A DNA stretch of 64,000 nucleotides from an uncultured virus (IMG/VR IMGVR_UViG_2061766007_000712) (lineage: Duplodnaviria > Heunggongvirae > Uroviricota > Caudoviricetes), in IMG/VR virus record IMGVR_UViG_2061766007_000712. One strand, 5' to 3'. Both the position numbers and the translations under genes were made by a program. Below are positions 1 through 64,000 of this stretch, one piece after another (the stretch's first letter is position 1; the number at the start of each line of letters is the position of its first letter). Under the pieces are notes generated by a model that saw nothing but the letters and a program-made list of their open reading frames with translations, searched no databases and was not told the origin of the DNA.

Positions 1-88
1 AATATATGCTAGAATATATGCTAAAACATATAAGGTAGAGAATATATGATAGAGAATATATGCTTGGAAATATCTTGCAAAAATATGC
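1..88. repeat. Short degenerate direct repeats AGAATATATG(C/A)T
   Basis: About four copies of (AG)AATATATG(C/A)T in the first 65 nt, plus weaker variants; truncated by the window edge. Confidence 0.7.
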
Positions 89-132
89 AGTGTTATGCAG
101 TTATGAAATAGAATAGGAGGTGTTATGAAAAT

Positions 133-3100
133 ATGCTAAGTAATGATTTAGGAAAAAGACTTGTTATAAGGTTTAAGAAAAGTAAAGATTTTAATAAGAC
201 AATAAACAAGTTGAAACAAGAGGGTTTTGAGATTAAACAAGAGAAAATCAAAAAACAAAGATATTTAAAGGTTCTAAAAGATAATAAGCAAGTATTATAT
301 ATGGTTTATGAAGATTTAGAAGATTTTAAAGATAATGAATTATATGATTATTGGAAAGAAAGTAAATACTTGCAAAATATAGTTGCAATGTATTATTAGT
401 TCTAGTTTGTATATATTATACATAATATACATACATAATATATGGTATATATAAATTAGTTCTAGTTTGTANNNNNNNNNNNNNNNNNNNNNNNNNNNNN
501 NNNNAAAGTAAATAGGGAAATGTTAAAAAGATTTTTAGAGATTATGGAAGATTATAACGAGTTTGTCTTTGGTAGCGAGAAAGATATTAAAAGACAATTA
601 GAGATATGTTTAAANNNNNNNNNNNNNNNNNNNNNNNNNNNNNNNNNNNNNNNNNNNNNNNNNNNNNNNNNNNATTTTAGAATAGAAAGTAGATTTTAGG
701 AGGTATAACTATATGAAATGGGAAGATATTGTTAGATATGGTACTTATGTAGGTAGTTATACAAGAGAAGATTTAAAAGAAAAGAAAGATAAAAAAGATT
801 TAGAAAGAATAAGACTATTTTATCAATACAATACAANNNNNNNNNNNNNNNNNNNNNNNNNNNNNNNNNNNNNNNNNNNNNNNNNNNNNNNNNNNNNNNN
901 NNNNNNNNGAATTATATTATGATTTTAAAGAAAAAGAAACAAAAATAGGTAAAAAGATTTTTAATATTTTTGATTTAGATTTATGTAGTATTATTAGTAG
1001 TAATAATACTTGGTGGTTAGAAAAACATAGTAGATATAATACTATACCAACATATTTTATAAACTATTTAAGAAAGTATTTAAAGAGAAAATATAACTTA
1101 GATTATTTATATGATATGTTTGATGCAAAAATAGATATGGAGGTTAAATAATATGAGTTGTTATTTTGAAAATAGATTATTTANNNNNNNNNNNNNNNCA
1201 CAAGAGGTTGTAGAATATTGTAAAAAGGAATGTTCTAAAAATTATAACGATGCAAAAGTACAAGATATGCAATGTATATGTGAGTTTTTATGTTATAGAA
1301 TAGAACACAATGTAAAGATTACATTTAGTCAATACCAAGATATACAAATTAAAGAATTGTGGGAAAAGAACAATAAATAAGGAAGAATAAAAAGAGGTAA
1401 AAGGGTATGGAAAAGAAAGAGATATTTAGAGAAATATTAAAAGAAAGACTACTTAATCAAGAACTTATGAAAGTTGAAAGTATTGTTGCAAGGAAAGAAA
1501 GAAGAGAAAAGAGAGAAGAAGAAAAGCAAGCACTTATCAATTTAAGAAATATGGTTATAAGTAGCAGAGAAGAAAAACAAGAGGGAAGAGGTTTTAGGTT
1601 ATGAAAGAAAGAGAATTATATAATAGATTAGAAAGTATGGAAGATAAAGATATACAAATAGAAATATCGGCATCTATCATTTACTTAATCAAGGCAAGAG
1701 GTTTTAGTTTAAGAAAGATTTTAAGAGATATTAAAAGTTTAACAAAATTACTTTATAGAAAAGAGGGGTAGTATGATTAAGAGTATATCTTTAATGAGTA
1801 ATGAAGAACTTATNNNNNNNNNNNNNNNNNNNNNNNNNNNNNNNNNNNNNNNNNNNNNNNNNNNNNNNTTATAAAAGGAACTCTATTTATAAAAAGAGTG
1901 AAAAAAGAATAGAAGATTTAGAAGAAGAAATGAATAAAAGAGGTGTGAAATGTTTATAGTTTATTATAAAAGAGATGGTGTAGAACATTTTTTCATTTAC
2001 TTTTATAGCGATTATGGGGAAAATGGTTATAAATTATGGTTGGGAAATCATTTTGTCCCATTAGTAGAAGATGCTAGACTACTCGATTTTAGAATAAAAG
2101 GTAAAGATTATAAAGAAAGACAAGAAAGTTTAAGAGAAATAGCAAAAAATTGGCAATTATATTTTAGTTATTTAGGTTGGTCTTATAGTGAACTAGGGGC
2201 AATTATGAACTTTTTTACAAGATATGCTAAGCAGTATGGTCTAGTAAAAGAGTTTAAAGAAAATGGTATATGTTAGGAGGTATAAATTATGAAATATTTT
2301 TTAGTAGTAGATTGTTGTAGTGATTATAAAGAGGTTGTAGATTTAAAGGGTTTAATTGAATTATTAACTGAAAGTTTAGTAAGTGATGCAACAACAAACA
2401 ANNNNNNNNNNNNNNNNNNNNNNNNNNNNNNNNNNNNNNNTTGAATTACAATCTAACACAAGCAATTATAATAAATTAGTTGATTATGTTATAGAAGAAT
2501 TAAAAGGTTATTCTTATTATGTTAAAGATTTACATAATATTGCACTAGATTTAAAAGATTTTAAAGAATATAAAAATTATAATGTAGATAGTCAAGAAAG
2601 TATTTATTTAGAACAAGTTATTAAAATGGTTGAGGAGGAAATTAAATAATGAAAATGTATTTAGTAGTTAGAGATTATACTAACGATTGGAATGGTGGCA
2701 GTGAAACATTTAAGTTATTTAAAAACAAAAAGGATGCAATCTGTTATCTTAACGAACAAAAAGAAGAAATAATCAACAACAATTATGGTTATGATTTTAT
2801 AGAAGAAGAAGATAATATGTATTGTGAAAGTGTTGAGGGGGAATATAACAATTTTCACGATTTAGTAGAAATTGAAGAATTGGAGGTAAACTAGATGCAG
2901 TTTAATTATGAAGATTTTAAAAAAGAGGTAAATAGTGGCGATATATGGGGTTTAGAGTATTTAGAAAAGACTTTAATTAGAGAATATAAAGAAACTCCAT
3001 TTAACCCCATTGAATATACTAAGAGCGATTATATTATAAGTTTATTTTATGCTGTTAAAGAACTTAATAGATGCAACGATATTTATGAAACAAGTAATGT

Positions 3101-3191
3101 TGAAAACAATTTTGATTACGATTTATATTTTCAAACAAGAGATTTACTTTTTAAAGAACTTGGTTTTAATATAGAAACATTGTTTAATTAA
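133..3191 (+). other. Cluster of about 12 small hypothetical genes, probably an early/host-interaction operon
   Basis: Closely packed short ORFs (133-399, 1153-1380, 1407-1604, 1950-2276, ~2289-2649, 2649-2894, 2895-3191 and others broken by N gaps), most with GGAGG/GAGGT RBS; opposite strand to the rest of the genome. Confidence 0.75.
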
Positions 3192-3202
3192 AAGGTGGAA
3201 CA

Positions 3203-3277
3203 ATGGTAATTTTAATAATATTGCTTATTGCTTATGAAATAATAAAGGGCATCCACGATGGTAGTGGTTGGAATTAA
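3203..3277 (+). CDS. 24-aa hydrophobic peptide MVILIILLIAYEIIKGIHDGSGWN
   Basis: AAGGTGG RBS, ATG at 3203, TAA at 3275-3277 directly before a terminator. Confidence 0.55.
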   Translation: MVILIILLIAYEIIKGIHDGSGWN

Positions 3278-3303
3278 AAAAAAGACTATTTCTAGTCTTT
3301 TTT
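3276..3303 (+). terminator. Intrinsic terminator ending the plus-strand cluster (possibly bidirectional)
   Basis: AAAAAAAGACTA-TTTC-TAGTCTTTTTT. Confidence 0.8.
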
Positions 3304-3314
3304 CTTTTACTTTT

Positions 3315-3540
3315 TATTTTCCATTTTTAAGGGGGTTTTAGCATCCTTTTTGTTTCCTAGTACATTTATACTATTTTATCTTTAATCAAGCATCTAACTA
3401 GGTTATATAAAGAATTAGAGGTATATTAGAATATACATATACTCTTATTTTCCATTTTAAAGCCCTTTTTAGCGACTTTTATACAAAATAGTATATTTAT
3501 ACTACCTTTATACTTTTCTCTTAAAATAGGCATATAAGAA
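3315..3540. repeat. Two tandem copies of a ~100-bp degenerate element with TAGT-N8-ACTA core
   Basis: TATTTTCCAT-N42-TATACTA with identical spacing in both copies. Confidence 0.65.
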
Positions 3541-3544
3541 CATA

Positions 3545-3718
3545 AAAAAAGACTATATTAGTTTATTAGGTTTACAATTATTCTTAGAAATGAAAAAAGG
3601 GAATTATTGTTGAGCGATAATCTATTATTTTTTGCGATACGATATTTTTACATAACCTAATTTAAAAAATATAATCTTCTAAAACAGATTATAACATAAA
3701 ATATATACGATTGGAAGA
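3545..3718 (-). ncRNA. Candidate small RNA with own promoter
   Basis: TTCCAA-17-TATAAT (TG-extended); no ORF; TTAGGTT/AACCTAA closing stem; U-tract end. Confidence 0.35.
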
Positions 3719-3741
3719 AAAATATATTCAGTTTATAAAAT

Positions 3742-3771
3742 AAAAAAGCATATATTTTGAGATATATGCCC
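3742..3771 (-). terminator. Intrinsic terminator
   Basis: GGGCATATAT-CTCAAA-ATATATGCTT-TTTT. Confidence 0.75.
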
Positions 3772-3784
3772 TTATCCTGCGATA

Positions 3785-4024
3785 TTATCCTTTATATGCT
3801 TTTCTATCTTTTTTCGCTCTTGACTTAATAGGTTCTCTTTTGCGATATTCCTTAGCATATCTTTTCTTGTATTTTCTATATTCTTCGCTGTCTTTATAAT
3901 ATTCTCTCTGCTCTTTTGCATATTTTGGTTTGTTAGCCTTGTGCTTTGCAGTTTCTTTTCTTATAAGTTCTTCACGATACTTCTTGTTTTTTTGATAATA
4001 ACTCTTTGAACTTGATTTTGCCAT
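3785..4024 (-). CDS. Very basic K/R/Y-rich small protein
   Basis: ORF with AAGGA RBS, upstream TTGACA-17-TATAAT promoter (~4109-4137) and own terminator. Confidence 0.7.
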   Translation of the reverse strand: MAKSSSKSYYQKNKKYREELIRKETAKHKANKPKYAKEQREYYKDSEEYRKYKKRYAKEYRKREPIKSRAKKDRKAYKG

Positions 4025-4138
4025 ATAGATATTCCTTCTTTCTTAGTTTCTTAGATTAACTCTATATATAGAAATATCTATATATTTAGTTCTAGTTTAA
4101 CTATCACTATTATATCTTATCTATATGTATGTGTCAAA

Positions 4139-4393
4139 TTATAGTTCTAGTTTGTTGTCATCATCTTTGATTAAAACATACTTAGCAAAACTAGATGGTG
4201 TACCATATCTATCTAAGAAATCAATTTTCTCGCTTACAATATTTAGTCGGTATTTGTATCTTAGATTGTAAATAATACCACTTAATCTTGTTGCACCGTA
4301 TTCTTTGATTGCTTCCCAAGATGTGATGCTACCTTTTCCTTGTAAATGTAATAATACGGCTTTTGTTTTAGTCATTTTATTCCAAGTTTTCAT
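4139..4393 (-). CDS. Helix-turn-helix protein
   Basis: VLLHL..GSITSWEAIKEYGATRLSGIIYNLR pattern typical of small phage HTH proteins. Confidence 0.75.
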   Translation of the reverse strand: MKTWNKMTKTKAVLLHLQGKGSITSWEAIKEYGATRLSGIIYNLRYKYRLNIVSEKIDFLDRYGTPSSFAKYVLIKDDDNKLEL

Positions 4394-4394
4394 A

Positions 4395-4607
4395 TTATTC
4401 CCCTTTCATTGAATATTCTTTTGCATAATCTCTCATTAAATCTCTAAGCAGTTCACTGTATGCAATACCTTTTTGTTTAGCAACTCCCTTGAAAATATCA
4501 AGGGTTTCTTTGTCTATTCTTATGTTGATATTCTCTTTGTAGTTATTTGGTTCTTTTACTTCTCTTATGTATGTTATGTTGTCTTTTCTTTTTATTAGTT
4601 GTTGCAT
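4395..4607 (-). CDS. Ribbon-helix-helix/CopG-like regulator
   Basis: INIRIDKETL..FK..A...GIAYSELLRDLMRDY. Confidence 0.65.
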   Translation of the reverse strand: MQQLIKRKDNITYIREVKEPNNYKENINIRIDKETLDIFKGVAKQKGIAYSELLRDLMRDYAKEYSMKGE

Positions 4608-4911
4608 TTTCTTCCTCCTTGATAATTTCTTTTAATGTTTTTACTTGCTGTCTTAATCTTTTATTTTCTTTTGTTAAATTTTCAATTTTGCTAGGTTCAT
4701 TATGCCATTCAATAAAACCTTCCCAAAGTTTATTCTTAATTATTTCTTCATAATCATCAATTTTCGCCCTTTGAAAGTTTATTGTGGCAAGTTGTCTTAG
4801 CCATAATACAGGTCTAAAACTATGTTTTGTTTTGTTTTCTATATTCATTAAGAACACTCTTTCTTTTTATCTTTTGTCGCTATTATTAACTTAGCAACCT
4901 CCACCCCTGCA

Positions 4912-5337
4912 TTAGTANNNNNNNNNNAATTTTTGATTAGATAAAATTGAACTTTCTCTTCTTGTTACCTTTTTTAAATTTTTAATATCAAAGTTTGTTC
5001 TATCTTGGTCTAAAAATATTATGTAATCATCACTTGTTAGTTTTTCTTTATGATATTTTTCATATATCAATCTTTGCTTATATTCATATTTATTTTTGGC
5101 TACTTTTGCAAGTACCATACCATCAGGTTTAATATATTCGCATCCTANNNNNNNNNNNNNNNNNNNNNTTATAATCTTTATATCTTATCTTTCTTTTGGA
5201 TAAATATAATTGTAATTGTCTTTTAGTTATGTTATACCCATATTCTATTGAATACTTATGTAATTCATCTAATGTATAAAATGGGGCAATTATAATCATA
5301 TTTTTTTCAAATGTTTTGTCATATTTATTTCTCATAT
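4912..5337 (-). CDS. HNH-like protein, split in the ORF track by N gaps
   Basis: GYIKPDGMVLAKV...KQRLIYE...IIFLDQDRTNFDIKNL degenerate HNH pattern. Confidence 0.5.
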
Positions 5338-6310
5338 AAAACACCTATTTCTTTTAAAATAGTTGTTTCGGCTTGTGGGTTATTCTTAACCATATCTTTA
5401 ACTCTTAAACTTGTAGATACTGCTTTTAAATATGCTTGTGCATTTTGAGATAAAGCACCACTTCTTGCTATTTCAATTTTTACTTCTCCTGCAACTGCAC
5501 TAGAAAGTCTTTTCATTTGCTCTCTAAGTTCTTTTTGCATTTCTATAATATCATTATTCATATATATCACCACCTTTTTCTTTATACCATTCTTCAACTT
5601 CTTTTATACATTCTTCATTTGGTTGGCATTTTGCCCCATTCTCTATCATATCAATTATGGCTTTATATGTGTATGTTAATTCAATATCAACTCTTTCTTT
5701 AGTAAAGCCTTCATAACCTAAGTCGTTTAAACCATTTTCTATGTTATATAAGCCCCATTTGCAATAAAATATATATATTTTTAATTATTTCTTNNNNNNN
5801 NNNNNNNNNNNNNNNNNNNNNNNNNNNNNNNNNNNAATTAAATAACACATTGAATATGGAATTATTATAATATCAAGAACAACAATAAACGGAGTAACCA
5901 AAGCAAGTAGCATCATTTCTAATGCTAAACTTTTTTCTCCAAAATAACTACTCTTTATATCTTTAATTTCATTTTTCCAAACATTATATACAAGCATATT
6001 TACATTCCCTCTCTTATGTATTTTATTATTAAAAATCGTATTGCTATATCAAGATAATGTTGTCTTTCCTCTTCGTTGTCGAAATGTCCTTTATATGGGT
6101 CGTGGAATGTCTTTTCATAAATACATTCTCCACCAGCACTTGGATATTCTACTGTAAACCTACCCCATCTAAGTCTTAAATAACCTATTTTTATTTTTTC
6201 GTTGTTTTCTTTTACAAACACATCGTATTGTTCAGGACAAGCACCACAAGTTTTAATTATTTCTATTTTTTCTCTTAATATATAATCTACTATTTCTCTA
6301 TTATTCATAT

Positions 6311-7231
6311 TTACATCCCTCCTAAAATTGCATTTGCTACATTGTATTCGGTCTTATTCTTATCTCTATCAACTTGTTTTAAATATCTTGTTGTTGTATT
6401 TATACTTGTGTGATGTAAAACTTGTTGAATATCGTAAATACTGCTACCTGTTTCATAACTAGCAACTGCAAAACTTCTTCTAAGACTATGACAACTTATT
6501 GTGTCTTTGTCTATTCCAAATTGTCTAAAAATACTTTTTACTCTACTTCTTAGACTTGTAGTAGTTAAACCACCACCAAAATTGTTGTGACTTGTAGATA
6601 TGAAGATATGACCTGTTGTTCTACTTCCTATATAGTTTTTAATATCTTCTAATACTTGATTTGATAACTTAACATATTCACATTTACTATCTCTTTTTTT
6701 ACCTAAAACAAATAAAACTATTTCTCCGTTGTATTCTCTAATATCTTCAATAAGTGCTGTTGATATTTCGCAAACTCTTAGACCTGTTGTAATCATAAGA
6801 CCAAATAATGCTTTATCTTCTAAATTAGTTAAATTTTTGTATATTGTTTGCATTTGCTCTACTGATAAAACTTCTTTCTTAGGTGTTGTGTCATATTTTG
6901 CACCTTTTAAATCTACACAGATGTTTTCATATAATTTATGTATCTCTAAATACTTAAATAAAGACCTTACGGAAATCATATAGGTATTAACTGTATTACT
7001 ACTATATTTTAGTCTTAAATCATCTCTAAAAGCGATTATATCGTTTCTAGTAGGTTTATTTATTCCTTTGTCTTTTAAATATTCCATTAAGTTTCTAATA
7101 CCAACTTTATATGCTCTAAGTGTTAAATCATCTACATCTAGGTACTTAATAAATGTTTCTTCATAATCTTGTAATTTTTCAAGTGTAAGTTCATTTTTAT
7201 TTTCTAAAACTATATTATTCATATCTTCCAT
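6311..7231 (-). CDS. Tyrosine recombinase (integrase/XerD-like)
   Basis: N-terminal SAM-like domain; TTGLRVCE, GK, HSLRR, LHH and TTRY catalytic motifs; own promoter TTGACA-17-TAATAT. Confidence 0.92.
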   Translation of the reverse strand: MEDMNNIVLENKNELTLEKLQDYEETFIKYLDVDDLTLRAYKVGIRNLMEYLKDKGINKPTRNDIIAFRDDLRLKYSSNTVNTYMISVRSLFKYLEIHKLYENICVDLKGAKYDTTPKKEVLSVEQMQTIYKNLTNLEDKALFGLMITTGLRVCEISTALIEDIREYNGEIVLFVLGKKRDSKCEYVKLSNQVLEDIKNYIGSRTTGHIFISTSHNNFGGGLTTTSLRSRVKSIFRQFGIDKDTISCHSLRRSFAVASYETGSSIYDIQQVLHHTSINTTTRYLKQVDRDKNKTEYNVANAILGGM

Positions 7232-7305
7232 CTCCCTTTCACTATAAACATATTACCATAAATAGGTACTGTTGTCAATACATAATATAAAAAAGAGTAA
7301 AGATT

Positions 7306-9486
7306 TTAGTTTTCTTTACTCTTTTCGTATAATTTTCTAAGTGAAATTATGTCTTTTTTTAGTGTTTCTTCATCTTGCTCTTTTAACCAAGCATAGAAAT
7401 AATTGCTTTCGGCATTGTATAAAGTCGATAGTTTGACTTTTCTTTTACCTAAAACTTGGTCTTTTAATGCTCTCATAAATTTCCAAAACTTATAATATGG
7501 GAATTTAAGTTTAGTCATAAAGCCATCACATTCTATTACAACACCTTCAATATCTTCCTTAGAATTAATATCTTCTTCATCAGTATTTTCTAAATACCAT
7601 TTATGGAATTTTCTAATATCATCAAACTCACAATATATAGTCTTACATTCACAGTTAAATAATTTTGCAAGTTCACATAACTCCTCATAAGATTTTCTTC
7701 TAAATTCAAAATCATTGTCAATAATATCTAGTAATACTAATTTGGAATTATCATATTCAATAATATGTGGGTCATTTTCAATATCAATAACCTCAAATAC
7801 CATCGAAACATTATTTTCTTTTAGATATTTCTCTACAATTTCTTTGTTGATGTTGCTGTTTTCGTAAATGTTTTTGAAATAATCAGCAAATTCACCTTGA
7901 TTTGTAGATTTACTTGCTATGAATAATTTATCATTTACCCAAGACATTATTCCTAAGAAACCATTTTCTTTTTTATAACAAGTAATATGTTTATCCTTGA
8001 ACTTGACAAGTAGATGTTCTAGTTCACTACTCTTAACTTCATTAACATTGAAGAACTTTTCGTAACCTCTTGCTACTACTTTTTTTGTTTCAGTATTAAC
8101 AAATAGACCTCTTGCTTTGCAAGTTAATTCATCCCACTTTTTACCATAAAATGCTCTATGTGTGAAATTAAACGAACTTATATCTTCTCCAAGTTGATTT
8201 TCTTTAATATATTGGTTATCTCTTAATTGTTTAACAATGTCGATGTTGTTATTTTTAACTGAACTACATTCTCTAAACTCATCAGCCTCTTCTTGTGCCA
8301 CAAATACATCGTTTTTTACTGCAATCATAATTGGTTTATCGCCTTTTTCAAGTCTTAATACTTTTAAATATCCACCAAACTCAACTTTGCCTTCAAGATT
8401 ATAAGACTTCTCAGCAACACCATTTATTTCAAATGTATTTCTATGTCCGTGTACTTGGATAATATCATTATCAATTTCGTTTTTAGCAAATACTTCATCG
8501 ATATTAACATTATAATCTCCTACACCATTTATTAATTGTTCAGTTGCAACAAGTTGTAATTCTTTAGGCATCATATTAATTCCACCGTGCGAAACAATAT
8601 ACTTTTTACCATCGAATGTAAAATATGCCATTTGACCTAATCTTCTATATAAATCTCTAAATAATTGTTTATCTAAATCTAATATTTCATAGATTGTTTT
8701 GTGCATAAACATTTTAGATTTAATCATTTCAACTTCATCATTTGCATAATAGTTAAACCATTTTTCGTGATTTCCTTCTAGCATTAATACATTTTTCTTA
8801 TCGTAAATAGTATTTAGGAATAAAGCAACTTCTTTGTTTTGTATTCCTCTATCAAAATAATCTCCTGTAAAAATGTAAAAGTCATCTTCACTATATGGCT
8901 CGTTATCAAAATACTCTTTAAGTGGCTCGTAGCATCCGTGAATATCGCCAAAGATATGTATTCTATTGTATTTATTCATATCAAATAGTTTTACACCAAC
9001 TTCATCCCAAAAGTTGTTTTTATCTACTTCTACCCAACCACTTGTTTTGCCTTGTGTTGCAAGTCTTGAATACATTTTATCGATAACACTTTCAGGAACT
9101 CTTTTATAATCTTCCCTTAAAGCATTTCTCCTTTTACACTCTTCAATAGGAACATCAGCAAAACTTACATAATATCTTCTATATCTATATCTTTCACATA
9201 ATTTATTATATCTACTAAAATCACTTGAACGAGAGTGAGTTGCATCTACGATAACGAACTCACCTCTTTTCATTCTTTCTTCAAGTAATTCAAATAGTAA
9301 TTGCCATACATAACTATCGTTACCTTGACTTATTATTCTATGAGTATGTTCAGCCGATAATATAGGGCTTTGAACAAGTAATCTTATATCATCAGCACTT
9401 AAACAATAATCTTTTAAACTCATTTCTTTAATCCAAGTAGATTTTCCACTCGCTGGGCTACCTCTAAGAATTATTAGACTTCTCAT
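7306..9486 (-). CDS. Polynucleotide kinase + metallophosphoesterase + RNA ligase fusion (RNA repair enzyme)
   Basis: P-loop GSPASGKS and DAT; GDIHG, GDYFDRG, GNHE and HGH; ligase motifs KENG, FE, EGVV, K.K. Confidence 0.88.
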   Translation of the reverse strand: MRSLIILRGSPASGKSTWIKEMSLKDYCLSADDIRLLVQSPILSAEHTHRIISQGNDSYVWQLLFELLEERMKRGEFVIVDATHSRSSDFSRYNKLCERYRYRRYYVSFADVPIEECKRRNALREDYKRVPESVIDKMYSRLATQGKTSGWVEVDKNNFWDEVGVKLFDMNKYNRIHIFGDIHGCYEPLKEYFDNEPYSEDDFYIFTGDYFDRGIQNKEVALFLNTIYDKKNVLMLEGNHEKWFNYYANDEVEMIKSKMFMHKTIYEILDLDKQLFRDLYRRLGQMAYFTFDGKKYIVSHGGINMMPKELQLVATEQLINGVGDYNVNIDEVFAKNEIDNDIIQVHGHRNTFEINGVAEKSYNLEGKVEFGGYLKVLRLEKGDKPIMIAVKNDVFVAQEEADEFRECSSVKNNNIDIVKQLRDNQYIKENQLGEDISSFNFTHRAFYGKKWDELTCKARGLFVNTETKKVVARGYEKFFNVNEVKSSELEHLLVKFKDKHITCYKKENGFLGIMSWVNDKLFIASKSTNQGEFADYFKNIYENSNINKEIVEKYLKENNVSMVFEVIDIENDPHIIEYDNSKLVLLDIIDNDFEFRRKSYEELCELAKLFNCECKTIYCEFDDIRKFHKWYLENTDEEDINSKEDIEGVVIECDGFMTKLKFPYYKFWKFMRALKDQVLGKRKVKLSTLYNAESNYFYAWLKEQDEETLKKDIISLRKLYEKSKEN

Positions 9487-9675
9487 TTTCTTCCCCTACT
9501 TCTATTATTGCTTTATCTATTTCTTTTAAAATAGTTTTTGTTAATTTTCTTTTTATTCTTGCATTATTTAATGTTTCGGCAATAACACTTGCCATAAATA
9601 TTATTGCAAAAAATAAAAATAGTATTTGCAAAACTTGCCATAAAAAATCTATAAACATAATTTCCCCTTACCTTT

Positions 9676-10077
9676 CTAATCTAAGAAATCATCAGTTATT
9701 TCAATTTGCATATTATCTAAATTTTCTCTAAACTCGTTAAAAGCATCGTTTTGTTTTTGCTCTTTTGTTTGAACAATATCAAAATCAGTAACAAGATAAT
9801 AAATTATTGGATGATATTGGTCAGCAGGGTTAGTTTTAAAGTTTTCGTAAGCACATTTAATAATTATATCAATGCCATTCCCTGTTGGGTCAGGTAATTC
9901 GACACCCTTTTTAAACATTACATCAAAGTAATACTTATCTACTGTACCCTCATAATTTTTTTGAGTTAGTTGTACTTTATAAAAAGGTATATCTTTTCTT
10001 ACAGTTTTAAATATTCTTACTCTTTTCCCTGCTTCTAGTTTATGTAATATTTTTGGTTCTTCTTGCATTTTAATCAC
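9676..10077 (-). CDS. Putative single-stranded DNA-binding protein
   Basis: Beta-rich core with acidic tail IEITDDFLD; lies in the recombination module. Confidence 0.55.
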   Translation of the reverse strand: MIKMQEEPKILHKLEAGKRVRIFKTVRKDIPFYKVQLTQKNYEGTVDKYYFDVMFKKGVELPDPTGNGIDIIIKCAYENFKTNPADQYHPIIYYLVTDFDIVQTKEQKQNDAFNEFRENLDNMQIEITDDFLD

Positions 10078-10298
10078 CTAACTTATCATAATATTCATTT
10101 AATCTTTTGTGGTATTCATCTTTTAAGTTATTCACTTCTTCTAATTTTTTAGAAAATTCATCTTTTGTTTTAGTATAAAACAATTCTTCCATTTTTTGAG
10201 CCATAGCATTTTTAATATGAGTAGGGTGAAGAGTAGATACATCTACTTTTTCACCCTTGCTATTAGTATAATATTTTTTTTCTTTTTTTTGTTCCATA

Positions 10299-10637
10299 TT
10301 ACTCCTCCACTACTTTTTTATATTTATTGATATTTGGATATGCACTTAAGAAATGTATTCTATAACCTGTAGTATGTAATTCATAATTTTCTCCAATTTT
10401 AAGTTTTGCATAAACATCACTACTGTTAAATTTGCCTAAAAATAACAAATCGGTAATTTTATAAACATTATCACTACATTGAACTAAATATACATCTTCA
10501 CCGTGTATTCGTTTTACCCATTTATCTTGTATAGTGCAAGTAATATCTTTATTATTTTGATAATCTAAAGAACAAGGAAAACAGATAGCAACAAACATTA
10601 TTAATATTAATATCCCTTTAATAATATTTTTACCCAT
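10299..10637 (-). CDS. Membrane-anchored phage protein (DUF1523-like)
   Basis: N-terminal TM segment; ITD.LF.GKFNSSDVYAKL..G..Y...GYRI.FLS.YPNI pattern. Confidence 0.5.
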   Translation of the reverse strand: MGKNIIKGILILIMFVAICFPCSLDYQNNKDITCTIQDKWVKRIHGEDVYLVQCSDNVYKITDLLFLGKFNSSDVYAKLKIGENYELHTTGYRIHFLSAYPNINKYKKVVEE

Positions 10638-10886
10638 TACTTATTCAACTCCTTTTCAAGAATTGTTATTTTTCTTTTAAGTTTAGTTCTTTCTTTTCTA
10701 AGTGCATTGGAACATTCTTTTTCCATTTCTAAAAATTTTCTTGTATCTTCAAGTTCAATAAACATAGTCTTGCATTGTTTTACAGCATTAACTCTTTCAC
10801 TTGAAAGTTTACTATTTTGTTGAACTAATTTTTTATTGTTTTCTCGTTCGATTAAATATAATTTTTTATAATTTTTGAATATTTTT

Positions 10887-11453
10887 TTAAATAGTTTCAT
10901 TTAATCTACNNNNNNNNNNNNNNNNNNNNNNNNCTTTCCCTGTTAAACAATGTTTCTTTTTATCACAGCAATTTTTAATTAATTGTGGCGAACAATTATT
11001 TTTTCGTGAAGCATCGGCAACACTCCCATAAATTTTTAATAAATTATTTTGCAAGTCATATTTACCAACTTTTGTTAGTTTATGTAGATTATTTTCATAA
11101 GACAACTGTATATTTTTCTTTATCGTTACCATTCTTAAATTATTAATATTATTATTCAGTTTATTACAATCTATATGGTCAACCGTTAATTTTTTGTCAA
11201 AATCTTTTAAAAATGTCATAGCAATTATCCTATGTACTGAAAATTGATTTGTTTTTCCGTTTTTAGTTAGTGCAACACTTAAATAACCTCTATTTGTTAT
11301 TTTGGGTTTCAATAAATTACCTTTATATTTTCTTGTAATATTATCAAACCTGTTCCATTGTGTAACAGTTCTATCCAAACTTTTAATATTGCCAAAATTA
11401 CTTGCCTGATATAGCCCTTCATATTCAGGAATATCTTTCCATATTTCTTCCAT
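10887..11453 (-). CDS. NUMOD4-HNH homing endonuclease
   Basis: EEIWKDIPEYEGLYQASNFG; VHRIIA..F, VDHID.NK.NN.INNL; C-terminal NUMOD1-like segment; 3' end in gap. Confidence 0.9.
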   Translation of the reverse strand: MEEIWKDIPEYEGLYQASNFGNIKSLDRTVTQWNRFDNITRKYKGNLLKPKITNRGYLSVALTKNGKTNQFSVHRIIAMTFLKDFDKKLTVDHIDCNKLNNNINNLRMVTIKKNIQLSYENNLHKLTKVGKYDLQNNLLKIYGSVADASRKNNCSPQLIKNCCDKKKHCLTGKXXXXXXXXXRLNETI

Positions 11454-11476
11454 AAATCATCTCTTTTCTAACTAAA

Positions 11477-11601
11477 ACAAAAAGATGCTTATATGAATAC
11501 ACTAGGCAAATTACTGCTAGATGACCTACCTAATATATTCGTATAAACATCTCTTTGTCATCTAGCATTTATATAATACCATATTATTACTTTTTAGTCA
11601 A
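11477..11601 (-). promoter_or_regulatory. Promoter and pseudoknot-forming structured leader of the HNH gene
   Basis: TTGACT-17-TATTAT; ~32-bp hairpin whose loop GTCATCTAGCA is complementary to 5' TGCTAGATGAC. Confidence 0.7.
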
Positions 11602-12276
11602 TTTCTTTGTAGTTATATGATGATTTATGTACCTTTTCATATACACTGTTGTCACCCATATTTTGAATAAGAAAGTCATTACATTGTGTATCGCTTAAAT
11701 GAACACGGCTCACACGATGGAGATAATATAGTTTATTATCATTGTCTTTATTATCTATACATTCTTGTATATGTTGGTTTAATAATTCTTCATTGTAGTT
11801 GCTTTCTATACAATAAAGATTTAACCCCTTCAAACATTCATCATCGGGCAGTTTACAAGTATCAGTAGCATAATACATTGTATTTGGCTTAAAATCTATC
11901 AAATACGATGTATTTTCTACATCGTGCCAAGTTTCTATTGGTTTAATTTTAAATTTACCTAAATCGTATGTTTTTCGGTCTTTTAACACATATATATTCT
12001 TCTTAGATACATTTAATTTAATTAGTTCACCAACTAACCATTCTCTACAAATAAATTTTATTGTAGGGAAATTAAAGGCAATTTGCTTTATGCAATTTTT
12101 ATTAAAATGGTCAGCAACTAGGAATGAATATGTGTTAATAATATTACTTTTAATTCTTTAAGGTATGGTTTTATTTGTTTGTATGTTATTCCCATATCAA
12201 TAGCCATATATTTGTTTACTATCATACTATTGCCGTTTGAACCACTATTTAATATTTTATAATCAATCATATTCAT
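11594..12276 (-). CDS. Metallo-beta-lactamase-fold hydrolase interrupted by 8 nt containing TAG within HxHxDH (pseudogene or recoded gene)
   Basis: SGSNGNS...IDMG...LLTHIHS-stop, then DHF...HDVEN...YATDT...IESNY...HLS..VHKS in another frame. Confidence 0.8.
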
Positions 12277-12288
12277 TCTTTATCACCT

Positions 12289-12821
12289 CTATTCATTAGA
12301 ATATTTCCATATATAACCACCACAAGTTTTATATATCCCTTTACAGCATCTTATAAGTGAAGCATAATAAACTTTTTTTAGTTTAATGGCTTCAAACATA
12401 TACATAGTGGTAATATATTTTCCTTCTAAATCATATTGTTTTACTTTTTTACCATATAATAGTTGTTTTTTATATTGGCATTTTTTATTTCTATTTCCAT
12501 AATTTGCATTATATTTACTAGAACACCATTCTAAATTATTTACATTGTTATCATAAGTGTTTTCGTTTATATGATTAATTTCAGGTAAATTATTTAAGTT
12601 CGGTATAAATGCTAAAGCGACAAGTCTATGAACATAATTATTATAAGTTTTATTATTCTTTCTTAAGNNNNNNNNNNGCTTGGTTTTAATATCTTATTTT
12701 TTTTATTTCTTATTCTACCTAAATTACTAATCTCATATTTATTTTTAAAATCTTCGATTGGTTTCCAAATTTCTTCTATACAATTACCTTTACTTGAACT
12801 TCCTACTATTTCGTAATTCAT
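12289..12821 (-). CDS. NUMOD4-HNH endonuclease (spans N gap; missing from ORF track)
   Basis: EEIWKPIEDFKNKYEISNLGRI; VHRLVALAFIPN..NLPEINHINE...NN.NNLEWC; C-terminal GGYIWKY. Confidence 0.85.
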
Positions 12822-12822
12822 A

Positions 12823-13704
12823 TTACTTTATAAAATCATTAATGTTGAATATGCCATTACCACTTGTAACTTTTGGCAACTCACCATTCCATTTTTCTAA
12901 AAATTTCTCAGTTAATGTCTTTTCAGTAATAGTTTGAGAAAGTAATTCGTTTGCTTTTCTAGTTGCTTCGGCTTCAACTACTTTTTGTTCAGCCTCTAAT
13001 CTTGCTTTTTCAAGTTTTTGTTCGGCAACTTGTTTTTCTTCTATTGCTTTTGTGTATTCTACACTAAAACTAATATTTGTTAAATTGAAATCTTCAACTA
13101 TAATTCCATATTTTTCTACTTTACCTTGAATTGCTTTTAGACATTCGTTAGATACTTCGTTTCTCTTAGTTGTAATTTCCTCAGCATTATATTTAGCAAT
13201 AGCAGTTTTAATACTTTCTCTTATTGCTGGTTGTAATATTGTGTCTTGATATTTGCTACCAACCCTTTTATAAAGTTCGTTTACTTTATCAATTTCAACT
13301 CTATAATTTACTGCAACTGTTGTGTTAACAATTTGCATATCTTTTGTTGAACTTTCTACTGTTTCTTCACTTTTTTGTACTTTTACATTTACTTTAACTA
13401 CATATTCAGTAATTGGGTTAACAAAATTAAGACCATCGTGCATCTTACTATTCGTAATCTTCCCTAATCTATATTTAACACCAACTTCTCCTGTTTCAAT
13501 AATAGAAAAACTTGCAAAAAATAATGTTAATAATGTTAAACCTAGAATTGAAAATATTACAATTTTAGGAATATTATATTTTGTTTCTACAACTTCTTCC
13601 TCAACATATTCGTATTCGCATTTTTTTGAGTTCCAAACTCTCTTTTCTTCTTTTCTTTTTATTTCTTTCTTAAAATTAAATAAGTTTTTAAATAAGTTCT
13701 TCAT
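12823..13704 (-). CDS. SPFH/prohibitin family membrane protein
   Basis: TM helix, GEVGV..RLG, TKDMQ.V...VAVNY, AIEEKQVAEQ, KWNG.LP. Confidence 0.9.
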   Translation of the reverse strand: MKNLFKNLFNFKKEIKRKEEKRVWNSKKCEYEYVEEEVVETKYNIPKIVIFSILGLTLLTLFFASFSIIETGEVGVKYRLGKITNSKMHDGLNFVNPITEYVVKVNVKVQKSEETVESSTKDMQIVNTTVAVNYRVEIDKVNELYKRVGSKYQDTILQPAIRESIKTAIAKYNAEEITTKRNEVSNECLKAIQGKVEKYGIIVEDFNLTNISFSVEYTKAIEEKQVAEQKLEKARLEAEQKVVEAEATRKANELLSQTITEKTLTEKFLEKWNGELPKVTSGNGIFNINDFIK

Positions 13705-13718
13705 ATTTTTTCCTTTCT

Positions 13719-14561
13719 TTATACTTCATCTAAAGATACATTTGGAGTATCTTCTACTATTTCGGCATCAACAACTGTTGTGCTTGGAGTTACATCCTCA
13801 TTATCTACATATTCTTTTGAACCATCTTCTTTAATGTAAGCCATATCTCCTTCATAAGCATTTTGTAAATCAATACTCATAATACCCCATTTACTAATAA
13901 GTTGTCTAAGCATTGTTTTGTATGCCATACCATCAAAATCTTTTTCCCAAAAAGTATAACCTTTTTTTGCTTGATAACCTTTAGAATATTGTAATGCGTG
14001 GGCTTCCATTTTCTTTTTAGACCAATAAAGTGTTTTTCTAAAACCATTAGTGTATTCAAACATAGCATAATAACCAATAGTTGGTGCTTTTTCTCTTAGT
14101 TCCTCATCTTCTATTAGATTAACTTCTATTTCTTCATTTAATGGGTCATATTTAACTAATTCGCCTTCTTTAATAGCAAGTACATTAAGTTTTTTATATT
14201 GACCACTACGAATTGCTAATTGAACATATCCTTTGTACCCCATTTGGAAAGTTGCTACTTTTCCTCTTTCTTTATCGTTAAATGGTACTAAGTAATATTG
14301 ACCTAATTGTGGAGATGGAGATAAATTTAAACTTTCTCCAAGTAATGCACCACTTAGAATACTAGCATTGTCACATTCTTTAAGCATTGGGTTAGAATTA
14401 ACTGCACTAACTATGCTAGATACAAATTTAACTCCTCTTTTTTCATCCCCAATAATTTCATTAATTTTGTTTTTAACAGTTCCACTTGTCATAAATGAAG
14501 TAAAACCTAGTTTTGTGTTTCCTGTTGATTTAACAACTGCATTTGGCATTTTATTCACCAT
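13719..14561 (-). CDS. recT: RecT-family single-strand annealing recombinase
   Basis: LNLSPSPQLGQYYLVPF, FQMGYKGYVQLAIRSGQY, FDGMAYKTMLR. Confidence 0.92.
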   Translation of the reverse strand: MVNKMPNAVVKSTGNTKLGFTSFMTSGTVKNKINEIIGDEKRGVKFVSSIVSAVNSNPMLKECDNASILSGALLGESLNLSPSPQLGQYYLVPFNDKERGKVATFQMGYKGYVQLAIRSGQYKKLNVLAIKEGELVKYDPLNEEIEVNLIEDEELREKAPTIGYYAMFEYTNGFRKTLYWSKKKMEAHALQYSKGYQAKKGYTFWEKDFDGMAYKTMLRQLISKWGIMSIDLQNAYEGDMAYIKEDGSKEYVDNEDVTPSTTVVDAEIVEDTPNVSLDEV

Positions 14562-15016
14562 CCTTATTTTCTTTTTCTTGTAATTTTTTTATTTCTTCGT
14601 TAAATTTTTCTACTTCTTTATTGTATTCAACGATTTTATTTTTAACTTCTTCTTTTAACATTTGATAGCATTTTTCAATATCACCAAACACAATTTTACT
14701 AATAATTGAACCACTGCTAAATCTTATTGTTACAGCCTCATCTAAACCTGTAAATGTTTGTTCATAGATTGTTATTTTGGCTTCTTTTATCATATCTCTA
14801 TATGTTGTTTGAATATAATAATCAAATTGTGTATCTACTTCTCCATTAGGAGTATTTAATTTACCCATAAAGGTTAATTTTGCTGATATTTTTACATATT
14901 CGTTATTCCAACTATCTTTTTTTATCATATTAGCATATTTTTTTTCTTCTCTTAAACTAGCAAAATTATTGTATCTACTAGCATCAAGTTCTATATTTTC
15001 AAGTTTAAACCATTCT

Positions 15017-15846
15017 TTACTCATAAGTTATTCCCTCGCTTTCTAAATATGCTTTTAATTTTTTTAATTGAGTTCTTGTTGCCTTAACAGTAAAACTGCA
15101 AGTAACAAACTCTTCTTCAACATCTTCTTCATCTTCAATTTTTTTTGGAATAGTAATCTCTTCTACTTTTTCGATTACTTCTTCCTCTTGTTTTTGAAGT
15201 TCTTCTTTTTCTTCTTGTTGTTTTTTAATTTCTTCGAGTTGTTTATGTCTTTCTATTATATTTAGTTTTGATTGTGTAAAGTCAACTTTTTTAGACCATT
15301 TTATATTATTTATGTATTCAATCAATATTTCATCTTTATATTCTTCCAACTCAATTAATTTTACATCATTAGCAACATTTTGAATAAATGCAAGTGCTTG
15401 TTCTTTTAAAGATTTCATACTAGCACTTAATGTAATATTACGACCAATATTTTCAAATTTTATTATATTTTGTAAATTATTTGCCTCTATATGTTGTTNN
15501 NNNNNNNNNCTTCTTTTACTTGTTTTAATTGATTTTCTACACTATCAATTTTTTCTTTAAGTTCAGCATCGGCTTGTTTATAAAGTTCACTAACATTTTC
15601 TTTATAAATTTCTTCAAACTCATCATATTTTGCCATAATTGCTGACTTAACTTGTTTCCTTTGAGTTTCTAATTCGTTAAACTCTTTTGTAAGACTTGCT
15701 CTTACTTGTTTTACTTCCTTTACAGTATCTTCGTTTACTACTAAAGCATTTGCTCTATCTACTTTTTCTTTAATTTCAGTAGATATTTGTTCTAATCTTG
15801 CTTTAATAATAGGTAATTGTTCAACTACAATTAACTCACTCTTCAT
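15017..15846 (-). CDS. DUF1351-like coiled-coil protein (one gene split by an N gap)
   Basis: Reading frame resumes after the gap (QHIEANNLQ...NITLSASMKSLK); typical position upstream of recT. Confidence 0.7.
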
Positions 15847-16012
15847 CTTTTTCCTCTTCCTCCTCTTCAAATACTTCTTCTAGCATTAATTCATCGTGGT
15901 ATATATCGGCGAGTTCCCATTGGTACTCGTTCCAATCAACTTGTTCTTCTTCATATTCAGGTGGTTCAGGATAACATCCACCATAGTATTCAGTAGTATC
16001 AATTTTTTCCAT
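15836..16012 (-). CDS. 58-aa highly acidic protein
   Basis: MEKIDTTEYYGGCYPEPPEYEEE...; start overlaps upstream stop; homolog at 63059-63241. Confidence 0.6.
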   Translation of the reverse strand: MEKIDTTEYYGGCYPEPPEYEEEQVDWNEYQWELADIYHDELMLEEVFEEEEEEKDEE

Positions 16013-16170
16013 TACTTACCACCATTCTTAATAGGTACAAGAATAATTTTATCTTCGTGTACTTCCATTAAAAATTCATCGCCATAACTTTGAATTACGG
16101 CTTTTGGTATTCTAATCTTATTTGTACTTTTTTCAGCCTTTTTATAAAAGGTTAAAATAGGTTTATTCAT
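16012..16170 (-). CDS. Small AbrB/SpoVT-like regulator
   Basis: NKIRIPKAVI...EVHEDKIILVPI; GGAGG RBS; promoter TTGACA-17-TATAAT at ~16195-16222. Confidence 0.6.
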   Translation of the reverse strand: MNKPILTFYKKAEKSTNKIRIPKAVIQSYGDEFLMEVHEDKIILVPIKNGGK

Positions 16171-16222
16171 TTCTTACCCTCCTAACTATATTCATTATAG
16201 CACCTTTTTTAGATATTGTCAA

Positions 16223-16555
16223 TTACTTGTCAGGCATTTCATATACATAAGTTGATAATTCTTCTATTCTTGCATCATTATAATTTTGCATTACAATACC
16301 ATTTTCAACCCAACTATCTCCATTAGGTTTTATAGATGAACTATCTAATATGTATTTTGGTTTTAAAAGATTTTGTATTTCATCTAATACTTCTAATGCT
16401 CTTTCTTTTGTTTCATATTCACCCAATTCATCTCCACTACCTACTATAAATATTACTTCACCTTTGGCATAATTACTTAAACCTTGTTTTAAATATAAAG
16501 CAGTGTTTATTCTTTTTAACATTTCCTTATCTTGACTTCTTATCCATAGTTCCAT
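16223..16555 (-). CDS. Hypothetical phage protein (MELWIRSQD type)
   Basis: Homolog at 54612-54896 shares MELWIRSQDK and YETK.RALEVLDEIQN. Confidence 0.7.
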   Translation of the reverse strand: MELWIRSQDKEMLKRINTALYLKQGLSNYAKGEVIFIVGSGDELGEYETKERALEVLDEIQNLLKPKYILDSSSIKPNGDSWVENGIVMQNYNDARIEELSTYVYEMPDK

Positions 16556-17391
16556 ATTATTTGTTCCTTTCTACATATTCTTTCATTAACATTCTTAATG
16601 CTGCATTGTATTTAATGTTATTTTTATTAGTTACTTCTTTAAAATCGTTTGCTAACTCTTCTTCACATTTAAAAGTAATCTTCGTATTATAGTTTACTTT
16701 TCTATTCTTTCTTTCGTATTCTACTCCGTCTTTTCTAATTATTTTCATTTATTTACTTCCTTTCAATTCTTCTACTTGTTTATTAATTGCTTTGTGTAGT
16801 TCTATGTTTATACCTACATCTTCATTTTCGTTTGAACAGCCAATAGTGTATATTTTATATTCTAAGAAAAACACAACATAATATTGATTTTCTTCATTAA
16901 AATATCTTATTCGTTCACTATTTAAGTCCTGTTCATACCCTAACTTTTCAAACATTTCTTTTGCTGTCATTTTATTCACTCTCCTTTTTCAATTCTTCTA
17001 TCTCATCATCATTTAACCAATGGGTATATATGTTACCATATTTATCTTTATAAAAACCTTTTATATGACCATTTTTGTTTTTATACCATTTTTGTAAAAT
17101 TAATGTTTCTTTCATTTGATGCCATTCATATTTTTGTAATCTTTTAATTGGTTTCTTCATACTTATTCCTCCTCATAATCTTCGTTTATACCACAATCTT
17201 TAACTTGGTCTTGAATGCTTAATACTTCTTTTAAATACTTACAATATTCAAGTGGTACTTCATAATCATCTTTTTTCTTAGTACACCAATATTTGCAAGG
17301 TTTAGCATACACCATACCATTCTTTCTTCTTTTAAATCTATAATGGCAATATGGACTATTCTTTGGGATAAATAACTTTGATATTAATTTT

Positions 17392-17823
17392 TTAAGCATA
17401 CCAAAAGTTCTCACTTTCTTTTTCGTACATCTTAACTATCTTTTCATAGCCAAGTTCTTTTAACAATTCCAAAAGTATTTCATCATACTGTCCGTGTATT
17501 ACTTCGTTGTCATAATACCTTCCGTGTTGTTTCTTTATCTTTCTTAATTTTCTAATGTACTTTTCTTCTACCTTATTCTTTTCTTGTACTTTAGGTAGTT
17601 TAGCCCAATGAGTTATATGTAAATATTGACCTTCATCCCAATCTTGCTGAGTATCCCAAAAGTTATCGATATAACTTCCCATACTTGTTGCCATATCTAC
17701 ATAGTATGAATAATCTTCATCACCATAATATTTTGTTTTTATTAAAACCAAGTAATCATCCATATCTTTTGGAAGTTCATCTTTACAAGACACCCATCCT
17801 ATTACACTTTTTAGTTCTTCCAT
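17392..17823 (-). CDS. DUF551-like protein
   Basis: WVSCKDELP...YLV...ITHWAKLP. Confidence 0.65.
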   Translation of the reverse strand: MEELKSVIGWVSCKDELPKDMDDYLVLIKTKYYGDEDYSYYVDMATSMGSYIDNFWDTQQDWDEGQYLHITHWAKLPKVQEKNKVEEKYIRKLRKIKKQHGRYYDNEVIHGQYDEILLELLKELGYEKIVKMYEKESENFWYA

Positions 17824-17824
17824 A

Positions 17825-18546
17825 TTATTCCTCCTCTAACCAATTATAATCATCTTCATCAGTTTCTTCATCTAAAACAATTTCTCTTGATTTTTTAAAC
17901 TTAGAATCGCTTTCCTTTGCTTGCTCTAATGTCTTAATGCCTTCTCTTTTATAATTTTCTATAATCTTATCTATGTAGTTAATACTGCATTTATTGTTTA
18001 ATACAGCCTTATCTATCGCATATCTAGTAAGTCCATTATCATTCCAGTTACTTATCTTTTCAAATTCTATTGGACTAATAGTTCTTCCAAAATTCTTTTC
18101 TATGTATGTATATATACTATNNNNNNNNNNNNNNNNNNNNNNNNNNNNNNNTTATGATTATCATTTTCATTTTCTAAAGGCTTTTTTTTGGCTATTGTTT
18201 GGGTTTCTTTTGGGTTTTCATTGGGTTTTATTTGGGTTTTTTCTTTTCTTGGTCGCCCACCCTTTAAACCATTCTCTCTTTGATGTTCTATAAACTTAGC
18301 CCTTTTATCTATTTCGTATTCCATTCTTTCGTTGTAATATTTGCCTTCTTCATCAATTTTAAATTTGTCTAAAACAGTTTGAGATACATTTGGCATATTA
18401 AGGTCAATCATTTTTTGGCTTATATGTCCTTTTTGATGTTGGAAACATAAAAGAGTTATATATTGCCCTCTTTCTTCCATTGTCATATCTATAACACCAT
18501 TTAAGAAATCTCCTGTATAAAATACAAATGCTGGGTCTTTAGCCAT
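17825..18546 (-). CDS. Replication initiator (DUF1376-like N-terminus, DnaD-like C-terminus; split by N gap)
   Basis: PAFVFYTGDF...ERGQYITLLC; GLKGGRP; after gap EKNFGRTISPIEFE..YAIDKAVLNN...INYIDKI.ENY. Confidence 0.8.
18196..18243. repeat. Iteron-like repeats in the initiator gene (probable origin of phage A)
   Basis: Four TTGGGTTT copies at ~11-12 bp spacing. Confidence 0.65.
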
Positions 18547-18561
18547 ATTTATCTCTCCTTC

Positions 18562-18792
18562 CTATTCCCCATCTTCTAGTAATCGTTCTCTAAGATATTT
18601 AGCATTTATCAAATCTATTTCTTCCCCTCTTAATTCAAGAATATAAATTTGGTATTTATATGTTTTTCTTCGTTTCCCCTGTTCCATATAAGAAACATAT
18701 TGTTTAGAACATCCTATTGCATCAGCGACATCTTTCAGTGTTTTTCCGTGCATTAGTCTTGTAACTCTCCACATATTGCTTTGATTTTCCAT
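18562..18792 (-). CDS. XRE/Cro-like HTH regulator
   Basis: TLKDVADAIGCSKQYVSYMEQG; upstream TTGACA-17-TATTAT promoter. Confidence 0.85.
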   Translation of the reverse strand: MENQSNMWRVTRLMHGKTLKDVADAIGCSKQYVSYMEQGKRRKTYKYQIYILELRGEEIDLINAKYLRERLLEDGE

Positions 18793-18880
18793 TGTCCTAC
18801 CTCCACTCTACACAAATAATATCACATTTTAGTTTTGTTGTCAACAACCTGTTTAATATTTTTGTAAAAGAAAAGAAGAA

Positions 18881-19132
18881 TTATTTATTTTCTTCTTTTT
18901 TTTCTTTGTATTCTTCTAGCAATTCTTGTGCTTTTTTAAGTGTTAATGCTTTTAAATCTAAACTTCCTTCAACAATTTGATATAAAATTATTGATGAAGC
19001 CCCTAAAATAGTTACTATTACTTTAATTCTTTCGCTTGGAATATCACTTAGTGCTACACATAAAGAAGCAATTCCACCAAATAAAGCAAGTAAGAATTTT
19101 CTTGATGTAATTTTTTTTAAGAAATTTTTCAT
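18881..19132 (-). CDS. Putative holin
   Basis: KKITSRKFLLAL, two TM helices, charged C-terminus; start chosen from AGGAGG RBS. Confidence 0.7.
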   Translation of the reverse strand: MKNFLKKITSRKFLLALFGGIASLCVALSDIPSERIKVIVTILGASSIILYQIVEGSLDLKALTLKKAQELLEEYKEKKEENK

Positions 19133-19185
19133 TTTTATCCTCCTTATTATTATCATATCATAAAATGATTTTTTAGTAAAATTAA

Positions 19186-19614
19186 CTAAAGTTTAACCAA
19201 TTTAACATTAGTCAATTTTATTGTGTAAGCACCATTATTATATCGTGCTTGGAATAGTTGTCTATTTCTTGTTTGAGAGGAATTTATTGTTTTAGTAAAT
19301 GTACCAGTATCTCCAGTATTAGCACTTGCGATATTAATAAATGTTCCACTTTGTAAATAATCACGAACATCTATTTTAACATTAGTTCCATTTGTGACTT
19401 CATAATTGCCTGTTAATTTATACTGTTCGCCACTAACTTGTGCAATACTTGGTCCAAATGTTACTGATTTTGTTGTTACTGTACCTGTTGCACTTCCTGA
19501 CCATAATACAACTTCATTTTCCCATATTTTGGTTGCACCTGCATATATCTTTGTAATTTGTGTACTCCCTATTTTAAAATCATCAAAATTTGTTGTTCCT
19601 ATTTTTACACTCAT
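19186..19614 (-). CDS. Virion fibre/accessory structural protein
   Basis: KIG...I.KIY.G...IW N-terminal motif, beta-rich, follows fibre gene. Confidence 0.5.
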   Translation of the reverse strand: MSVKIGTTNFDDFKIGSTQITKIYAGATKIWENEVVLWSGSATGTVTTKSVTFGPSIAQVSGEQYKLTGNYEVTNGTNVKIDVRDYLQSGTFINIASANTGDTGTFTKTINSSQTRNRQLFQARYNNGAYTIKLTNVKLVKL

Positions 19615-19616
19615 AG

Positions 19617-20653
19617 TTATTTAATAAAGTATAGTGTATTACTATCTTTTGTTCCTATATTGTTGTAATCGCTTCCAGTTCCTACCCATATTGTATATGA
19701 TTGCGAAGAACCTACAACAATATTGTTTGGAATATTAGGAGTACCACTTATATTTGAATATGGCAATTTATTGTTTTCATCAATTTTATCTTGTTTAGTT
19801 GCATCGTGATAACTGCTATCAATAAAACCACTATTATTTGTTAATTCACTTGTTTTTGATGGAATAGTAGGTTGATTATCTATTAAAGAGTAATCAAGTT
19901 TATGTGTACTATCAATTTTATCTTGTTTAGAAGTGGCATATCCATCATATTTTGTCTTATCACTTGCATCTATGCCACTATTTATACTCGCCCATTGTTC
20001 AGCAGTAAAACTTGAATTGTTTAAAGTATATTCAAATAACCATTGATTGCTTGTAAACTTATATCTTTTATAAAGAGTGTTACCCAAATTATCAGTATCA
20101 ATTACAAAAGCATAATCGTTTTCATCGTGTTCTCCACTATATGCTTGTAAATCAGCAAGGGAGTTAAATGTTCCTCTAAATGTTGCTGTTGCTGTTGCTA
20201 TTGAACTATTTACAAAGGCTTTATCGGCTAACTGATTTTCACTTGTTGCTTGACTAGGTATTTTACTTTCTATTGATGAAACTCTATTAGAAATAGAAGT
20301 ATCATCGTAATTAAATAAACCTGCAAGTTTAGTTTTTTCACTATCGGTATAATCGTTTGAAGATAAGCCTTTATTTTGCACTTTATCTACTTTATTATTC
20401 AAGCCATTTACAATTTGTGTATCATCATAATTAGATAACTCACTTAATTTGTTCTTTTCGGCAGTTGTAAAATCTTCGGTAGATAAACCTTTGCCACTTA
20501 CTTTATCTTCCTTACCTTCTTCTAATGCACCTATTCTTTGTCTAAGTTCAGTATCATCATAGGGAGTTCCACCACCTTCATATTGAACTCCCCTCCCAAC
20601 TGTTGCTATTTGTCTAATAGGTTGTGGAATTGTTGCTATTTCTTTACTCATCT
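19617..20653 (-). CDS. Fibre-like structural protein with internal repeats
   Basis: Repeated K.DKV..KGLS..D.T..EK.KL..L.NYDDT and KQDKID..KL.YS.I...P.IP units. Confidence 0.65.
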
Positions 20654-21006
20654 TCATCAACCTTTCCACATACACTATAAGTAAGTTCTAAATTAAACTT
20701 GGCAAGTGTAAACTCTTTACCATCAATAACTCTTTTCAAGTCACATATATAACTTTGTAAAGGAAGATTCTCAGTATCTTCGGTATATATCCAAAAAGAA
20801 TACTTTTTAGTAGAATTATCCCAAGTTATTGTTCCATCACTCAATTTCTTTTCGATTAGTTTTTCACCATCTAAAGTAGATTTTAGAGAAAATATTACTT
20901 CATCAACTCTAGTTTCAAGTGGAACAAGATGATTATTTTCATAATTTAGTATTTGAAATTCAAATACTTCATCATCATATTTTGTCATACTTATATTTTG
21001 ATTCAT
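20644..21006 (-). CDS. BppU-like Ig-fold structural protein
   Basis: FSLK...IEKKLSDG.I...Y...I..EDT..L....Y..D pattern; position. Confidence 0.45.
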   Translation of the reverse strand: MNQNISMTKYDDEVFEFQILNYENNHLVPLETRVDEVIFSLKSTLDGEKLIEKKLSDGTITWDNSTKKYSFWIYTEDTENLPLQSYICDLKRVIDGKEFTLAKFNLELTYSVCGKVDEDE

Positions 21007-21007
21007 C

Positions 21008-21925
21008 TTATTTCTCCCTTCTAGTAAGTTTTTTAATTAATTCAACAATAAATTCTAAAATTATTGTTAAAATTGACTTCTTTTTTTCAACTATTTTTTC
21101 TTTTGCTTCATTTATTGGTTGGTAAACACTCACAATCTTCTCTAATTCTTCATCTTGTGGCTTATTTTGGCTTGTTTCGGTATCAGGTAGTGTAATTGGA
21201 CTATCTTCTCCTTTTGGCTCTATATGAGGCTCTTTTGTGGTAAATTCTAGTTCTTCACTTTCTACCCATAATGGAGTGCCTTTTACTCTTAGTTTAATTT
21301 TTATCTTATAAGTAGTATTTGGCTCTAAACCATTTATTACACTCGAAGTAGGTAAATTAACAAAATCAGCACAATTTAGACTATAAGTAGCCCAATCGTA
21401 AGCATCTTTTACATTGTCGCTAGGTTCAAATGATACTTTTACATAATCTTCACCTATTTCATCAAGATTAAACTTCTTTATTGGAATTGGGTAATAACCT
21501 TCATTAGTGTCACAATGAATATATGTTCCCATATTACAATGTACCCACACATAGTCATAACCATTCCATATACGGTTTTCATCTACTTTACAGTAAGCAT
21601 AATGTACATTATATGTATTTCTAAGTTCAGTAACAAGTTTCATACGATTTTGTAAATTGTCTTGCCATCCACTGTCGATTCTAAAATCGCAAGCACCACC
21701 TTTTAAATGGGCTGAATTAGGGTCGCCACCAACACTAGCATTACAACTAGGGCATCTATAACCACTTGAAATAGTTATAGAGCCATATTTGTTTCGTAAG
21801 TTTTGCATAACTTCTAGTAAGGAATAGTAAATACCATTCCCTACTCCGTGCCTACACTTAAACTCATCTTTTCTAAAGTTTTTGAATACTGTTCCCCATT
21901 CATTATCTTGTACTCTTTTTATCAT
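21008..21925 (-). CDS. Endolysin, peptidase M15A domain + FN3-like domain
   Basis: F...EF.C, ISSGYRC..CNASVGG..NSAHLKG.A.D, YIH.D; GLEPNTTY.I. Confidence 0.85.
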   Translation of the reverse strand: MIKRVQDNEWGTVFKNFRKDEFKCRHGVGNGIYYSLLEVMQNLRNKYGSITISSGYRCPSCNASVGGDPNSAHLKGGACDFRIDSGWQDNLQNRMKLVTELRNTYNVHYAYCKVDENRIWNGYDYVWVHCNMGTYIHCDTNEGYYPIPIKKFNLDEIGEDYVKVSFEPSDNVKDAYDWATYSLNCADFVNLPTSSVINGLEPNTTYKIKIKLRVKGTPLWVESEELEFTTKEPHIEPKGEDSPITLPDTETSQNKPQDEELEKIVSVYQPINEAKEKIVEKKKSILTIILEFIVELIKKLTRREK

Positions 21926-22446
21926 TATTTATCACCACCACTTTTTGTTATATTTTTTCTCATTTCTTCTTCTATTTCAATATTTCTTGTTGAGTTATCA
22001 GTAGTTTTTGTATATTCGAGAACTATAATTTTTGCCCAGCCACCACCATAATTACTATCAGCCTTAAATACAATATTAGTTCTATCTACATAAAAACTTA
22101 ATCTATCAGTATTACTTGTAGTTCCACTACCATATAAATCTATTGGTAAAGGGTAACAAGTACCTGATGAATTATAAGTAAAGGCTTTTTCTGCATATAT
22201 CATATCGACATTTGCAATATTATGAGGGATGGTTTTTCCATTTGTGATATTTTCACTTGTTGTTATAACTTTCCTATATAAAGGTTTGCCATTTATCCAA
22301 GTTCCAACTTTTTTTTCAGTTGATGAGTAAGCAAATAATTCATTTATATAATTGCAACTATAAGCATCAGTTTGACTATTAGAATATCCATCTAATATTG
22401 CGTTTGCAGGTATTCCACTACCTTCAGTAATCTTTCTTAAATACAT
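21925..22446 (-). CDS. Tail-associated protein, paralog of the upstream protein's C-terminal domain
   Basis: YS.TE...GTWIN.KP.YRKV ... EYTKTTD shared with 22458-24392. Confidence 0.75.
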   Translation of the reverse strand: MYLRKITEGSGIPANAILDGYSNSQTDAYSCNYINELFAYSSTEKKVGTWINGKPLYRKVITTSENITNGKTIPHNIANVDMIYAEKAFTYNSSGTCYPLPIDLYGSGTTSNTDRLSFYVDRTNIVFKADSNYGGGWAKIIVLEYTKTTDNSTRNIEIEEEMRKNITKSGGDK

Positions 22447-22457
22447 TATTATTCCTC

Positions 22458-24392
22458 CTAATCAGTAGTTTTTGTGTATTCAATTATTACATAAGCATTT
22501 TTGTTTTCCCAACTATTTCTACCAACATATAATTGAATATGGTTTGTACTAGGGTTATAAGAAATTGACATTTCCCACCCTGATTGTGCAAATTCCAAGT
22601 TCATTGCTCTACCATCACTACCATAAAATACTCCACCAATTTTTGTAACTTCATCTATATTATTTAATGTTTCACCAACATCAGTCCAAGAACCTGTATT
22701 ATTTGGAGTTGTTACTGACATTACTTTTCTATAAATAGGTTTATTGTTTATCCAAGTTCCACATACTGTTTCGGTTGTTGAATATGTTGGTAATTCATCA
22801 ATTTGTTCATAACCTTGTGGAATTGAATTGCCATCATATTTAATTATTGAACCAACAGGCAAACTTTCACCAGTAAATGGTTGACCATCCTTAAAATAAT
22901 TTCCTCTAACATCGAAATTCCCATTTACAACAGTACATTCTTTATGCCAAGACATAATTGGAATACCTTTATTAACAATGTATGTTTGATTTAAACCTGT
23001 TGTATTAATAAGGTCTGTTATTGTAATTAGAAATTCATAGTCTTTTGTATAATTGAAGAAATTTGTTGGTTCTTGAAGCAATGTATTTAAAGATACATTT
23101 GATATTGAAAAAGTATTATCAGTTATTGTTGGAGTAATAGATGTACCATTTATCCAAGTAGATGCACCTTTTTCACGATATTTCCAACTTATAGATAATG
23201 TATTATTAGTATTTGTCTTAAATGCACCATTAAAGTAATTACCATTTAAGTTTACTTTAATTTCACCACTTGTTTGACTTGCTCTTTCAAATGTTCCTGA
23301 TGCAGTAAGTTGAATATAATTGACAAGTGTTTTTGTTACTGTTTGAGTAACGGGATTGCCTCTACTATCAGTAGCAACAATATTAAATGTGCCTGTTGTT
23401 TGAGCATTTAAAGTAATAGAATATGTTCCATTACTTAATGTCATTTCTTGACCATTTACTTTTACATTTGAAATTGTAGCACTCTTTTGCCCACTTGCCT
23501 GACAAGTAATTGTTACATTTGACACACCACTTATTACATTTTCTCTACCAAGTGTATTTGTACTACTTGCATAAGTAACATTACTTATCGTTGGGTTTGC
23601 ATTTGTTATTGTACCTATTGCAGTAGTCGAACTTGTACTACCAACTTGTGTTTGACCGTTAAATGTCAATAAATCAAATGTAAATGTTGGTGTATTAGTA
23701 TTTGTCGAAGCATTGTAAATAGCAGTTAATTCACTATTGCTAAATGTAATAGTTGTTTCATTTGTTGTTATTGTTCTTGTTGCAACTTGTGTATTTCCTA
23801 TCTTGATGTTTAATGTATGTGTTTTGGAACTATCGTTTATTGTAACTGGAACTGTAAAATCAGTACCAACTGTAAAGTTACTTACTTGGCCTATCTTGGC
23901 ATTAAATTGCACTGATTGTGGTGTAAAATACCATCCACCACCTGAACTTCTTGCACCATAGTTTGTATTTGCTTGACCATTAATACCATAATTAATTTGA
24001 ACTCCAGTACCATCGCTTGTACTTGCGACTTGTTTTTGTGCTGTAAATAAATGAGTTAATTTATAACCTGTACCTGATGACCAATAAGACCCTGTTCTAT
24101 TAAACGATTGACCAGCAATAACGGCATTGATGTTGTAGTACATTGTACTTCCATCGCCTTCGCTACGATATTCTTGTGAATAAACCTCCATTGTATATGT
24201 AGTGACACCAGTATTTTGGTCAGTATCGTAAAAGAATTTGAAATAAGGTCTTGCATCGTAATAACTATTAGGGCTATTGCTTTGACTAATTTGGAAATAT
24301 GTAGAGTGTTCGCTTATAAAATTTGAAAACATTTGAATATCAAGTTTCATTAAATGTTGTTTATATCTTATTATTTTTTCTAAATTTGACAT
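22458..24392 (-). CDS. Minor tail/receptor-binding protein (DUF859-like)
   Basis: T/N/S-rich Ig-like repeats, collar-like LPVGSIIKYDG..IPQGY, position after baseplate genes. Confidence 0.7.
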   Translation of the reverse strand: MSNLEKIIRYKQHLMKLDIQMFSNFISEHSTYFQISQSNSPNSYYDARPYFKFFYDTDQNTGVTTYTMEVYSQEYRSEGDGSTMYYNINAVIAGQSFNRTGSYWSSGTGYKLTHLFTAQKQVASTSDGTGVQINYGINGQANTNYGARSSGGGWYFTPQSVQFNAKIGQVSNFTVGTDFTVPVTINDSSKTHTLNIKIGNTQVATRTITTNETTITFSNSELTAIYNASTNTNTPTFTFDLLTFNGQTQVGSTSSTTAIGTITNANPTISNVTYASSTNTLGRENVISGVSNVTITCQASGQKSATISNVKVNGQEMTLSNGTYSITLNAQTTGTFNIVATDSRGNPVTQTVTKTLVNYIQLTASGTFERASQTSGEIKVNLNGNYFNGAFKTNTNNTLSISWKYREKGASTWINGTSITPTITDNTFSISNVSLNTLLQEPTNFFNYTKDYEFLITITDLINTTGLNQTYIVNKGIPIMSWHKECTVVNGNFDVRGNYFKDGQPFTGESLPVGSIIKYDGNSIPQGYEQIDELPTYSTTETVCGTWINNKPIYRKVMSVTTPNNTGSWTDVGETLNNIDEVTKIGGVFYGSDGRAMNLEFAQSGWEMSISYNPSTNHIQLYVGRNSWENKNAYVIIEYTKTTD

Positions 24393-24401
24393 ATAAACCT
24401 C

Positions 24402-26027
24402 CTAAATAAATATTCCTACACCATCGCCATAGTCGTTATCGTTGATGTTTTCAAATCTTCCATTTGGTAATGTTATATACTCTTTAACAAGTAAATCTTT
24501 TGTGTAAACTAATGTTTTATCTTTGTAATCGGCAAGAGAACTTTCTTTTGCTATTTTTTCATCGTTTACATAACCTGCATAGAAAAGCATTTCATTACTT
24601 CCTGATAAATTGTCATCTATTTCAAGTCCTGCTTCATCAAGTAAAGACTTAGTAGCACTACCACTCTTTTCAATAGATAAACCATCTTTATCAAATTTAC
24701 CTATTGTATTTTGAACTGATTGAATTTGACCAGTTTCTTCATCTATATTTGTAGAAATTACTGTAACTCTATTTTCAGTTTCAGTTATTCTTTGTTCTAC
24801 ACTATTTATAATTTGATTTTGAGATGTTACTTCGCCGTTTAGATTTGCTACATTTGTATCTATTGTATCAATTCTACCTGCTTGAAATGTTATCTCATTT
24901 TTTTCGTTATTAATTTCAGTTTTTACCCATCTTCTAAATACACTTTCTCCAACAGTAGTTATGTTTTCTTGCATTTTAGTAGCCTTTACATCTACATCAA
25001 ATGTCATTGTCATAACACCTGTATATGTAAGTGTATAGTTTGCAGGGAAGGCTGTTATTGTATATCCATTCTCATCATCGTAAATTAAAACATAATCGTT
25101 AGGGTTTATCTTAGGGTTTCCTAAAATTCTACCTGTTTTTGTACTAATCATTTGGAAACTATACATTTTATCTTTTATGTTATCAATTTGGTCTTGACTT
25201 ATAATGTATGGGTTCGAAGCATCTATGTATAACTTTTGTGCTAAATCATCGCCTGCTTCAAAATCTCTTGAACCATCTTGAAATACTACTTTAGAAATTG
25301 CATAAGAATTACCAAGTTCGTATTTCTCGACTATTGATAATGGAATACATATACATTCACTATAACTTTGTGGAACACTTATTTGAACAAACTCTAAGTA
25401 CCCATCCCTGTTTATTATTGGAATTAAACCTGCTTGTTCAGCCATATAATTTATGTATTTTCTTGCTGTTATTGTATTATCATAAATCGATATAGCCATA
25501 TCATCATTATCAAAGTGTTCAATTTCAGTAGGAACACCACTTTTTGTAATAATATCTTGAAATACTTGTAAAAGTGTTGCTACACCACCATTTTGGTCTA
25601 TTACTTCTTTAGCATTGTAGTTAAAATCAAATTTAACACTATTATCTCTTAATTTAAGAGTACATTTGTTTTTATCATTAACTTCAATACTACTAATATT
25701 AAATTTACCAATTTTTACATCTTCCCAAGTACCATTTACTTTTGTACTTATTGTTATATCAACTGTATTATCAGGTGTTTGCATTAATTGGCTTATTTGA
25801 AAAACATCGTGCAATACAAGTGTTGCTTCTTTTGAAACAAAGTTATTAAGTGCAAATACACCATTATTGTTTTCAGGAAGAAATCTAGTCTTAACTGTTA
25901 ATTTCTCACAATTATCATCATCATAAGTAAAAAAGTTATCATCATTTATTACTATTAAAATTTTATTTTCTGCACCACCACTATATACTGTTTTTTCGTA
26001 ATCGGTTAGTACAATATTATTATTCAT
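24402..26027 (-). CDS. Baseplate/tail hub protein
   Basis: Position after distal tail gene; TARKYINYMAEQAG..P.INRDG.L; C-terminal coiled coil. Confidence 0.65.
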   Translation of the reverse strand: MNNNIVLTDYEKTVYSGGAENKILIVINDDNFFTYDDDNCEKLTVKTRFLPENNNGVFALNNFVSKEATLVLHDVFQISQLMQTPDNTVDITISTKVNGTWEDVKIGKFNISSIEVNDKNKCTLKLRDNSVKFDFNYNAKEVIDQNGGVATLLQVFQDIITKSGVPTEIEHFDNDDMAISIYDNTITARKYINYMAEQAGLIPIINRDGYLEFVQISVPQSYSECICIPLSIVEKYELGNSYAISKVVFQDGSRDFEAGDDLAQKLYIDASNPYIISQDQIDNIKDKMYSFQMISTKTGRILGNPKINPNDYVLIYDDENGYTITAFPANYTLTYTGVMTMTFDVDVKATKMQENITTVGESVFRRWVKTEINNEKNEITFQAGRIDTIDTNVANLNGEVTSQNQIINSVEQRITETENRVTVISTNIDEETGQIQSVQNTIGKFDKDGLSIEKSGSATKSLLDEAGLEIDDNLSGSNEMLFYAGYVNDEKIAKESSLADYKDKTLVYTKDLLVKEYITLPNGRFENINDNDYGDGVGIFI

Positions 26028-26039
26028 AATATATTCCTC

Positions 26040-26594
26040 CTACTCTTCTACAAAACTAAACTGTATGTCGGTATATTGATTTTTAAGTGGGTCACTATTA
26101 TCTATGTAATATCTATTGTATTTTACAGTGCCACTTCTATACATTTTCTTTTCAGTAAATTGCCATTCTGGTTCATAAAAGAAATAACATTTACACCATA
26201 CATCAGTTGAGTAAGAAAATAATCTATGTAATTCATCACCATTCATTGCAGTTACATTAAATTCAACAGAAGCAACATCGTGTCTAACCCTATTTCTAAC
26301 AGTTCTACCTGCTGTATTTGTATAACTATCTAAATCTACATCATTAGCACTAATATTATGAGGTGGTAATGTATTTATTCCATTTACAGTATATGGAAAC
26401 TCGTAATAACCATCACCATTAAACGACTGGATATACATTTTATCGTATTCATATTTACTATATACACTATTGGCAGGAATAGTGTTACCAATAGTGTAAT
26501 CTACTCCTGCTTCTAGTAATGTATATTCGTTGTTTGAATAAGAGTAATATTTATTTCCACTTAAGTATTTTGTGTCTTTTGTATATGTAAACAT
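26040..26594 (-). CDS. Distal-tail-like protein
   Basis: D.DS..NTAG...R.RVR...KMY...IQFSFVEE; directly after tape measure gene. Confidence 0.6.
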   Translation of the reverse strand: MFTYTKDTKYLSGNKYYSYSNNEYTLLEAGVDYTIGNTIPANSVYSKYEYDKMYIQSFNGDGYYEFPYTVNGINTLPPHNISANDVDLDSYTNTAGRTVRNRVRHDVASVEFNVTAMNGDELHRLFSYSTDVWCKCYFFYEPEWQFTEKKMYRSGTVKYNRYYIDNSDPLKNQYTDIQFSFVEE

Positions 26595-26595
26595 A

Positions 26596-29268
26596 TTAAC
26601 CTCCTATTACTATTGGACTACCGTTTGTAGTAGCCATATCTTGTAAGTCATTAATAACCTTTTTAGCAATGACTTCATCTCCAACTTGAATAATAAATGT
26701 TGGGTTAATTGATGTCGCTTTATTATTGCTATTAATTCCTTGCATTTGAGCAACATAATCTCTATTTTCCTCTTTCGTAAGAACTCTTTCACCATAGTCA
26801 AGATATGCTGGGAAATAATCGTATGGAACAAAGTCCATACCAACTTTAAGTCTTGGAACTGATAATTTATCTAATGGAGTAATATTTACACCCGGTATAA
26901 CATTTATAACGGAAATAGCACCATTTAACATTGAAACAAATGTATTTATTAATTTTTCAAAGCCTGCTAAAACTCCATTAATTACTGATTTTAAACATCC
27001 TCCAACAAAGTCAACGACTGTTGTTCCTACTGTTTTAAATATTCCAACAATTTTATCTTTTAACCATACTACTTTATCCCATAACCAAGTAAAATCATCC
27101 CATATTGGAGTTATTACATTGTTAAAGAACCATTTACCTGCTTTAACAAATAAATCTATTATTGGTTTAATAACAAGATTATATAAACCTTTAAAGAATG
27201 GAACTATGAAATCATCCCATATTGGTTTTACGATATAAGTATAAAATGCTTTTGCTAAGGCTACAAATATTTCAATTATTTTTGCAAATATTTCTCCAAT
27301 CTTTTTTATAATTTCCCAAACAGCCTTTGCAATTCCAACTACAATATCTTCTACATTTTTTACTATTGTTTTAAATATACTTACGATTGCATCGACTATT
27401 GGTGCAAAGAAACTAATAATTGGTGATATAGCATTGTCATAAATAAATTGTGCTATGCTTGTAAAAAATTCTACAACAGGGCTAATAATATATTCATTGA
27501 ACCCTTCCCATATATTTGTAAAGAACTCTTTAATTTTATTCCAATTATCTACAACCCACTCAGTTATAAATGCTGTCAATGCAACTGCCCCTGCAATAAG
27601 AGCAACAGTCCATCCTCCAAGAGCAATAGCAACACCTGCAACAACAACGGCAATACCCTCAATAATTCCAATAATTCCGTGAAAAGTATCAGTTGTTCCT
27701 TTGACAAGACCTTTTATCGACTTAAATGTTTTTACTATTCCACCACCAATTAAAGCGATTGCCCCTGCCATTTGCATAAAAGGAGTAACAAGACCACTCA
27801 TAAGTGTATCTAATGATGCCGTTCCCTCAATAAACATTTTTATTCCTGAAACTGCATTTTTTAGATATTTAACAACTCCTGCAATAGTTGCTATTAATTT
27901 ACTATTTTTAATTAAATTAAATACAGTTTTTACACCTTTTAAAAGTTTTAGTCCAACTATTGTTCCTAATATACCAGCGATTAATTTTAAATTTGTATAT
28001 GTTCCATCAGTAAATCCTAACCAATCTAAAATACTATTAGCAATTTTTTTTGCTTTCATATTTACTTCATCCATCATATCGTTATATTTGCTGAATGAGT
28101 TATTAAATGCTTCCATAATTTTTGGGTCTATTCCAGTTCCAACTCCTGCACTAGCACTACTTGTAGGTGTACTAATTACATTTAATTTATCAAAACCTCT
28201 TAAACCTTTTAGTTTATTTTTTAAATTATCTACACTTTCTCCCACATTTTCCATATCATCGAATAAATCAGCAGTCGCATCATCCATAGCAGTCAAACCA
28301 CTGTAATCGAAATCAGGCATTTTAAAACCTAGTAACGATGCGACTAGATTAAATATTTCAGTCAATACCATCAATATTGCATTAATATATGGTAATATCT
28401 TTTCTAATATTGGATAAAATACATTACCTAATGCTCTTGATACTCTATCCCATTGTTCGTGTAATATACGAATTTGGTTAGATGCACTTTCAATAGTTCT
28501 TGCATAATCGCCTTGAGATTTTTTAAGTTGTTCAGTTAATGAAATAATCATTACTAATCTTTTTTCGGCATAAGATAATTGTTTAATACTTCTATCTAGT
28601 CCTAAATCGGCGACAGTATTTTGAAGAGTTTTCTCAGTAATATCAGCACCAGTTGCAGTACGAATAGGTCTTACTTGACCTGCTAATGCTGATTGTAAAG
28701 CATTTGCCGACCTTTCAAATTTAAGGTTGTATAATGATGAAATGTCGTTAGTCATTTTAACCATTAACTCACTTAAATTCTCGGCTGTTTCGGCAGGTAA
28801 TTGCATAGCATTAGCCATTTGTTTAAATACACCAAGTTTTCTTGCTAAGTTGCTTTCATCTAGTCCATAAACCTCAGCCATTTTGTTTATAAATGCTTCA
28901 ATTCTCGCTGAACTTTCTTCTATTTCTTCGTTTGCATTTTGATAAGCAACTTCAAGTAAGTTGATATTTTCTACATAGTTAACACTTTTTTGTGACATTT
29001 CAGTCATCTTTCTTGAAAGAACACCTAATGTTTTTACAAAAATACCAAGTGTAGCAGTGCTAAATGCTTTTTTGATGTTAGTTTCAACTTTATCAGTTTT
29101 TACAGCAACTTTTTCTATTTCTTTTCCAATTGGTTGTATAGATTTTTGCCCTTCCTTTATGCCTGATAAAAGCGAATAAATTTTTTCTAGTCTTTGAGTA
29201 TATTTCTCTATGTCTTTATCCCCATTGACTATATTATCAAACTTGATGCTTATTTCATCATTTTTCAT
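26596..29268 (-). CDS. Tape measure protein
   Basis: 890 aa, helical, hydrophobic middle, W/F-periodic repeats; follows chaperone genes. Confidence 0.9.
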   Translation of the reverse strand: MKNDEISIKFDNIVNGDKDIEKYTQRLEKIYSLLSGIKEGQKSIQPIGKEIEKVAVKTDKVETNIKKAFSTATLGIFVKTLGVLSRKMTEMSQKSVNYVENINLLEVAYQNANEEIEESSARIEAFINKMAEVYGLDESNLARKLGVFKQMANAMQLPAETAENLSELMVKMTNDISSLYNLKFERSANALQSALAGQVRPIRTATGADITEKTLQNTVADLGLDRSIKQLSYAEKRLVMIISLTEQLKKSQGDYARTIESASNQIRILHEQWDRVSRALGNVFYPILEKILPYINAILMVLTEIFNLVASLLGFKMPDFDYSGLTAMDDATADLFDDMENVGESVDNLKNKLKGLRGFDKLNVISTPTSSASAGVGTGIDPKIMEAFNNSFSKYNDMMDEVNMKAKKIANSILDWLGFTDGTYTNLKLIAGILGTIVGLKLLKGVKTVFNLIKNSKLIATIAGVVKYLKNAVSGIKMFIEGTASLDTLMSGLVTPFMQMAGAIALIGGGIVKTFKSIKGLVKGTTDTFHGIIGIIEGIAVVVAGVAIALGGWTVALIAGAVALTAFITEWVVDNWNKIKEFFTNIWEGFNEYIISPVVEFFTSIAQFIYDNAISPIISFFAPIVDAIVSIFKTIVKNVEDIVVGIAKAVWEIIKKIGEIFAKIIEIFVALAKAFYTYIVKPIWDDFIVPFFKGLYNLVIKPIIDLFVKAGKWFFNNVITPIWDDFTWLWDKVVWLKDKIVGIFKTVGTTVVDFVGGCLKSVINGVLAGFEKLINTFVSMLNGAISVINVIPGVNITPLDKLSVPRLKVGMDFVPYDYFPAYLDYGERVLTKEENRDYVAQMQGINSNNKATSINPTFIIQVGDEVIAKKVINDLQDMATTNGSPIVIGG

Positions 29269-29272
29269 TTAT

Positions 29273-29797
29273 TCACTCTCCTTTCTTTTGCTTTTGTTTA
29301 TCTAAATATTGTTGTTTTAATGTTCCAAAATAAACAAGAGAGTTTTGAAATTCCTTATAATTATTTTCTTTTCGAGTTTGTTTCTCCTTAAGAAATTGTT
29401 TTCTTTCTTCTTCTTTATGTAATTCCGTATATGGCATTTTAGGGTATGTGTCAATAGGTGAATTGTCTTTTCTACCCTTAAATATGCTAGAAACTACATT
29501 TCCAATAAATTGTTTAAGAGAAGCAAATAATTTGCCATTCCCATCGTGTATGTATAGCCCTTGTAGCCAACACAAATAATCTTTTTCTTCCATTTCCCTT
29601 TTCTTTTTATTTAAAAAAGAAGTACGGTATGATACGAATAATTGTGGGTCATCTTTCCAAAACTCTTCGCTTGTCATTCCGTACTCTATTGCTTGTGGAA
29701 AAAGATAATTACAATAATATTCGTAATAAGAATTATTATATTTTTTAAGTATATCTTCTTCGTTTTCTTGATTTATTTGTTGGCTTGGGCTTTCAAG
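29273..29797 (-). CDS. Tail assembly chaperone GT extension (-1 frameshift product)
   Basis: Frame is open 40 codons upstream of the ATG at 29677, back to the slippery heptamer; GMTSEEFW motif. Confidence 0.75.
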   Translation of the reverse strand, partial: LESPSQQINQENEEDILKKYNNSYYEYYCNYLFPQAIEYGMTSEEFWKDDPQLFVSYRTSFLNKKKREMEEKDYLCWLQGLYIHDGNGKLFASLKQFIGNVVSSIFKGRKDNSPIDTYPKMPYTELHKEEERKQFLKEKQTRKENNYKEFQNSLVYFGTLKQQYLDKQKQKKGE

Positions 29798-30225
29798 TTT
29801 TTTACTTCTTGATTGTATGCTTCCCTAATTTCTATACATTCTTGTAAGTATTGTCCATATTTTTCAACTAAATATTTTGCTTTTTCATCATCTTCAAAAT
29901 ATGGTTTTAGTAATTCTTTAACTTCAGTAATAGTTAAATGATGATTAGGGTTTAACCATATTAAAAATGCTCTTTCAATAATCTTATAAAGAGTGTTTTC
30001 CTTAAGTTCAACTTCTTTTTTAATCTCTTCTTCATTTATTAAAAGAGAGTTTAAATCGAAGTCATCACTAATTTCTTCATCATCAAAATATTTGTAGAAG
30101 CCTCTTTGCATAATATCCATTGATTTTTGAATATTGCAAAGTCTATCTATTTGTATAAAACTATCTCTATTTAACTCTAAAGTATATTCTTTTCCATTTA
30201 ATTCTATTATTTCATTTCTTTTCAT
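29773..30225 (-). CDS. Tail assembly chaperone (G)
   Basis: Between major tail and tape measure genes; A AAA AAC heptamer at 29797-29803. Confidence 0.8.
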   Translation of the reverse strand: MKRNEIIELNGKEYTLELNRDSFIQIDRLCNIQKSMDIMQRGFYKYFDDEEISDDFDLNSLLINEEEIKKEVELKENTLYKIIERAFLIWLNPNHHLTITEVKELLKPYFEDDEKAKYLVEKYGQYLQECIEIREAYNQEVKNLKAQANK

Positions 30226-30333
30226 AATTATCTCCTATTTTCCATATATATTTGGCATATAAGACACTTTAAGAAGAAATTCGATAAATTATACTATCGA
30301 CACCTAAAGTGTCTTAAATAGCCGTTATTTTAA

Positions 30334-31074
30334 TTATTCTACTACAACTAAGATTGTTCTAGTAAATGAAGCATAGTCAGTTTTGCTTGCAACTAATTTA
30401 ATAATTGCAGAACCTTTTGCAACTGCACTAATTGTAATTGAATTAGTTGATGCTGTATATGCAACTGTAGCAACACCTGTAGTATCACTTGTTGCAACAA
30501 TTCCTGCATCACTTGGGTCTGTTGCTAATGCTATAGTCTTAGTTGAATTATCTCCTGTTGAAGCAAGTGTTACAACTTCATCTAATGAAGAAGTAAATAC
30601 AACTATATCTTCTACTAAATCGAAGCAGTTTTCTACATACTCATCAGCAGAAGTTGGTGTAATTGTAATTTGTCCTTGTTCTAGTGAACCTACATCAGTA
30701 TTTTGAGCCATATAACTGATTTGTCCTGAATATTTAAAACCAGTAAAATCAGGTAATAGTCTTAAGAAATCGTGAGTTTCACCCTTAATTGCTTCTAGTA
30801 TATTGATGTTATCTCTATGTGTATAGAATGGAATTGTTTTTTGAGGGTTTTCTTGGCGGCCTTCTACTGATGTTGCTTGTCTATTACCGATAGCAGTTTT
30901 TTCAAGTTGTGCTGGAGTAGAACCATTTTCACCTGTTCCTGTTACTGGTAATAAAATTGAATACTTACCATTTGATTTTTTCATAAGTAAAGCAGAACCA
31001 CGATGTTCACTTAATGCTCTATCTTCTGGTGAATTGAAAGCAAACATTTGAATATTTAATTTCATTATTTTCAT
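30334..31074 (-). CDS. Major tail tube protein with C-terminal Ig-like domain
   Basis: Position; TSDTTGVATV...ISAVAKGSAII Ig pattern; N-terminal KLNIQMFA. Confidence 0.85.
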   Translation of the reverse strand: MKIMKLNIQMFAFNSPEDRALSEHRGSALLMKKSNGKYSILLPVTGTGENGSTPAQLEKTAIGNRQATSVEGRQENPQKTIPFYTHRDNINILEAIKGETHDFLRLLPDFTGFKYSGQISYMAQNTDVGSLEQGQITITPTSADEYVENCFDLVEDIVVFTSSLDEVVTLASTGDNSTKTIALATDPSDAGIVATSDTTGVATVAYTASTNSITISAVAKGSAIIKLVASKTDYASFTRTILVVVE

Positions 31075-31493
31075 CTCCTTATTATATTTCCTCTAGCAGA
31101 ACTTACTAAACACTGAAACTGTATTGTTCTTCTCATTATGTCTTTATCAGCATTAGGGGTAAGCCTGCATAAGGTCATTTTTAAATTTTTTGAACTAAAG
31201 AATTTAATTACTAAATCAGTTAGTTCATCGTTTATTTCTTGTGAAGCAATTTCATCTTCATTTAGATATTTGTTTTTTGTATAAATATCTACTGTTAAAT
31301 ATAATTCGTTATGTCTTTCAATCATATCTATTGTACAGAAATCAGTATCTACCATATTAGATAGTAAACAAGATATAATTGGAAAATAGGTGGAGGTGCT
31401 AGTATAATTCTTCACAACTCTAGGTTGATATGAAGAATTGGCAGTAACAAATTTCTTTAATTCGCTAAAAAGTTCATTAAATTTATTTATCAA
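31071..31493 (-). CDS. Tail terminator/completion protein
   Basis: Synteny and size; FPII...VDIYT. Confidence 0.6.
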   Translation of the reverse strand: MINKFNELFSELKKFVTANSSYQPRVVKNYTSTSTYFPIISCLLSNMVDTDFCTIDMIERHNELYLTVDIYTKNKYLNEDEIASQEINDELTDLVIKFFSSKNLKMTLCRLTPNADKDIMRRTIQFQCLVSSARGNIIRR

Positions 31494-32026
31494 AGACTAA
31501 CACCTCCATCTTTCTTCTTATATTGTTTAACCCATTTAAGTAGGTTATTTTCAATCTCTTCTTTTGTTTTTCTATAAATCTCAAAACCTTCAAAACCTCT
31601 AGTAAAGTGAAATTCGCCATCTTTGAAGTAAGTCCATCCCTTTTCGTGTTGATTAACATTATATTGCCAAGCATTTTCTTTAGGGTTTTCCATACCAACT
31701 AGACCAGTACCATATTCAAAAGCAAGTGCAATAGAAAATTTTCCATCATAACCTTCACTTTCAGTATCTACATAGGTGTCATTGTATAATTCAAAACCAC
31801 CTTCAAAAGGTCTAATTTTATTATTTCCAATATAGACTATGCTTAATTCACTTTCAGGTAAATCACGAACTGAGATTTTATTAACTGTTTCCAAAAATTT
31901 ATCTTGCATATACTTCTCAAAACCTTTGTCAGTTCCAAGAGAGTTGTACAGTTTTATGTACTCAATATGATTTTTAAGTTTATTAAGAGTTTTAACTTCT
32001 AATTTAACTTGCAAACCATTAGCCAT
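31490..32026 (-). CDS. HK97 gp10-like neck protein
   Basis: AFEYGTGLVG...W.Y...FTRG motif. Confidence 0.7.
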   Translation of the reverse strand: MANGLQVKLEVKTLNKLKNHIEYIKLYNSLGTDKGFEKYMQDKFLETVNKISVRDLPESELSIVYIGNNKIRPFEGGFELYNDTYVDTESEGYDGKFSIALAFEYGTGLVGMENPKENAWQYNVNQHEKGWTYFKDGEFHFTRGFEGFEIYRKTKEEIENNLLKWVKQYKKKDGGVSL

Positions 32027-32036
32027 TTAAGTATCT

Positions 32037-32177
32037 CTATTTAACAAAAGATGATTTTTTTGCTTCTTTATTTTCTACAAGTACAAATTTGCCAGTTCCT
32101 ACATAGTCACCAGCAAGAGATTTTTTAACCTCTTTAACTGCACCTGTTTTTATATCTTTAATTTTAACTTTATCCAT
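32037..32177 (-). CDS. 46-aa basic hypothetical protein
   Basis: AAGGAGG RBS; MDKVKIKDIKTGAVKEV... Confidence 0.6.
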   Translation of the reverse strand: MDKVKIKDIKTGAVKEVKKSLAGDYVGTGKFVLVENKEAKKSSFVK

Positions 32178-32586
32178 TGTTATCCTCCTTTATAATTTCT
32201 TCAAGAAGTACCATTATTTTTGTATTTTGTGGTTTAAATGCTCTAACTTTGTAATTAGCATTAGCACCATTCTTTTTTTCACCATCTGGTGTAGCACCAT
32301 ATAAATATGCTAAATCAAATATATTAAATTTAAACCTATCTTTATAATCAATTAGACAACTTACAACATTATTTTCTGTTTCGCCATAAGTTTGAATATA
32401 GGCTTCAAGTTGTTTAGCAGTTAATGGTTGATAATTCACTTTACCGAAATAAAACGGTGTATTGTATATTACTATTTCATTATTATAGTCATCATAAGAA
32501 ACTAAATCTTTAGTAGCAATATATATGTCTTTATTCCAATTAGTGAATATACTATTTGATGGTTTGAATTTAATCATTTGCATCAC
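32170..32586 (-). CDS. Head closure/stopper protein
   Basis: Synteny; NYQPL...YGE...ANYKV. Confidence 0.6.
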   Translation of the reverse strand: MMQMIKFKPSNSIFTNWNKDIYIATKDLVSYDDYNNEIVIYNTPFYFGKVNYQPLTAKQLEAYIQTYGETENNVVSCLIDYKDRFKFNIFDLAYLYGATPDGEKKNGANANYKVRAFKPQNTKIMVLLEEIIKEDNNG

Positions 32587-32887
32587 TTTCTTCTTCTATA
32601 TATCCTACTACTTGCTCTATTTCATTTCTTAATTCGTATGAAATATAACCACTATCTCTAGTCCAATTTAGACCATTTTCACTGTAAGACTTAATTCCTA
32701 TATTACCAATTTGATTGTAAATTTCTTCACAGCATCTAAGTTGCCAATTTTTATATTTTAATGGTAATTCTAATTGAGAATAATCTTTATAAGGATACCT
32801 TAAGGAAAGTGCTATATATTTACTATCTTCTAGCAACCTATTTAACACTTTTTCATAAGTTTCATTATCAGTAAAGATATTTTCATC
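32570..32887 (-). CDS. Head-tail connector (5' end in gap)
   Basis: YN.IG..G.KSYSENGL.W motif. Confidence 0.7.
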   Translation of the reverse strand, partial: DENIFTDNETYEKVLNRLLEDSKYIALSLRYPYKDYSQLELPLKYKNWQLRCCEEIYNQIGNIGIKSYSENGLNWTRDSGYISYELRNEIEQVVGYIEEESDAND

Positions 32888-33355
32888 NNNNNNNNNNNNN
32901 NNNNNNNNNNNNNNNNNNNNNNNNNNNNNNNNNNNNNNNNNNNNNNNNNNNNNNNNNNNNNNNNNNNNNNNNNNNNNNNNNNNNNNNNNNNNNNNNNNNN
33001 NNNNNNNNNNNNNNNNNNNNNNNNNNNNNNNNNNNNNNNNNNNNNNNNNNNNNNNNNNNNNNNNNNNNNNNNNNNNNNNNNNNNNNNNNNNNNNNNNNNN
33101 NNNNNNNNNNNNNNNNNNNNNNNNNNNNNNNNNNNNNNNNNNNNNNNNNNNNNNNNNNNNNNNNNNNNNNNNNNNNNNNNNNNNNNNNNNNNNNNNNNNN
33201 NNNNNNNNNNNNNNNNNNNNNNNNNNNNNNNNNNNNNNNNNNNNNNNNNNNNNNNNNNNNNNNNNNNNNNNNNNNNNNNNNNNNNNNNNNNNNNNNNNNN
33301 NNNNNNNNNNNNNNNNNNNNNNNNNNNNNNNNNNNNNNNNNNNNNNNNNNNNNNN

Positions 33356-33905
33356 ATTTTGCTTTTTTATCTCCTAATGCTTTTTGAGATGCTTTATTTA
33401 AACTGTCAGCACCTAATTCAGGATTAGCAGTAGCAGTAATATCGTAAGTATGTTTTGTAACGAATTGACCGTTAACTCCACCTGTCATACCAAATATACC
33501 TTCTAAAATTGCTAATACTGTAGATTGTCTTTCTTCATCCCAATATTCATTAACTTCATTTGCTTCTGCTTTGAAGTTAGTTCCAGTGATGTCACTTGCG
33601 AAGTCATATTCTCCCCAAGCCTTTGCTCTACCGTAGCAAATTTTTCTTTGATAGAATGTATCTCTTTCGCTTCCTTTTGGAATATCAGTATTACCATCAT
33701 AGTTTACTGGAGTTCCACCAATTCTACCTTTGATTGGTTCAACTACTGCATATCCACCTGATTGTTCACTCATTTTTGCTTTATATTTATTAACTACATT
33801 AAATAAAGCATTTTTAATTAATGAGTTTTCTTTTGTACTTGGTAAAGTTTTACGATAAGTTTCAAAAACTTCTTCGTTAAAAATTTTATCTCTAAATTTT
33901 TCCAT
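33356..33905 (-). CDS. Major capsid protein (N-terminal half; the rest is in the N gap)
   Basis: Follows scaffold; FNEEVF, NYDG.TDI, GRAKAW.E.DF, A.Q.A.GD. Confidence 0.85.
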
Positions 33906-33923
33906 TTTTTATCTCTCCTTCTT

Positions 33924-34514
33924 TTATTGTAAATTAGATAACCCATTAGGGTTTTCTGCTATCCATTTGTTTTGTTCTTCTGCTGACATATTAGCAAATT
34001 TTTCAAAAGTCATAGCATTATCATTTTGATTAACATTTGGTAATGTTGGGTCTAAGTTAAGAGTTTGTAACCCTTCTTTAGTTTCTTTTGCAACAAGTTC
34101 TTTTTGAGTATCAAATTTAGCCTTTAATTTATTAGCACTAGATACTGTTTTGTCAGTGTCATCACTAACAACTAATGAAATTAAATCATCATCTAAATCA
34201 AGACCTGCTAAAATTTCTTTTGCTTTAGCAGTATTAACAATAATTCTTGAATTTCTTAAGTTTTGTTCAGTTTCCTTTTTCATTAATTCAATCTTTTCTT
34301 GTTCTGTTAATTTAGCCTTATTAATTTCATCTAATTGCGATTTAATATCTTCGTAGTCGCTGTACTTATTAATTTGATTTCTTAAATCGTTAAGTTGAGT
34401 TTCATAATTTTTTTCTTCTTCTTTTTTTGAATTATGCCACTCGTTTAAGAAATTTGTTACTTGTTCTTCTGTCGCATTTTCTCCCAATATTGCTCTTGCT
34501 TTTTCTCTGTTCAT
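33924..34514 (-). CDS. Capsid scaffolding protein
   Basis: Charged coiled coil between portal and capsid genes; start at MNREKAR after AGGAGG. Confidence 0.8.
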   Translation of the reverse strand: MNREKARAILGENATEEQVTNFLNEWHNSKKEEEKNYETQLNDLRNQINKYSDYEDIKSQLDEINKAKLTEQEKIELMKKETEQNLRNSRIIVNTAKAKEILAGLDLDDDLISLVVSDDTDKTVSSANKLKAKFDTQKELVAKETKEGLQTLNLDPTLPNVNQNDNAMTFEKFANMSAEEQNKWIAENPNGLSNLQ

Positions 34515-34614
34515 ATTTCTCCTCCTTTTACGATAAGTTTTTACGGAACTTACAAACCATTTAGAGATATATATGTATAACATTCGTAAGCAATTCAAAT
34601 GTTATATCTAAAAT

Positions 34615-34689
34615 TGGCTGAGCCGACTTGGAATTGCACCAAGACCAACAATTTTGGAGATTGTTGTGCTACTATTACACTATCGACCA
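34615..34689 (-). tRNA. tRNA-Trp(CCA), atypical
   Basis: Cloverleaf: D stem GTGT/GCAC, anticodon arm ACAAT-CTCCAAA-ATTGT, T arm CTTGG-TGCAATT-CCAAG, G discriminator, encoded CCA; one bulged base in acceptor stem. Confidence 0.8.
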
Positions 34690-34701
34690 ATGTTAAGAGC
34701 A

Positions 34702-36228
34702 TCACTGCTCTTGTTCTTGTAATTGTGTGCTATCTTCGATTTTATTGTTTTGTTCTCCAACAGCATTTTTGTTATTCGACATATTATTAATTGCATTAAC
34801 TAATAATTGTCTTTGTTCTATATATGCTTCTTGTAATTTAGTAACTGCTACTGGGTCGCTAAATAAACCTACTGTAGCATTTGCTACTTCTGGAGGCATA
34901 TTAACTGATTGTAAATTCATAAGTGCTTGTGTCTTAACAAGTAAATTATCACTTAAATCTCTACTAAATTTAATGTCTATATCACTTACATTTAAGCCTT
35001 TAATATTACTATTTTTAGCATTTTTACAAATCTTTAGAATTACCTTCAAAGCATTTCTATCGCATTTCTTAAATGCTTTTTCTTCGTTTTCAACTCTAAC
35101 TGTTGCACTTGTAAAACCTTGACCAGTAAGTACGGCTTTACCAGTTTCAGCATTACTTATTGTTCCATTTTGAGTTGCTTCTGGCACACTTAATATGCTA
35201 TGTAATGCACTTAATTTTCTTAGATAATAAATTTGGGTATCCAAAGATTTAAGTCTTGATTGTAGAAGTTCTACACTCGCTTTCTTTTGGTCTGTAGATT
35301 TAATTGATACAGCACCAAACTTTTTGATTGCTTGCATACCTTTTTCATCGACTTCGGCATTAGTAAATACCATAATGCTGTTTACAAATGCTTCAATATC
35401 ATCTTTGTCTAGGTTTTCTACATAGTTTAAATCATCAAATATATCTTTGCATATTTCAAGAAAACTAATTCTGTGTTTATTAAAATAATATTCTACAATT
35501 AAATGAATGTTTTGAATTATAGGTTGTCTTTTAATAATTTGAAGTTTACCTGTTTTGTCATCTAATAAATACTGCATATTCCTTGTGTAAACTGTGTATT
35601 CATTGTAGTTTTTTGGAGTGTACATTGGTTTACCACTTAATGGGTCAACTTCTTGCACAATATATTGTTTATCAGTAACTACAAACGATAATAGTTGTTC
35701 GTGTCTAATCGAACTTGAATATACTACTTCTGTATTGAACTTATCTAAATTTACTAATTCAAATGGTGCTTCATCATCATCATTTACTTTAGTATAGTTT
35801 ATGTATCTAAATGCTCTTCCTGTTGCAAATATTTCTTCATATAAATCTTGGTCTTTTTGGTCTTTATCTTCATATACAACATATTTGTTTATTAAAGATA
35901 TTTCTTCGCTTGCCACATCATCAAGTGGGGCATATTGAATTGGCTTACCAAGTAAAAATGCTTTTTTCCATTCCATAAAAGCCCAAGCCCAGTTTTCTAC
36001 ACCTTTATTGTTAATTTCTGTTCTTGTTAATTTTACTTTATTTTTAATATCTTGGTCGCCATATAAATAAGCATCTAAATAAATACTTTCAGTTTTGTTT
36101 TTATTATGTGTTTCAATACTATTTTTTACTATATCCAATACTTTTGCATCTTTTTCTGCTTGTGTACCTGTAAGAAGTTGCTCTTCTGTATAGTTTGCTA
36201 AAAGTGTGGTACGACCAAATGTTTTCAT
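34702..36228 (-). CDS. Portal protein (SPP1-like), phage A
   Basis: YL.G.QDI, FLLGKPIQY, G.A, DI.IKF.R; position after terminase. Confidence 0.88.
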   Translation of the reverse strand: MKTFGRTTLLANYTEEQLLTGTQAEKDAKVLDIVKNSIETHNKNKTESIYLDAYLYGDQDIKNKVKLTRTEINNKGVENWAWAFMEWKKAFLLGKPIQYAPLDDVASEEISLINKYVVYEDKDQKDQDLYEEIFATGRAFRYINYTKVNDDDEAPFELVNLDKFNTEVVYSSSIRHEQLLSFVVTDKQYIVQEVDPLSGKPMYTPKNYNEYTVYTRNMQYLLDDKTGKLQIIKRQPIIQNIHLIVEYYFNKHRISFLEICKDIFDDLNYVENLDKDDIEAFVNSIMVFTNAEVDEKGMQAIKKFGAVSIKSTDQKKASVELLQSRLKSLDTQIYYLRKLSALHSILSVPEATQNGTISNAETGKAVLTGQGFTSATVRVENEEKAFKKCDRNALKVILKICKNAKNSNIKGLNVSDIDIKFSRDLSDNLLVKTQALMNLQSVNMPPEVANATVGLFSDPVAVTKLQEAYIEQRQLLVNAINNMSNNKNAVGEQNNKIEDSTQLQEQEQ

Positions 36229-36332
36229 ATTTCAACTCCTCCATACTGTTATAGTATTTCTATCTAGTTAATAAATGTATAACATTTTCTTGTTTTTGTC
36301 AAATTTACACAAAATATTTGTGTATTTACTAC

Positions 36333-36362
36333 AAAAAAGCGATATATCTACATATATCGCCT
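36333..36362 (-). terminator. Terminator after HNH gene
   Basis: AGGCGATATAT-GTAG-ATATATCGCTT-TTTT. Confidence 0.75.
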
Positions 36363-36374
36363 TACAAAATCTAA

Positions 36375-36968
36375 TTATTGATAATATTTCCATATAAAAC
36401 CACCTGCTTTACTCCTTTTGCCGTTACAGCAATCGCTAATGTGATTTATTCCTAATTCTTTTTTAACCAATGCTATACTATCCCAAGTTTTAATAAAGTT
36501 GCCTTCTAAATCATATTGATTTACTTTTTTATAGCAATATGAACGGTCAAAGTTTTCTTCTCTTCGAGGTTTCCAACTGCCGTATTTCATATTATAAGAA
36601 TGTGTACACCACTCAAGATTAGATACAGCATTATTAGTCTTATCCTCGTTTTTGTGATTTATTTCCAATTTGTTTTTGTCAAATACTTCGTTCAAATCAT
36701 CAACTGTATATTTGAAATCGTGCCAATCTAAAAATGTTTCGGCTACAAGTCTATGTACTCTATATTTCTTTGAAATACCATTTTTAGAAAGTATTATATT
36801 TTTATATCCATTTGCAGATTGTGTTTGTTTCAATATAAACCCATTTTTAATAAAATTGCCCATTTTCTCCCTTACAACAACTCTATTTAACCCTCTAATT
36901 CTGCCATAATTAGATACTTGATACAAGCCTTCGTATCCTTTTATATCTTTCCAAATTTCCTTATTCAT
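36375..36968 (-). CDS. NUMOD4-HNH homing endonuclease between terminase and portal
   Basis: EIWKDIKGYEGLYQVSNYG; VHRLVA..F; INHKNEDKTNN..SNLEWC; AGGFIWKY. Confidence 0.92.
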   Translation of the reverse strand: MNKEIWKDIKGYEGLYQVSNYGRIRGLNRVVVREKMGNFIKNGFILKQTQSANGYKNIILSKNGISKKYRVHRLVAETFLDWHDFKYTVDDLNEVFDKNKLEINHKNEDKTNNAVSNLEWCTHSYNMKYGSWKPRREENFDRSYCYKKVNQYDLEGNFIKTWDSIALVKKELGINHISDCCNGKRSKAGGFIWKYYQ

Positions 36969-37053
36969 TATATCATCTCCCTTATAAATGATTGAGAGAT
37001 AGATAAGGGCTATCTCTCTATTTGATTATAACATATTTTATAAATATTGTCTA
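36969..37053 (-). promoter_or_regulatory. Promoter and RBS-sequestering hairpin/pseudoknot leader
   Basis: TAGACA-17-TATAAT; GAGAGATAG-CCCTTAT-CTATCTCTC with loop complementary to ATAAGGG at the RBS. Confidence 0.65.
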
Positions 37054-38810
37054 ATATCAGGCAATGCCATAGCAATTTGTGGCTGACTATTTTCTTCAAT
37101 TATTTCACTTGCAAATAAAGCACAAGCATCTGGGGCATCATCGTTTGCATTTGTTCCTGTCGCATTGTATGTTGTTAAATTGCCCATAAATTTACCCATA
37201 TCAGTATTTTCCCCATACATTCCTCTTTCTGGAAACACAAGTTGTTTCTTAATTATATGTTTTTCGTTCTCAATTCTTGTTGGCTTTGGAATTGTATTAT
37301 ATTTTTCATCAATTTGTGGTGGAGTAATACCTTTTTCTTTTAAAATTTTTTCTATATTTTGTTTTAACTCGGTTGTAACATTACTTTCTATTACTAACCA
37401 TATTATATTATGTTCTATTATTTTATCTACTATTTCGTTATACATATCTTTAGTTGCAGTTCGTGTAAATAAAGTATCTCTTAAATAGTAATCGTTAAGT
37501 GTATCTGTTGCTACTTTTTTAAATATAGGCATAGCAAAGAAGTCCTTGCCACTTTTTCTAGTAGCATCTATTACACTATATGCACCTTTATAATCGGTTT
37601 CTGGTATTGTATGATATTGTCTTAATTTGTCATAACTAAAGCCTAAACTTTCAGGGTTAGTTGGTCTTTGTTGGAAGTTTGTTTCCCATAAATACTCATC
37701 CATATTATTTTTTTCTTTTAATAATTCTTGTGTAGATTTAAGTTCAGGACAAGTGCTTTCCCCTGTTTCGTAATCAAGAGCAGGTACTTGAATAATAGCA
37801 CAACTACCATCCTCACTAATTAGTGTATATGGATATTTAGGATGTGGCTTAAATGTATGTTCTCTTTTTAACTGTTGTATTTTTAAATCGATGTAATCTC
37901 CACTAGCCCATAAAGTACCAGTTATACATACTTTCGGTTTTTTATTTTGAACATATCTTTTTTCCCATACAGTAATTGATTTGTTGTAATAATACTTGTT
38001 CAATTCTTGGTTCATAGCCTCTTTATAATCAGGATAAAGGTCGTCTATGTGAATTGACTTACTAGCACGAGAACCTACTACATTGGCTTGTGTTGTCTTA
38101 GCATAATAACTAAAAGGTAATTTACAATTTTTAAGTTTCCATTTTTCATCAGTTTCTTTCAAAAAGAAATCTTTATCGGTTTCACTCCATTTTAAATTAG
38201 GAAAGACTTCACCAAATGCTTCACTTTTCATTTCATCTATTGCTGTTCTACTTCCACTTTTAACGACATCATCATTAGAACATAAAGATAAAAATGCACC
38301 TGTGTCATCAATACCAAAGCCCCAAGCCTCACTTACCTTTTTTGGAAATGTTTTACCATATCCTGATGGGGCATTAAATATTAAAGTCAAGAAGTCTGGG
38401 TTACATTCAAGTTCTTGTAAATAATGAATATACCCTACAAGTATGTTATATCTTGGTTCAAAGAATTTTTCTTTTTCAGGTTCATCCCATTCACGATAAA
38501 CCATATAATGTTCTAAACTTACTCTCGCACTTAATTTATAAGCATTTTTTAAATGCTTTTCGTACTCTATTAAATGGCTTGGGTTTGTGTCTATTTTGAT
38601 AAGTAAATCTAGTAAAGGAATATACCTTTTTATAGCAAGTTCGCCACAAGCCTTTGTGTTTTTCTCAAAATTAGTAAAAAGAGCATACAAGTCCTTCATC
38701 ATTTCAAATATATCATCATATTTTATCTTATTTCCGTAACTATATTTAAAGTTTTGCTCTAATAAAGATAATATTTCGTTAATAGTTTGATATACTTTTT
38801 TACTATCCAT
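37038..38810 (-). CDS. terL: Terminase large subunit, phage A
   Basis: Walker A PSGYGKT, Walker B IHIDD, GTLW, FQQRP, nuclease D...GKDF, ESN, DDAPD. Confidence 0.92.
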   Translation of the reverse strand: MDSKKVYQTINEILSLLEQNFKYSYGNKIKYDDIFEMMKDLYALFTNFEKNTKACGELAIKRYIPLLDLLIKIDTNPSHLIEYEKHLKNAYKLSARVSLEHYMVYREWDEPEKEKFFEPRYNILVGYIHYLQELECNPDFLTLIFNAPSGYGKTFPKKVSEAWGFGIDDTGAFLSLCSNDDVVKSGSRTAIDEMKSEAFGEVFPNLKWSETDKDFFLKETDEKWKLKNCKLPFSYYAKTTQANVVGSRASKSIHIDDLYPDYKEAMNQELNKYYYNKSITVWEKRYVQNKKPKVCITGTLWASGDYIDLKIQQLKREHTFKPHPKYPYTLISEDGSCAIIQVPALDYETGESTCPELKSTQELLKEKNNMDEYLWETNFQQRPTNPESLGFSYDKLRQYHTIPETDYKGAYSVIDATRKSGKDFFAMPIFKKVATDTLNDYYLRDTLFTRTATKDMYNEIVDKIIEHNIIWLVIESNVTTELKQNIEKILKEKGITPPQIDEKYNTIPKPTRIENEKHIIKKQLVFPERGMYGENTDMGKFMGNLTTYNATGTNANDDAPDACALFASEIIEENSQPQIAMALPDIRQYL

Positions 38811-38812
38811 AA

Positions 38813-39529
38813 TTATTTCTTCCTTTTATTTGAATATTGAGAATACTTTGCTAGTCTTTCTTGTATTCTGTCGAAATCAACATCAACTATATTTGCATTT
38901 ATATTTACATTAGGCTGAGCCTTTTCTACCATTTCATTTTGAGATTTAAGTTTAAATAATGTTGACCTTTCCTTCAAAATTCCTAATTGTGACATAGAAA
39001 GGTTTTCATCTCCTATTTGGTCATATATTTTTTCTACAATAACTCTCATATTGTAATCTTCGCTTTGTTTTAACCTTCTTAAAGAATACAATGTTAGACC
39101 TGCAAATCTACAAAATAAAGTTAACGAACTAGGGAAATGTCCTATTTTATCATTAACTTCTGCTAATATTTGGCAATAATAGTCAAATACCATAGAAAGT
39201 TTTTCAGCATTATATACTGGTTCTTGGCAACCTATTGGAGTAATTGGTTTAAAAAAGTTATTAGTAATTACTATTGGGTTTAAATCAACTTTCCATTCTA
39301 TTGGGTCGCCATCTCTAGTCCATTTGCACTCTATTTTATGATTGTCGGCATACTCAATCATTTCATTTACCAAATTTTCTTTATTTTGTTCTATATCTTG
39401 AAGCATTGTATCTACTTTGCCCTCAACATAAAATTGCTCTAATTTTCTAATACTATTTTGTTCTTTTTTTTCTATTTCAAAGTCATTTTCGACTATTTCA
39501 ATATCTTGTTTTTTTCTAGGTCTTGCCAT
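38813..39529 (-). CDS. Putative terminase small subunit, phage A
   Basis: Immediately upstream of terL; MARPRK start; FC.FAG and LF.LK motifs. Confidence 0.6.
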   Translation of the reverse strand: MARPRKKQDIEIVENDFEIEKKEQNSIRKLEQFYVEGKVDTMLQDIEQNKENLVNEMIEYADNHKIECKWTRDGDPIEWKVDLNPIVITNNFFKPITPIGCQEPVYNAEKLSMVFDYYCQILAEVNDKIGHFPSSLTLFCRFAGLTLYSLRRLKQSEDYNMRVIVEKIYDQIGDENLSMSQLGILKERSTLFKLKSQNEMVEKAQPNVNINANIVDVDFDRIQERLAKYSQYSNKRKK

Positions 39530-39613
39530 TCTTTATGCCTCCTACACTATAAAAATGTTATCACAATTTGCTATTTTAGTCAATTTATGATAATATTAAG
39601 ATGGTAGATAGTT

Positions 39614-39814
39614 ATGAGAAACGATGAATTAATAGAAAAACTTTCAAATTTAAAGATGGAAGAAAAATGTTTGAAAAGAAATCTTGATAGGTATTATTGC
39701 GATGCCGATGTAAGAGCAACCATTTTTAAAAGATTGAGAGAAAACAAGCAAGAAATTGAACAAATAAAATTTAAAATTAGGTTAGAAAGGGAAATGAGAA
39801 ATAATGAAAAATAA
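39614..39814 (+). CDS. Hypothetical coiled-coil protein
   Basis: ORF behind a divergent promoter pair at ~39556-39597. Confidence 0.6.
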   Translation: MRNDELIEKLSNLKMEEKCLKRNLDRYYCDADVRATIFKRLRENKQEIEQIKFKIRLEREMRNNEK

Positions 39815-40268
39815 ATATATACTTGCCATTGATGCTGGTAACGAAGAAAGTGGATATTGCTTAATGGATGAAATAACATACAAACCTATAGAGTTTGGTA
39901 AAATTAGCAACGAACAAATGCTTATGAAAGTGATAGAACTTAATTATGATAAGTTAATTCTTGAAATGGTCGCATCGTATGGGATGCCTGTTGGTGCATC
40001 AATATTTGAAACTTGTGTATGGATAGGAAGATTTATACAAGCAAGAAAATGCCCTGATTATGAATATATTTATCGTAAAGAAGAAAAAATCAACTTATGC
40101 CATTCTATGAAAGCAAAAGATAGTAACATTAGGCAAGCATTAATAGACAGATTTGGCGATGTTGGAACTAAGAAAAATCAGGGCTTCTTTTATGGTTTTA
40201 AAAAGGATATTTGGTCAGCATTTGCTGTTGGATGTACATATTTAGATAAACAAAAAGAGAGAATTTAA
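39804..40268 (+). CDS. RuvC-like Holliday junction resolvase
   Basis: ILAIDAG...SGY, ILE, K...K, D.W.A.AV. Confidence 0.7.
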   Translation: MKNKYILAIDAGNEESGYCLMDEITYKPIEFGKISNEQMLMKVIELNYDKLILEMVASYGMPVGASIFETCVWIGRFIQARKCPDYEYIYRKEEKINLCHSMKAKDSNIRQALIDRFGDVGTKKNQGFFYGFKKDIWSAFAVGCTYLDKQKERI

Positions 40269-40284
40269 TCTCTCTTTTTTATTT
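40252..40284. terminator. Bidirectional terminator between convergent genes
   Basis: AAAAAGAGAGA-ATTTAA-TCTCTCTTTTT. Confidence 0.8.
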
Positions 40285-40635
40285 TACAACCCAACAATAC
40301 TCGGCTTTTCTATTTCTGCAATCAAAACTATCATAAACTACACCGAATTTTGAACAAACAATATGATTACCCATAGTTATCAATAATACATTATCAGCAT
40401 ACTTACCTGCTGTTTCTCCAACTGTTAGTGGTAAATCATATATCCTATTATATCTATCATCTAAATATTCTATAATAAAACTCTTGTCATCCATCATTTT
40501 TCCCCTTATTCTTGCAGAATTACTTAAATGTTCATAAGTATCATCCCAAGTATTGTTTGTCGCCGTAGAAATCGCTCTAATAGTACAATCGTTTGTAAAT
40601 AGACCTAAACTATTATTGTTATGAAATCTATACAT
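40279..40635 (-). CDS. Conserved phage hypothetical protein (possible cysteine-peptidase-like)
   Basis: DC.IRAIS...H.V...G..YDS.D pattern. Confidence 0.5.
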   Translation of the reverse strand: MYRFHNNNSLGLFTNDCTIRAISTATNNTWDDTYEHLSNSARIRGKMMDDKSFIIEYLDDRYNRIYDLPLTVGETAGKYADNVLLITMGNHIVCSKFGVVYDSFDCRNRKAEYCWVVK

Positions 40636-40636
40636 A

Positions 40637-41113
40637 TTACATTTGTGCTATTCTTTGAGCAGTTTCTCTAATCATTTGAACTTCTTCTTGAGATTGTGCA
40701 TCTTCTTTTAACATTCTTGCAAAATCTTCCATACTTCTAAGCATATATTCTAAACTTCTTTTTGTATCTTCACTATTACCGTATCTTTCTCTACCTTCCA
40801 TATATCTTCCATAGTTTTCACCCATTCTATCTATATGGTCATATCCACGATATTTAGCATCGTATCCTCTTCTTCCATAATTTTCACCATAGTTTCCGTA
40901 TCCATTATAATTTCCGTAATTTCTACCATAACTATCGTATCCAACATTTCTACCGTAATTTCCGTAGTTCATATTTTTATCCTCCTTTGCTATGTGATTT
41001 ATCTTAGTTAATTTATATAAATAATCTAAATTATTAGGGTTTATATCATCTTCTAATATCTCTTTGATTTTTTCGTTTGTTTTACTTATTATCTTTTCTT
41101 CCACTTTCCTCAC
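40637..41113 (-). CDS. Protein with N/Y/G/R-rich low-complexity repeats
   Basis: NYG repeats; internal AAGGAGG RBS before ATG at 40972. Confidence 0.7.
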   Translation of the reverse strand: MRKVEEKIISKTNEKIKEILEDDINPNNLDYLYKLTKINHIAKEDKNMNYGNYGRNVGYDSYGRNYGNYNGYGNYGENYGRRGYDAKYRGYDHIDRMGENYGRYMEGRERYGNSEDTKRSLEYMLRSMEDFARMLKEDAQSQEEVQMIRETAQRIAQM

Positions 41114-41288
41114 TCCTTTCTTTTAAAAGTTTTATAATTTCTTCGTTTTGAGCAATTATTTTTTTTAGATAATTTTCATCTTGACATTTTAGTTCATTCA
41201 TCAAATCGAAGTTGTTATAATCTTTAAATAATATCTGCAAACTTAGTGCTTGTAATAATAATGATAAATTATTAATGCTATTATTCAT
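41082..41288 (-). CDS. Hypothetical protein
   Basis: Overlapping, coupled ORF. Confidence 0.6.
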   Translation of the reverse strand: MNNSINNLSLLLQALSLQILFKDYNNFDLMNELKCQDENYLKKIIAQNEEIIKLLKERSEESGRKDNK

Positions 41289-41734
41289 TAAGCATATCTT
41301 TTAACAACTATATTTGCATTTTTTACGATTGGAATTTGGGTATCAGTAGTTGTTCCATCATAAGTTATACTTGGTAAACTAGCAACAGTAACACTTACAC
41401 TTCCTCTTCCACAAACTCTTATATATTTAGTTGTTCCAATATTAGAATAAACCCCAACAGTTACAGGTGTATCCATTTCACTTCCTGCAAGTTGTGTTCC
41501 ATCAGTAAAAATCGCAAAAGCAATATTACCAGCAGTAGCACTTGTTACATTTGCATTAAAATCAATTTCATAAATTCCTCCTGCAACAATATTAAAAGTG
41601 GCACTACCTTCATTGTGGTTTAACCAACCGTTAAAACAGTTAGCACTTGCAGTTCTTAAATCAGTATCAGCAAATGTTATAGGCGAAGTATTTGAAGTTA
41701 AAACTAATTCTTGTTCTTGTACACTTTGTATCAT
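41288..41734 (-). CDS. BclA C-terminal-like jelly-roll protein
   Basis: Start MIQSVQEQ after AAAGGAGA; GIYEIDFNANV...G.QL.GS. Confidence 0.6.
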   Translation of the reverse strand: MIQSVQEQELVLTSNTSPITFADTDLRTASANCFNGWLNHNEGSATFNIVAGGIYEIDFNANVTSATAGNIAFAIFTDGTQLAGSEMDTPVTVGVYSNIGTTKYIRVCGRGSVSVTVASLPSITYDGTTTDTQIPIVKNANIVVKRYA

Positions 41735-41829
41735 ATTTTCTTTTTCTCCTTTCAAATTTTTGCACAATATTTCTAATATTTTGTGCATTTTAAAAATAAA
41801 AGAGAATAGAACTATGCCTATTCTCTTAA

Positions 41830-41950
41830 AATTAGCAATTTCTGTTACAGAACAACCTTTAATCTTCATCTCTAATATTTTAGATAGTTCATCGCTCAGC
41901 ATTAATTTCGATTTTATTTCATCATATTCTTGCCGAGTTAAATCAAACAT
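41830..41950 (-). pseudogene. Truncated sigma-r4/LuxR-like HTH gene
   Basis: ILEMKIKGCSVTEIA stops mid-HTH and runs into a terminator hairpin. Confidence 0.5.
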
Positions 41951-42066
41951 TTTTTCTTATTTTTTCCCTCTCGTTGATACAAAAGCACCACAAGTTTTGC
42001 AATGCCTTCTACCACTTTTATCTAACTTCGTATCGCTTTTCCTCATTTTCTTAGTTACTTTTACTT

Positions 42067-42336
42067 TTATTTTTCCCAAATATCATCACCTATTTTTATA
42101 GTTGAACTTTCTACCGTTTCGACATCTTCTATGGAAATTTCGCTTGTATTCGTTATTTCAGTACATTTTAAGTAAATAACATAAGATACTAAACACATTA
42201 GCATTATAAAAGTGATTAGCCACATAGCAAATAATCTTTTGTTAACAGTTTTTGCTTCTCTTAGCAATTCCATACCAAAACTTTCGTTTTTTAATTGATT
42301 TAATTCTTTTTTCGCATTATTCAAATCTTCTCTCAT
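42067..42336 (-). CDS. Single-TM membrane protein
   Basis: Central hydrophobic helix. Confidence 0.65.
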   Translation of the reverse strand: MREDLNNAKKELNQLKNESFGMELLREAKTVNKRLFAMWLITFIMLMCLVSYVIYLKCTEITNTSEISIEDVETVESSTIKIGDDIWEK

Positions 42337-42337
42337 C

Positions 42338-42601
42338 CTAAGACCCCCTGTGATATTCTTGTATGTGATGTTTCATAGCAGTATCTATTCTACTATCAAT
42401 TTCTTTATCATAGCCATCTAATTTGTTTTCGATTTTTGATAGTGCTTTTTCAATATTATCCAATTTTGTATCGAATTGCCCCCATTTATAACTATCTTCC
42501 TTTGTATCCTTGTTTGATTTGTCTTTTCTATTAAGTACAAATGTTGCAATACAAAAAACGACACTTAAAATTGATATTACTGTTGCTAAAGTTAATTCCA
42601 T
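42338..42601 (-). CDS. Membrane-anchored coiled-coil protein (XhlA/holin-like)
   Basis: N-terminal TM then coiled coil; AGGAGG RBS. Confidence 0.6.
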   Translation of the reverse strand: MELTLATVISILSVVFCIATFVLNRKDKSNKDTKEDSYKWGQFDTKLDNIEKALSKIENKLDGYDKEIDSRIDTAMKHHIQEYHRGS

Positions 42602-42656
42602 AAGATGCCTCCTCTTTATGCTATCAATATACCATTATTTTAACAATTTAGTCAAA

Positions 42657-42998
42657 TCATAGGCTTAAAATCTCAAAAAGGTCGATTTGCCCCTCTTCTA
42701 TATCTTCTTTTGCTTCTTTTTCTCTTATTTTTTTATTTTTCTTATAAAATTTATCGTATTCTTTCTTTAATTTTGTAAGATTATTAATTCCTGAAATATA
42801 TAGCCATAAATAGTCTTTTAAAGGTTCTTTTTTACTGCATTTCATAATACATAATTGATGATAATAATACCATTTATAAACTTCTCTTGTATCTTGGTCG
42901 AATAAACTGTATGCTTTCCTTGCCAAATCTCTCATTTCATATATTTCATCAAAAGAAACAAAACTAATTTTTCCTATTTTTTCCATTATCTCTTTCAC
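42657..42998 (-). CDS. Hypothetical protein
   Basis: AGGAGGT RBS, GTG start; C-terminal EGQIDLF resembles a beta-clamp-binding motif. Confidence 0.65.
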   Translation of the reverse strand: MKEIMEKIGKISFVSFDEIYEMRDLARKAYSLFDQDTREVYKWYYYHQLCIMKCSKKEPLKDYLWLYISGINNLTKLKKEYDKFYKKNKKIREKEAKEDIEEGQIDLFEILSL

Positions 42999-43051
42999 TT
43001 TTTAACCTCCTTTTTACTAAAAAAGAGCATAAAAGTCCTAGACCTTATGCT

Positions 43052-43087
43052 CTAAATAGTAACAACACCTAACTGATTTAAAAACAT
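43052..43087 (-). CDS. 11-aa micro-ORF MFLNQLGVVTI
   Basis: TTGCAA-17-TATACT promoter, AGGAGG RBS 7 nt upstream, stop overlapping a terminator. Confidence 0.5.
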   Translation of the reverse strand: MFLNQLGVVTI

Positions 43088-43141
43088 AGCCATACCTCCT
43101 ACTCTATATAAAGTATAGCACATTTTTAACAAAATTGCAAC

Positions 43142-43258
43142 AAAAAAGGATAGGCTTATGCCTACCCACTAGAAAGGGGAAAAATTGTGCAATATACTAT
43201 TGCGATACGGTGTATTAATACACATAATTATAGTAGCACATTAGTATATAAATGTCAA
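43142..43258 (-). ncRNA. Candidate anti-SD small RNA
   Basis: TTGACA-17-TACTAT; hairpins; TTTTTCCCCTTTCT; terminator GGGTAGGC-ATAA-GCCTATCC-TTTTTT. Confidence 0.55.
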
Positions 43259-43259
43259 A

Positions 43260-43880
43260 TTAACGATTTTCTCCTTTTGCACTTAAACTTCCTGCTCTTG
43301 GATAATTGTAATGATACATCAATTTATGAGTAAAATAGCAATATGGGTACTTTTCCATCAATTTTAAGTGTAATTCCTTATCTTCGGCATATTGTTTACC
43401 TACTGTGTATCTTAAATCACCCAAAAATGACCTTTTTATGAACTTAAAATTGCCATATTTGCATTGATAATTGTTCTGGTCAGCCTTAAATACATATTTA
43501 TTATTACTTTCCATATCATAGAACACCATATCATATTCACTATTTAGGTAATTATCTACAATTTCATTAAAAATCTTAGGATAAATATAATCATCGCTAT
43601 CTAACATAAGAATATACTCGCCTTTGGCATATTCTAAACCACGATTTCTTGCATAAGATACACCACAATTATCAACTAGGTCAATTAATTCACCTTTTAT
43701 TTTGCTTTTTGACATATATTTATCTATTATCTTATAAGTATCATCAGTTGAACCATCATTTATACAAATAATTTCAATGTCATCTCGTTTAGGAATACTT
43801 TTTAGGCATTTCTCTATCCATTTTCCACTGTTGTAGCAAGGAATAATGACAGATACTAATATATTATTCTTCATTGTCAA
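43260..43880 (-). CDS. Glycosyltransferase family 2
   Basis: VSVIIPCYN, INDGSTD, GVSYARNRGL, LDSDD, ED. Confidence 0.93.
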   Translation of the reverse strand: MTMKNNILVSVIIPCYNSGKWIEKCLKSIPKRDDIEIICINDGSTDDTYKIIDKYMSKSKIKGELIDLVDNCGVSYARNRGLEYAKGEYILMLDSDDYIYPKIFNEIVDNYLNSEYDMVFYDMESNNKYVFKADQNNYQCKYGNFKFIKRSFLGDLRYTVGKQYAEDKELHLKLMEKYPYCYFTHKLMYHYNYPRAGSLSAKGENR

Positions 43881-44670
43881 ATAGTCCTTCTATTTCCCTT
43901 GAATATGCTGAATAAAACCATTCATCAAACCTATCGTATTTTTTAGATAACTCGAAGTTTTTTTCTAATGCTCTTTGAACTTCTTCATCGTAATATGCTT
44001 CTTCAAACATTTCTTTATTTTCAAGCATATAATCTATTTTATTTGTTAACTCTTCGATAGAATGACAAACTATCATACTGTCAGTATTAAAGAATTTATC
44101 TATATCTCTAGCACCGTAATAAATAGGCACTGTCTTAGTGGCAAAGCAATTACATAATTTTTCGGTGAACCATATATTATCTATATGATTTTCTATAATA
44201 ATAGAGTACATATAAGGTTCTAATGTATCTAGTGGCTGTGTATATTCGCCACCATCAATAGTGCCATACACATCTATTTTATCCATATATTTCCTTGCAA
44301 TTCTTTTTCTTTCTTTATGTAGTTCACACATTTCTTTATTGCTTGATGTCATAGACATAAATTTAGTCTTTTTAGGGTTTTCACTTCTACACCATACTCC
44401 ACCCCATAAAATAGGCTTTGCATTAGGTAAAACTGCTAGAAGTTGGCTGTCGTGAGTGAATACATATTCGTACTCTCCTGCTACCTTTAAAGCATATTCA
44501 TATACAGCCTCTTGTATTGGTTTAGGTTCGATTAAAAGCATTACCTGCTTGCCTTCTCTTTTATTAGCGAATATTTGTTCATCTACAACACATTTTACAG
44601 GACTATCCTTATCCCAAAAGTCTTTCCTACCGTAATCGGTATATTGGCTGACTAATCGCATCTTATTCAT
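43864..44670 (-). CDS. Glycosyltransferase family 10 (fucosyltransferase-like)
   Basis: Y.YSIIIEN....WFTEKL.NCF....VPIYYG motif. Confidence 0.8.
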   Translation of the reverse strand: MNKMRLVSQYTDYGRKDFWDKDSPVKCVVDEQIFANKREGKQVMLLIEPKPIQEAVYEYALKVAGEYEYVFTHDSQLLAVLPNAKPILWGGVWCRSENPKKTKFMSMTSSNKEMCELHKERKRIARKYMDKIDVYGTIDGGEYTQPLDTLEPYMYSIIIENHIDNIWFTEKLCNCFATKTVPIYYGARDIDKFFNTDSMIVCHSIEELTNKIDYMLENKEMFEEAYYDEEVQRALEKNFELSKKYDRFDEWFYSAYSREIEGLFDNEE

Positions 44671-44953
44671 TTCTCTTCTTCACCTTTTCCTTTATATCTA
44701 ATATTTCTCTTTTTAAGTCAGGACAAGACATATCTCTAATATGTTCGTACTCTACTTTCTCTCGGTAAATTTCAAACATCTCTCTACTATTTATTCTCAA
44801 ATATATCTCATCCATATTGTTTTCCCTCTTTATAATTAAAACATTAGGGTTTTCGTATTTTTCAATATTGCATCGAATGGGTGATAGTAAGCCTAATTCA
44901 TTTCTCGATGCAAATATCATTTGCCTCATATTCATATCGTAAGCCTTATACAT
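44663..44953 (-). CDS. Hypothetical protein
   Basis: AGGAGG RBS, TG-extended TATACT -10 upstream. Confidence 0.65.
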   Translation of the reverse strand: MYKAYDMNMRQMIFASRNELGLLSPIRCNIEKYENPNVLIIKRENNMDEIYLRINSREMFEIYREKVEYEHIRDMSCPDLKREILDIKEKVKKRNE

Positions 44954-44995
44954 AGTTTCCTCCTACCTTATACAAATAGTATAGCACATTTTAAT

Positions 44996-45027
44996 AAAAA
45001 AATAAAGAGCATATAAAAATGCTCTTC
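44996..45027 (-). terminator. Terminator of the non-coding unit
   Basis: AAGAGCAT-TTTTAT-ATGCTCTT-TATTTTTT. Confidence 0.75.
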
Positions 45028-45050
45028 GAATAGGAATGAAAAAAACATAT

Positions 45051-45124
45051 TTTACTAGCACTACACCGATAGGAAGGTAAAGGACACACCCTCTTATCAG
45101 TGTACTACCAGCAAAGGTAGTACG
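45051..45124 (-). ncRNA. Structured RNA repeat unit 1 (possibly skipping-rope-like)
   Basis: TTTGCTGG-TAG-[stem, short insert, stem]-GTG-CTAGTAAA. Confidence 0.65.
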
Positions 45125-45265
45125 AAAGTATTGGACTTACATCCTAGTAAAGAATATTCAGGGGTTAGATGTTTTTAGGCATCTAAAAATGAATAATGAA
45201 TAGTGCCGATAACATAAGGGTACTTGCACCTCTTTTCGCCTTTCCCCTATATTATGAAGGTTATA

Positions 45266-45389
45266 TTATAAGCACTGTACTAATGATATAAAGGTTATTT
45301 TGCATACCTCATTAAGAATACCAACCTTTTTCATCTTAATGCCTATTGTACTTTTATATATCATCAGTACACTACCTATAAAAGTAGTG
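45266..45389 (-). ncRNA. Structured RNA repeat unit 2
   Basis: TTATAGG-TAG-TGTACTGATGATATA...TATATCATTAGTACA-GTG-CTTATAA. Confidence 0.7.
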
Positions 45390-45610
45390 GCTAATTGTGT
45401 CGCTATCCCAAGACACTATTGGGTGATTTTGTTTGACATATTAGCAATGCCCACATTCAAAAATCATAAAAGTATCCTTTTTATGGATAAAGGTTCATCC
45501 ACTGTTCCCATCACAGTTGATACCTTACATTTAATTGGGTAATTACTCCCAACATAGTAAGGAATTTAAGTGCTTTCTAAAATCTTAATTCCATACAGGA
45601 TATTAAGCCC

Positions 45611-45785
45611 ATTCATAAGCACCATTTAGTAGATATAATAAATACTATGTTGAGCCTCTTCATCACCGAGTAGGAGATAACTCCAACTCAGGCAGGGGTT
45701 GAACCTGCGATTATTTATCTTTTTACCTTACTGTATAAGGTTCTATCTATTATATCTACTCAATGCTACCTATAAAAGATAGCAC
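45611..45785 (-). ncRNA. Structured RNA repeat unit 3
   Basis: TTTATAGG-TAG-CATTGAGTAGATATAATA...TATTATATCTACTAAATG-GTG-CTTATGAA. Confidence 0.7.
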
Positions 45786-45833
45786 GACGTTTTATGAATA
45801 ATGAATTAGTAATGCTTTTGGCATTACATTAAA

Positions 45834-45862
45834 ATTATATCATTTTTATTTTTGATTTGCAA
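45834..45862 (-). promoter_or_regulatory. SigmaA promoter driving the non-coding unit
   Basis: TTGCAA-17-TATAAT with TG extension, overlapping the end of the minor capsid gene. Confidence 0.7.
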
Positions 45863-47093
45863 CTCTACGATAATCGCTTACTCTTAATCTTTGCATTTTG
45901 GTTGGCAAACCACTTTCTTCTGATAATCTTTTATACTTTTTAGATAATTTCATTATATTTTTTTGTGCATTAGCTACCAATTCTTTATTTCCACTTGTTC
46001 TAGCAAGTATTTGAATGTCCTTTTGTTCTCTAATAGCACGTTCTAATTTTCTTTGATATTGTGTGCCTTCATAATTGGTGTAATGTCTATAATCTTTTAT
46101 TCTTTCATCATAGAAATAAAAACCTTCATCATTCTTGATTCTTATTTCATTTAATTCACTATCAGTGTATTCTGGTTCACTTACACCAAGAATAATACTG
46201 AATATGTAGTGATAACAATTCATTTCACTAATAGGACGATAACCATTTTTATGGTCATGATCTAATGTGTAAGTGTTCCCTTTATAATCTTTTGCTTCTT
46301 CTCCCCTATTTAATTTATCGAATTCTTCTAAACTAAATTGTCTCCCCTGTACTTCTTCATGGTCGACAGCAGGGTTTTCGTGAACTGATATTTCATAACC
46401 ATCAGCACCAAATTCGGCACCGATTATTTTTTGATTCTCATTGTGTAATTCTCTTAATCTTCCTTTTAAGTGCATTCTTACTGCTGAATCAAGTCTTATT
46501 GACTTGCCACTCTCATATTCAATGGTTTTTAGTCCACTTCCACCTATTTCTTTCATAATACTTGTCATAGCACTATCAAATGTGTCTTTTCCCTGTCCTA
46601 CATTTAAAAGTGCTTCATCAAGAACTCTATTGTATGTTTCTCTTAAACCATAGAATTGTGTTTTTCCATTTAGGTCTTTCAGAGTGTAACCAATGACATT
46701 TGACCTAGTGAAATTATACATTTCATTCTTCACTATGTTAGATAGTGCCATAGTTTGCATTTTTAAGGCACTATTTTGCTCGAAAGGAACAAAGGGTATA
46801 TTTCTATACTCATAAAACTTTTTGTAGAAAATTTGGTCTTTTTTTGCATAATTATAGAATATCTCATCAATATCAGCAATGTTTAGTTTTGTGTAATATG
46901 AAATTTCATTTAAAATTTCTTCATAACTACCACCATATTTTAGAATTTGAACCAATTTTTGTGCTTGTGATGGTGTTAAGTCTCTTACTTTCTTAATAGA
47001 AGAACCTATCTTCATAAGAAAATAGGTGTTTGTTTGTTCAATTCTTCTAATAAGTCTTTCTACTAATAATTCAGCAGTCTTTTCATCTATCAT
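45846..47093 (-). CDS. Phage minor capsid protein (minor capsid 2-like), phage B
   Basis: EISVH....DH...QG, NC.H, QR.LER.IR..K; follows portal. Confidence 0.85.
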   Translation of the reverse strand: MIDEKTAELLVERLIRRIEQTNTYFLMKIGSSIKKVRDLTPSQAQKLVQILKYGGSYEEILNEISYYTKLNIADIDEIFYNYAKKDQIFYKKFYEYRNIPFVPFEQNSALKMQTMALSNIVKNEMYNFTRSNVIGYTLKDLNGKTQFYGLRETYNRVLDEALLNVGQGKDTFDSAMTSIMKEIGGSGLKTIEYESGKSIRLDSAVRMHLKGRLRELHNENQKIIGAEFGADGYEISVHENPAVDHEEVQGRQFSLEEFDKLNRGEEAKDYKGNTYTLDHDHKNGYRPISEMNCYHYIFSIILGVSEPEYTDSELNEIRIKNDEGFYFYDERIKDYRHYTNYEGTQYQRKLERAIREQKDIQILARTSGNKELVANAQKNIMKLSKKYKRLSEESGLPTKMQRLRVSDYRRVANQK

Positions 47094-47106
47094 ATAGGAT
47101 CATCTC

Positions 47107-48555
47107 CTATTCTTGATTTTCATTTCTATCTCTTGTTCCTAATAAATCGTCAATGTTAGAATCTTCTTCTTTGATTTCTTCGATAGCTTTCTTTGCAATT
47201 TCTTCGGTTTCTCCAAATATTCTTTCTCTATATTCAACTTTACTAATTATTCCGGCACTTTGCTCTCTCATTGCTCTATTTGATTCAGTTTCTTTATCTT
47301 CTACTATACTATCATCAAATTTGATAACCATATCTTTTGTGTCAATATTATATTTTCCAAATTTACTAGAAGCATAACAAATAGCATTTACTAAATCATA
47401 AATAGCACTTTCATAACCAGTTTCAAGTTTTTTCTTTCTTCTGAATAATTTACTATTGGAACTTACCACAGCAGTTGCTGTACTTAAATTACTTCCGTCG
47501 AAATGATAATGATTTTCTCCAAAACCAACTTTATTTCCTAAAATGTTTAATGCAGTATTTGTTGCACTAATTTGTTTGTCAGTTCTTAAATCGTCACTAT
47601 CACTTTGAATTAAATCATCTTTTGTTGCACCTGTTGGCAATTGATAAACGGTTGTGTCATTTGGATCAAATGTTAATCTCCCATTTCCATCATCATAATT
47701 CATTGCTTCAGCTCTTACAAATGTTCTTCTTCTTCCATCTTTAATTTCATTTACAATTGCATCATAGCAAATATCAACTGCTTTTAAGTCATCAATTGCA
47801 TTTGCATAATGTGGAATACCAAATGGACTATTGTTAAATAAATTGTTTGTTAATAATGGTTTGAATATTGCAAACCAAGGTGTGCTTGACTTTGTGTCAA
47901 ATTCTTTCATTGTTGTTTCTTCAGTTGTTACTTCAGTTAAATTGCCATTTGTTTCTTTGAATAAATGGTTGTAAATAATATAATTGCCACTTGTTTCATC
48001 TTTTTTATGTACTGATAATATTACATACTTTTGACCTTTTACATATTCAACACTACCAAAAGCACATTCAGTTATTCCTTTATTATTCCAAGTTAATGGG
48101 TATATCCAGTCAATATCTACTAAATCAACTCTTGTTTTCGAATCAGAAGTATCTAGTGTCATACTATCTTGATTTTCAATTAAATCATAAACACTAACAA
48201 CAGCACTTTCAGTTCCTAATGCGCCTGATTTTTCTATTGACTGATTTATTAGTGAATATAAATCTAGTGAATTTATTAATTCTTCGAATTCCTTTTGTGA
48301 TTTATCATTCTTTAATGAAATCTCGCATTTTTCACTCCATAGAATGTCAGACCAGTCCTCACTAATTGTCTTTGCCATATTCATTGTAAATCTTTTTTGT
48401 TTTATTTTTCTATTACCATTGTAAATATAGTAATTGTGGAAACTTCTTACATTTCCTGCATACCAACTTTTCCATTGGTCTATGTATGTTTGTAATACAT
48501 TCTTTACGTCTGGGTTATAACCATAATTATTTACTAAAAAGTCATCTAGTTTCAT
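47107..48555 (-). CDS. Portal protein (A118-like), phage B
   Basis: W..WY.G, NMAK, SPFG...ANA...K..D, TAT.V.S, FDDSI. Confidence 0.9.
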   Translation of the reverse strand: MKLDDFLVNNYGYNPDVKNVLQTYIDQWKSWYAGNVRSFHNYYIYNGNRKIKQKRFTMNMAKTISEDWSDILWSEKCEISLKNDKSQKEFEELINSLDLYSLINQSIEKSGALGTESAVVSVYDLIENQDSMTLDTSDSKTRVDLVDIDWIYPLTWNNKGITECAFGSVEYVKGQKYVILSVHKKDETSGNYIIYNHLFKETNGNLTEVTTEETTMKEFDTKSSTPWFAIFKPLLTNNLFNNSPFGIPHYANAIDDLKAVDICYDAIVNEIKDGRRRTFVRAEAMNYDDGNGRLTFDPNDTTVYQLPTGATKDDLIQSDSDDLRTDKQISATNTALNILGNKVGFGENHYHFDGSNLSTATAVVSSNSKLFRRKKKLETGYESAIYDLVNAICYASSKFGKYNIDTKDMVIKFDDSIVEDKETESNRAMREQSAGIISKVEYRERIFGETEEIAKKAIEEIKEEDSNIDDLLGTRDRNENQE

Positions 48556-48568
48556 TTAATCAACTCCT

Positions 48569-49912
48569 TTAATATTGTATGTTCATCATTAATTTATCAT
48601 AGAATGGGAATGTAGCATATTCTTCAGCGTCCAAACTATCTATATCAGTTGTTCCATCATCAAGTCTTTCATCTTCATTTTTTTCGTCCCAAACTGCTTG
48701 AGAATATGCGTCAATGCTAGTTATACATTTTCTTAAAATAAATCTTCTTAATTGTGCAAATAGCATTTGATCCAAATAAATTCTATCAATTATTTTTCCT
48801 TTAGTGCAGTCATCAACGAAAATTGGAATTCCCTCTTGTTGTATGTATTTATTTAAACCATAAGTAAGAACTTGACCTAATGCACCATAGTCAGCAAATG
48901 CGTGAGTTACTTTTCCATATTTCTGAACTACTCTTTTATAGAACTCCACAAATGTCTTATAGAATTCTTCTGGTGTGTAAAGTCCTTCAATACTTTCTTC
49001 ATCTATTGTCCACACTTGTTTAAAGTGCTTTGTTATTCCTTTAGCTTTCAGTCGTGTCTTACCTTTGGTAGCACCATAGTCGACACCAATTGAAATTATC
49101 ATAAAGTTTATTCTATTTCCATCTTCATCAATTGCTTCATCTCTAATGTATAAGTTTTGATGATTACAAAATTGAGAATAGATAATACCTTCAGCACGAA
49201 CACGCATACCTAAAATGTTTCGATTATACCAAACACTTCCGGGTTCATATCTACTCTTAATTTGTTCTTTTCTTTCTTCAGTTATAGATAAATTATCTTC
49301 AATAGTAAAATGTTGGTATTGATAACCACCAACAAGTCCTTTTTCTTGCCATTTATCTATGTAATCAGTATATATCTTATGACTAGGATAACTTGGGTTC
49401 AAGTCCCATAGAGTAAGCATTTTATCAGCGGCAATTTGACGGTCAAATGCTACTTTAATAAAACTTGTTTGAGCGTCATCTCCATCATAATGCTCGTTTA
49501 TTTCAGTTGCTATCCATAAACCATAAGAGTTACCTAAAATCTTCTTGTATGAATCAGCCTTGCCACCACCAGCAAATATAACTATCTTCTCTCCTGTTTT
49601 GGTGCTTATGTATAATGCTTCATTGTCTTTGTATTTTCCCCAATGACAACGACCTCTAAATAAACATTCAAGCCCAAAACCATTGCAATAACCAATGTTA
49701 AGTTTTGCATTCGCTAGTGTACTTCCACTTGCCAAATGTATTTTATCTTTACATATTTCAAGATACATTTGAGCAATTATACAATGGTCTATTGTTTTAC
49801 CACTTCTTACAGCACCTTCAGCTACATTCATAATGTTGTCTAAAGCATTGGTTATGTAGTCAATGTGCTTTTGAGAAAAGGGAGCCCAATTTATTGTTTG
49901 GACATAATTCAT
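48569..49912 (-). CDS. terL: Terminase large subunit (PBSX-like), phage B
   Basis: EGAVRSGKT, ATE, DLNP, AEGIIY, GVDYG, D..DA.EY. Confidence 0.92.
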   Translation of the reverse strand: MNYVQTINWAPFSQKHIDYITNALDNIMNVAEGAVRSGKTIDHCIIAQMYLEICKDKIHLASGSTLANAKLNIGYCNGFGLECLFRGRCHWGKYKDNEALYISTKTGEKIVIFAGGGKADSYKKILGNSYGLWIATEINEHYDGDDAQTSFIKVAFDRQIAADKMLTLWDLNPSYPSHKIYTDYIDKWQEKGLVGGYQYQHFTIEDNLSITEERKEQIKSRYEPGSVWYNRNILGMRVRAEGIIYSQFCNHQNLYIRDEAIDEDGNRINFMIISIGVDYGATKGKTRLKAKGITKHFKQVWTIDEESIEGLYTPEEFYKTFVEFYKRVVQKYGKVTHAFADYGALGQVLTYGLNKYIQQEGIPIFVDDCTKGKIIDRIYLDQMLFAQLRRFILRKCITSIDAYSQAVWDEKNEDERLDDGTTDIDSLDAEEYATFPFYDKLMMNIQY

Positions 49913-50331
49913 TTCTTTTCCCCTTTAAGTAATTCAGCAAGTGGAGTTAAATCTTCAATAGGATCTTTTCTAACTTCAACTTCTGATTTATCTTGCCAAC
50001 CATAATTATTTTTAAGATTAAATATTGTAAATGTTGCATTTGCTTTTCCCATTAAAGCATTTTCTTCAAGTTGTCTTTCTACTTTTTGTTTAGCTTTTTT
50101 TATTAGTGGGAAAAACAACTCATTATTATTATAGTTAGTTAATGTTCTTCTATCAATGTCTAGTGATTCAGCAAGACCACTCATAGTATAAGGTTTTTCT
50201 TTTGCGTCACATTCTTCAAAATACTTATCAATACCTTCTTGTAATTGTTCTTTAGTTTTGTATTTTAAAGCATTAGTATTCCCAATATAATTATTTTCTT
50301 GCACTTTACCACCTACTTTTCTTAACTTCAT
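49909..50331 (-). CDS. terS: Terminase small subunit (P22 gp3-like), phage B
   Basis: IDKYFEEC...PYTMSGLA..L.IDRRTL.NY...IFNLKNNYGW.DK. Confidence 0.88.
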   Translation of the reverse strand: MKLRKVGGKVQENNYIGNTNALKYKTKEQLQEGIDKYFEECDAKEKPYTMSGLAESLDIDRRTLTNYNNNELFFPLIKKAKQKVERQLEENALMGKANATFTIFNLKNNYGWQDKSEVEVRKDPIEDLTPLAELLKGEKK

Positions 50332-50443
50332 ATAAAATTATAACATTAAAACCTATTTTTGTCCATTTCTCCACTTGTTATAACGATAGATAACATAAAT
50401 TGCATAAGAAAACAAAAATAGTAGGCAAAATTCTTTCATATAA

Positions 50444-50695
50444 TCACTTCCTAGCTATTGAGATTAATGCTTCGAATGGAATGTCATCATTTAAGTAGTC
50501 CCAAATTCTATCACGTTTCCATTCTTCGTATGGTAGATCATAAATTTGTGTTCTGAATTCACGAATAAATTTCAGTTTTTGTTTTTGTTCGAAGCAAGAA
50601 AAAGAGCATAAGAAATCTTCATAGGAGTTTCTTAATGCTCTCAAGTTCAAAATAAATTCTCTAAAAGTCCAATTTTTGTTTACACTCATTTCCAT
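50444..50695 (-). CDS. Hypothetical protein
   Basis: ORF with promoter-like upstream region. Confidence 0.6.
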   Translation of the reverse strand: MEMSVNKNWTFREFILNLRALRNSYEDFLCSFSCFEQKQKLKFIREFRTQIYDLPYEEWKRDRIWDYLNDDIPFEALISIARK

Positions 50696-50755
50696 AAAAC
50701 AACCCTACCTTTTATTACCTTAATTGTATCATAGTACGACTATAAAATCAATAAC

Positions 50756-50868
50756 AAAAAAAGAACGAAGTACGAGAACAAACTTCGTTCCAATAAAAAG
50801 AATAAAAAGGGGTGTAAGTTGGTGTTATACTTACAATTTAATTATACCACAAAATTAAGAAATAGCAA
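50756..50868 (-). ncRNA. Candidate anti-SD small RNA
   Basis: TTGCTA-16-TATAAT; hairpin TGTAAGT..ACTTACA; CCCCTTTTT; terminator GAACGAAGT..ACTTCGTTC-T7. Confidence 0.55.
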
Positions 50869-50873
50869 ATTGG

Positions 50874-51320
50874 TTATTTTTTAAGTAATAAGTCAGCAAT
50901 TCTATTGCCCATATCTTTCTTTGGACAAATGATGAAACGAATGTCATATTTTTGTTTCATAGTTTGCATTATCTTGAGTAAGGTTGATCCTTTGACTTGA
51001 GTGTGTGGAGACGACCAATTTTTAATATCTTCTGCTGATTTAATTTTAGATTCAGCAATTAAGAAAATAAAATTTTGACAACCATCTTCTTTTGCTCTTG
51101 CTATTTCTCTCTTAATTCTTTCGTGTTCAGTAGTTCGACATAAGTTACCAGATAATTCTAATAGACTATCTTTTCTATCTATGACCGTTGTATTGTCTTT
51201 ATAAAGTTTGTAATCTCCATAGTCTAGTTTGCTTGTTATGTAATCAATGTTGTTTTTGTCAAAATACTCAAGAATTTTTTTGTGTCCTTTTTCTCTAGTA
51301 TCAACTATTATTAAATTCAT
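50874..51320 (-). CDS. ERCC4-domain nuclease
   Basis: IIVDTREK, L.YGDY, IDRK. Confidence 0.85.
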   Translation of the reverse strand: MNLIIVDTREKGHKKILEYFDKNNIDYITSKLDYGDYKLYKDNTTVIDRKDSLLELSGNLCRTTEHERIKREIARAKEDGCQNFIFLIAESKIKSAEDIKNWSSPHTQVKGSTLLKIMQTMKQKYDIRFIICPKKDMGNRIADLLLKK

Positions 51321-51533
51321 NNNNNNNNNNNNNNNNNNNNNNNNNNTTAGCTAAAGTTAATATACTTTTGATTTGTTGCTCTTTAACAGTTGATTTCTTT
51401 AAATCAGGTTTATAACCTTTTGTTGCTGTTAATTTCATTGGTGTTCTACTTTGATTTTTAATTATTTGTGTTAATTTGTTTTCGAACCATTCTTTACTAA
51501 ATTTTTTTACTTTCATATATTTTACCTTCTTTC

Positions 51534-52154
51534 TTAAATCCATCTTATAATAGGTTCTCCATTAAAACCTTTTTCCCAAATGTACCAACAATAAGCAACT
51601 GCACCATGTGTTTGCCCATTGTTGCTGTATTTACTAAAGTCTCCATTCATAGCACACCTTTGTCTCTGACTAAAAACATATACATATTTAGGTGGATATT
51701 TTTCAAATAATTTTTTTCTTGCTTGTCCTTCTAGGAATTGTAATTTTAGAAACATAATACACTTGTTTTGATTTTCTAATAATTCCATTGAATGTTCCAC
51801 GAATTCTTTAGCATATTTATATGGTGGGTTTGTAAGTATATCTCCACTCCATACACTTTTTTGTTCTAGAAAATCTACATTTGATATTCCATAATTTCTA
51901 TTCACTAAATCAGTTGAATAAACATTGTACCCCCCCCCGCACAATACTTTACTCAAATGACCTTCTCCACAAGCACATTCCCAAATATCTTTATTTAATT
52001 CTATACCATCTTTTTTTAATCTTTCAAGAAATACTACTAAACTATTTGGATCAGTAGCATAATAATCATTTTTTTCTCTTTCTTCTTCAGTATAATTATG
52101 GGCTCCAAGTGTTGCCGCATAAGTTCTACTATTTCCTGTCCAGTCTTTTTCCAT
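51534..52154 (-). CDS. Amino (N6-adenine/N4-cytosine) DNA methyltransferase
   Basis: DYYATDP, WECACGEG, DFL, TNPPY. Confidence 0.88.
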   Translation of the reverse strand: MEKDWTGNSRTYAATLGAHNYTEEEREKNDYYATDPNSLVVFLERLKKDGIELNKDIWECACGEGHLSKVLCGGGYNVYSTDLVNRNYGISNVDFLEQKSVWSGDILTNPPYKYAKEFVEHSMELLENQNKCIMFLKLQFLEGQARKKLFEKYPPKYVYVFSQRQRCAMNGDFSKYSNNGQTHGAVAYCWYIWEKGFNGEPIIRWI

Positions 52155-52839
52155 TTATATCTCCTATCTTTATTCCTAATACTTCATAACTTTCTTTGAA
52201 ATTTGCCTTTTTTATCTCTAACTATATTTTTAGATTTATTAGGAAATCCTAATCTATTAGCAAATCTTTTTATGGTCTTTTTGTCACATTTAAAATATAT
52301 TGCCATTTCATTTAAAGAATAATTCCCAAACCATTGTTTCTTAAATTTTTCAATGTTAAATTGCTTATACTTATTTCCATTATCTCTTGTCTTAATATTT
52401 TTTTTATTNNNNNNNNNNNNNNNNNNNNNNNNNNNNNNNNNNNNNNNNNNNNNNNNNNNNNNNNNNNNNNNNNNNNNNNNNNNNNNNNNNNNNNNNNNNN
52501 NNNNNNNNNNNNNNNNNNNNNNNNNNNNNNNNNNNNNNNNNNNNNNNNNNNNNNNNNNNNNNNNNNNNNNNNNNNNNNNNNNNNNNNNNNNNNNNNNNNN
52601 NNNNNNNNNNNNNNNNNNNNNNNNNNNNNNNNNNNNNNNNNNNNNNNNNNNNNNNNNNNNNNNNNNNNNNNNNNNNNNNNNNNNNNNNNNNNNNNNNNNN
52701 NNNNNNNNNNNNNNNNNNNNNNNNNNNNNNNNNNNNNNNNNNNNNNNNNNNNNNNNNNNNNNNNNNNNNNNNNNNNNNNNNNNNNNNNNNNNNNNNNNNN
52801 NNNNNNNNNNNNNNNNNNNNNNNNNNNNNNNNNNNNNNN

Positions 52840-54481
52840 CATCTTTTACACCCATTAATCTAAAACATTCTTTTGGTGTCAGCTTGCGAATACGAAGATT
52901 GTGTTTAACACTTGGTTTATCAATTGTATTAAGTGCTACACTTTCATTGTGTGTTCGTGGCCCATGTCCATATCCATTTGGAAATGTAGTTGTTGCACAT
53001 TGCCCCTCTTTAAATTCATCAACTATATCACTATTTATGTATCTCCTTATATTGCCATCTTCTGTAAATAATTCTTTTTCTTTTGGAGTGTATGCTGAAT
53101 TTTCTTTTATTACAACACCTTTGCTTTCTCCACCCATTGTGTCTAATGTTTGAATTTTATCTTTTTGAACATTTCCTCGGTGGTATTGCATTCTACTTGA
53201 TATGTCAACACCATCTCCTTCTTCTGCTTCAAGATAACCTTTTGCTGTTGCATTTTTTATTTTAAGACTTTGTTCTTCTACAACAGCAAAATCATCACAT
53301 ACTCTAGTTGTCATTGTTGGTGCTATGTTATTTCCACCAAAATAATCTTCTTCATTATATCTTCTAGTTGTGTAATTAATAAATACAATGTCATTTTCTT
53401 TAACTTTTTCTTGATCTATAAGTTCATTGCACATTTTTCTTCTTAAACAATTTTGGTTTTTTGAATCATTATCTAATTCTTCACAAATATAATCACTGGC
53501 GTCAGCACGAGTATTTCCTTCACGAGTTGTTTTACTACAAGCAATATCTCTATTAAGTTTGAGACTATTTTTATTTACTTTATATTTATCATCTTCACTA
53601 AAAATATATTCTTTCATTTTATCACTTAAAAAATACTTTTCATCAACATTATCTTCAAGCATATCTTTCAATTTTAACTTTAATGGAATAGGTTTTGGAA
53701 ATGTATAAGAATAATCTCCTAAAATACTAACCATAAAGCACCTATTTCTAGTTTGTGGAATTCCATAATCAGTTGCAATTAAATCTTGCCAATAATTATG
53801 ATAACCTAGTTCTTCAAGTCTTAATTGCCATTTATTGAAATCTTGAACATTATCAGAAGAATGGACTTGAGGGACATTCTCCATGAGTAAACATTGTGGA
53901 AGTGTTCCAAGTTCTTTGCATTCAGTAAGTATTCTTTCAACTTCCCATAACATACCAGAACGAGTAGAAGTATCACTCATTCCTTTACCTTTACCTGCCA
54001 ATGATAAATCTTGACATGGAAATGAATAAGTCATTATGTATTCATATTTATCAGTATCTTCTATTTCCAAACTATAACCTTTAACTTTTTGAATATTTAC
54101 TAAATTATGTGTTGCAACTATATTATTAAATATTTTCCTTACTTGTTTTTCTCCTAATCTTTTTATTTGTTCCAATTTCATAGGTTCATTATAGTTTTGT
54201 GATATTCCATAATTATATAAAATATCTACAAGTTTTTCATAAGATAAATTATTTAACATACTATAATCTTCATTATCATTAGGAAAGTGTATATCTTTGT
54301 ATGCTTGAATACTTTTAACTGCCCACTCACATATTTTCCAATGCTCAAATGGTATGCTTGAATACTTTAACGCCAACGACTGACTGCCATAGCCTGCAAA
54401 AAGTTCGATTATTCTAATTTTCTTTTTGATTTTATATTTTTCTCTAATAAATTCAAATATATTTGTTTGACATTCATTCAT
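52840..54481 (-). CDS. C5 cytosine DNA methyltransferase with long variable region (3' end in gap)
   Basis: ELFAGYG, SFPCQDLS.AG, MENV, YGIPQ.RNR, IRKLTPKECFRLMG. Confidence 0.93.
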
Positions 54482-54611
54482 AATGTTTCTCCTTAATANN
54501 NNNNNNNNTTTAATTTTTTACTGAATCTTAATTTATCATATCTCTTTTTAAATAAATAATAACTATCGAAATGTTCAACCCATTCTTTGTTGGTAGTATT
54601 ATCATGTATTT

Positions 54612-54896
54612 TTATTTCATACATAGTNNNNNNNNNNNNNNNNNNNNNNNNNNNNNNNNNNNTACTCTTGCATAAGTTAATTCAGTATTATCTTTATCTT
54701 TTTTCATTAATTTGTTTTGTATTTCATCTAATACTTCTAATGCTCTTTTCTTTGTTTCATAAGTTGCAAAATAATCATCATTTATATAAATAATATATCT
54801 TCCAGTTTCCTTACAACTTTCAATTTCACTATCAGTTTCTATTGTATTCATTTTATATAGTTTTAATTTATCTTGACTTCTTATCCATAGTTCCAT
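54612..54896 (-). CDS. Hypothetical phage protein (MELWIRSQD type)
   Basis: Homolog of 16223-16555. Confidence 0.65.
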   Translation of the reverse strand: MELWIRSQDKLKLYKMNTIETDSEIESCKETGRYIIYINDDYFATYETKKRALEVLDEIQNKLMKKDKDNTELTYARVXXXXXXXXXXXXLCMK

Positions 54897-55580
54897 TACT
54901 TTTTATCTCCTTTATTTATTTTCTTCTTTAAAATCTTCTATATCTTCATAATATGTATTATCTATCACAAAACCATTGCTTAATATTTCAACTTTATGAT
55001 TCTTCATAAGACCTATAAGTTTCTTGCACATAACATTTTCGTAATTTTGTTTATTATCCATCACTACTAATTCATAAATTTTACCATTATAGTTTGCATC
55101 TTCATTTTGGCAACTAGAAATACTTAGTTCTCCGTCATATCTATCGAATCTTATGTTTAAAGCATAAGAGCCACTATAAACATCCATTTCGATATAATTA
55201 TCTTCAATGTATATAGCACTTCTTTTATAGATTTTATATTTTTCTTCATTAAAGGGGTATCTTTTAATTATATCTTCCCAATACTCACTTTGTGTTAATT
55301 CATCAAATGTTAAACACTTTTCAAGTATTTTTTCCGTAATACTATTATATGACACCTCATATTCACTAAATGATACTTTTACATTTTTTGCTATTTCTTT
55401 ACTATCATATATTTCTATATAATCATTTTTTATTTTTAATAATTTATATTCGGCGCTTGTATCACCTTCTTTTTTTGGACAATAACTTTTATATCTAAAT
55501 GAACCTTTTGTTGAATAATTGCTTGTNNNNNNNNNNNNNNNNNNNNNNNNNNNNNNNNNNNNNNNNNNNNNNNNNNNNNN

Positions 55581-55975
55581 ATGCTATCTACTTTCGATTT
55601 GAATTCATTAGAATCCATAGTTCCCACGTATAATTCATTAGCTGATTCATATACCTTTTCAATAATCCATCTTTCTTTTTTAGTTTGATTATACTGTTCA
55701 AGTAATCTTTCTTGATATTTATAGAACATACTTGGAGCTGATTCACACTCTAATAATCTCACTATATATTCTATAAGTTGATATTTGTCATTAGTTATTG
55801 AATACATTAAATCAATATCGAAACATTTAAACCTTTGATAAAACTTTTTCATAAAGATCCAAAGTCTCTTGTATTTAATAAAGTGCTTATCTTCTAATTT
55901 AATATCTTCCATTAATTTTGGTCTTAAAAGTAGGCAAGATAAGATAGATAACTCTAAATTGCTATATTTACTCAT
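55581..55975 (-). CDS. DnaB N-terminal-like protein (3' end in gap)
   Basis: LE.SILSCLLL.P......L...HF pattern. Confidence 0.5.
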
Positions 55976-55994
55976 TTTTTCACTCCTAATATAT

Positions 55995-56262
55995 ATAAAC
56001 TTACATAATTTATTTTATAAAACTTACATTTTTTCTTTATTTCTTACATAATTCTTTCACATATAAATTAATGTTTTCCCTTATAAAATAAGACTAAAAT
56101 CAACCCAAACTTACAAACTTACGTTTTTTTCTATATACACAACATATAGGAAAANNNNNNNNNNNNNNNNNNNNNNNNNNNNNNNNNNNNNNNNNNNNNN
56201 NNNNNNNTCAATGGTTTTCGTCGATTTTTAAGTAAGTTTTTCATAAGAATTGTGTAAGTTAG
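55995..56262. repeat. AACTTAC(A) direct and inverted repeats, probable origin of phage B
   Basis: At least five (AA)CTTAC copies and two inverted GTAAGTT copies in AT-rich DNA directly after the primase/helicase gene. Confidence 0.6.
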
Positions 56263-56271
56263 ATATTTTTA

Positions 56272-57997
56272 TTATGTTAGATTAAGTCTAATATAACTTG
56301 CTTTTTCTTTTCTAACCGTTGTTTGATGAGTATATCTTCCCTGTGAATTCAATTCAAGAAAACCTATATCAACCCACTCTTTTTTAATTGTATTGAATTC
56401 ATAACCACCTTTTTCAAGTTCTCTATAAAGAATTTGAGCATTAATGATACAAAATTCATCATTTTTAACACCCCAACATTCTCCATAACCAAAATCTTCA
56501 AATTTTTTATAATTAGCACTTATTATTCCTAAAATATATTCTTTAGCTTTAACAGCAGTTCTAATTTCACTCTTATCATTTACATATTCCTTAATATCTT
56601 CCACTTGTAAAATGTAATTATCATGGAATATGCACTCATTTGCTAATTGATTCGCTAATAATAAAGTTGCAAGTGAACTTGCTTGTTTATCGGTTGNNNN
56701 NNNNNNNNNNNNNNNNNNNNNNNNNNNNNNNNNNNNNNNNNNNNNNNNTTTGAATATATTTAATATACTCACGACCAGCAAAACCATAATTTTCTTTTAT
56801 AACTTTGGCAATATCTTGCCCATTTTCTATTATTTTTTCGCCTATTTCTAGGTCAATTACTCTATTATATACTTGTTCCCCTGCATTCTCCTTTACGAGC
56901 CTGTCATTGCTTGTAAATAAGAAATTATTGAACCATACTTTAACTTCTTTTGCTTGACTATTTTTGTTTAGACGACCTTTTTCAGTTCCATTACATAAAT
57001 CCATTACTAAACTTTCTAGATCAAGATATTTTGACCTTTTGACAATTTGTAATTCATCAAAATAGCAAGTAAAGTTTCTCATAAAACTTGCAACAACTGA
57101 ATAATAGTTTTGTGTATTGTTACTTGATAATCTCAATGCCCCTATGTCTGGGTTGCCCCAAATACTCATTGCAACCATACAACTTAAAGTTTTACCATTT
57201 CCAGATAAAGAACTCCATAAGTTTACCATATATGGTTGTAAGTTTAATTTTTCAAGCAATGGACTAGCTAAAGTAGTTGCCATAAGTAATTTGATTACTT
57301 TGTGCTTTCTTAAACCTTTAATTGTTTCTTTCCATTTCTCATAATTACCTTTACTTCCAATTGATTTATAAATGTTTCTGAATTCATCAGCACCATCAAA
57401 TATGCCATGTGAATCGTATGGAACAAAATCATTTTCTTTCCACCCAATATGTGAAATACTATCAAGTTTCTTAATGTTATTTATGTTCATTATTTCATTA
57501 AAATAGTTTATGTAGTATCTAACATTTTCACTTGTTACGTCTAGCCCATCATCACTTAATAAAAGCAACTTTTGATTAATTGATAATTGACTTTTATCTA
57601 CAATTAGTTCTTTCCAAGCATTTTCTTTATAGAATATGATTTTTACTTTTTCTTTTCCTGTATCTTCATTAATATATCTTTCAACTGGTATTACAGGTAT
57701 GTAACTAAACTTTGTATTAAATTTATCAGTTATTCCATTAATACTACAAGTGTAATTACCCCATTGAAAATTAGTAATATCATATTTGCATTGTGGAAGT
57801 GTGGAATTATCATCTATTCGTATTTTATCTTTAAAAATANNNNNNNNNNNNNNNNNNNNNNNNNCAGAAAAACGCTTTTCTACACCCAATTTTCTAGCTT
57901 CAATGAATAATTCATCTTCACGTTCAATTCTTTCAATTTCATTCATATTGAAAAGATCAGTAAATGTTTTCTTTGCAAATAAATCTTTTTCAGTCAT
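56272..57997 (-). CDS. DUF927-type primase/helicase (one gene, split by N gaps)
   Basis: HIGW...F.PY, SGNGKT, YFDELQ, G..KGRL, ENYGFAG. Confidence 0.85.
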
Positions 57998-58011
57998 ACT
58001 TATTACCCTTT

Positions 58012-58173
58012 CTATTTTTTATTATTATATTTAATTGGTGTTAGTTTAATAAAACCGTCTTTTGGATCATACTCTAAATAGAAATCTCTACCAACTTTAT
58101 CAATTATAACTTTTGGAATTATAATACGATTTCTTAATTTGTCAGCACGTTTCATAAATCTTACCATTTCCAT
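58012..58173 (-). CDS. Small AbrB/SpoVT-like regulator
   Basis: NRIIIPKVII...FYLEY....IKLTPI; AAGGAGG RBS; homolog of 16012-16170. Confidence 0.6.
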   Translation of the reverse strand: MEMVRFMKRADKLRNRIIIPKVIIDKVGRDFYLEYDPKDGFIKLTPIKYNNKK

Positions 58174-58272
58174 ATTTTGTCCTCCTTTACTCTACATATT
58201 AAGTGTACCACACTTGCACCACACTTGCAATGTTTTTTTGACAAAAAAAAGCAACTTTTCAGTTGCTCAATT

Positions 58273-58875
58273 TTAATCTAGGAAATCATCAGTTATTTCG
58301 ATATAATCTTCTTCTTTATCTTCAGTTTTTTGAGAAGCGTCTCTTGTTGCTTTGTAATCTACAATACTTAAATATGATCCATCTAGCATTTTAACACTAT
58401 CACTTACAAAAGCGTCTTTTAGTTTATCTAAACTTCTAAATTTATTTAATCTAACTTTAACATTTCTTTTGCCTTCTTGGTTTTCGTATTCTTCATATAA
58501 GAAGATTCCACCAATTTTCTTATTTACTAATGTTTCTTCTTCCCAATTCCATTTATAACCCGGATTAGAGTTTTCTACTGCTGTTATAAAACCTTTGAAA
58601 TATGCTACATTATCTCCTTCAAATGCTAAATAACGAACAGCATTGTTGTCCCACTTTTTGTCCATACTTGTATTGCTATCATATCTTTGTTGATAATAGT
58701 TTTTGAATTCTCCACTTGCAATGTCAACAGCTACTCTAAATGTCTTTTTACCACTTTGTTCATTTTTATGAACTCCTGCTTCTTTAATTATACATTCATA
58801 AGCACCAATTGGAAGTGCTTTAAAATCTTCCATTCCCTTTGCTTCTACTTCATTCCAATTATTTATTTTTTCCAT
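58273..58875 (-). CDS. Putative SSB (DUF669-like)
   Basis: LPIGAYECII; acidic tail IEITDDFLD; follows Sak4-like ATPase. Confidence 0.65.
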   Translation of the reverse strand: MEKINNWNEVEAKGMEDFKALPIGAYECIIKEAGVHKNEQSGKKTFRVAVDIASGEFKNYYQQRYDSNTSMDKKWDNNAVRYLAFEGDNVAYFKGFITAVENSNPGYKWNWEEETLVNKKIGGIFLYEEYENQEGKRNVKVRLNKFRSLDKLKDAFVSDSVKMLDGSYLSIVDYKATRDASQKTEDKEEDYIEITDDFLD

Positions 58876-58879
58876 TTAA

Positions 58880-59518
58880 CTATTCTCCTTCTTTCTTATC
58901 TTCAACTTTATCTAATTCATAATAATCTCTAACGACTTTATCGAATTCTTTTAAGTCATTGTCCATTGAATCATTTTCAAACATTCCAAATGGAGTTTTT
59001 ACGCAGTCTTGTCCATTTGTTTTTAATCTAAAAATATAATTCCCATTATCGAACATACTTCTAATGCAAACCGTAAACATACCCTGAATATTTACTTTTT
59101 CATCTAGTAATTTACCAATTGTTTTTGGTTTAACATATCCATTCTCGTCAGTATCTTCGTGCATTATTAGATAAACGGTTTTCCCACCTTCAATATTTTT
59201 GATTCCATTAATTAAGTTCCAAAAGTTATTAGCTAATTCATTGTATTTGTCATAACCTTTGATATTTGATTTGTTCATAAATTCATTTGTTATTAAATAA
59301 TTTGCGTCATCAATAACAATTGTTTTCTTTTTAGTACCTGCAATTGCTTTTAAAATACCATTGTAATCATCACATTTAGGTGCTTTAATATCACTTTTAA
59401 ATGGCAATGGTTTGCCAAGTACGTTGATTACTGCTACTTCATCTCTAGTAAAATTTCTTAAACTTGTGGATTTACCAGAACCACTTTGACCTATTAATAA
59501 TACTGGAACACTATTCAT
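58880..59518 (-). CDS. AAA ATPase, Sak4-like recombinase
   Basis: GQSGSGKSTS, IVIDD, KTIGKLLD, KTPFGMF. Confidence 0.85.
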   Translation of the reverse strand: MNSVPVLLIGQSGSGKSTSLRNFTRDEVAVINVLGKPLPFKSDIKAPKCDDYNGILKAIAGTKKKTIVIDDANYLITNEFMNKSNIKGYDKYNELANNFWNLINGIKNIEGGKTVYLIMHEDTDENGYVKPKTIGKLLDEKVNIQGMFTVCIRSMFDNGNYIFRLKTNGQDCVKTPFGMFENDSMDNDLKEFDKVVRDYYELDKVEDKKEGE

Positions 59519-60272
59519 ATTTTTTACCCTCCTATTCTCTAGTATTAATTTGGCTTGATTTTCTAGATCATAAGTTTCTACAATATTATAATTATCATTT
59601 AATTCACTGAACCATACAATAAACACTTCATCAACTTTTAATTNNNNNNNNNNNNNNNNNNNNNNNNNNNNNNNNNNNNNNNNNNNNNNNNNNNNNNNNN
59701 NNNNNNNNNNNNNNNNNNNNNNNNNNNNNNNNNNNNNNNNNNNTATACATATCAGCATTTGTCTTGTAATCTACTAATACAAGTCCACCTGTTAATTTAT
59801 TAATAAATAGGTGGTCGACTGCACTAGCAATGTCATATTCGTCATCTCCTATGACATATTCACAAGCAACGTGTTCTAATCTATCTTTAAAATCATTATA
59901 GAAATTGTCAGCTTGCTTTTTGATTTTTTCAACTGCATTAATATATTCTTCACTTTCATCAAATTTTATTAAGTTCCAATTCTCATGTGTCCATAAACTT
60001 TGTGCATACTCATGACAAGTAGAACCTTTTTCACAAGCAAATTCATTTTTATATTTCCATTCTTGTAGAACTTCAGTTACATTTTTATTTTCTTTGGTTG
60101 CAACTTTTTCAGCAATTTCTTGTGCATTAAATTTGTTCTCATATTGTGCATAATATGTTGTTACTGATACGCCAACTCTTTGGCCTTTGTATTCGTAATG
60201 ATGATCCAAATCGAAGAACTTATAATCTTTAAATGATTTGTCTAGTTCTGCTAGACATTGTTCTCGTGTCAT
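59508..60272 (-). CDS. PD-(D/E)xK exonuclease (split by N gap)
   Basis: SVTT, G...H, E, A..VD.L, LVDYKT. Confidence 0.8.
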
Positions 60273-60273
60273 C

Positions 60274-60411
60274 TTATTCGTTCCTTTCTAAATATTCACT
60301 AATAGCAAGTCGAATAAGTGCATTTTGAGAAATGTTCTTCTTGTTTGCAAACTCTTTAATTTTCTCTTTTAGTTCTTTTGAAAGAGTAATGCAAATTTGT
60401 TCATTTTTCAT
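60274..60411 (-). CDS. Ribbon-helix-helix regulator
   Basis: ICITLSKELKEKI...NISQNALIRLAISEYL; AGGAGG RBS. Confidence 0.7.
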   Translation of the reverse strand: MKNEQICITLSKELKEKIKEFANKKNISQNALIRLAISEYLERNE

Positions 60412-60485
60412 TGTTCCCCTCCTATCTATATATAATTTTACTATTATTTAGATATAAAGTCAATATAATTTTCATATAATCGAAA

Positions 60486-60803
60486 TTATTTTTCTTCCAC
60501 ATAAGGAAACTCTTTTTCACTTGCGATCCAACCAAATTTGCCTTTTTCATATTCGATTAAATACCAATTATATACAGGGTTACCTTCAAATTTTTGAATT
60601 GCTTTGAATTTATCTCCTTTTTGTACTTGTCCTAATTTATCAGTGTAAGCATTTGCATATTCTCTTACATTGATGAATTCATTTGTAATAACAATGTCGA
60701 TTTTTTTAAATTCTTCTGGTTTTACTGAATTCTTACCAATAATGAACCCAATTCCCATTGACAATAATATTACACAAATTATTATTAATATAAATTTTCT
60801 CAT
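60486..60803 (-). CDS. Membrane-anchored SH3b-domain protein
   Basis: N-terminal TM; INVRE...KLGQV.KG...WY.I....GWIA. Confidence 0.75.
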   Translation of the reverse strand: MRKFILIIICVILLSMGIGFIIGKNSVKPEEFKKIDIVITNEFINVREYANAYTDKLGQVQKGDKFKAIQKFEGNPVYNWYLIEYEKGKFGWIASEKEFPYVEEK

Positions 60804-60885
60804 TTTTTCATTCTCCTTNNNNNNNNNNNNNNNNNNNNNNNNNNNNNNNNNNNNNNNNNNNNNNNNNNNNNNNNNNNNNNNNNNN

Positions 60886-61036
60886 NATAATCAGCTATTG
60901 ATTTAAACATTAGCACGTCCATTGATTCTATGTTTCTTTCTCCTTTAGCATATCTATATAATGTGTATTTTGATATTCCTAAATCTTTTTGCATTTTATA
61001 TAATGATATTGTTTGTTCTTCATATAATTTTAACAT
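60886..61036 (-). CDS. HTH regulator (partial)
   Basis: SLYKMQKDLGISKYTLYRY. Confidence 0.6.
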
Positions 61037-61217
61037 TGTTGNNNNNNNNNNNNNNNNNNNNNNNNNNNNNNNNNNNNNNNNNNNNNNNNNNNNNNNNNNN
61101 NNNNNNNNNNNNNNNTTTCTTTATTTATTTCTAATTTATCATGTATGTATTCAGAAACTCCTTTTAATTTCTTTGCTTGTTCATCTACCACGTTAGTATA
61201 ATTAATTAAATATTTTC

Positions 61218-63896
61218 CTAATTGTTCGACTTNNNNNNNNNNNNNNNNNNNNNNNNNNNNNNNNNNNNNNNNNNNNAATCATCTCCTTCTTCTTTCTTTT
61301 CTAAATATAATTTTGTATCTTCACTATCTAATATGAATTCATCAGATTTAGCTTTTATTATAATTTTTGGTTTTTCATAAGCACTTATTTTAATATTTAA
61401 TTCATAAATACCTGTTCCATATTCTTTGCCATCTATTTTAAAGTAATCACAATACCCCTTTTTATTTGTTTTAATTTCTACTTTCATTCTTCCACCTTAT
61501 TTCTAGTTCTCTTAATTGTAATGTGATATTCTAATAAATCTTCTGCATTTACAAAACAAGAGTAATCAAAATATTCCATTTCTTTATTTTTTATGTCTCT
61601 TAAAAGGCAAGTTAATCTATTATCTTCTATATCTTNNNNNNNNNNNNNNNATTAATTTCTAACTTTCTTTTTAAAGCCTCTATTTGCCTATTTAATTTTT
61701 TTATATGCCTTATTAAATCTTTTTTTTCTTGATCCATACTTATTCTCCTTTACTTTTAAGATAATCTAAATAATCTATTATTTCATTGATTTTATTGGCC
61801 AAATCACATTCTAGCATTGTTGCTGGTCTCAAATTAATAGTATCATCATCATCAATTTCATAATTAATTCTAAATTTTTTAGGTATTTGCTTTTCTTCTT
61901 TTAGGATTTCTACTTCTTCGTTTAAACAATATATTGCAACATAATCCCAATTAATAGAACAGGTATCATTTTCATAATAATTATCTTTTGTATCGTCAAA
62001 TTCATATAATTTACCATCATATTTTATTTTTTTAGGTGCTTTACCATCTTTAACCATTCCTAATAATTCATACATTGTTACTACCATTTATTTACCTTCT
62101 TTCAATTTTTTTAATTTATTTAAAATACAATTTATAATGTCAATAGTAGAATTGCTATCATATTTTTTACATTGTATTTTGTATTCTTTTAACCATTTTT
62201 CTAATTCATTTACTATGTTATTTGTTTTCATTGCTTCTATTTCTTTTTTATTGTATTCTTCATGTAATTTTTCTAANNNNNNNNNNNNNNTTTAACACTT
62301 CTTCTTTTGATGATTTTGAAAAAAGTGTTTCTATATACTTTTGATCCCATTGTTTAGGTTTTATTATTTCATTTAGCTTTTCTATTTCTTCATCTTTTGT
62401 TTGCATTTCTAGAGATAGTATCAAATCTAAATCTTCTTGACTATAAATTAGTTTTTTCATTTATTCCACCACCTTATATTCCATACTTTCAAATTGCTCG
62501 TGTGTTACTATTGATTTAATGTCTTTTTCATAAATGTTTATATGCCCACAAGCATACAAATTATCAAATTCAGTAATATCAGTTTCTAAATATAATACTT
62601 TTCCATCTATATTTGTGGCTAATTCTATAATTTTACACCCATTTACATAATCTCCAACTTCTATTAAATCGATAGGTTTTTCTTTTACTAATTTAATATC
62701 ATCATCTCCAATAAATCGAATATCATCTAAATAACTTGCTTCAATGCCATATTTCATACAGGGCTCTCTAAATTCATTTATATTTACTATTCTACATATA
62801 AAACCACTTTTGGTTCTTATATAATCTCCTATTTTCATTTTATTCACTCTCCTTAATCTTTTAAATCTTCTTTTATTGAATCATATTTTTTTAAACTTAT
62901 AAATTCTTCATCAGTTGTTTTTATCTCTCCACAATTTTTACATATTATATTATACAAATTGAGATAGTCTTGTTTAAGCGTTTTAATTTCTTCTCTTGCA
63001 TAATCTAAAACCACTTTTGTTCTAGCTAATTCTCTCTCTAAATCTTTTTTTAACATTTTCACTCGTCATCATCTCCAAACATTTCTTCATAATGTTCTTC
63101 TATATATTCATCAATTATTCTATCATCTTCATAATGACTATCATATTCTGGTTCAGTTTCTTCTTCATCTATGAATAGATCATCAGGTGCTTCTGGCATA
63201 CATGGAGAATTATAATCTTGTGTTTCTATCATTTTAATCAACTCCTAACTCTCTTAATTGTTCTTCTAATTCTCTTAATTCTTCCGGTTTTAAATGTTTA
63301 ATTGCATATTTCATTGTGTGGTAGTATCTATCTACCCATATTCTTCTTTCATTATTAGCTTTAATATAATATATACTCCCTGCTACTGATAACCCTATGC
63401 AAATTAATGTCATTATCCAAAATGCTATTTCAGTCATTTTATTTACCTTCTTTCTACTTTATTTTTTTTAATGTTTTTGCTTCTTTCAAAAAACTTTCTT
63501 TATTAATTAATTCACTTTCTAAAGTTCCTACTTTTGTGTACCATTCATAATTATCATAAGTGTTATTATCTAAATCAATAACCCATTTACTATTATCTTT
63601 TAATATAACAACCCACCTACCTGAANNNNNNNNNNACTCATCTATTTACCTTCTTCCTTTATTATTTCTTTTAATGTTTTAACTTGTTGTCTTAATCTTT
63701 TGTTTTCTTTCTTTAATCTTTCATTTTCAGTTGGTTCATTTAAGTATCTTATAAAATCTTTATACAAACCATCTTTAATTATTTGTTTTAAATCTTGATT
63801 CTCGTTTTTTAAGACATTATTTTCAGCTAGTAGTCTTATACATAATGATGGTTTCAATGTCTTTTTTAATCTCNNNNNNNNNNNNNNNNTAATCAT
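61218..63896 (-). other. Cluster of small hypothetical genes of phage B
   Basis: Closely packed ORFs including 61740-62087, 62461-62847, 62853-63062, 63059-63241, 63234-63437 and 63642-63896. Confidence 0.7.
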
Positions 63897-64000
63897 TTAA
63901 AATTTCAATATCAGTTCTATCTTCTAAATCTCCATACTTAATTAATAAATAAGTATTTAGTAAGATTACTACTATTGAAGCACCTTTTATGTAGATTTCT

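What the first reader, a model, noticed from the sequence alone, without database searches (positions are those of the whole stretch)
44996..45862. ~820-nt non-coding transcription unit with three copies of one RNA scaffold carrying different inserts
Seen: a consensus promoter and a terminator bracket DNA with no credible ORF. On the minus strand three units share one architecture: outer stem, invariant UAG/GUG internal loop, long inner stem, variable insert (roughly 17, 60 and 105 nt). The pairing covaries: outer stems are UUUGCUGG/CUAGUAAA, UUAUAGG/CUUAUAA and UUUAUAGG/CUUAUGAA, and the inner stems differ in sequence but still pair. Each unit also has a 5' extension (GUACUACC, CACUAC, GUGCUAUC) that can form a mutually exclusive hairpin with the GGUAG region, so it is switch-like. 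From memory the shape resembles the phage-associated skipping-rope motif, whose function is unknown. Inference: a constant handle with exchangeable cargo, i.e. an array of processed decoy, guide or antisense RNAs. No partner protein is identified.
Basis: partly seen in the sequence, partly recalled or inferred. Interest (0 to 1): 0.82.

Follow-up and report, generated by a model that had tools for sequence, protein, structure and literature searches.

The report
Self-capping RNase III cassettes in phages
This gene-free stretch of a gut-type bacterial virus holds three copies of a reusable RNA stem that the host's double-strand RNA cutter most likely snips, releasing a set of small folded RNAs with protected ends; related viruses use the same stem for many different RNA cargoes.

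Summary
The three units are real and belong to a family absent from Rfam: 329 distinct copies in 204 of the fetched phage and prophage loci, mainly from uncultured gut Bacilli and Clostridia. Each is a 24-bp covarying helix with one G·G mismatch around a swappable insert. It is not skipping-rope, and the 'internal loop' is not invariant. Three measures point to one RNase III double cut, after arm position +6. The flanking hairpins P1 and P3 end with a 2-nt stagger, the helix spans 11+2+11 bp around that site, and the published E. coli matrix picks that register in 288 of 329 copies. After cutting, the flanks are predicted to refold into end-flush hairpins. The 830-nt unit would give seven small RNAs, including a circularly permuted, YrlA-like tRNA mimic without Ro60. 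In relatives the cassette encloses tRNA-like RNAs or a whole ORF, and abuts ROOL RNA. No transcription or cleavage data exist, and cargo function is inferred only. Earlier scan notes report the same theme (processing stems with swapped cargo) on other phage DNA; no sequence look-alike was found.

The parts
45846..47093 (-). Phage minor capsid protein gene upstream; its 3' end overlaps the promoter (context, not part of the RNA)
   Evidence: PF06152, E 1.3e-46
45834..45862 (-). Sigma-70-type promoter, extended -10; start of transcription inferred near 45827
   Evidence: strong promoters upstream of 32 of 135 family arrays against 0.4% of shuffles
45763..45827 (-). Predicted product 1 (leader): 5' hairpin 45827-45809, ends flush in P1 45785-45763
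   Evidence: fold of the predicted product, coordinates
45613..45775 (-). Cassette 1 (arm type A): helix arms 45775-45752 and 45636-45613, G·G at 45766/45622; predicted cuts 45763|45762 and 45624|45623
45624..45762 (-). Cargo 1 (139 nt): circularly permuted tRNA-like module, V hairpin 45741-45725, T arm 45708-45692, closed acceptor-like stem 45691-45666, D arm 45663-45647
   Evidence: same architecture in L080 and L024; the D-arm fold costs 2.3 kcal/mol over the minimum-energy fold
45369..45623 (-). Spacer product 1 (255 nt): starts flush in long-loop P3 (45623 with 45575-45569), holds a conserved multi-hairpin RNA (about 45560-45390), ends in P1 45389-45370
   Evidence: homologs L008, L198, L231, L346; 15 of 54 consensus pairs with double changes in 3 sequences
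45266..45381 (-). Cassette 2 (arm type B), G·G at 45372/45275; predicted cuts 45369|45368 and 45277|45276; cargo 2 is 92 nt, 95% identical in L134 and L192
45102..45276 (-). Spacer product 2 (175 nt): flush 5' stem with 45207-45202, several hairpins, ends flush in P1 45123-45102; no full-length homolog among the fetched loci
45052..45114 (-). Cassette 3 (divergent arms), G·G at 45105/45061; predicted cuts 45102|45101 and 45063|45062; cargo 3 is a plain 39-nt hairpin; no P3
44996..45027 (-). Intrinsic terminator
   Evidence: terminators downstream of 71 of 135 arrays against about 2 in shuffles and 9 on the opposite strand

Best explanation
The region is a phage small-RNA operon punctuated by three portable RNase III processing cassettes. 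Shown by comparison: the two arms form a strand-specific 24-bp helix with a G·G mismatch, and hairpins P1 and P3 compete with it. Inferred: P1 forms first during transcription, then the helix wins once the 3' arm is made. Inferred: host RNase III cuts both strands, after arm position +6 and before position -1, leaving 2-nt 3' overhangs. The insert is released, closed by about 10 bp. The weakened outer duplex falls apart because P1 and P3 refold, so the upstream product ends in a hairpin and the downstream product starts in one, shielding both from exonucleases. One transcript yields seven RNAs here. What these RNAs do is the weakest step. The commonest recognisable theme is a tRNA-elbow mimic that cannot decode, so I put about 0.35 on decoys or ligands for host tRNA-binding enzymes such as defence nucleases.
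For: Covariation: 94.1% of cells paired, 20 of 23 pairs with double changes, 0 of 500 shuffles as high, slid controls 32-50%. G·U against A·C in the inner stem is 183 to 6 in 160 units. P1 pairs the 5' arm through +6 and falls to background at +7 (0.81 to 0.29); P3 pairs the 3' arm from -1 and is background at -2 (0.80 to 0.47); the same holds in 43 non-redundant units. Partition-function folding with no register assumed gives the same edges in 82 units: 0.72 to 0.34 and 0.52 to 0.81. Position -1 is the partner of +4, so the stagger is 2 nt. Pairing is at least 95% from -6 to +17, which is 11+2+11 around that site, the 24-position duplex of PMC6212723. With that paper's Table S4 register +6 scores best in 288 of 329 copies, median -21.7, and in all three window units. 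In that table G·G occurs within the 12 core positions only at C and C', and C' is where ours falls. Helix probability before the cut has median 0.94; after it the flanks separate, median 0.0, in 83 units. RNase III is present in 3 of 3 host genomes tested. ROOL begins a few bases after P3 in 3 loci and ends at P1 in 2. Three Rfam tRNA hits inside units start at +12, +12 and +14.
Against: No transcript, end-mapping or cleavage data. The matrix is from E. coli. Much of its score reflects simply having a 24-bp stem: 54% of pair-permuted helices also pass the paper's threshold, only 105 of 329 copies beat their own permutations at p<0.05, and only 14 do so when G·G is held fixed. Scoring the 12 core positions alone prefers registers +11 or +13 in most copies. 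The finder demanded long inner and outer pairing, so pairing from about -4 to +15 is partly built in; only the edges are free. P3 was found in 270 of 329 copies and is missing in window unit 3. Copies are related by descent. Only 24 of 329 inserts carry a T arm, so most cargoes are unexplained.
Confidence: 0.78

Rival explanations
1. The cassette's main job is to split and stabilise late mRNA, for example giving scaffold and capsid mRNA a protected 5' end, and the inserts are passengers.
For: Copies sit mostly just before the small terminase or between minor capsid and scaffold genes, usually co-oriented with them. The smallest released inserts are 28-35 nt plain hairpins.
Against: In the window the array has its own promoter and terminator. 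73 of 135 arrays have two or more units and 71 end in a terminator. Cargo and spacer RNAs are conserved with covariation.
Confidence: 0.1
2. The helix binds RNase III without useful cleavage and titrates it, for example away from type II CRISPR RNA maturation or toxin-mRNA silencing.
For: The helix matches RNase III preferences and occurs in several copies per transcript. Non-catalytic binding by RNase III is known (PMC3867540).
Against: P1 and P3 edges are conserved exactly at the predicted cuts, which implies selection on the products. A sponge would not need diverse conserved cargo.
Confidence: 0.04
3. A different double-strand nuclease (Mini-III or a phage enzyme) does the cutting.
For: The 2-nt stagger is common to the whole RNase III family. 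One host genome has a weak 127-aa hit of Mini-III size.
Against: 0 of 329 copies have the WSSW motif at the predicted site (motif from the passage). No phage nuclease tracks with the element.
Confidence: 0.04
4. The arms are single-stranded DNA recombination or transposition sites (attC-like or GTAG-type REP-like) that move the inserts.
For: Variable insert in a constant hairpin, a GTAG tetramer, patchy presence (11 of 24 minor-capsid relatives) and cargo swapped between arm types.
Against: Same-strand promoters and terminators. RNase III geometry. GTAG is not invariant. One to five copies per array. No integrase or Y1 transposase among the 75 commonest neighbour clusters. Swapping could arise from ordinary recombination between conserved arms (inference).
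Confidence: 0.04

Closest known systems
RNase III processing stems of Firmicute stable RNAs (pre-16S/23S stalks, scRNA precursor) and of phage transcripts (T7 early mRNA, SP82)
   Same: A long leader-trailer helix encloses an RNA that is freed by a staggered double cut (PMC4838370 passages; PMC3867540 passages). The host pre-23S stalk shares a short UAGAUA/UAUCU stretch with the inner stem.
   Different: A portable, repeated module with about 200 different inserts. It has built-in alternative hairpins at both new ends, whereas T7-type single cuts leave a 3' hairpin only. It has a fixed G·G.
Intervening sequences (IVS) of bacterial 23S rRNA
   Same: An RNase III-excised stem with variable cargo, sometimes an ORF (PMC4990558 abstract); compare L265, L287 and L299 with an 84-aa ORF inside the arms.
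   Different: Lies in phage intergenic RNA, not rRNA. The excised IVS is degraded, while here the cargo is conserved and both flanks appear capped.
Bacterial Y RNA YrlA
   Same: Cargo 1 has the V-T-acceptor-D permuted tRNA order on a long terminal stem (PMC4201824 passages).
   Different: No GNCGAA(N)G Ro60 motif, no TROVE gene and no Rfam match. It is only 3 of 329 cargoes.
skipping-rope RNA motif
   Same: Firmicute-phage type of setting (recalled, not from a call) and a 3' terminator (PMC5737381 passages).
   Different: No model match, no DUF3800-type neighbour, and a variable insert.

Membership tests
RNase III double-cleavage substrate | Helix of about 22-24 bp around the cut | tested here: met
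   At least 95% paired from -6 to +17 in 329 copies; the inner part of this span is partly built into the finder
RNase III double-cleavage substrate | Two cuts with a 2-nt 3' overhang | tested here: inconclusive
   Inferred from the P1/P3 edges; no ends were measured
RNase III double-cleavage substrate | Position-specific pair preferences (A-U/U-A at D and D', matrix score) | tested here: met
   A-U at D' in 317 of 329, A-U/U-A at D in 264 of 329; best register in 288 of 329; modest excess over permuted pairs
RNase III double-cleavage substrate | Cleavage depends on rnc in vivo or on the enzyme in vitro | not testable with these tools
   Needs experiment
skipping-rope RNA | Match to the Rfam model | tested here: not met
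   No hit at gathering score in the window, at E up to 10 in the region, or in 60 related loci
skipping-rope RNA | Nearby DUF3800-related gene | tested here: not met
   None among 80 window ORFs or 75 neighbour clusters; the paper's supplement could not be read
YrlA Y RNA (cargo 1) | Permuted tRNA module, T before D with a closed acceptor stem | tested here: met
   3 of 329 copies against 0.02 expected in shuffles
YrlA Y RNA (cargo 1) | GNCGAA(N)G Ro60-binding motif | tested here: not met
   Absent from the region
YrlA Y RNA (cargo 1) | Adjacent Ro60/TROVE gene | tested here: not met
   None in the window or in 5 incomplete host-type genomes; L080 has a DUF2828/DUF7788 gene nearby that the window lacks
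Mini-III substrate | WSSW at the cut | tested here: not met
   0 of 329 at the predicted register
attC / GTAG-REP DNA elements | Cognate integrase or HUH transposase, one gene per cassette or high copy number (features recalled) | tested here: not met
   a phage integrase lies 38 kb away in the window with no link shown

The most novel reading that the evidence does not exclude
Gut and rumen phages of reduced-genome Firmicutes run a plug-and-play small-RNA factory. One standard self-capping RNase III cassette lets any RNA be shuffled into a late transcript and released with protected ends. The repertoire (tRNA-elbow mimics in normal and permuted order, ROOL, about 200 unknown folds) is a diversifying arsenal of RNA decoys against host defence, an RNA counterpart of anti-defence gene islands.
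Probability: 0.3. Interest if true: 0.88.

Novelty: new variant of a known kind. Interest (0 to 1): 0.72.

Why it matters
It gives a precise, testable maturation mechanism and exact predicted ends for a large set of uncatalogued phage RNAs (206 cargo clusters among 317 inserts). It suggests how ROOL RNA, whose function is an open question, gets a defined and protected end in these phages. A roughly 75-nt module that cuts a transcript and caps both new ends would be a new design among RNase III sites and a possible tool for making several stable RNAs from one promoter in Gram-positive bacteria. The permuted tRNA mimic without Ro60 extends Y-RNA-like architecture to a new setting.

Tried and rejected
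Rfam: no family matches the cassette. blastn against 50,697 GenBank phages: only chance hits of 27-32 bases. No whole genome is held for the window. No RNA holder was listed for the region; this is no evidence on expression. Kissing loops between P1 and P3 were considered and dropped, because P1 often extends through those bases. Arms enclosing more than 340 nt: none found among unassigned 5' arms. Further homologs of cargo 1: one contig only in the viral and metagenome scans. Host chromosomal copies: 14 of 121 genomes of the host family have a hit. The strong hits have mostly phage-like neighbours by blastp and inspection, and the 3 weakest genomes look spurious. The 16S search in host genomes gave no answer; a stalk was read from the 23S locus instead. 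I could not place the RNase III cut in that stalk from text, so the shared bases are only a resemblance. The L080 DUF2828 protein gave no PDB sequence match and an unusable single-sequence model (pLDDT 35), so no fold search was run. Systematic antisense or guide target searches were not done. Rows dropped: 6 non-G·G hits of 335; 3 units over 230 nt; loci under 2.5 kb. 31 of 120, 9 of 116 and 13 of 47 pattern loci held no unit by the general finder; three of the 13 (L280, L288, L300) had shown a unit or both arms, so the finder misses some.

Full report
Observation. The region 45845-44954 lies on the minus strand between a phage minor capsid gene (PF06152) and a 96-aa ORF followed by two glycosyltransferases. 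A scan for GUAG...GUGC with flanking pairing finds three hits in the whole window, all here. None of 5000 shuffles of the region gave more than one. The region folds far better than its shuffles (z -9.9). Rfam has no match and GenBank phages have no homolog.

Family. Of 24 viral loci found through the minor capsid protein, 11 carry the element, 8 of them downstream of that gene. A general finder gave 335 distinct copies, 329 with G·G at the centre, in 204 loci. Record titles of the genome hits with units are mostly uncultured Bacilli or 'Tenericutes' and Clostridia MAGs from gut and rumen, in prophage-like surroundings. A covariance model hits 14 of 121 genomes of one host family, so this is not a core host gene. 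Copies sit mainly before the small terminase or after the minor capsid gene, often near tRNA genes, with no dedicated partner among the 75 commonest neighbour clusters. Of 135 arrays, 73 have two to five units, 32 have a strong upstream promoter (0.4% in shuffles, 4 on the opposite strand) and 71 have a downstream terminator (about 2 in shuffles, 9 opposite).

Structure. Number the first G of GUAG as 0. The arms pair from -6 to +17 in at least 95% of copies, except the G·G at +3; pairing falls to 68% at -7 and 43% at +19. On 43 diverse copies, 20 of 23 pairs show double changes and both controls are far lower. G·U outnumbers A·C 183 to 6, so the structure is strand-specific. A 5' extension forms hairpin P1 with the 5' arm, and a 3' extension forms P3 with the 3' arm; both exceed shuffled controls. 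The full helix is favoured over these alternatives by a median 3.8 kcal/mol, in 143 of 160 units.

Mechanism. P1 covers the 5' arm through +6 and stops. P3 covers the 3' arm from -1, the partner of +4, and stops. Folding with no register assumed gives the same two steps. That is the 2-nt 3' overhang of an RNase III double cut. The conserved helix is centred on the same site, 11 bp each side plus the 2 bp between cuts, as in the 24-position duplex of PMC6212723. Scoring 17 registers with that paper's Table S4 picks +6 in 288 of 329 copies and in all three window units. G·G falls at C', one of only two core positions where that table records G·G. PMC11780869 reports similar preferences for B. 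subtilis and duplexes closing up to 505 nt. Against: pair-permuted helices pass the paper's threshold 54% of the time, the median gain is 3.5 log units and about half of it comes from the G·G, and core-only scoring prefers +11 or +13. After an in-silico cut the flanks separate (median pair probability 0.94 before, 0.0 after; 14 of 83 stay paired). In the window the leader and spacer 2 end flush in P1, spacer 1 ends one base short of flush, and both spacers start in flush stems. Protection by terminal hairpins follows from general knowledge of RNase J1 and 3' exonucleases (review passages) and is inferred here. RNase III is present in 3 of 3 host-type genomes. The window's own host is unknown.

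Cargo. Released inserts run from 28 to 200 nt, median 94, among 324 copies up to 230 nt. Three loci enclose an 84-aa ORF with a purine-rich leader. 317 inserts fall into 206 clusters, and 16 of 62 multi-member clusters occur with both arm types. T-loop words are the most enriched k-mers (GTTCG in 20 clusters against 5.2 expected). Still, only 24 of 329 inserts have a T arm (0.15 in shuffles), 3 of them in T-before-D order. Normal-order ones use the top of the inner stem as acceptor stem, carry enlarged anticodon regions and have no encoded CCA. Window cargo 1 is the permuted type, V-T-acceptor-D, the order described for YrlA, with relatives in L080 and L024. It lacks the Ro60 motif and gene. 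Spacer 1 is itself a conserved multi-hairpin RNA that ends at a P1 in the window, L198, L231 and L346. ROOL was found in 6 of 40 loci scanned, half of them chosen for long gaps. It abuts P3 in three and P1 in two.

Function of the products. Not shown. tRNA-elbow mimics that cannot decode would suit decoys for tRNA-binding host proteins, and the window also encodes a kinase-phosphatase-RNA ligase fusion 36 kb away, but nothing ties them together. I give the decoy reading about 0.35.

Comparison and novelty. It works like the RNase III stems of rRNA and scRNA precursors, T7 early mRNA and rRNA intervening sequences. It differs in being a portable repeated module with conserved refolding caps at both new ends and hundreds of cargoes. 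Ten literature searches turned up no description of it; subscription papers and the Weinberg 2017 supplement were not visible and may bear on this. Earlier scan notes describe the same theme in freshwater and soil phages. They were seen after my reading was formed, were not checked, and sequence look-ups found no related note.

Papers seen: PMC6212723 (passages, section 27, supplement part 1 with Table S4), PMC11780869 (passages, section 24), PMC5737381, PMC4838370, PMC5389636, PMC4201824, PMC7509114 and PMC3867540 (passages), PMC4990558 (abstract and outline). attC, REP and the phage link of skipping-rope are recalled.

Verdict. Real, RNA-level, an undescribed family and a new variant of a known kind. 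Processing mechanism about 0.78; interest 0.72.

Noticed in passing
window 50331-45846 and 39529-32883: Two terminase/portal modules in series; the first has no capsid or tail genes after it. This could be two phages joined in one scaffold (the window has 30 N runs) or tandem prophages.
   Followed up: no
window 7306-9486 (-): 726-aa fusion of polynucleotide kinase, phosphoesterase and T4 Rnl1-type RNA ligase, an RNA repair enzyme, next to an integrase.
   Followed up: partly
window 34615-34690 (-): tRNA-Trp(CCA) between portal and the next gene, with a G in place of the usual second U of the T loop.
   Followed up: no
L082 2654-3246, L193 2625-3209, L283, L221, L270, L038: ROOL RNAs next to cassettes; their closing stems begin with a UCUUUGA stretch like the host rRNA processing stalk.
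   Followed up: partly
L062 2679-2769, L082, L099, L135, L145, L198: A cargo family of tRNA-like RNAs with intact D and T arms and a conserved GCGUACGC hairpin inserted in the anticodon arm.
   Followed up: partly
L080 645-2039, L223, L096: DUF2828/DUF7788 protein (Atlas clusters named 'RNA-binding protein') two ORFs upstream of the array that holds the permuted tRNA cargo in L080; a possible Ro60-like partner, absent from the window.
   Followed up: partly
L265 286-537 (-), L287, L299: An 84-aa ORF with no Pfam or NCBIfam match, enclosed whole inside one cassette.
   Followed up: partly
window 45368-45277 and 25 other copies: A cargo class in which AAAGGU pairs with ACCUUU, leaving a one-sided variable loop of 10-25 nt that could display a single-stranded sequence.
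   Followed up: no
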